Of a stretch of 43,018 nt of DNA, positions 1 through 43,018 are shown one piece after another. The DNA is from Gammaproteobacteria bacterium (GTDB taxonomy: Bacteria; Pseudomonadota; Gammaproteobacteria; Natronospirales; REEB76): NCBI GenBank assembly GCA_028871235.1, contig JAGWNO010000001.1, positions 1 through 43,018 of the forward strand, written 5' to 3'. Both the position numbers and the translations under genes were made by a program. The notes beneath the pieces are model-generated. The model had not been told where the DNA came from. It searched no databases and worked only from the letters and a program-made list of their open reading frames with translations. Numbering within the stretch: position 1 is the stretch's first letter; each line of letters begins with the position of its first letter.

Positions 1-8549: not shown

Positions 8550-9308
8550 TCAACTGCGCAGATACGACGCGCCGTTCACGTCGAGGATGCAGCCGGTGGC
8601 GTACAGCATGCCGTCGGCGGCGAGCCGGATAACGGCTTCGGCGATTTCCTCCGGCGTGGCCACGCGGTTGAGCGGGCTTTGCTTGCGGATGGCGTCGCCT
8701 TGCGGGCCGTCCAGCAGTTCCGCCGCCATGTCGGTGCGCACGAAACCGGGCGCCACCACGCCCACGAAGATATTGTATTGCGCGAGCGCCCAGGCGAGCG
8801 ACTGGGAAAGCTGGTTGAGCCCCGCCTTGGCGGCGCCGTAGGCCGGGGCGTCCGGCTCGCCGCGGAACGCGCCGCGGGAAGAGATGTTGATGATCTTTCC
8901 GCTGTTCTGTTTCATCATGATTTTCGCCGCCAGAAAGCACAGATTGGCGGGGCCGACAAGATTCGCGTCCAATGTGCGCTTCCAGGTGGCCTGCCAATCG
9001 GCGTAGCTCAGGTCTTGCAACGGTTTCACTTCGTAGATGGCGGCGTTGTTCACCAGCACATCCAGCCGGCCGTACCGCCCTACCACCTCGTTGACCAGCT
9101 TTTCACCGGCGGCGGGATCGCTCACGTCTGCCCGGAATGCGGCGTGTCCCTGACCCGACAGCGAGCGCGCCAGTGCTTGCGCCTCGGCACCGCTTGAGCG
9201 GTAGTGCACCGCCACGGTGCCGCCGTGGTGCGCGAAGGCGGCGGCGATGGCGCGACCGATGCCGCGGGCGGCGCCGGTGACCAGGATAATTTGATTGGAG
9301 AAATCCAC
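8550..9308 (-). CDS. SDR-family oxidoreductase (FabG-like)
   Basis: 252 aa with TGAARGIGRAIA (cofactor-binding TGxxxGxG), NNAA, and a catalytic S...YGAAK motif. Confidence 0.9.
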   Translation of the reverse strand: MDFSNQIILVTGAARGIGRAIAAAFAHHGGTVAVHYRSSGAEAQALARSLSGQGHAAFRADVSDPAAGEKLVNEVVGRYGRLDVLVNNAAIYEVKPLQDLSYADWQATWKRTLDANLVGPANLCFLAAKIMMKQNSGKIINISSRGAFRGEPDAPAYGAAKAGLNQLSQSLAWALAQYNIFVGVVAPGFVRTDMAAELLDGPQGDAIRKQSPLNRVATPEEIAEAVIRLAADGMLYATGCILDVNGASYLRS

Positions 9309-9408
9309 GTATCACCCCGCATCTTTCCTTCCCCTCAAGGGGATAAGGAATAAGGAAGAAAATCCGTCACTTGGTTACAATCGCATGCCCATTTTATGGG
9401 AGCAAGTA

Positions 9409-10080
9409 ATGGCGGATTTACTGGATTGCGTGGAAGTTGAAACCGGCGCGTCGCCCGAAGCCAGCGTCATCTGGCTGCACGGCCTCGGCGCCGACGGCCA
9501 CGACTTCGAGCCGATCGTGCCGGAACTGAAACTTCCGGCTTCGGCGGCCGTGCGTTTCGTGTTCCCCCACGCGCCGGTGCGGCCGGTGACGCTCAATAAC
9601 GGCTACCCGATGCGCGCCTGGTTCGACATCGTGAAGATCGGCCTTCACCAGCCGCGCGACAAACACGGCATGCTGGTCTCGCGCGCGGCGCTGGAAGCGC
9701 TCATCGCCCGCGAAAACAGCCGCGGTATCCCCGCCTCACGCATCGTGCTCGCCGGGTTTTCCCAGGGTGGGGCGGTGGCGCTCTACACCGGGCTGCAATA
9801 TCGCGAGCGACTCGCCGGCATCATGGCCTTGTCCACCTACCTGCCGCTGGTGGATGGCTTCGAACTCACTATCAGCCAGGCCAATGGCGGTGTACCCATC
9901 TTCTACGCTCACGGCACCCAGGACCCGGTGGTGCCGCTGCAGCTCGCCGAGCACACACGCAGCGAACTCACGGCCCGCGGCTGCGCCATCACCTGGCATA
10001 CCTATCCCATGCCGCATGCGGTGCATCCGCAGGAGATCCTGCATATCCGCGCATGGCTGATGGGCGTGGTGCCGCAATAA
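9409..10080 (+). CDS. Alpha/beta-hydrolase carboxylesterase/phospholipase (carboxylesterase 2 family)
   Basis: 223 aa from MADLLDCVEV (GGAG at 9398-9401). Motifs: WLHGLGADG, nucleophile elbow GFSQGG, HGTQDPVVP, and a His near the C-terminus. The upstream part of the 261-aa track ORF lacks homology. Confidence 0.85.
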   Translation: MADLLDCVEVETGASPEASVIWLHGLGADGHDFEPIVPELKLPASAAVRFVFPHAPVRPVTLNNGYPMRAWFDIVKIGLHQPRDKHGMLVSRAALEALIARENSRGIPASRIVLAGFSQGGAVALYTGLQYRERLAGIMALSTYLPLVDGFELTISQANGGVPIFYAHGTQDPVVPLQLAEHTRSELTARGCAITWHTYPMPHAVHPQEILHIRAWLMGVVPQ

Positions 10081-10247
10081 CCAGCCCGGGGAATGAAACG
10101 GATTTTATTGGGTCTATGACCGTAAGTTGTAAACGACGACAGGCTTGCACCCGCATGGCAGGTGACTGTCATTGTTCATCAGAAGCAAGTCACCAAGGGA
10201 TCTCACCCACGGGCCGGGCATCAAAGACCGCCATTGCCGGCCGGCCT

Positions 10248-11897
<1,650 letters not shown>

Positions 11898-12067
11898 GAC
11901 GAACTCCTAATGACGAGACGCGGATGGAGCGGATAGACAGGCCGGTTTTTATAGCACACTCCGGCAGCAGCGTCCCCCCGGTTATCCCCCGGGAGCGTAC
12001 AGAGCGCACCCAGACCCGCGTACCACCTGCCCGTGTTGTGTGTACGGTTGAGTGCAGCCGGTGGCGA

Positions 12068-15000
12068 TCAGTGCTCGATGCTGTAGATCAAATCCGCGCT
12101 GCTGGCGATGCCGGATTCCGCCTCCAGTATCCACTTGGTGCTCAGCTGGTAACGGATGCGCACGGTGTTGATGGGTTGGTAGAGACCCACGCCGTAGCTG
12201 ATGTAGAGCCGCGGCGAGAGATATTTGCCGAGAAACATGGCGGCGGTGCTGCTGCCGTTGGCGAGCGCCACGTTCTGCACGCTCACGTCGCTGAGCCCGA
12301 TGCGTTGGCCGACTTCCGCCGCCAGCACCTGGCCGCCGGCCAGGGCCAGCGAGGAACCGGTGGTGGTGGGTGGCGCGCCGATGAGCGGTGACTGGCTCTG
12401 ATCCACGCCGGTCTGGCCGGTGAGCAGGTAGGACAGCAGTTGCGACTGCGGCAAAGGCGGATCGGAGAATAGCAAGACCTGGGGATCATGCAGCGTGCCG
12501 CGCACGGTGACGCCGACTTTCTGTTCGTTGCCGCCCGGCACCAGCGTTTCGGGATGCGCCGGCGGACGCAATGCGCGGATGTCGAGTGCCGGATTGGAGA
12601 TGATGCCACCGTTGAACATCAGGCGACCGCGGTCGATATCGAGTTTCTGGCCGTAGGCGGTGTAATGGCCGTCCACGATCTGCAGTTCGCCGCTGCCGCT
12701 GGTGTAGTGACCGGGTTCGTCCACTGCCAGCACGCTGCCGCTGATGCGGCCGGTGAGGCCGAAGCCCTCGATGCTCACGTCATCGCCCATGACGGCACGC
12801 ACGCGTGTGTGTACGCGCCACTGCTCCGCAGCCGGTTCGCCGTTGGCGCCGACGATCACCTGATCCGAAGACACCTGCGCGGCCTGTGACAGGTCGCGCG
12901 GCCGCAGCCGCGCATCGGGCACCCGCACCTCGCCGTCCAGATACAGATCGCGCCCGCTGAGTTTGAAGCTGAGCGTCGGTGACACCTCCACCTGGGCTTC
13001 GGGAATATCCGCAACGCGGAAATTCTCGCCCTGCAGCGTGCCTTCGGCATGCCACGCGCCCGCCTGTTTCACCGCCCGACTCTGATAGTCGAGCGTGCCG
13101 TTGCCGGAATGCGCCTGGCCGTCGAGCGTGAGAGCGCTACCGTCACCCTTGAGGTTGAGCAGCAGGTCGCGGATGTGCAGACCGACGCGCGGCACGCTCA
13201 CCGCGCCGTCGTGCAGTGAAGCGCTGCCGCTGAACTTGGGATCGGCAGGCGTGCCGGCGAGCGTCAGGTCTATCGAGAGACGGCCGCTCAGGCCACCGAC
13301 CTCCGGTATGAGCGCCGGGATCAGGTCGAAATCGTGCATTTCGCCGCTGATCCGCCCGCTCAGGGCGGGGCTCCCGCCGCGCGTCATGCGGGTTTCGATG
13401 TGCATGTAACCGCCGTCTTTCAGCGTCCAGCCCAGGGTGCCGGTCACGCCGCCGGTATCGGCCCGCAGCCGGGCCGCGCCGCTGCTGAAGCTGAGCAGCG
13501 CCACGCGCCGGCGATTGATGAGGTTGTAGATGGCGCCGGGCGAGAGATCGGCGCTGAGATCCACCACTTCTCCCGCCGCGCCGCCGCTGGCTGTCAGCGT
13601 ACCGCCGAAGCTGCCCGCGAATTCAAGACCCGACGGCAGCAGTGCGCCGAGATCAGCGAGCGGCACCGCAGCGAGCGTGGCCTGCGCTTTCCAGGACTGT
13701 TTCTGCCAGTCGGCCTGCAGGCAGGCCCGCGCCGCCTCCTGGGTGAGGCAGGAGACGGCGAGCGCGGCGCGGCTGGACGCGATGCTGATCGGCCAGGGAA
13801 CCTCATTGCGCCATTCGCCCGCAGCGCTGGGTGCGAAACGCACGCTGGTGAGCGCGCCCTGCCAGTGGTTGCGGAGGTAAGCGCCGTGACCGGCCACGGA
13901 CAGTTTCCCCAGGGGGGAGCTGAGCGCCATGTCCAGCGTATGGGCAGCGAGCGTGCCGCGCGCCGCGGCGGTGAGTTCATCCACGGTGACTTGAGGGAGC
14001 GTAAGATCGCGCACAGTGAATGTGGCCTTGCCGTTCGCGGCCGTGCCGTCCATGTGCACGCCGAGATCCAGCGCCTGCAGCGCATATTTCTGATAAGCAA
14101 ATCGCCGGGCTGCGAGCGTGAAGGCAATCCGTGGCGTCGCGCCGCCCAGTGCCGCGCGGCCAGTACTCTTGAGACTGCCCCGCAAGTCCGGCCACAGCAC
14201 TGCCAGCGCCGGCGCATCCACATCCCATTGCAGTCGCGGCGTGCCACCGAGGTCACCGCTGATCACCGCGCGATTGTCGCCGACGCGCAGCTTGAGTTTG
14301 TCCACGCTCCAGGCCGTGCCTGCGTGTGTCAGCGTGCCGGAGGCTGCCAGCGGCGCGCCGCGCAGGCTGCCCGTGAGCTGCGTGAGCGCGAGTTGCCAGC
14401 GGCGTCGCGGGCCGTGCGTGCCCGAAACCGCCGCATCAAAACCGAGGCGGCCGGCCAGCTCCGGCCAGATGCGCTCGGGATCGAGCTGCTGGCCGCGCAC
14501 GGCAAGCCGCCAGTTGCCGCTGTTACCGTGGCGAAAACGGCCGTGCGCCTGAAGTTTTCCGCCGAGCCACGCGGCGTTGAAACGGTCCAGCTGCGTGTGC
14601 GTGGTGTCGCCGTGGGCGGCGAGCCGCCAGTCCATGGCGGGCAGCGCGGCAGCCCCGCGGATGGCCGGCACATGCAGCTCGAATCCGCTGGCGGCGGCGG
14701 TGAGGCGCCATGCATTGGGCGGTTGGAGCGCGGCCGTGGCTTGCGCTTCGAAACTGCCGCCGTCGTTGAGCGTGCCGTCCATGACGAGTCGCACCCGGCC
14801 CGCTTGGCCGGTGAACCTGAGTCTGCCCCGGGGTGAGGAGAGCCAGGGCCCAGCGTCCGCTTCACCCATGAGCGGCAGCGCAAGGTTCTGCCAGGTGCCG
14901 CTGAGGTCGGGCTCGATCGTGTTGCCGGTAAAATGCAGCTGTCCGCCCAAGGCCAGACGCATGCTGCCGGCGGCGCGCTCCAGGTCGAGACGGCGCACGG

Positions 15001-15946
15001 TGAGGGTGTCGCCGGCAAGCCGCAGTTCGAAACGCTCCCGCCAGTCGCCGGTCCCGGGCTGGTGCATGCTGCCCGCGCCGCTCAGCAGGGTGGCGGCGGG
15101 ATCGCCGCTGAAACGCAATTCGCCGCGCGCCTCGGCTGCCGGCCAGCTGGCGCGCAGGCGCACCGGATCCAGGCGACTGAAAGCCAGCCTGCCCCGCCAA
15201 CGCGGTGCGCGGAACGGGTCCTGCAGGTCGGCCTCCGCACTCAGGCTGAACGGCGCGTTTAATCCGGCTTTAAGGCGGATAAGCCCCGCGTCTCCCGCCG
15301 CCTCCGCGTGGCCGGCGAGTGCCGTACCCTGCGGCAGGGTGAAGTTCCAGTCGAACGACGCGTTCACGCGCTCGCCGCGGTGAAACTCCCAATCGCCGCG
15401 ACCCGCCAAACGCAGGCCGGCACCTGCGGCGCGCAGACCGCGCAGCGTCCAACTGCGGTTGTCGAGCCGTGCCATCAGCGAGAGATGGGCGATCTGCAGC
15501 GGGCCGGTGAATTGCGGCGCGCGCACCGTCAGCTGGCTTACACTCAGGTCATTGAGTGAAATGCTGAGAGGCAGATGCGGTGGCCGTGGGCGCACGAAAC
15601 GGAACGGCGTGTGCCGTGCCGCGGGCGCGAGCTCAATCTGCACGCCATCGGCGCGCAGATGCGAGATGCTCGCGCGCCGTACGAGCAGCAGCAGCGGCTG
15701 CCAGTCGAGGCTGAGGGTGGTGATGCGGGCGTGGAAACCGCCACCGCGGATTTTCACGTCCCTGAGTATCACCGGGCCGGCAAGCGTGCCGTTCACGCCG
15801 CCCACTGTCAGGCGTCCGGCGTAGTGGGCGCTGACCTGTGCCACCACCCAGGTGAGTGCGGTTTCGCTGTGCAGCGCGAACAGCGTTGCACCGGCCAGCA
15901 GCAGCACCAACATGGCGAGGGCGGTGATGAGGAGGCGGCGCATCAC
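12068..15946 (-). CDS. tamB: Translocation and assembly module subunit TamB
   Basis: 1292 aa with an N-terminal signal-anchor, a long beta-rich repetitive body, and a C-terminal DUF490-type end (LGKYLSPRLYISYGVGLY...LSTKWILEAESG). It lies directly downstream of tamA. The start is GTG 15946 or ATG 15943, overlapping the tamA stop (GTGATG). Confidence 0.9.
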   Translation of the reverse strand: MMRRLLITALAMLVLLLAGATLFALHSETALTWVVAQVSAHYAGRLTVGGVNGTLAGPVILRDVKIRGGGFHARITTLSLDWQPLLLLVRRASISHLRADGVQIELAPAARHTPFRFVRPRPPHLPLSISLNDLSVSQLTVRAPQFTGPLQIAHLSLMARLDNRSWTLRGLRAAGAGLRLAGRGDWEFHRGERVNASFDWNFTLPQGTALAGHAEAAGDAGLIRLKAGLNAPFSLSAEADLQDPFRAPRWRGRLAFSRLDPVRLRASWPAAEARGELRFSGDPAATLLSGAGSMHQPGTGDWRERFELRLAGDTLTVRRLDLERAAGSMRLALGGQLHFTGNTIEPDLSGTWQNLALPLMGEADAGPWLSSPRGRLRFTGQAGRVRLVMDGTLNDGGSFEAQATAALQPPNAWRLTAAASGFELHVPAIRGAAALPAMDWRLAAHGDTTHTQLDRFNAAWLGGKLQAHGRFRHGNSGNWRLAVRGQQLDPERIWPELAGRLGFDAAVSGTHGPRRRWQLALTQLTGSLRGAPLAASGTLTHAGTAWSVDKLKLRVGDNRAVISGDLGGTPRLQWDVDAPALAVLWPDLRGSLKSTGRAALGGATPRIAFTLAARRFAYQKYALQALDLGVHMDGTAANGKATFTVRDLTLPQVTVDELTAAARGTLAAHTLDMALSSPLGKLSVAGHGAYLRNHWQGALTSVRFAPSAAGEWRNEVPWPISIASSRAALAVSCLTQEAARACLQADWQKQSWKAQATLAAVPLADLGALLPSGLEFAGSFGGTLTASGGAAGEVVDLSADLSPGAIYNLINRRRVALLSFSSGAARLRADTGGVTGTLGWTLKDGGYMHIETRMTRGGSPALSGRISGEMHDFDLIPALIPEVGGLSGRLSIDLTLAGTPADPKFSGSASLHDGAVSVPRVGLHIRDLLLNLKGDGSALTLDGQAHSGNGTLDYQSRAVKQAGAWHAEGTLQGENFRVADIPEAQVEVSPTLSFKLSGRDLYLDGEVRVPDARLRPRDLSQAAQVSSDQVIVGANGEPAAEQWRVHTRVRAVMGDDVSIEGFGLTGRISGSVLAVDEPGHYTSGSGELQIVDGHYTAYGQKLDIDRGRLMFNGGIISNPALDIRALRPPAHPETLVPGGNEQKVGVTVRGTLHDPQVLLFSDPPLPQSQLLSYLLTGQTGVDQSQSPLIGAPPTTTGSSLALAGGQVLAAEVGQRIGLSDVSVQNVALANGSSTAAMFLGKYLSPRLYISYGVGLYQPINTVRIRYQLSTKWILEAESGIASSADLIYSIEH

Positions 15947-17697
15947 AGGTCGGGGCCGATGCTGATGTGGATGCGGTACCGGTCGAGGTCGGGACGCTTC
16001 ACCGGGTGCGCAACGTCGAAACGCACCATGCCCACCGGCGTGCGCCAGCGCAGGCCCAGGCCCACGCCCTTCTCCAGGGAGGTGGTGAAGCTGTTGGCGG
16101 CGTTGCCGGCGTCCATGAATGCGGCTACGCCGAACACGCGCCCGAACATGTGATCCACCTCCAGGCTGCCCACCGTCACGTCCTTGCCGCCGATGACGTT
16201 GCCGTTCTGGTCGGTGGGGCCGATGGAATCGTAGGCAAAGCCGCGTACGCTCTGATCGCCGCCGGTGAAGAAGCGCTGCGACAGCGGCAGTGCAGCGAAG
16301 CTTTTCACCGCCGTGGCGCCCAGCTCGCCGCGCAGCAGCAGGCGCGTCTGCTCACCGAGCGGCAGAATCAATTTGGCGAACAGATGCGCCTGTACGAAGC
16401 TGGTGCTGGAACCCCAGGCAGTGTTGGCGGCGCGCAGATCGAGTGACAGGCGGTAGCCGTGGGTGGGATAGAGGGGGTCGTCGCTCACGCTGCGCAAGAA
16501 GGTGCTGCCGGGCAACACCAGGGTGCTGGTGGTGTTGCCGCTGGGCAGGTCGCTGCGGTCGTGCTCCAGTTGCAGGTACTGGTTCCAGGACCAGGCGTCG
16601 AGCGAGGTGTAACGGTTCACGCCCAGGATGCTGGTATAGGCCACGCTGCTGCCGTTGTATACCTGGCGGGTGTTGCTCAAGCCGTACACCAGCTGCGGCC
16701 CGTTGGGGGTGGGTACGGTGTAGTTGAGCTGGGTGCTGGTGAGCACGTGGGAGTACTGGCCGAGCACCGAGAAGCGGTGACCTTCGCCGTTCAGCCGCCG
16801 GTTTTCCCAGCCGAGGGTGGCGCGCGGGCCGGTGTCGGTACCGTAGCCGAGCCCCAGGGTGTACTTGTTGCGCTTGCGGGGCGTGAGCGTGATGCGGATG
16901 GGGATGCGCCGGTCGTCGCCCGCCTGGTCCCGCAGCACCGCCACGTCCACGGAACTGAAATAATCGGAGTCATTCAGGGCGTATTCCAGCGCCAGCAGCT
17001 TGCCGGCATCGTAGGGGTCGCCGGGTTTGAAGCTGAGGTACTGCGCCAGGAACTGGGGATCCATGAAATCCTGCTGGAAGCTGACCGCGCCGAAGTAGTA
17101 GCGCGGACCGGTGTCGAAATGCAGCACCACGTCCGCCCAGTATTGCGCCGGGTCCACGCGCAGCACGTTGTCGGTGAATCTGGCGTAGATATAACCGCGG
17201 TGCGCGGCGATCTCCTGCAGGCGCCGCTTGACCTCTTCGTAAATGGGCTGGTTCAACTGCATGCCCGCTGCCAGCGGCAGGACCGCCAGGTATTTCATGA
17301 AAGCGGCATCGTGCTCGCCGGCACCCGCCAAACTCACGTCCAGGTTTCGCACCTGCACGGGTTTGCCCAGCACGATGGTGTAGTGTGCCAGCCAGCCGTC
17401 CGCGGTGGACTGCAGATCGCTCTTGATGTCCGGCCGGTAATAACCGAATGGTTCCAGCGCCTTCTTTATTTCATCCGGGGCGCGCGCATTGAGCCGCTCC
17501 ACCAGGCTTGCGTTCAGGCCGGGCGCGTCCCGGTAGGTGTTGATGCTCAGGTAGGCCAGCACATTCTTGAGCAGCGCGCCGCTGACGCCTTCGGTCTGAA
17601 CCGTCACATGCGGAGCGGCGGCCCGCGCCGTGATGGCGGCGAGCGCCAGCAGCAGGCCCATGAGCGGTAAACCGCAGCGCAGCGCCGGCTGCATCAT
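15943..17697 (-). CDS. tamA: Omp85-family outer-membrane protein TamA
   Basis: 584 aa with a signal peptide, POTRA-type N-terminus, a C-terminal beta-barrel, and a terminal aromatic-rich strand. It is paired with tamB. Confidence 0.9.
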   Translation of the reverse strand: MMQPALRCGLPLMGLLLALAAITARAAAPHVTVQTEGVSGALLKNVLAYLSINTYRDAPGLNASLVERLNARAPDEIKKALEPFGYYRPDIKSDLQSTADGWLAHYTIVLGKPVQVRNLDVSLAGAGEHDAAFMKYLAVLPLAAGMQLNQPIYEEVKRRLQEIAAHRGYIYARFTDNVLRVDPAQYWADVVLHFDTGPRYYFGAVSFQQDFMDPQFLAQYLSFKPGDPYDAGKLLALEYALNDSDYFSSVDVAVLRDQAGDDRRIPIRITLTPRKRNKYTLGLGYGTDTGPRATLGWENRRLNGEGHRFSVLGQYSHVLTSTQLNYTVPTPNGPQLVYGLSNTRQVYNGSSVAYTSILGVNRYTSLDAWSWNQYLQLEHDRSDLPSGNTTSTLVLPGSTFLRSVSDDPLYPTHGYRLSLDLRAANTAWGSSTSFVQAHLFAKLILPLGEQTRLLLRGELGATAVKSFAALPLSQRFFTGGDQSVRGFAYDSIGPTDQNGNVIGGKDVTVGSLEVDHMFGRVFGVAAFMDAGNAANSFTTSLEKGVGLGLRWRTPVGMVRFDVAHPVKRPDLDRYRIHISIGPDL

Positions 17698-19628
17698 TCG
17701 CTACCCGTCAGGTTGTGGATGGTGAGGGCGGGCAGTGTCTCCGCCGGCGTGAAGCCGAAGAGGCGCGCGTAGAACGCCAGCTCCGCTTCCAGAGTGTGGC
17801 GCAGGGTGTCGCCGCGGCGGAAACCGTGACCCTCATCCGGGAAGCCGAGGTAGGCCACCGGCACGCGGTTGCGGCGTAATGCCTCCACCATGCGCACAGT
17901 CTGGTCCGGCGGCACCACCCGGTCCTTGAGGCCCTGGAAGAAGATCACCGGAGAGCGGATGCGGTCGGCGGCATACAGCGGCGAGCGGGCGCGGTAGAGT
18001 GCGCGCGCCGCCGGCCAGGGACCCAGCAGGCTGGTGCCGTAATGGGCCTCGAATTTGTGGGTATCGGTCATGGCGGTGGCGAGTTCACTGATACCGTAAT
18101 AGACAGCACCCGCGCGGAAACAGTCGTGGAAGGCGAGCGCGCACAGCGCGGTGAAGCCGCCGGCGCTGCTGCCGCTGATGATGAGCCGGTTTTCATCTGC
18201 AAGTCCCTGTGCCACCAGCCAGCGTGCCGCCCGTATACAGTCTTCCGCGTCCTTGACGCCCCACTGACCACGCAGGCTCTGGCGGTAGGCGCGGCCGAAA
18301 GCGCTGCTGCCGCGGTAATTCACATCCATCACCGCGAAGCCGCGGCTGGTCCAGAAGCGGATACGCAGATCCAGAGCGTCACCGCTCATGGCGGTGGGAC
18401 CGCCGTGGCATTTCACCATGAGCGGCGGCTTTTCACCCGCCAGCGGCGTGCAGTGCGGATGCTGCGGCGGGTAATACCAGGCATAGGCGTGCTCGCCATC
18501 GCCGCCGGGGAAACGCATGGCTTCGGGTGCATGCATGAAAGTCGCGGGAATGTCGCTGGCATTGTCGCCGGCGAGCACCTGCAAGCGTCCGCCGCGGCCG
18601 GCGATGATCGCCGGTGGCATGGCCGGCGCGCCGGCCAGCAACGCGTAGTGCTCGTCCTGCATGCTCAGGTGTTCGATCTGCGTGTAGGGGGTTGTCAGCG
18701 GCGTGACGGTGCCTGCCGCGGTGATGCGCACCAGTACCGAGCGGCCCGCCTGGGTGCGCGCCGCTAGGATGCCGCCCGCGGCGTCGAAGCCGTAGCTGGA
18801 CATGCCCAGGTTCCATTGGGCGAAGCCGTAATCTGCGGGATCCCGGGTGACGGCGGTGATGCCGCCGCGCGCATATTTGTACAGGTTCCAATAACCGCTG
18901 CGGTCGGAGACGAAATGCAGGATCCCGGCGGGCGAGAAGCGCGGCTGGAACAGTGACTCCTCCGCCCCGCCGGCGATGCGCTGCATGTTTGTGGGGATGC
19001 CCGCCGCATCGAGTTCCGCGAGCCACAGCTCGCAGCCGTCCCAGGGCATCTGTGGCGGATCCCAGCTGAGCCAGGCGAGCCGGGTGCCGTCCGGGCTCAG
19101 CGCCGGCGAGCTGTAGAATGCGCGGCCGCAGGCCAGACCGGTGACGCTGCCGCTGTCGGTATCCACCGCCGCCAGGGTATTTACCGGCGCGCCGGCGGAA
19201 CCGTGATCTTCACGCACGCACACCAGCCGCCGCCGCTGACCATCGGGAACCAGGTCGGCGAAACGGCAGGCGACCGCCCCGGTGAGTTTGCGCACCGGGC
19301 CGCCGCCCGCGCTCTGCATGTGGAGCTGCTGATCCATATCGTTGACGAAGTAGATGGAGCTGTCGGTGACCGCATAGGCGCCTCCCCCGTATTCATGCAC
19401 CCGGCTTCTCACGCTGTACGGCGCCGGTGTCAGGTCGAGGTTGTGTTTGCCGGGACGGCCGCGTACCAGCACGCAGCGTCCGTTTTCCGCGGGCCGGCTT
19501 TCCACCCAGTACACGTATCCGCCCGCCGCCGTGGGTTGCATACGGCGCACGCTGGCGGCGGCCACCCGCGCCGCGCTGATGGGCGAGCGCCAGCTGCCGC
19601 AGGCGGCCGCACGGGGCGTGGCTGTCAT
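17694..19628 (-). CDS. S9-family serine peptidase (prolyl oligopeptidase / acylaminoacyl-peptidase type)
   Basis: 644 aa with an N-terminal beta-propeller region and a C-terminal alpha/beta hydrolase domain. The nucleophile motif is GSSAGG, and FQGLKDRVVP and GFPDEGHGF supply the Asp/His. Confidence 0.9.
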   Translation of the reverse strand: MTATPRAAACGSWRSPISAARVAAASVRRMQPTAAGGYVYWVESRPAENGRCVLVRGRPGKHNLDLTPAPYSVRSRVHEYGGGAYAVTDSSIYFVNDMDQQLHMQSAGGGPVRKLTGAVACRFADLVPDGQRRRLVCVREDHGSAGAPVNTLAAVDTDSGSVTGLACGRAFYSSPALSPDGTRLAWLSWDPPQMPWDGCELWLAELDAAGIPTNMQRIAGGAEESLFQPRFSPAGILHFVSDRSGYWNLYKYARGGITAVTRDPADYGFAQWNLGMSSYGFDAAGGILAARTQAGRSVLVRITAAGTVTPLTTPYTQIEHLSMQDEHYALLAGAPAMPPAIIAGRGGRLQVLAGDNASDIPATFMHAPEAMRFPGGDGEHAYAWYYPPQHPHCTPLAGEKPPLMVKCHGGPTAMSGDALDLRIRFWTSRGFAVMDVNYRGSSAFGRAYRQSLRGQWGVKDAEDCIRAARWLVAQGLADENRLIISGSSAGGFTALCALAFHDCFRAGAVYYGISELATAMTDTHKFEAHYGTSLLGPWPAARALYRARSPLYAADRIRSPVIFFQGLKDRVVPPDQTVRMVEALRRNRVPVAYLGFPDEGHGFRRGDTLRHTLEAELAFYARLFGFTPAETLPALTIHNLTGSE

Positions 19629-20398
19629 GGCGGCGCTCCGACGACGTGGAAGCCGCGCATCTCCAGCGGTTGCCCGGCGGCATCGAAGCGGCGTTCCGTG
19701 AAGCGCAGGGCGCCGTGCTTGTGCATGTGGATCACACTGGAGCAGCGCGTGCCATAAACCGCATTCACCACGAAAGGCGGCGATACCTGACGCTCGCGCT
19801 CCACACCGATGCCGGTATCCGGCAGTTCCGCGTCCGCTGCAGGTGTGCGGTCCGCAAGTAACTGGAACAAGGCGGCGCTGCCGAGTGCATCGTGTTCCAG
19901 GAGCTGTTTCAGCCGCGTGACACTGCGTTTCACTTTCGGCCAGGGGGTGTCCAACAGATGGTTGCTCAGTCCATGGATGCCGGCAGGGATTTCCCGTGGT
20001 GGAGCATCCTCGCGGTTGGAGAAATACCAGAGCGCTTCCCGGCTGCCGATGACTAGGCTGAAGGCGCCGTATTGCTGCGCGCGCTGCGCGACTTCTCTTA
20101 TATAGTTCTCGGCCGGTGCCTCATTGCGCAGGAAGCGTGCGGTGAGTTCGCCGCGCGAACGTGATGCCTGTTTTGGGTTGGGCCCCTCGCGGTAGTTGGT
20201 GACCACGGCGAAGCGCCCGCCGCTGGTCACGCCCAGCCAGGTGCCGCCGGCTTCCAGATCGCGGCCGGCCAGCAGTTGCGGCGCATCCTCCCAGAAACCC
20301 AGGGCACTCGCCGGGCGCGCGTGCAACTCGTCGCGGTTACCGGCGAAGATCAGCGGGTAGTCAGGATGCGATTGCCAGGCGAACACCAGCAGGCACAT
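19625..20398 (-). CDS. NRDE-family (TANGO2/DUF833-like) protein
   Basis: Starts MCLLVFAWQ...IFAGNRDE, the family-defining N-terminal Cys and NRDE motif. The 15 codons upstream in the track ORF are not needed. 257 aa. Confidence 0.85.
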   Translation of the reverse strand: MCLLVFAWQSHPDYPLIFAGNRDELHARPASALGFWEDAPQLLAGRDLEAGGTWLGVTSGGRFAVVTNYREGPNPKQASRSRGELTARFLRNEAPAENYIREVAQRAQQYGAFSLVIGSREALWYFSNREDAPPREIPAGIHGLSNHLLDTPWPKVKRSVTRLKQLLEHDALGSAALFQLLADRTPAADAELPDTGIGVERERQVSPPFVVNAVYGTRCSSVIHMHKHGALRFTERRFDAAGQPLEMRGFHVVGAPP

Positions 20399-20405
20399 GC
20401 CGGGA

Positions 20406-21335
20406 TTATAGCCCGTGGACTTTGGTGCTCCGGTTGTTTGCACGGCGGGAACGCCATGGCAGGGTCAGCATGGCCAATGCCAGCAGCACCAGCAGCATCC
20501 CGGCGATTTCGTGCGGCGGCGGCCGTTCGCCCAGTTGCAGCGCTGCCGCCAGCACGCCTACCACCGGCGTGGCGAGTGATGCGAGACCGCTCACCGCCAC
20601 CGGCAGCCGGCCCACCACGAACAGCCACAGCAGCCAGGCGAGTGCGTTGGCCGGCAGGATGTTATAGGCGAGCGCGCCTATGTAGGCGGGCGTCCACACC
20701 ACCGCATGGCCCGGAAACAGCCAGGCCACCGCCAGCAGCGGCACGGCGCCGAGCACCATCTGCCAACCGGTGAGTGACAGGAGGTCCCAGGAATCGCTTA
20801 CCGGGATTTTCTTGGCCACCAGCACCGACAATGCCCAGCACAGTCCCGCCGTCAACGCCAGCAGGCTGCTGACCGTATCCGGTGCCGCGTGCCACGGGGA
20901 CAGGATGAGTAACAGGCCGACAAGGGCCAGCACCAGCGCAGACCATTGCGCACCGTGGATGCGTTCCTTGAGTGTGAGTGGCGCCAGCAGGATCACCCAC
21001 AGGGGCATGGTGTACACCAGCACCGCGCTCTTGCCGGCGCCGCCGTGCACCAGCGACCAAGTGGTGAAACCGATGAACAGCGTGGTCTGCAGCAGTCCCA
21101 GCAGCAACACGCGCCAGAAATGCCGCGGCCGGAACCGCCGGCCGAACAGGAACAGCACGGCCAGCAGGCACAGGCCGCCACCAAGAGTGCGCGACCAGGC
21201 GAAGGTGAGCGGTGCGGCGTAGTGCAGCGCCACTTTCATCACCACCCAGTTGTAACCCCACACCAGCGTCAGTACGCCGAGAGCCGAAAGCGCGTAGCGA
21301 TCGATGCCATGATCTCCAGCTGTGTTTTTATTCAT
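20406..21335 (-). CDS. EamA/DMT-family transporter
   Basis: 309 aa with about 10 TM segments arranged as two EamA repeats. The start codon shares 1 nt with the nudC stop. Confidence 0.85.
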   Translation of the reverse strand: MNKNTAGDHGIDRYALSALGVLTLVWGYNWVVMKVALHYAAPLTFAWSRTLGGGLCLLAVLFLFGRRFRPRHFWRVLLLGLLQTTLFIGFTTWSLVHGGAGKSAVLVYTMPLWVILLAPLTLKERIHGAQWSALVLALVGLLLILSPWHAAPDTVSSLLALTAGLCWALSVLVAKKIPVSDSWDLLSLTGWQMVLGAVPLLAVAWLFPGHAVVWTPAYIGALAYNILPANALAWLLWLFVVGRLPVAVSGLASLATPVVGVLAAALQLGERPPPHEIAGMLLVLLALAMLTLPWRSRRANNRSTKVHGL

Positions 21336-22303
21336 CAGTGATTTTTTGACCCCCCGGCTTGCTGGTAACGATCAAGTGAATATTCTCCGGTCTCCTCAAA
21401 CCAGGTTTGTACCAACCTGTATGAGATGGAGCGCTGCGTCGGCAGCAGCAGGCTGCCATTCCCGATTCCCATGACGATGTCCGCGCGCGAGAACCAGCGG
21501 GCGTCGGTGAGTTCAGCATCGTTACAGCGGATATCGGTGTTCTCCGCCTGCGCCCGGAAGCCGAGCATCAGCGAGGCCGGGTACGGCCAGGGTTGCGACG
21601 CGGTGTAATGCATGGAGGCGACACGGATGTTGGTCTCTTCCTGCACCTCGCGCCGCACCGTGGCTTCCGGACTTTCGCCCGCTTCGACGAAGCCGGCGAT
21701 GGTGGAATAGCGTTTCTCCGGCCAGTCCGATTGGCGCCCCAGCAGGCAACGGTCTGCATGCGTGACCAGCACGATGATGGCGGGATTGACGCGCGGATAG
21801 AGGATGTTGCCGCAGCGGGTGCAATGCAACTCATGACCGGCGCTGCGGCTTGCAGTCACTGCACCGCATTTTCCGCAGAAGCGGTTGTGCAGATGCCAGT
21901 GCACCATGACGCGGGCGTAGCCGAGCAGCGCCAGGGTGCCGTGATCGAGCAAGGTGAACTGTGGTCGCAGACTGGTGAGCACGGTATCCGCCGCAGGCAA
22001 GACGGTTGCGGGCGGCAGACCCAGGGCGAAACAAGGGTGCTCGCCGCAAGTGCCGAGCAGCACGCTGCAATGAGCCTGTGGGAGCAACTGGCGGGCGGTG
22101 CCGCTGTCCAGCAACAACGGTGCAAAGTCATGCGCCAGCAGCACATTGTCTTCGCCGCACACCGGCACGAAGCGTGTCGCGGGTGAAGTCAGCGCATGTT
22201 GCAGCCAGGCGGTATCGCTGCGGCGCGAACTCAGCCGGGCGCAGGGGTCGCCGGCGAACACGAAAGGAATATCGTCACGGTCCGTCATTGGCGTGGCTGA
22301 CAA
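21335..22303 (-). CDS. nudC: NAD+ diphosphatase / NAD-cap decapping Nudix hydrolase NudC
   Basis: 322 aa with a zinc ribbon (CGKCG...CTRCGN), a Nudix box (GFVEAGESPEATVRREVQEETNI), and the NudC-type SQPWPYPASLM motif. Confidence 0.9.
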   Translation of the reverse strand: MSATPMTDRDDIPFVFAGDPCARLSSRRSDTAWLQHALTSPATRFVPVCGEDNVLLAHDFAPLLLDSGTARQLLPQAHCSVLLGTCGEHPCFALGLPPATVLPAADTVLTSLRPQFTLLDHGTLALLGYARVMVHWHLHNRFCGKCGAVTASRSAGHELHCTRCGNILYPRVNPAIIVLVTHADRCLLGRQSDWPEKRYSTIAGFVEAGESPEATVRREVQEETNIRVASMHYTASQPWPYPASLMLGFRAQAENTDIRCNDAELTDARWFSRADIVMGIGNGSLLLPTQRSISYRLVQTWFEETGEYSLDRYQQAGGSKNH

Positions 22304-22334
22304 TGCGCTAACGCGTCATTATCACACACACCGT

Positions 22335-22754
22335 TCAGGCGGGCGTGAAGGATCTGCCCAGGAGTTTCGTCAGCAGGTCTTTCAGCTTGCTGATCTCGGC
22401 GCTGTAGTAGGGTTTGGCCGGCAGTTTGCCCCACACTGGCGCCGGCCAGGCAGGATCGTACTGGTAACGCACGATGTGATGCACATGCAACTGCGGCACC
22501 ACGTTGCCTAGGACGGCGATGTTGAGCTTGTAGGGTTGCAGTCCCTTGTTCAGGGCCCGCGCCAGCAGCGTGGATTCTTCCAGGAACTGCAGACTGTCGG
22601 TGTCGCTGAGCTCATGCAGTTCGCGGAGGTTCTCCCGTTCCGGCACCAGGATGAACCAGGGATAGTTGCTGTCGTTCATGAGCAGCAGCTGGCACAGCCG
22701 CAAGCGGCCGAGCAGCACGGTATCCTTGGCGAGCTGCGGGTCCAGCGAGAACAT
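22335..22754 (-). CDS. HIT-family nucleotide hydrolase/transferase
   Basis: 139 aa from MFSLDPQLAK, with histidine-triad region VPQLHVHHIV. The upstream part of the 286-aa track ORF overlaps cfa in another frame and is spurious. Confidence 0.85.
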   Translation of the reverse strand: MFSLDPQLAKDTVLLGRLRLCQLLLMNDSNYPWFILVPERENLRELHELSDTDSLQFLEESTLLARALNKGLQPYKLNIAVLGNVVPQLHVHHIVRYQYDPAWPAPVWGKLPAKPYYSAEISKLKDLLTKLLGRSFTPA

Positions 22755-22761
22755 GCCGGAC

Positions 22762-23880
22762 TCAGCGCGGCGCCTGGTAGCCGCCAGCCACGCCGCGAGG
22801 CGAGAACACGATCTGCCAGAGCTGGTTCTTGCGGGCACGGAAGGAAGCCGCGCTGGCGCTGAGATAGTAACGCCACATGCGGTAAAACACCTGACTGTAC
22901 TGGTGCTTGAGTCTGTCCCAGTTATTTTCGAAGTTGCGCCGCCAGGCCAGCAAGGTGCTGTCGTAGTGGACGCTGAAGTTGTGCCAGTCCTCCATGACGA
23001 ACACTTCCTCGGTAGCCGTGGCGATCTGTTTGATTGAAGGCAGCATGCTGTTGGGGAAGATGTAACGGGTGATCCACGGGTCCGTATCATGTACCGACTC
23101 GTTGCTGCCGATGCTGTGCAGCAGGAACAGGCCATCTTCCTTGAGGCAGCGCCGTACCACGCGCATGTAGGTGCGGTAGTTTTTGACGCCCACATGCTCG
23201 AACATGCCGATGGAGAATATGCGGTCGAACTTCTGGTCCAGTTGGCGGTAATCTTGCATCTGGATCTCGATGGGCAGGTCCCTGCACAGCGCGCGTGCGT
23301 AATCCGCCTGTTGCGTGGAGACGGTGATGCCCACGCCGTGGATGCCGTAACGCTCGGCGGCCAGCCTGAGCGCCACGCCCCAGCCGCAGCCGATGTCCAG
23401 CACCCGCATGCCGGGCTTGAGACCGAGCTTGCGGAACACCAGCTCCAGCTTGGCTTCCTGGGCGGTATCCAGGTCGGCGGCGTCCCGCCAGTAGCCGCAG
23501 CTGTACACCAGCTGCTTGCCGAGCATGCAGGTATACAAATCGTTGCCCATGTCGTAGTGATGCCGGCCGATCTGGAACGCGCGCGAACTTTTCTGCAGAT
23601 TGAAGAGACGTGCCTTGAGTGCGCTTAACGCCAACCCCAGGGTCATGGCCCGTTTCTCCAGGTCCGCCCGCAGCAACCGGTAGATGAAGCCATCCAGGTC
23701 CTGCGCGTCCCAGCAGCCTTGCATATAGGACTCGCCGAGGCCGAGGGAACCGCCAGTCAGCACCCGCCGGTAGAAATCCGCATCATGTACCTGGATATCC
23801 CAGGGACGGGTGCCATCGATATGGATGTCGGCACTGTCCAGCAGTGCTGCTACCCGACGCTGAAAACGCGTCTGTGCCAT
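22762..23880 (-). CDS. cfa: Cyclopropane-fatty-acyl-phospholipid synthase
   Basis: 372 aa from MAQTRFQRRV. It has HYDMGNDLY, the SAM-binding motif VLDIGCGWG, and FEHVG. These are typical Cfa/mycolic-acid cyclopropane synthase family motifs. Confidence 0.9.
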   Translation of the reverse strand: MAQTRFQRRVAALLDSADIHIDGTRPWDIQVHDADFYRRVLTGGSLGLGESYMQGCWDAQDLDGFIYRLLRADLEKRAMTLGLALSALKARLFNLQKSSRAFQIGRHHYDMGNDLYTCMLGKQLVYSCGYWRDAADLDTAQEAKLELVFRKLGLKPGMRVLDIGCGWGVALRLAAERYGIHGVGITVSTQQADYARALCRDLPIEIQMQDYRQLDQKFDRIFSIGMFEHVGVKNYRTYMRVVRRCLKEDGLFLLHSIGSNESVHDTDPWITRYIFPNSMLPSIKQIATATEEVFVMEDWHNFSVHYDSTLLAWRRNFENNWDRLKHQYSQVFYRMWRYYLSASAASFRARKNQLWQIVFSPRGVAGGYQAPR

Positions 23881-23900
23881 AACCACACCCTTGCGATCCC

Positions 23901-24062
23901 TCAGTCGAACAGTGCCCGGCCGATGCGCCAGCCTGCATATACGCCCGCGAACGTGCCGATGCTGGACAACAGCCAGGCGTAGGCGGTGCCGGCATATGCA
24001 CCCAGCCACCAGCCGGCACTGCTCAAAATGGTAACTGCCAGAAACATGATGATTTTCTTCAT
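23901..24062 (-). CDS. Small hydrophobic protein (53 aa, two predicted TM helices, glycine-zipper-like); below the ORF-track size cutoff
   Basis: My own translation: MKKIIMFLAVTILSSAGWWLGAYAGTAYAWLLSSIGTFAGVYAGWRIGRALFD*. It has a Lys-rich N-terminus, then two hydrophobic stretches rich in small residues. It is co-directional with cfa and 20 nt upstream of it. There is no convincing Shine-Dalgarno. Confidence 0.4.
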   Translation of the reverse strand: MKKIIMFLAVTILSSAGWWLGAYAGTAYAWLLSSIGTFAGVYAGWRIGRALFD

Positions 24063-24127
24063 GCACGGATTACCGGGGCGTCCGTACCCATGGCTTTATC
24101 TGTTGCCGCCGCGCATCCCATAAGTGA

Positions 24128-24523
24128 TCAGACGTCCGGCAGCAAACGCGCGATATTGAGGGCCGCCAGCACCGTGATTACCAGCCAGGTGAGTGCCGTA
24201 CCGGTGAAGCGTCCGAAAGAGATTCCGGTGGAATGGGACAGACCCCAGGCATGCAGCAGGCGGGCGGCAACCAGCACGCTGCCGGCCGTGTACAGCAGCC
24301 AGTGAGCACCCGCATTCAGCTCCAGGCACAGCAACAGCAGCAAGGCGATGGGGATGTATTCCACGGCGTTGCCATGGGCGCGGATGGCGCACCGCAAGGC
24401 TGCGTTGCCGCCACTGCCGCTGCCGATCTGTTCGCGCCGGCGGATGCGGGTGATGCGGAAGGCCAACAGGAAGATGAGCAGGCCGAGCAATGCAGCATAC
24501 AAGGATGTGATCGGTGCCAGCAT
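24128..24523 (-). CDS. MAPEG-family membrane protein (glutathione-transferase-like)
   Basis: 131 aa from MLAPITSLYAALLG. Motifs FRITRIRRR...RAHGNAVEYIPIALLLL are typical of bacterial MAPEG proteins. Confidence 0.8.
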   Translation of the reverse strand: MLAPITSLYAALLGLLIFLLAFRITRIRRREQIGSGSGGNAALRCAIRAHGNAVEYIPIALLLLLCLELNAGAHWLLYTAGSVLVAARLLHAWGLSHSTGISFGRFTGTALTWLVITVLAALNIARLLPDV

Positions 24524-24563
24524 GATTGTTCCCCAGTGCATGGGTAAAAACCCAGCTGCGTGG

Positions 24564-25106
24564 TCAGCTGTCCATGAACGCCCAGTGCCACGGCTCGTAG
24601 CTGATGCCGTGGGGATTGCCGCGTGGATAGGACAGGTGGAATCCGAAACCGCCGGCATGCGCTTGCAACCAGGCGAAGGCGGCAGTGGTCTCGAATTGCT
24701 GTTCCAGCGGCGGGCAATCCGGCGAGGTGAGATCCAGCGCGCGGCCGGTATGGTGTTCGCTATAGCCGGGTGCGGCGATGACTTTGAGGATGTCATCCAG
24801 GGGTTGACCGGTTGCCAGCTTGCGGATGATCAGATCCCGTTGGTAGGCCACGCTGCGGAAAGCGGACACCACCAGCAAGCTGATACCGTGCTGCCGTGCC
24901 TGTGCATACAGGCGTTGCCAGTGGTGCGCGGCCCGCGGTGCCAGCTGGCGTTCGCGGTTGTTGATGTCCGGACCGATGTCGACCAGCTCCGCTGCTTCTT
25001 CACACACGGGCAGGCCGCGGTCAGCTGCATATGCGGCGGGGATACCCAGCTCGCGGTGGATGGCGGCGATGCCCAGCAGATAATTTGCGGGCTCGGGACG
25101 GCGCAT
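24564..25106 (-). CDS. M15-family D-alanyl-D-alanine carboxypeptidase (VanY-like), no signal peptide
   Basis: 180 aa from MRRPEPANY. Motifs: SAFRSVAYQ, PGYSEHHTGRALD (Zn ligands H..D) and EPWHW. The start lies 16 nt after the PEBP stop. The longer track ORF overlaps the PEBP gene in another frame. Confidence 0.8.
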   Translation of the reverse strand: MRRPEPANYLLGIAAIHRELGIPAAYAADRGLPVCEEAAELVDIGPDINNRERQLAPRAAHHWQRLYAQARQHGISLLVVSAFRSVAYQRDLIIRKLATGQPLDDILKVIAAPGYSEHHTGRALDLTSPDCPPLEQQFETTAAFAWLQAHAGGFGFHLSYPRGNPHGISYEPWHWAFMDS

Positions 25107-25122
25107 GGCGGCGGGATCCAAT

Positions 25123-25707
25123 TCAACCTCCCTGGTCGGCGCGTTTCTGATAGGTGCCAACGAGTTCCGCTTCAGCGAGGATGTGGCCGTGCATGACGGC
25201 TTCCAGTACTGCCTTGGTGGGCGCATGCAGATCCGGCAGCACCACATCGAGCGCATAGAGTTTGTGCACGTAGCGGTGGCGGCCGATGGGTGGGCAGGGC
25301 CCGCCGTAGACCGCGCGCTGCCAATCGTTGCTGCCGGTACGCGCGCCCGTCGGCAGATGCGTCGCCGCGCCTGGCGGCAGCGAATCCACGCTGGCGGGAA
25401 TGTCATACAGTACCCAGTGCACCCAGGTGGTCTGGGGCGCCGCCGGATCCGGCGCATCCGGATCATCGATGATCAGCACGAAGCTTTTTGTGCCGGCGGG
25501 GACGCCGGACCAGGCCAATGGCGGCGAAATGTTGCTGCCCGCACAGGTGAAGCGTGTCGACATGGCGCCGCCGTTCACGTAGGCCGGGGAAGTCAGGCGG
25601 AAAACCGGCGTCGGGTCAGCACCCATGCCGGCCGCGGGCACAACGGCCAGCAACATTGGCAGCAGTGTGCGCAGGCTGCGAACATGGCGGACTATGTTCA
25701 TGTCCAT
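25123..25707 (-). CDS. Periplasmic YbhB/YbcL-family PEBP (Raf-kinase-inhibitor-like) protein
   Basis: 194 aa with a signal peptide (LRTLLPMLLAVVPAAGMGA). Motifs: DDPDAP, HWVLYDIP and GPCPPIGRHRYVHKLYALD. Confidence 0.85.
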   Translation of the reverse strand: MDMNIVRHVRSLRTLLPMLLAVVPAAGMGADPTPVFRLTSPAYVNGGAMSTRFTCAGSNISPPLAWSGVPAGTKSFVLIIDDPDAPDPAAPQTTWVHWVLYDIPASVDSLPPGAATHLPTGARTGSNDWQRAVYGGPCPPIGRHRYVHKLYALDVVLPDLHAPTKAVLEAVMHGHILAEAELVGTYQKRADQGG

Positions 25708-25916
25708 GGTTCCGCTTCCTTGAGCCGGGTACGTAATTCCATCTCGCTAAGCGCAGCGATCTCGCTTTCCGCCAGCAGGCGGTTGTCCGCCGCCAAAGCG
25801 CTCTGATACAGCTCGAAACTGCCGAGACGCGAGAACAACATGATCATGCTGCCGTAGGAGGCTTCAATTACATCCGCCTGCCAGGTGCACCCATCACCGT
25901 CGCTGAAGCTGCGCAT
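25698..25916 (-). CDS. Hypothetical 72-aa protein
   Basis: Its composition is non-repetitive and protein-like, unlike the Arg/Ala/Gly-rich spurious frames. Its TGA is embedded in the second Met codon of the PEBP gene (ATGGACATGA), which suggests translational coupling. I recognise no family. Confidence 0.5.
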   Translation of the reverse strand: MRSFSDGDGCTWQADVIEASYGSMIMLFSRLGSFELYQSALAADNRLLAESEIAALSEMELRTRLKEAEPWT

Positions 25917-25956
25917 GCGGATAGTATAGGCCAGCGCCTGCCGGCCGCGCGCCGCG

Positions 25957-26532
25957 CTACTCGAGGAAGATCATTTTCCTCCACACATGCCGGCCGCTGA
26001 GGGCATGCAGCAGCACCGCGCCCACGTGCAACGCCAGGTAAGCCGGTATCAATACCTGGCCGATCTGATGGGCTTCCTGGAGGCTGTGCTGCCAACCTGT
26101 GAGCTTCACGCCGGGCGTGATGAGAATACTGAGCGACGTACCGCTGCAGCCGATCCAGACGAATGCCAGCAGACCCAGGGTCTGCACCAGGCCGGCGAAG
26201 CCTTCATGGCTTGCGCGATCGGGTATGCGCAAGCGCAGTAACATCTTGATGTCATCCATCACCAGCAGCCAACGCGCTTTAGTCCACGGAACCCAACTGC
26301 TGAAACGCGCATACACCGGACCGAAGATGCCGTAGAGCAGCCGCAACGCCAGGAAGGTGGTGAAAGTGAGGCCGATCACCATGTGCACCAGGTAGCCGGT
26401 ATGCCGTGCTTCATCATAATCACCGGCGACCGTAAGGCCGAGTAACCAGGCGGCGATTCCGAAAGTGGCAAGGCCCAGATGCAGGACGCGTGTAGTCACA
26501 TCAATTTTCACTGCCGCCGCTTCCCCGCTCAT
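25957..26532 (-). CDS. Cytochrome b561 / Ni-Fe-hydrogenase-type b cytochrome family membrane protein
   Basis: 191 aa with 4 TM helices and conserved His residues (VLHLGLATF, LVHMVIGL, QEAHQIGQ, ALHVGAVLLHA). An AGGAG Shine-Dalgarno precedes the ATG. Confidence 0.8.
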   Translation of the reverse strand: MSGEAAAVKIDVTTRVLHLGLATFGIAAWLLGLTVAGDYDEARHTGYLVHMVIGLTFTTFLALRLLYGIFGPVYARFSSWVPWTKARWLLVMDDIKMLLRLRIPDRASHEGFAGLVQTLGLLAFVWIGCSGTSLSILITPGVKLTGWQHSLQEAHQIGQVLIPAYLALHVGAVLLHALSGRHVWRKMIFLE

Positions 26533-26561
26533 GACACGCTCCTGAGTGTGCCTGTGGATAA

Positions 26562-26590
26562 ATTATCATTGCGCGCTGGCCGGCCGTCAT
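26562..26590 (-). promoter_or_regulatory. Candidate sigma70 promoter for the cytochrome b gene (-35 ATGACG, 17 nt, -10 GATAAT)
   Basis: The minus strand reads ATGACG (26590-26585), a 17-nt spacer, then GATAAT (26567-26562). The -10 lies about 30 nt upstream of the ATG. It sits inside an A/T-rich palindrome GATAA-A-TTATC (26557-26567). Confidence 0.3.
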
Positions 26591-26742
26591 CACCCGTTGC
26601 GGCGCATTCCATTAAATTCCCGTCAGGCACAGGCGTGGAACTGGGGCGGACCCATCAGCACGCGCTGCCCGGGGTGTTTTCTCCAACTCCAGGTATTCCA
26701 AGACCTTACCGCCGCACGCCGTCGTGGCCGGCCATGATTGGG

Positions 26743-26943
26743 CTAACTCCGGCGCGGTCCGCGCAACACCCGGGCCGGCAGATGCAGGATGGCGCTCAGC
26801 AGGTCGAACACCGCGTCCATAGTGATGCCCACCAGCCTGAAGGGCAGCGATAACAACCAGATGAATGGATAAAGAACCAGGGCCAGCAGCGCCAGCGGCC
26901 AGCAGATTATCAGCAGGATGATCCAGACAGCCAATGTCAACAT
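26743..26943 (-). CDS. Hypothetical small membrane protein (66 aa, 2 TM)
   Basis: MLTLAVWIILLIICWPLALLALVLYPFIWLLSLPFRLVG... is strongly hydrophobic with a basic C-terminus. It is co-directional with its neighbours. No family recognised. Confidence 0.45.
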   Translation of the reverse strand: MLTLAVWIILLIICWPLALLALVLYPFIWLLSLPFRLVGITMDAVFDLLSAILHLPARVLRGPRRS

Positions 26944-27081
26944 GTGTATTTACCACTGACCACGTTCGTTGCGGCGGCGCTGCCTGCTTTGAAATGGCAC
27001 AATTGTGCCGGTTTTTTATTATCCGGCAACCAGGCCACCGGCCATGGCCGCGCGGAGCTGCATCAGCGGGCTAACGGCATT

Positions 27082-27516
27082 TCAGATAAGTTCATAGGCA
27101 ATCAATCCGCATATCGCCACCATGAAGCCAAGCGCCAGCAGGAAAGCCACGTCGGCGAACTGCTGCAAGCGGCGTCGGCGGGCCGGATTATGCGCTCTCA
27201 GGGCCAGATAGGCGAATAAACAGGCGGCCAGAAAACCAAGTGCGTCGATGGCGATCAGGTTATCGGCGATATGCCCATCCTGGCTTAAACGGTGTATGAC
27301 CCGGAACAGCCCGATGACCGTCAGACAGACCCCGACCAGGCCGGCGGAAACCGTAAAAATGTGTACGCACAATTCCAACCGTATGGCGGTGTTGCCGCCG
27401 GCGTAGTCATGAACAGGCGCATGCTGTAGGGACTGTTCCTGGGTTCGGCGCACCATGTCTTGTTCCAGCCTGCTGAATTCGAAAATCGTTTTCCCATGAC
27501 CATAATCAAGACGCAC
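27082..27516 (-). CDS. Hypothetical membrane protein (soluble N-terminus plus 3 TM)
   Basis: 144 aa with TM segments LCVHIFTVSAGLVGVCLTVIGLF, AIDALGFLAACLFAYLAL and VAFLLALGFMVAICGLIAY. It is divergent from uvrD. No family recognised. Confidence 0.55.
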   Translation of the reverse strand: MRLDYGHGKTIFEFSRLEQDMVRRTQEQSLQHAPVHDYAGGNTAIRLELCVHIFTVSAGLVGVCLTVIGLFRVIHRLSQDGHIADNLIAIDALGFLAACLFAYLALRAHNPARRRRLQQFADVAFLLALGFMVAICGLIAYELI

Positions 27517-27615
27517 CTGGGCGGCTTGCGGTAATGGTGTTGCTTAGACACCGTCCTCGAGGAATGTTCCCGGCTGCGGAGTCCGGCCGGTGCAAACAGG
27601 AGGTGAATCGGTCTC

Positions 27616-27624
27616 TGTTAGAAT
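27616..27624 (+). promoter_or_regulatory. Extended -10 element TGtTAGAAT immediately upstream of the uvrD ATG
   Basis: TG at 27616-27617 and TAGAAT at 27619-27624. The ATG at 27631 lies 7 nt downstream of the hexamer, where a transcription start would be expected. Confidence 0.3.
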
Positions 27625-27630
27625 TCCTGC

Positions 27631-29808
<2,178 letters not shown>

Positions 29809-29982
29809 ACCGGACGGGATGACGGAAGTCGGGCACACACAGCAGGCCATCGCGGCTTGCGAGCAGGGCATCAGCGCAGCCAGGCCGCGCGGCGGCCGTC
29901 AGACGCAAAAGGAAATGCGGGTTTCCGTGCAGTGCTTGCGCCGGCTGCAGAGCCCGAAGGGTGATTTAACGGAGAAGCAGCC

Positions 29983-30708
29983 ATGAATAAGGACGACAAC
30001 CGGCATCCACGCGAACGCAAAGTGTCCACGGACAGCGTACTCATCCGCGAATCATGGAAGATATTCCAGATCATGGCGGAGTTTGTGGAAGGCTTCGAGC
30101 GGTTAGCGTGCATCAAGCCTTCCGTAAGCATTTTCGGCTCCTCGCGCGTCCCGCCCGGGCATCCTTATTATGTATTGGCGGAACGCATCGGCCGGATCCT
30201 GTCCGATGCCGGCTTTTCCGTGGTCACCGGCGGCGGTCCCGGCAGCATGGAAGCGGCCAACAAGGGCGCCTATGCGGGCAAATCCCCGAGCATCGGTCTC
30301 AATATCCAGCTGCCTCACGAGCAGCAGCGCAACGCCTATCAGGACATCCCGCTGTCATTCCGGCATTTCTTCACCCGCAAGGTGATGTTCGTGAAATACG
30401 CCTCCGCCTACGTGGTCCTGCCGGGCGGCTTCGGCACGCTGGACGAGCTCGCCGAGATCCTCACGCTGGTGCAGACCAGGAAGACGCGCGCCATCCCCAT
30501 CCTGCTGGTGGGCAGCGAGTTCTGGCAAGGGCTGGTGGAATGGCTGCAGGCGCGGATGTTGACCGAAAGCATGATAGACGCCAAGGACCTTGCGCTGTTC
30601 AGGCTGGTGGACGGGCCGGAGGAAGTGGCGCAGGCCATATTCGACCATTACGGGCCGCGGGGTTTCGAGCCGTCACCCGAAGAACGCGAGGCGATGCTGG
30701 AGCTCTAG
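29983..30708 (+). CDS. LOG-family / TIGR00730 Rossmann-fold nucleotide-binding protein (nucleoside 5'-monophosphate phosphoribohydrolase-like)
   Basis: 241 aa with VVTGGGPGSMEAANKGA and the PGGFGTLDELAE motif. A GGAGAAG Shine-Dalgarno precedes the ATG. Confidence 0.9.
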   Translation: MNKDDNRHPRERKVSTDSVLIRESWKIFQIMAEFVEGFERLACIKPSVSIFGSSRVPPGHPYYVLAERIGRILSDAGFSVVTGGGPGSMEAANKGAYAGKSPSIGLNIQLPHEQQRNAYQDIPLSFRHFFTRKVMFVKYASAYVVLPGGFGTLDELAEILTLVQTRKTRAIPILLVGSEFWQGLVEWLQARMLTESMIDAKDLALFRLVDGPEEVAQAIFDHYGPRGFEPSPEEREAMLEL

Positions 30709-31109
30709 CTTTCCAGCTTGCCCACGTCTACATCGTCCAGGTCATGGGAATAGTCCGTGGCCAGTACGCGCCGCGCCTCGGCGGCATCGGCGCACAGCAC
30801 GCGCAGCTTGATGCCGCCGAGAGCGATGGCGTACAGCCAATCCATCTGCACCATGTGATCGTCGAACAGCGTTGCCTGGATGCCTTCCGCCGCCAGACGT
30901 CCCAGGACGATGTGTGCGTCGGTGATCCTGTCGAAAGTGGCGATGGTGACGTAGTCGTCCACGCCGGGACGCGGGTCTGCGGCGCTGTCCCAGTCATGTG
31001 ACCCGGGGTCACGCAGGGCGCAGGCCGCGCACAGGTACCGCAGGGATGCCGAAAACCATTGGCGGGCGGAGGCTACCGACAAGCTTGGCTGTCTTTCCCG
31101 GTGGGGCAT
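30705..31109 (-). CDS. DUF2007-type putative signal-transducing protein (start uncertain: ATG 31109 or GTG 30962)
   Basis: The C-terminal 80 aa (DDYVTIATFDRITDAHIVLGRLAAEGIQATLFDDHMVQMDWLYAIALGGIKLRVLCADAAEARRVL) fit the DUF2007 pattern. The N-terminal 49 aa are low-complexity and may not be translated. Confidence 0.7.
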   Translation of the reverse strand: MPHRERQPSLSVASARQWFSASLRYLCAACALRDPGSHDWDSAADPRPGVDDYVTIATFDRITDAHIVLGRLAAEGIQATLFDDHMVQMDWLYAIALGGIKLRVLCADAAEARRVLATDYSHDLDDVDVGKLES

Positions 31110-31164
31110 GCCGCGCAGCGGCGTTCACCGCATTAAAGCACAAAACGGCAAGGCCGGCGGGGAC

Positions 31165-31199
31165 AAAAAAACCCCGGCGGAAGGGGGGTACCGCCGGGG
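31165..31199 (-). terminator. Rho-independent terminator, minus-strand orientation
   Basis: A 9-bp GC stem pairs CCCCGGCGG (31172-31180) with CCGCCGGGG (31191-31199), with a 10-nt loop. On the minus strand it is followed by U7 (plus-strand A-run 31165-31171). No minus-strand CDS lies upstream of it, because pip (from 31464) is on the plus strand. Confidence 0.75.
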
Positions 31200-31330
31200 C
31201 AAAGCCTTCATGGCTGGAGGTGATTGAGTGCTACTCACTTCATTAAGGGTGCGGCGTCCTTGCGTGTCCTGCCTCACCCCGGTCCTGAGTACATCCCTGT
31301 CCCGCCATTCCCTGGCGGCTCAGGCAGGTG
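31165..31330 (-). ncRNA. Candidate Csr/Rsm-family (CsrA/RsmA-titrating) small RNA; 5' end approximate
   Basis: The minus strand carries six GGA motifs within 55 nt (plus-strand TCC at 31257, 31267, 31283, 31294, 31300, 31309). One sits in a 5-nt hairpin loop: CCGCCA-GGGAA-TGGCGG (31318-31302). One, GGACAGGGAUGU (31302-31291), matches 11/12 of the CsrA SELEX consensus RUACARGGAUGU. It ends at a strong intrinsic terminator and has a GacA-box-like palindrome upstream. The only ORF in it is a junk-like 48-aa frame. Confidence 0.5.
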
Positions 31331-31382
31331 CTAATCTGCCATGCACGTCGTGCCGGTACAGTCAGGCTGGCGCGAGACCGCA

Positions 31383-31400
31383 TGTAGGGAAAGGCTTACA
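31383..31400 (-). promoter_or_regulatory. GacA/UvrY-box-like upstream activating sequence (TGTAAG-N6-CCTACA)
   Basis: The minus strand reads TGTAAGcctttcCCTACA, against the consensus TGTAAG-N6-CTTACA (one mismatch, correct 6-nt spacing). It is centred about 65 nt upstream of the first GGA-bearing hairpin. Confidence 0.5.
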
Positions 31401-31463
31401 CGCAGGTGCTTTGAGCATCCATTTGCTTTAAAACTGTTCCCCTAATCCCCAGAGCAGGCCGTC

Positions 31464-32420
31464 ATGCGGGACTTCTATCCGCCCCTGGACCCGTTTCGTA
31501 CCCACATCCTGCCGGTAGAAGCTCCCCACGAGCTCTATGTGGAGGAATGCGGCAATCCCGCCGGCTTGCCGGTGGTATTCGTGCACGGTGGTCCCGGCGG
31601 CGGTTGTAACGCCGACAGCCGGCGGTTCTTCGATCCGGTTCGCTACCGCATCGTGCTGTTCGACCAGCGCGGCTGCGGCCGGTCGCGCCCGCATGCGGAG
31701 CTTACGCACAACACCACCCAGGCATTGGTGGCGGACATGGAACATATACGTACCGCGCTTGGTATCGAACGCTGGCTGGTGTTCGGTGGTTCCTGGGGTT
31801 CGACGCTGGGGCTGGTGTATGCCGAGACCCATCCGCAGCGCGTGCTGGGGCTCATCCTGCGCGGTATCTTCCTGAGCACCCGCGAGGAGCTGGACTGGTT
31901 TTACCAGGGCGGCATCCGCCATCTGTTCCCTGATTATTTCTCGGAGTTCACCGCGCTCATTCCCGAGGACGGACGCCGGCGGCTGCTGCATGCTTATTAT
32001 CAGCAACTCACCAGCCCGGATGAGGCGTTGCGCCGCCGGGCCGCCGAAGCCTGGTCTTTGTTCGAGGTGCGCTGTTCGACGCTGCTGCCCAACGAGGCGA
32101 TGCTGGATCACATTTCCGAGCCGGACATCGCCATGGCCGTGGCGCGGCTGGAGTGTCACTATTTCGTGAACGACTGTTTTCTTGCTCCCGATCAGATTAT
32201 CCGTGACATCGACCGCATCCGTCACATCCCCGGTGTCATTATCCAGGGGCGCTATGATGTGGTGTGTCCCGCGGCCGCCGCCTGGCGGCTGAAACAGGCC
32301 TGGCCGGAAGCGGAACTCAGGTTCATCGCCGATGCAGGCCATGCGGCCAGCGAGCCCGGCAACCGTTCTGCCCTCATCGAGGCCACTGATGCGTACGCGT
32401 CAAGCCTGGGCCGGAAATGA
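31464..32420 (+). CDS. pip: Prolyl aminopeptidase (proline iminopeptidase)
   Basis: 318 aa: [11 protein letters not shown]...[10 protein letters not shown]...DQRGCGRS...GGSWGSTL (nucleophile GxSxG) ...GRYDVVCP. Confidence 0.93.
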
Positions 32421-32887
32421 TCGGATTGTTACAGCGGGTCAGTCAGGCTGCGGTGACGGTGAACGACCGCGAGGTGGCTGCCATTGGCCGGGGTTTGCTG
32501 GTGTTCGTGGGCGTGGAACGTGGCGACGCCGAATTGCAGGCGGAGCGGCTGCTGGAACGGTTGCTGGCTTATCGGGTGTTCCCTGATGAGGCGGGGCACA
32601 TGAACCGCGACGTCCGCGCCAGCGGCGGCGGCCTGCTGCTGGTGCCGCAGTTCACGCTGGCGGCGGACACGCGCAAGGGTAACCGGCCGAGTTTCACGCT
32701 GGCGGCGCCGCCACAGGAAGGGGCACAGCTGTTCAGCTATCTGTGCCGGCGCGCGGCGAGCATCCATGCGGAAACCCGCTGTGGTGTATTCGGCGCAGAT
32801 ATGCGGGTCGCGCTGGTGAACGATGGCCCGGTAACCTTCTGGTTACAGGTGGCGCCGGCCAGTGCGAAACAGCGCTTGCAGCTTTAA
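32417..32887 (+). CDS. dtd: D-aminoacyl-tRNA deacylase
   Basis: 156 aa: [15 protein letters not shown]...[12 protein letters not shown]...[21 protein letters not shown]...NDGPVTF. The start overlaps the pip stop (ATGA 32417-32420). Confidence 0.93.
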
Positions 32888-33139
32888 GCCCATCATCTAT
32901 GCTATGTATACGGTTGTGGATTCCCGTTGTTCCGTTACCACGGCGGCCTACTCTAAATATATAAAGCGTAAAGCGTCCGGTATCAAACCAGCACCGCAAG
33001 CCGCCATACCCGGTTTTCCACAGTCATCACACCGCCATGTGTCCTGTCATTCACGCCGCCTGCCAGAACGAAGCCGTGAGCGCATCGCGGTGGCGGCCGA
33101 ACCGCGTCCATACATGAGCACAGCCGAGGGATACCCGCC

Positions 33140-33883
33140 ATGCTGCTGATACCTGCGATCGAGCTCAAGAGCGGCAAGTGCATGTTTCCGCATTCGGCGC
33201 GGGCACGGGAAGTCATGGCCTATACCGGTGATCCGGTGGTGGTGGCCAGGCAGTGGGTCAAGGCGGGTGCCCGCCGCCTGCATGTGGTGGATATGGATGG
33301 CGCCCAATCCGGCAAGCCGGCGAATGCGGCGGCGATCCACGCCATCGTGGCGGCCTGCCCGGGCATACCCGTGCAGGTGAGCGGCGGCATCCGCAGCGAC
33401 GAGACGGTGGCGAGCTATTTCGAGGCGGGGGTGAGCTACGTGGTGTTGGGCACCAAGGCGGTGACCGCGCCGCACTTCGTGAACGACCTGTGTCTCGAGT
33501 ATCCGGGCCATGTCATCGTGGGACTTGATGCCCGGGATGGCAGGGTAGCAACGGAAGGCTGGTCAAAACTCGCCAATCATGACGTCCTGGATGCGGCCGA
33601 ACATTTTCAGCGCGAGGGCGCGGCGGCCATTCTCTACAATGATTTCGGCAGCAACGACAATGCTGATGGTCTCCACGTGAAGGCCACGCTGGCATTGGCG
33701 CACGCCATCACCATCCCGGTGATTACTGCCGGCGAGATGGCTTCGCTGCTTGCGGTGAAAAAACTCTGCGAGGCGGGCGGCAGCGTCCTGGAGGGAGCCA
33801 TCCTCGGCCGCGCCCTGTACGAAGGCAGGCTGGATTTCGCCAAGGCACAGGAACTCGCCGATAGTTTGAGTCCCCGCAGCTGA
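33140..33883 (+). CDS. HisA-family (ProFAR isomerase-like) TIM-barrel protein, divergent paralogue
   Basis: 247 aa, collinear with HisA (LHVVDMDGA, PVQVSGGIRS, VVLGTKAV, IVGLDARDGRVATEGWS, GAILGRALYEG). The N-terminal catalytic Asp is replaced by Glu (IPAIELKSG). The YTDI.RDG motif is replaced by YNDFGSNDNADG. ASGG is replaced by TAGE. Confidence 0.8.
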   Translation: MLLIPAIELKSGKCMFPHSARAREVMAYTGDPVVVARQWVKAGARRLHVVDMDGAQSGKPANAAAIHAIVAACPGIPVQVSGGIRSDETVASYFEAGVSYVVLGTKAVTAPHFVNDLCLEYPGHVIVGLDARDGRVATEGWSKLANHDVLDAAEHFQREGAAAILYNDFGSNDNADGLHVKATLALAHAITIPVITAGEMASLLAVKKLCEAGGSVLEGAILGRALYEGRLDFAKAQELADSLSPRS

Positions 33884-34074
33884 CCGTCCGCGGCCGCAGT
33901 CCGGTTCCATCTCCATGCCGGAGTCGGATTGGCACTGCTGGCGGCGCGCTCCGGTTTCCCCGGGCGCAGGGAATAAAAACCATCCGATGGAGGTAAAATA
34001 CCCCGGACACCGCCCTTCTGGCAGGTGCTTTGCGGGCTCCGTCTTTCCCTTTCCCGGAGCCGCGGGAGCGTTTC

Positions 34075-34269
34075 ATGGAACTCAGTGTTGGCAAGATTCT
34101 GTTGATCCTCGTCATCGTGGTGCTGGTATTCGGTACCGCCCGACTGCCGAAAATCGGCGAGGACCTGGGCAAAGCCTTTCGCAGCTTCAAGAAGTCCTTG
34201 CACGAAGGCGAGAGCGAGCCGTCCGCCAAGGATGCCGGCAAGAAACCCGATTCAGATACGACCCGCTGA
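34075..34269 (+). CDS. tatA: Twin-arginine translocase subunit TatA
   Basis: 64 aa from [42 protein letters not shown] (TM helix, hinge FG, amphipathic helix). A GGGAG Shine-Dalgarno at 34064-34068 supports this start over the ATG at 34030. Confidence 0.9.
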
Positions 34270-34281
34270 CGATCTTTCCCG

Positions 34282-34584
34282 ATGTTAGAAGGAAGCTTCT
34301 GGGAGCTGGCGCTGATATTCGTGCTGGCGCTGGTGGTGTTCGGTCCCGAACGCCTGCCGGGTCTGGCGCACGCCATTGGACGGTGGGTCGGCCGGGCGCG
34401 CGCGGTAGTTCGCAATCTGAGCGAGCAGATCGATCGCGAACTGGCCGTCGAGGAAATCCGCAAGACAGCCGCTGCCGCGCGCCATGCTGTACGCGATCCG
34501 CTCAAGGACGGCACCGGCGCAGCGGGTGACACGGCAGCGGCGGACGCGCCAGGTACGGTGAAGCGTGACCCCGACGCCAGATAA
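34282..34584 (+). CDS. tatB: Twin-arginine translocase subunit TatB
   Basis: 100 aa: MLEGSFWELALIFVLALVVFGPERLPGLAHAIGRWVGRAR, the TatB-type N-terminus. It lies between tatA and tatC. Confidence 0.85.
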   Translation: MLEGSFWELALIFVLALVVFGPERLPGLAHAIGRWVGRARAVVRNLSEQIDRELAVEEIRKTAAAARHAVRDPLKDGTGAAGDTAAADAPGTVKRDPDAR

Positions 34585-35356
34585 CACGCCCGGCGAATCG
34601 CTCATCAGCAGTTCGCTGATCGTTCACTTGCTGGAATTGCGCCGCCGCCTGCTGCAGTGGGTGGCGACGCTGCTGGTGATGTTCTTTATCCTGTTTCCAT
34701 TCCAGAACAGGGTTTTCGAATTTGTGGCGCTGCCCATGATAAAGCGCCTGCCGGCGGGTTCCAGCATGATTGCCACCGGCGTGGTCTCGCCGTTCATGAC
34801 GCCCATGAAACTGGTGCTGATCGTGGCGCTGTTCCTGAGCATGCCGGTATTCCTCTATCACCTGTGGCGCTTCATCTCGCCGGCCTTGTACAAGAACGAG
34901 CGGCGCATGTTCCTGCCGTTGCTGGTCTCCAGTGTGTTGCTGTTCTACAGCGGAGTGGCCTTCGCCTATTTCGTGCTGTTCCCGGTGGCATTCGCCTTCC
35001 TCACCGCCGCGGCACCCGCGGGCGTGAAGGTGATGACCGACATCAACGCTTATCTGGATTTTGTACTCACTATCTTTTTCGCCTTCGGCCTGGCTTTCGA
35101 GGTACCGGTGGCCATCGTGCTGGTGGTGTGGGCGGGGTTCACCACGCCCGGCAAACTGGGCAAGCTGCGTCCCTATGCGCTGGTAGGGGCGTTCATCGTG
35201 GGCATGATCCTGTCGCCGCCGGATGTGGTGTCCATGACGCTGCTGTCAGTGCCGGTCTATCTCCTGTACGAACTTGGCATGATCCTGGCGCGTATCCTCG
35301 TGCCGGTTCCTCGGGAAGTGGATGTGCAAAACAAAGGCCGGGAGCACGGTGCCTGA
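34565..35356 (+). CDS. tatC: Twin-arginine translocase subunit TatC
   Basis: 263 aa with a GTG start and 6 TM segments. Motifs: HLLELRRRL, SPFMTPMKL, ISPALYKNER, LSPPDVVS. Confidence 0.93.
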   Translation: MTPTPDNTPGESLISSSLIVHLLELRRRLLQWVATLLVMFFILFPFQNRVFEFVALPMIKRLPAGSSMIATGVVSPFMTPMKLVLIVALFLSMPVFLYHLWRFISPALYKNERRMFLPLLVSSVLLFYSGVAFAYFVLFPVAFAFLTAAAPAGVKVMTDINAYLDFVLTIFFAFGLAFEVPVAIVLVVWAGFTTPGKLGKLRPYALVGAFIVGMILSPPDVVSMTLLSVPVYLLYELGMILARILVPVPREVDVQNKGREHGA

Positions 35357-35477
35357 GCACGGTCCGGTACCTGTCCGGGCACTGTCCGGTGGTGTCGTAA
35401 ACCCGTTTCCCCGTTGACTGATGTCCCCAAACCCTGGATGCTGTGGCGCCATTGTGCCCTGCGTCATTCCGAGGTGA

Positions 35478-36998
35478 ATGGTGGCATCAACCGAGACCAT
35501 GCCCGCCGGCCGGAAAATGCTGTTTGGCCATCCCATCGGGCTGTACACGCTGTTTTTCACCGAGATGTGGGAGCGCGCCAGCTACTACGGCAACCGCGCC
35601 CTGCTGGTGTTGTTCCTGGTGGATGCCATAAACAACCACCGCGGTGGCCTGGGGATCACCACCGAGAATGCCACCGCCATTTATGGCCTGTACACCGGAT
35701 GTGTATATCTCATGACGCTGGTGGGCGGCTGGGTGGCCGACCGGCTCCTCGGCCAGCAGCGCTCCGTCTGGTACGGCGGCATCTTCATCGCCCTCGGCAA
35801 CGCCATCCTCGCCATCCCCGCCGGCGGGCTGCCGCTGGTGTTCGTCGGCCTCACGGTCATCATCCTGGGCACCGGGCTGCTCAAGCCCAATGTCAGCGTC
35901 ATCGTCGGGCAACTGTATCCGGAGGGCGGGGTGAGTCGCGACTCCGGCTTCTCGATCTTCTACAGCGGCATCAACCTGGGCGCGTTCCTGGGGCCGATTT
36001 TCGCCAGCTATTTCGGTGAACGTTACAACTGGCATTACGGATTTCTGGTGGCCAGCATCGGCATGCTGCTGGGGCTTTTCCAATATCGCCTGATGCGGCC
36101 CTACCTGGGCGGCGCCGGACTGACCGCATACCACAGCGGCGATGCCTCCCGGGATGCGGTGGTGCGCCGTCGCGGCTGGCAGACCGTGGGCGGCGGCCTG
36201 CTGGCGTTGGTCGTCATCGCGTTCCTGCTGGATATCGGCGCACTGCGCTTTGACATCGTGTGGCTGGCCAGCGCCATCAGCGTGTTCATCTTCGCGCTGG
36301 CGGTGGCGTATTTCGCCTATGTGCTGAGGTTCGGTGGATTGGACGCGACGGAAAAGAAGCAGGTGGTCGTCATCTTCCTGCTGTTCCTGGGCGCCGCGGT
36401 ATTCTGGTCCGGTTTCGAGCAGGCCGGTTCATCGCTCAACATCTTCGCCGCGGATTACACGCGCCGCACGTTCTTCGGTTTCGAGATCCCGGCGGGCTGG
36501 TTCCAGATTATCAATCCGTGGTTCATCATCATTCTGGCGCCGGTGTTCGGCCACCTGTGGGTGGTGCTCGCCCGGCGCAACCTGAATCCGTCCGTGCCGT
36601 TGAAATTCGGATTGGGTCTGGTGCAGCTGGGACTGGGATTCCTGGTCATGGTGTTCGCCGCGAAGGTTGCGGTGACCGGCGACAAGGCCCTGCCCACCTG
36701 GCTCATCATCACCTACCTGCTGCATACCACCGCCGAACTGTGCCTGAGTCCTGTAGGGCTCAGTGCGGTCACCAAGCTGGCGCCGGCGCGTTACCTCAGC
36801 CAGATGATGGGGACCTGGTTCCTGGCGGATTCGCTCGGCAGCGTCATGGCGGGCCTGGCGGCGGGACGCTTCAACCCGCAGGACCTGCATGAGATGCCAA
36901 GGCTGTTCCTGCAGATCGTCTATATCACCGTGGGGGCCGGCATCCTGTTTTTCATATTCAGCAAACCGATGCGCAAGCTCATCGGCAACGTCCAGTGA
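35478..36998 (+). CDS. POT/PTR2-family proton-dependent di-/tripeptide transporter
   Basis: 506 aa with the PTR2 signatures FFTEMWERASYYGNRALLVLFL and GGWVADRLLGQQRSVWYGG, and FYSGINLGAF. In-frame alternative starts lie at 35499 and 35517. Confidence 0.9.
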   Translation: MVASTETMPAGRKMLFGHPIGLYTLFFTEMWERASYYGNRALLVLFLVDAINNHRGGLGITTENATAIYGLYTGCVYLMTLVGGWVADRLLGQQRSVWYGGIFIALGNAILAIPAGGLPLVFVGLTVIILGTGLLKPNVSVIVGQLYPEGGVSRDSGFSIFYSGINLGAFLGPIFASYFGERYNWHYGFLVASIGMLLGLFQYRLMRPYLGGAGLTAYHSGDASRDAVVRRRGWQTVGGGLLALVVIAFLLDIGALRFDIVWLASAISVFIFALAVAYFAYVLRFGGLDATEKKQVVVIFLLFLGAAVFWSGFEQAGSSLNIFAADYTRRTFFGFEIPAGWFQIINPWFIIILAPVFGHLWVVLARRNLNPSVPLKFGLGLVQLGLGFLVMVFAAKVAVTGDKALPTWLIITYLLHTTAELCLSPVGLSAVTKLAPARYLSQMMGTWFLADSLGSVMAGLAAGRFNPQDLHEMPRLFLQIVYITVGAGILFFIFSKPMRKLIGNVQ

Positions 36999-37378
36999 GC
37001 ATGGGGATGGCGTCATGAAACCGCGCGGCGCGGTTCTCAAACTAGAGAGACCTATTTATAAGCACCACGATTGATCTCCCGCAAGTCGCCTCAAGGCCGT
37101 GCTTCCCACCTGCCCGCTGTTACCACCATCCGCGAAGCACCGCCGGGTGAATGGGGGGTGTTGATACCCGTTGCGCTCATCTATGCATTGCCCTGCGTCG
37201 CTGTGCGGCGTGCGCGGCTGCGACAGTTGAGGGCTTGAAGAGTGTGGAATTGGGATTGACGATGAGCTGCGGATTTTACCGGACGCATGGGAACAAATCG
37301 GGCCGCGTTGTTCACGCGGCGCGGGGCCGCCGCGTGTAGAATGAGCGCCCTTCCGGCCCACCCTGCCCAGGAATTTTC

Positions 37379-38308
37379 ATGAGCACCGACGCCCGCCACC
37401 GCCTGCAGCTGGTGGCGGCATTCGCAGTGGTGTACGTGGTGTGGGGTTCCACCTACCTCGGCATCCGCATCGGCGTACAGGACCTGCCCCCGGCGCTGCT
37501 GGCTGGCGTGCGCAACGCCATCGCCGGGCTGGTGCTGGCCATCATCGCCCGGTCGCGGGGTCAGCCGTTGCCGGTGAATCCGCGCGACTGGCTGCATGCT
37601 TGCGTGCTGGGCGTGCTGCTGGTGACCCTCGGTAACGGCTTGGTCACCTGGAGCGAGCAATGGGTGCAGTCCAATCAAGCGGCCCTGATCGCCACCACTT
37701 CGGCGCTGTGGATCGCCTGGTTCGGCACCTTCGGACCCAGGGGCCATGTGCTCACGCCGCGCGCCAAACTCGGGCTGGTGATCGGCTTCGCCGGCGCCTT
37801 GCTGATGCTGCTGCCGGGCCGGCATTTCTCCTTCGATCATTTCAATGCACAACTGGTGATCCTGTTCTCCACCCTGTGCTGGGGGCTGGGCGCCATTTAT
37901 GGACGCAGCGTCACAGTCGGTGTGCAGCCGCTCATGCAGTCCGCCATGATGCTGTTCACCGGCGGTACGCTGCTGGTGATCCTCGGCTGCGCGGACGGCG
38001 AGGCGGCGCACTGGCACTGGAGCGTGCGCGGTATCGGCGCGCTCGCCTACCTCACCGTGTTCGGTTCCTGCCTCGCTTATACCACCTACATGTGGCTGCT
38101 GCGGCACACCACTCCCGACAAGCTCGGCACCATCGCCTATGTGAACCCGGCCATCGCGCTGATCCTCGGCTGGCTGGTGCTGGGAGAACGGGTGGCGGGC
38201 GTGCGGCTGGTGGGGATGCTGGTGATACTGGTGGGCGTGATTCTCGTCACTACCCGCTTCGGTAAGCGCGTGAAGCTTCTGACGGTGCCTGAAAATGAAC
38301 AGAGCTAG
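37379..38308 (+). CDS. EamA/DMT-family transporter (YedA/PecM-like)
   Basis: 309 aa with 10 TM segments as two EamA repeats: VVWGSTYLGIRIG in the first and AYVNPAIALILGWLVLGERV in the second. Confidence 0.85.
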   Translation: MSTDARHRLQLVAAFAVVYVVWGSTYLGIRIGVQDLPPALLAGVRNAIAGLVLAIIARSRGQPLPVNPRDWLHACVLGVLLVTLGNGLVTWSEQWVQSNQAALIATTSALWIAWFGTFGPRGHVLTPRAKLGLVIGFAGALLMLLPGRHFSFDHFNAQLVILFSTLCWGLGAIYGRSVTVGVQPLMQSAMMLFTGGTLLVILGCADGEAAHWHWSVRGIGALAYLTVFGSCLAYTTYMWLLRHTTPDKLGTIAYVNPAIALILGWLVLGERVAGVRLVGMLVILVGVILVTTRFGKRVKLLTVPENEQS

Positions 38309-38430
38309 TTGCTGTCCTGGGCGCGCAGCGGTCAGCTCTGAACCGGCTTGACCGGAATCCAGGAACGTCCGCGTAATCCCCCGCCTTTCCAGCGGGAGAG
38401 GGGCAGCCGCTGGCGGGGCGACGCCCCGCG

Positions 38431-43018: not shown

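Follow-up and report, generated by a model that had tools for sequence, protein, structure and literature searches.

The intergenic region between a DUF2007 ORF (30705-31109, minus strand) and pip (31464-32420, plus strand) probably contains an independent minus-strand gene whose product, a non-coding RNA about 160 nt long, would be a sponge for CsrA/RsmA under activation of the GacA/UvrY type. As far as sequence comparison can assign it, the element constitutes a new family within a known class, the CsrA-sequestering sRNAs, in uncultured soil Gammaproteobacteria. The Gac/Bar two-component pathway, which underlies a lifestyle switch in many Gammaproteobacteria, has Csr/Rsm sponge RNAs as its output. 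Their sequences drift so quickly that, beyond model genera, homology-based tools fail to detect them. The predicted transcript combines the features of the class: multiple unpaired GGA motifs, a near-consensus CsrA site, an upstream palindromic box and a non-coding unit ending in a terminator. A preliminary description of the window (the whole stretch of DNA analysed, 43,018 nt, G+C content 64.5%) had proposed such an RNA, and its interpretation is largely supported. The terminator, the GGA cluster, a hairpin, a SELEX-like site and the palindrome were all recovered on the minus strand at the coordinates given there.

Homologues and extent of conservation

The pip protein was used as query and yielded 80 genomic loci, on which nhmmer and blastn searches with the 271-nt candidate were run. 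A homologue of the RNA was present in 21 of these 80 loci, all in metagenome-assembled genomes of uncultured Gammaproteobacteria. Every one of the 21 lies upstream of pip and is encoded on the other strand, and the adjacent pip products are 68-77% identical. A metagenome scan with an invariant 22-mer of the RNA added 33 loci from soil and sediment contigs, of which 31 are true members (27 full-length, four truncated by contig ends). The other two (L085 and L109) are chance matches within coding sequence and were discarded. The full-length homologues thus number 48 (21 genomic and 27 metagenomic), 43 of them distinct.

In an alignment of 22 sequences, conservation sets in abruptly at an 18-bp palindrome and stops after the U-run of the terminator, while both flanks are unalignable. 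A covariance model of the element (R1; 163 positions, 30 pairs) gives 170 bits on the window sequence (31329-31166) and between 60 and 166 bits on 47 homologues. Three more divergent members (L092, L089 and L113) reach only 38-70 bits. The locus is thus conserved in relatives, from box to U-run in 48 homologues. Box, GGA sites and terminator are retained together across this set, unlike a chance cluster, which upholds the Csr/Rsm-type architecture initially proposed.

RNA structure and non-coding character

The sRNA is predicted to span 31165-31326 on the minus strand, on the basis of model R1 and the conservation boundaries; its 5' end would lie at 31326 ± 3 and its 3' end within the U-run. 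The consensus structure is supported by covariation. In the model-based alignment of 42 sequences, 94.4% of cells are standard pairs, compared with 37-48% after sliding the partners by 1-3 columns. Compensatory double changes occur at 16 of the 30 pairs versus 4.3 ± 1.3 in column shuffles, and none of 500 column shuffles reached the observed value. The set of 22 sequences behaved in the same way. Frequent G:U pairs in the helices H1, H2 and H3 identify the minus strand as the transcribed one.

Hairpin H1 (31302-31318, minus strand; CCGCCA-GGGAA-UGGCGG) carries compensatory changes at all six pairs, with 93.6% of cells paired in the 42 sequences, and presents a GGA (31311-31309) in its loop. 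Helix H2 (31246-31280, minus strand; GGGGUG ... CACCCU), likewise supported by covariation, has an apical GGA at 31269-31267. Its apex contains a mini-hairpin, GC-AAGGAC-GC (31254-31263, minus strand), with a further GGA at 31259-31257. One H2 pair is U:A in the window and C:G in most members, a compensatory change, and the innermost pair varies among G:C, C:G and A:U. In L092 and L089 the helix is wholly different (GGAACCGG/CCGGUUCC). Hairpin H3 (31227-31239, minus strand; AGUG-AGUAG-CACU) is kept in all members with differing arms (GGUGC/GCACC, GAUGC/GCAUC, GAGU/ACUC); at three of its pairs both sides have changed in eight sequences each. Hairpin H4 (31203-31215, minus strand; AGCC-AUGAA-GGCU) has three invariant pairs; 33 sequences close it with A:U and five with G:C.

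The RNA ends in an intrinsic terminator (31165-31199, minus strand), CCCCGGCGG-uaccccccuu-CCGCCGGGG followed by U7, with a 9-bp G+C stem and a 10-nt loop. It is kept in all members; in the 42 sequences 100% of its cells are paired, with compensatory changes at three pairs. Its absence from the consensus-scanner output is due solely to the 10-nt loop. The earlier statement that no minus-strand gene precedes this terminator holds, as the minus strand upstream of it carries no protein-coding gene. Two long-range helices between the 5' CCUGCC leader and G-rich segments, one of them suggested by RNAalifold, were rejected: their paired fraction equals that of the shuffles, with no excess covariation.

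The gap had also been described as having no credible ORF. Mechanical ORFs of 34-67 aa do exist in it. Coding potential was assessed by indel phase, stop-codon-free stretches being uninformative at the G+C content and length of the element. Of the 269 indel runs counted against the window sequence, 268 have a length not divisible by three, so that no peptide is encoded; in this sense of lacking coding constraint the description stands.

GGA motifs

Six GGA triplets are located at 31311-31257 on the minus strand. This is the sole stretch in the 43-kb window, on either strand, with at least six GGA in 55 nt; the background is 0.85-0.91 per 55 nt. Against the local composition the enrichment is modest, dinucleotide-preserving shuffles of the element retaining 3.8 GGA versus 5.9 observed. 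The strong evidence is therefore the conservation of the motifs and not their count. Six GGA columns are at least 80% conserved in the 42 sequences, and all lie outside the covariation-supported helices except for one base. From the 5' side, the conserved sites are the H1 loop, GGGAC at the foot of H1, ACA-RGGA-UGU, the linker GAGGACC, GUAGGAC and the apical mini-hairpin GC-AAGGAU-GC.

For the GGA in the H1 loop, the probability of being unpaired is 0.99, and its column is at least 80% conserved. Next to it, GGACAGGGAUGU (31291-31302, minus strand; GGA at 31296-31294) matches 11 of the 12 positions of RUACARGGAUGU, the CsrA SELEX consensus, in which GGA is placed in a hairpin loop (PMC4347634). 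The site recurs as GGGACA(A/C/G)GGAUGU in most homologues, its GGA columns being at least 80% conserved. A third conserved GGA (UCAGGACC; 31283-31285, minus strand) lies in a single-stranded linker, outside the helices and again at least 80% conserved. In the H2 apical hairpin of homologues, CAAGGAUG equals the SELEX core. The expected display of GGA on folding was thus confirmed for the H1 loop; for several other GGAs the unpaired probability in single-sequence folds is just 0.3-0.7.

The divergent members L092, L089 and L113 have completely different H1 and H2 arms, yet their loops present AGGAU, UGGAU, AGGAA and AGGAC. Since rewritten helices still show GGA in loops, selection acts on GGA display and not on primary sequence.

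Promoter region and palindromic box

Upstream of the RNA, pattern matching and conservation identify an 18-bp palindromic upstream activating sequence of the GacA/UvrY-box type, TGTAAGcctttcCCTACA (31383-31400, minus strand). It differs by one mismatch from the consensus TGTAAG-N6-CTTACA. The 18-bp element of that consensus is essential for activation by GacA and is positioned at -75 at rsmY and -196 at rsmZ (PMC4950607; also PMC3171408, PMC7911923). For TGTARG-N6-CYTACA the 43-kb window has a single match, at TGTAAGcctttcCCTACA, and 100 shuffles have none. Like the GGA cluster, the box is therefore unique in the window. Further copies, for which a search had been suggested, were absent from the rest of the window, and in the 840 kb of sequence examined the pattern is confined to these sRNA loci.

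Wherever the upstream sequence of a member is complete, the palindrome begins exactly 71 nt before position 1 of the covariance model. The family consensus is a variant box, TGTARG-N6-CCTACA, and many members carry the perfect palindrome TGTAGGGATWGTCCTACA. In every close member the right half-site is CCTACA and not CTTACA, for which reason the box-binding regulator could be another NarL/LuxR-type protein. The variants are of two kinds: a one-base change in L083 and L102, and a half-site form, TTCAG-N6-CTTACA, in L092 and L089. The distance between the box and the pip start codon is 63 nt.

Between box and RNA, a block CTGACT (31360-31365, minus strand; family consensus CTGRCT) is conserved in a stack of 41 sequences, and its C, G and C are invariant in the 22-sequence alignment. 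It is situated 21 nt from a -10-like hexamer, probably too far to act as a standard sigma-70 -35 element. TGTCGGC forms a further conserved block of the promoter region. An extended -10 element, TGgCAGATT (31333-31341, minus strand; hexamer CAGATT at 31338-31333), is predicted from conservation. The sole invariant bases near the predicted start (A, A and T) coincide with the nAnAnT of TATAAT, and TG precedes them. CAGATT is a weak -10 hexamer, and a sigma-70 consensus scan returned no promoter at the locus. These two observations would fit an activator-dependent promoter. From the predicted -10, transcription would start near 31326 ± 3, placing the box at about -57 to -74.

RNAs of Chromatiales at the pip locus

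The remaining pip loci were scanned for a relaxed box and then for dense GGA. This selected L053 and L054 (Thiohalocapsa), L080 (Chromatiaceae), L046 (Thiodictyon), and L056 and L059 (Chromatiales). At each locus the RNA lies upstream of and divergent from pip, with a box (e.g. TGTAGTCCGATTCCTACA) and a clear -10 element (ACTATAAG). The RNAs are 115-187 nt long and contain 5-11 GGA, many as GCA-GGGA-UGC. A 5' GUCGCC pairs with GGCGAC just before the terminator, the loop of which often carries GGA. They do not contain the CACCUCC block of the window RNA. Rfam searches of five of these loci, at gathering and at permissive thresholds, found no Csr/Rsm match, and model R1 gave 15 and 3.5 bits on the Chromatiales elements.

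Common descent of the window RNA and the Chromatiales RNAs is plausible, given that locus, box, 5' UCGCC and a CACUCAAYCA motif are held in common. Whether they are homologous or not, finding box, GGA array and terminator repeatedly at one locus is strong support for a Csr/Rsm-type RNA. The position upstream of pip would thus be a recurrent home of such sRNA genes, in Chromatiales too.

Comparison with known sRNAs

Rfam searches were negative for the Csr/Rsm families at every level applied. No match to CsrB, CsrC, RsmY, PrrB_RsmZ or rsmX was obtained in the whole window at gathering thresholds. At E ≤ 10 the region 31050-31500 gave no Csr/Rsm family and only weak, terminator-driven matches, and six homologue loci gave no Csr/Rsm family at E ≤ 1. 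The Rfam check proposed in the preliminary description therefore divides its assignment: the functional-class features are present, but no existing Csr/Rsm family matches even at E ≤ 10, hence the placement as a new family of a known class.

A close likeness is to RsmY and RsmX of Pseudomonas, which belong to a similar size class (110-125 nt compared with about 160 nt for the window RNA; PMC4950607, PMC7911923). Shared are six to seven GGA, several of them in hairpin loops or linkers, and an 18-bp palindromic upstream activating sequence whose 5' edge is positioned near -75 relative to the start (about -74 for the window RNA). A weak core promoter, a strong intrinsic terminator and the organization as an independent intergenic gene are shared as well. 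Reported GGA counts are six for RsmX, seven for RsmY and ten for RsmZ (PMC4950607, PMC7911923, PMC3171408, PMC4347634). The window RNA differs from RsmY/RsmX in that neither sequence nor covariance-model similarity is detectable, in its DUF2007/pip locus, in the box half-site CCTACA instead of CTTACA, and in a terminator loop without GGA. We know of no counterpart in RsmY/RsmX to its invariant AAUCACCUCC block and AGCC/GGCU hairpin.

CsrB/CsrC of Enterobacteria, CsrB1/B2 of Shewanella and RsmZ follow a like logic, with an upstream UvrY/GacA box, repeated hairpins carrying GGA, and sequestration of CsrA (PMC3171408). Compared with CsrB/CsrC/RsmZ, the window RNA is shorter, has only six GGA and matches none of their covariance models. 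The Chromatiales RNAs of L053, L054 and L080 (about 185 nt, 10-11 GGA, GGA in the terminator loop) most resemble this longer type.

Another likeness is to sX13, ErsA and anti-hemB, in that the single-stranded, C-rich CACCUCC adjoins a 3' hairpin and terminator; the anti-hemB model scores 19-24 bits. This is below its gathering score of 49.5, and the window RNA has one C-rich block only, is rich in GGA and carries a GacA-type box. A better sX13/anti-hemB-like candidate was observed at 1316-1427 of the window, downstream of polA. A weak full-length match of model R1 at 1318-1500, considered as a paralogue, proved to be this different sRNA.

The anti-Shine-Dalgarno-like block

The most conserved part of the RNA, AAUCACCUCC together with H4, is not a GGA motif. 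AAUCACCUCC (31216-31225, minus strand) is nearly invariant in all 48 members, including the divergent L092, L089 and L113, and is unpaired in the consensus structure. Nine of its bases are identical to the anti-Shine-Dalgarno sequence at the 3' end of 16S rRNA. Several minimum free energy folds pair GAGG with CCUC. The block may serve for base pairing, act with the GAGGA motif as a switch, or bind another factor.

In an extended form of the sponge reading, the RNA would consist of two modules: the 5' two-thirds would act as the CsrA sponge, and the 3' AAUCACCUCC would pair with Shine-Dalgarno/GGA regions of mRNAs or with the RNA's own GAGGA as a switch. This arrangement is unlikely. Because AAUCACCUCC is absent from the Chromatiales RNAs at the pip locus, it would be a lineage-specific addition.

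A still less likely reading makes base pairing the core function. The RNA would then be a trans-acting sRNA of the sX13/ErsA or anti-SD-motif type, its C-rich AAUCACCUCC pairing with Shine-Dalgarno or G-rich mRNA regions, and its GGA motifs would have a structural role or none at all. The high conservation of the unpaired CACCUCC block and adjacent H4 fits such a role, as do the repeated weak anti-hemB matches of the 3' part (19-24 bits) and the C-rich, sX13/anti-hemB-like sRNA downstream of polA, which implies that the organism uses such sRNAs. Those matches are, however, far below the gathering score and driven by the terminator. Six conserved unpaired GGA sites persist where the surrounding helices have been rewritten, and the Chromatiales RNAs of like architecture have 5-11 GGA and no CACCUCC. 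A base-pairing role could hold alongside the sponge function, not instead of it.

The presumed regulator and binding protein

The favoured reading of a CsrA/RsmA sponge calls for partner proteins in the host. A tblastn search with E. coli CsrA found no csrA in the window or in 113 loci, and NCBIfam models identified no gacA, gacS or csrA among 30 window ORFs. In Allochromatium vinosum, BarA is present and SirA absent according to one paper (PMC7241856).

In a further reading, a structured RNA controlled by a palindrome-binding regulator would have some protein partner that is not CsrA, or serve a different purpose, and the Gac/Csr pathway may be missing from the lineage. The half-site that departs from the canonical box and the lack of matches to known covariance models are compatible with it. 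It is nevertheless very improbable: the contexts ACA-RGGA-UGU and CA-AGGA-UG specifically match the consensus selected by CsrA (PMC4347634), the overall architecture is that of validated Rsm sRNAs (PMC4950607, PMC7911923), and BarA/UvrY is reported to be well conserved in Gammaproteobacteria (PMC3171408).

Independence from the flanking genes

The order LOG/uvrD-DUF2007-RNA-pip is found in 20 of the 21 genome loci. In L014 the RNA lies beside pip, with an unrelated 490-aa ORF downstream in place of DUF2007. In L092 it lies beside dtd, without pip and without DUF2007, and L089 also has no DUF2007. Conversely, a sister group (L022, L024, L026 and L028) lacks the element and has LOG-DUF2007-pip with intergenic gaps of only about 80-100 bp. 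Since the RNA occurs without DUF2007, and DUF2007-pip without the RNA, the RNA is an independent gene. If anything, its linkage is to the pip/dtd side, with a divergent regulatory region in common.

A cis-acting 5' leader or attenuator of the DUF2007 gene with the terminator as conditional stop, which the preliminary description had kept as its alternative, would suit the shared orientation, the position of the terminator at least 55 nt upstream of the annotated DUF2007 start and the order DUF2007-RNA in 20 of 21 loci, but is scarcely credible, being contradicted by the synteny of L014, L092 and L089 (RNA without DUF2007) and of L022, L024, L026 and L028 (DUF2007-pip without RNA), by an invariant 9-bp GC terminator stem with U7, and by the finding of no alternative antiterminator pairing with covariation.

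Proposed mechanism and significance

The mechanism we propose begins with a response regulator dimer, of the GacA/UvrY/SirA type, that would bind the 18-bp palindrome about 57-74 nt upstream of the start and activate the weak extended -10 promoter. The transcript would fold into four small hairpins and the terminator, so that its six GGA stay free of pairing or are displayed by loops; the contexts of two GGA are near-consensus and of high affinity. Dimers of CsrA/RsmA would bind the GGA motifs, roughly three dimers per RNA, and would thereby be titrated off the GGA-containing ribosome-binding regions of target mRNAs, relieving their repression.

The understanding of the Gac/Csr pathway is left unchanged by this finding. 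The sponge model leaves AAUCACCUCC unexplained, and this block is the sole part that could alter that understanding; if the two-module arrangement were true, a single sRNA would both remove a repressor and touch the repressor's binding sites. What is gained, for an uncultured gammaproteobacterial lineage abundant in soil, is an RNA family of 48 members, with a structure backed by covariation and a covariance model ready for use. It also supplies a regulator box of variant sequence, TGTARG-N6-CCTACA, whose distance from the RNA is constant. The RNA family offers an entry point to annotation of the Gac/Csr regulon in metagenome-assembled genomes.

Conserved elements of the main predicted sRNA and its promoter

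The predicted CsrA-sponge RNA between the DUF2007 gene and pip carries the block AAUCACCUCC (window 31216-31225, minus strand), invariant or nearly so in all 48 family members and single-stranded in the family consensus structure. Nine of its nucleotides are identical to the 3′ end of 16S rRNA, the anti-Shine-Dalgarno. Two promoter blocks, CTGRCT (31360-31365, minus strand) and TGTCGGC (approximately 31371-31377, minus strand; degenerate in the window sequence), are located between the palindromic GacA/UvrY-type box and the predicted −10 element, at equal offset in all homologues. Since their spacing is unsuited to a sigma-70 −35 element, they may represent a site for a second regulator. The box lies upstream of pip, which is encoded on the opposite strand, and only 63 nt separate it from the pip start codon (31383-31463). 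The regulator activating the sRNA probably also occupies the pip-dtd promoter region. In homologous loci, the linkage of the sRNA to pip and dtd is kept even where the DUF2007 side differs.

Candidate sRNA genes of like architecture in Chromatiales

Six Chromatiales loci contain candidate sRNA genes divergent from pip: L053 (~3888-3640, minus strand), L054 (~688-430), L080 (~3887-3640), L056 (3575-3378), L059 (~1956-1765) and L046 (~3929-3730). A GacA-type box, a −10 element and a terminator are present at every one of them, and the terminator loop often includes a GGA. The candidate RNAs possess 5-11 GGA motifs and a closing stem of 5′ GUCGCC and 3′ GGCGAC. No Rfam family was matched by the RNAs from the five loci scanned. 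These candidate genes, upstream of pip, are unannotated and CsrB/Rsm-like.

A second sRNA candidate beside polA

A weak match of the covariance model built from the main sRNA family first revealed a candidate at 1316-1427 (minus strand), reaching ~1505, in the gap between polA (1594-4338, minus strand) and engB/yihA (104-1336, plus strand). It is a likely second sRNA in the window, with a strong terminator and the C-rich loops GCUCACCUCCCUGAGC and GGUCUCCCCAAGCC. In Rfam, anti-hemB (45 bits, E=1.6e-9, gathering 49.5) and sX13 (37 bits, gathering 50) were both just below threshold, and Pseudomon-1/ErsA was matched weakly. The polA-engB gap is the classic Spot 42/ErsA/sX13 locus.

Annotation of MAG records and of the DUF2007 gene

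By their record titles, three MAGs with pip loci are labelled Natronospirales (L012), Bacillota (L020) and Halobacteria archaeon (L044). Despite these labels, L012 and L020 show the gammaproteobacterial synteny uvrD-LOG-DUF2007-sRNA-pip-dtd, and L044 has a gammaproteobacterial pip-dtd pair. All three are likely mis-binned or mislabelled records.

The DUF2007 ORF is listed with 134 aa (30705-31109, minus strand), while relatives match only its C-terminal 85-96 aa. The listed ORF is probably over-extended at the 5′ end. A shorter ORF would leave a real intergenic gap of more than 354 bp, and the DUF2007 gene would need its own promoter, 3′ of the sRNA terminator.
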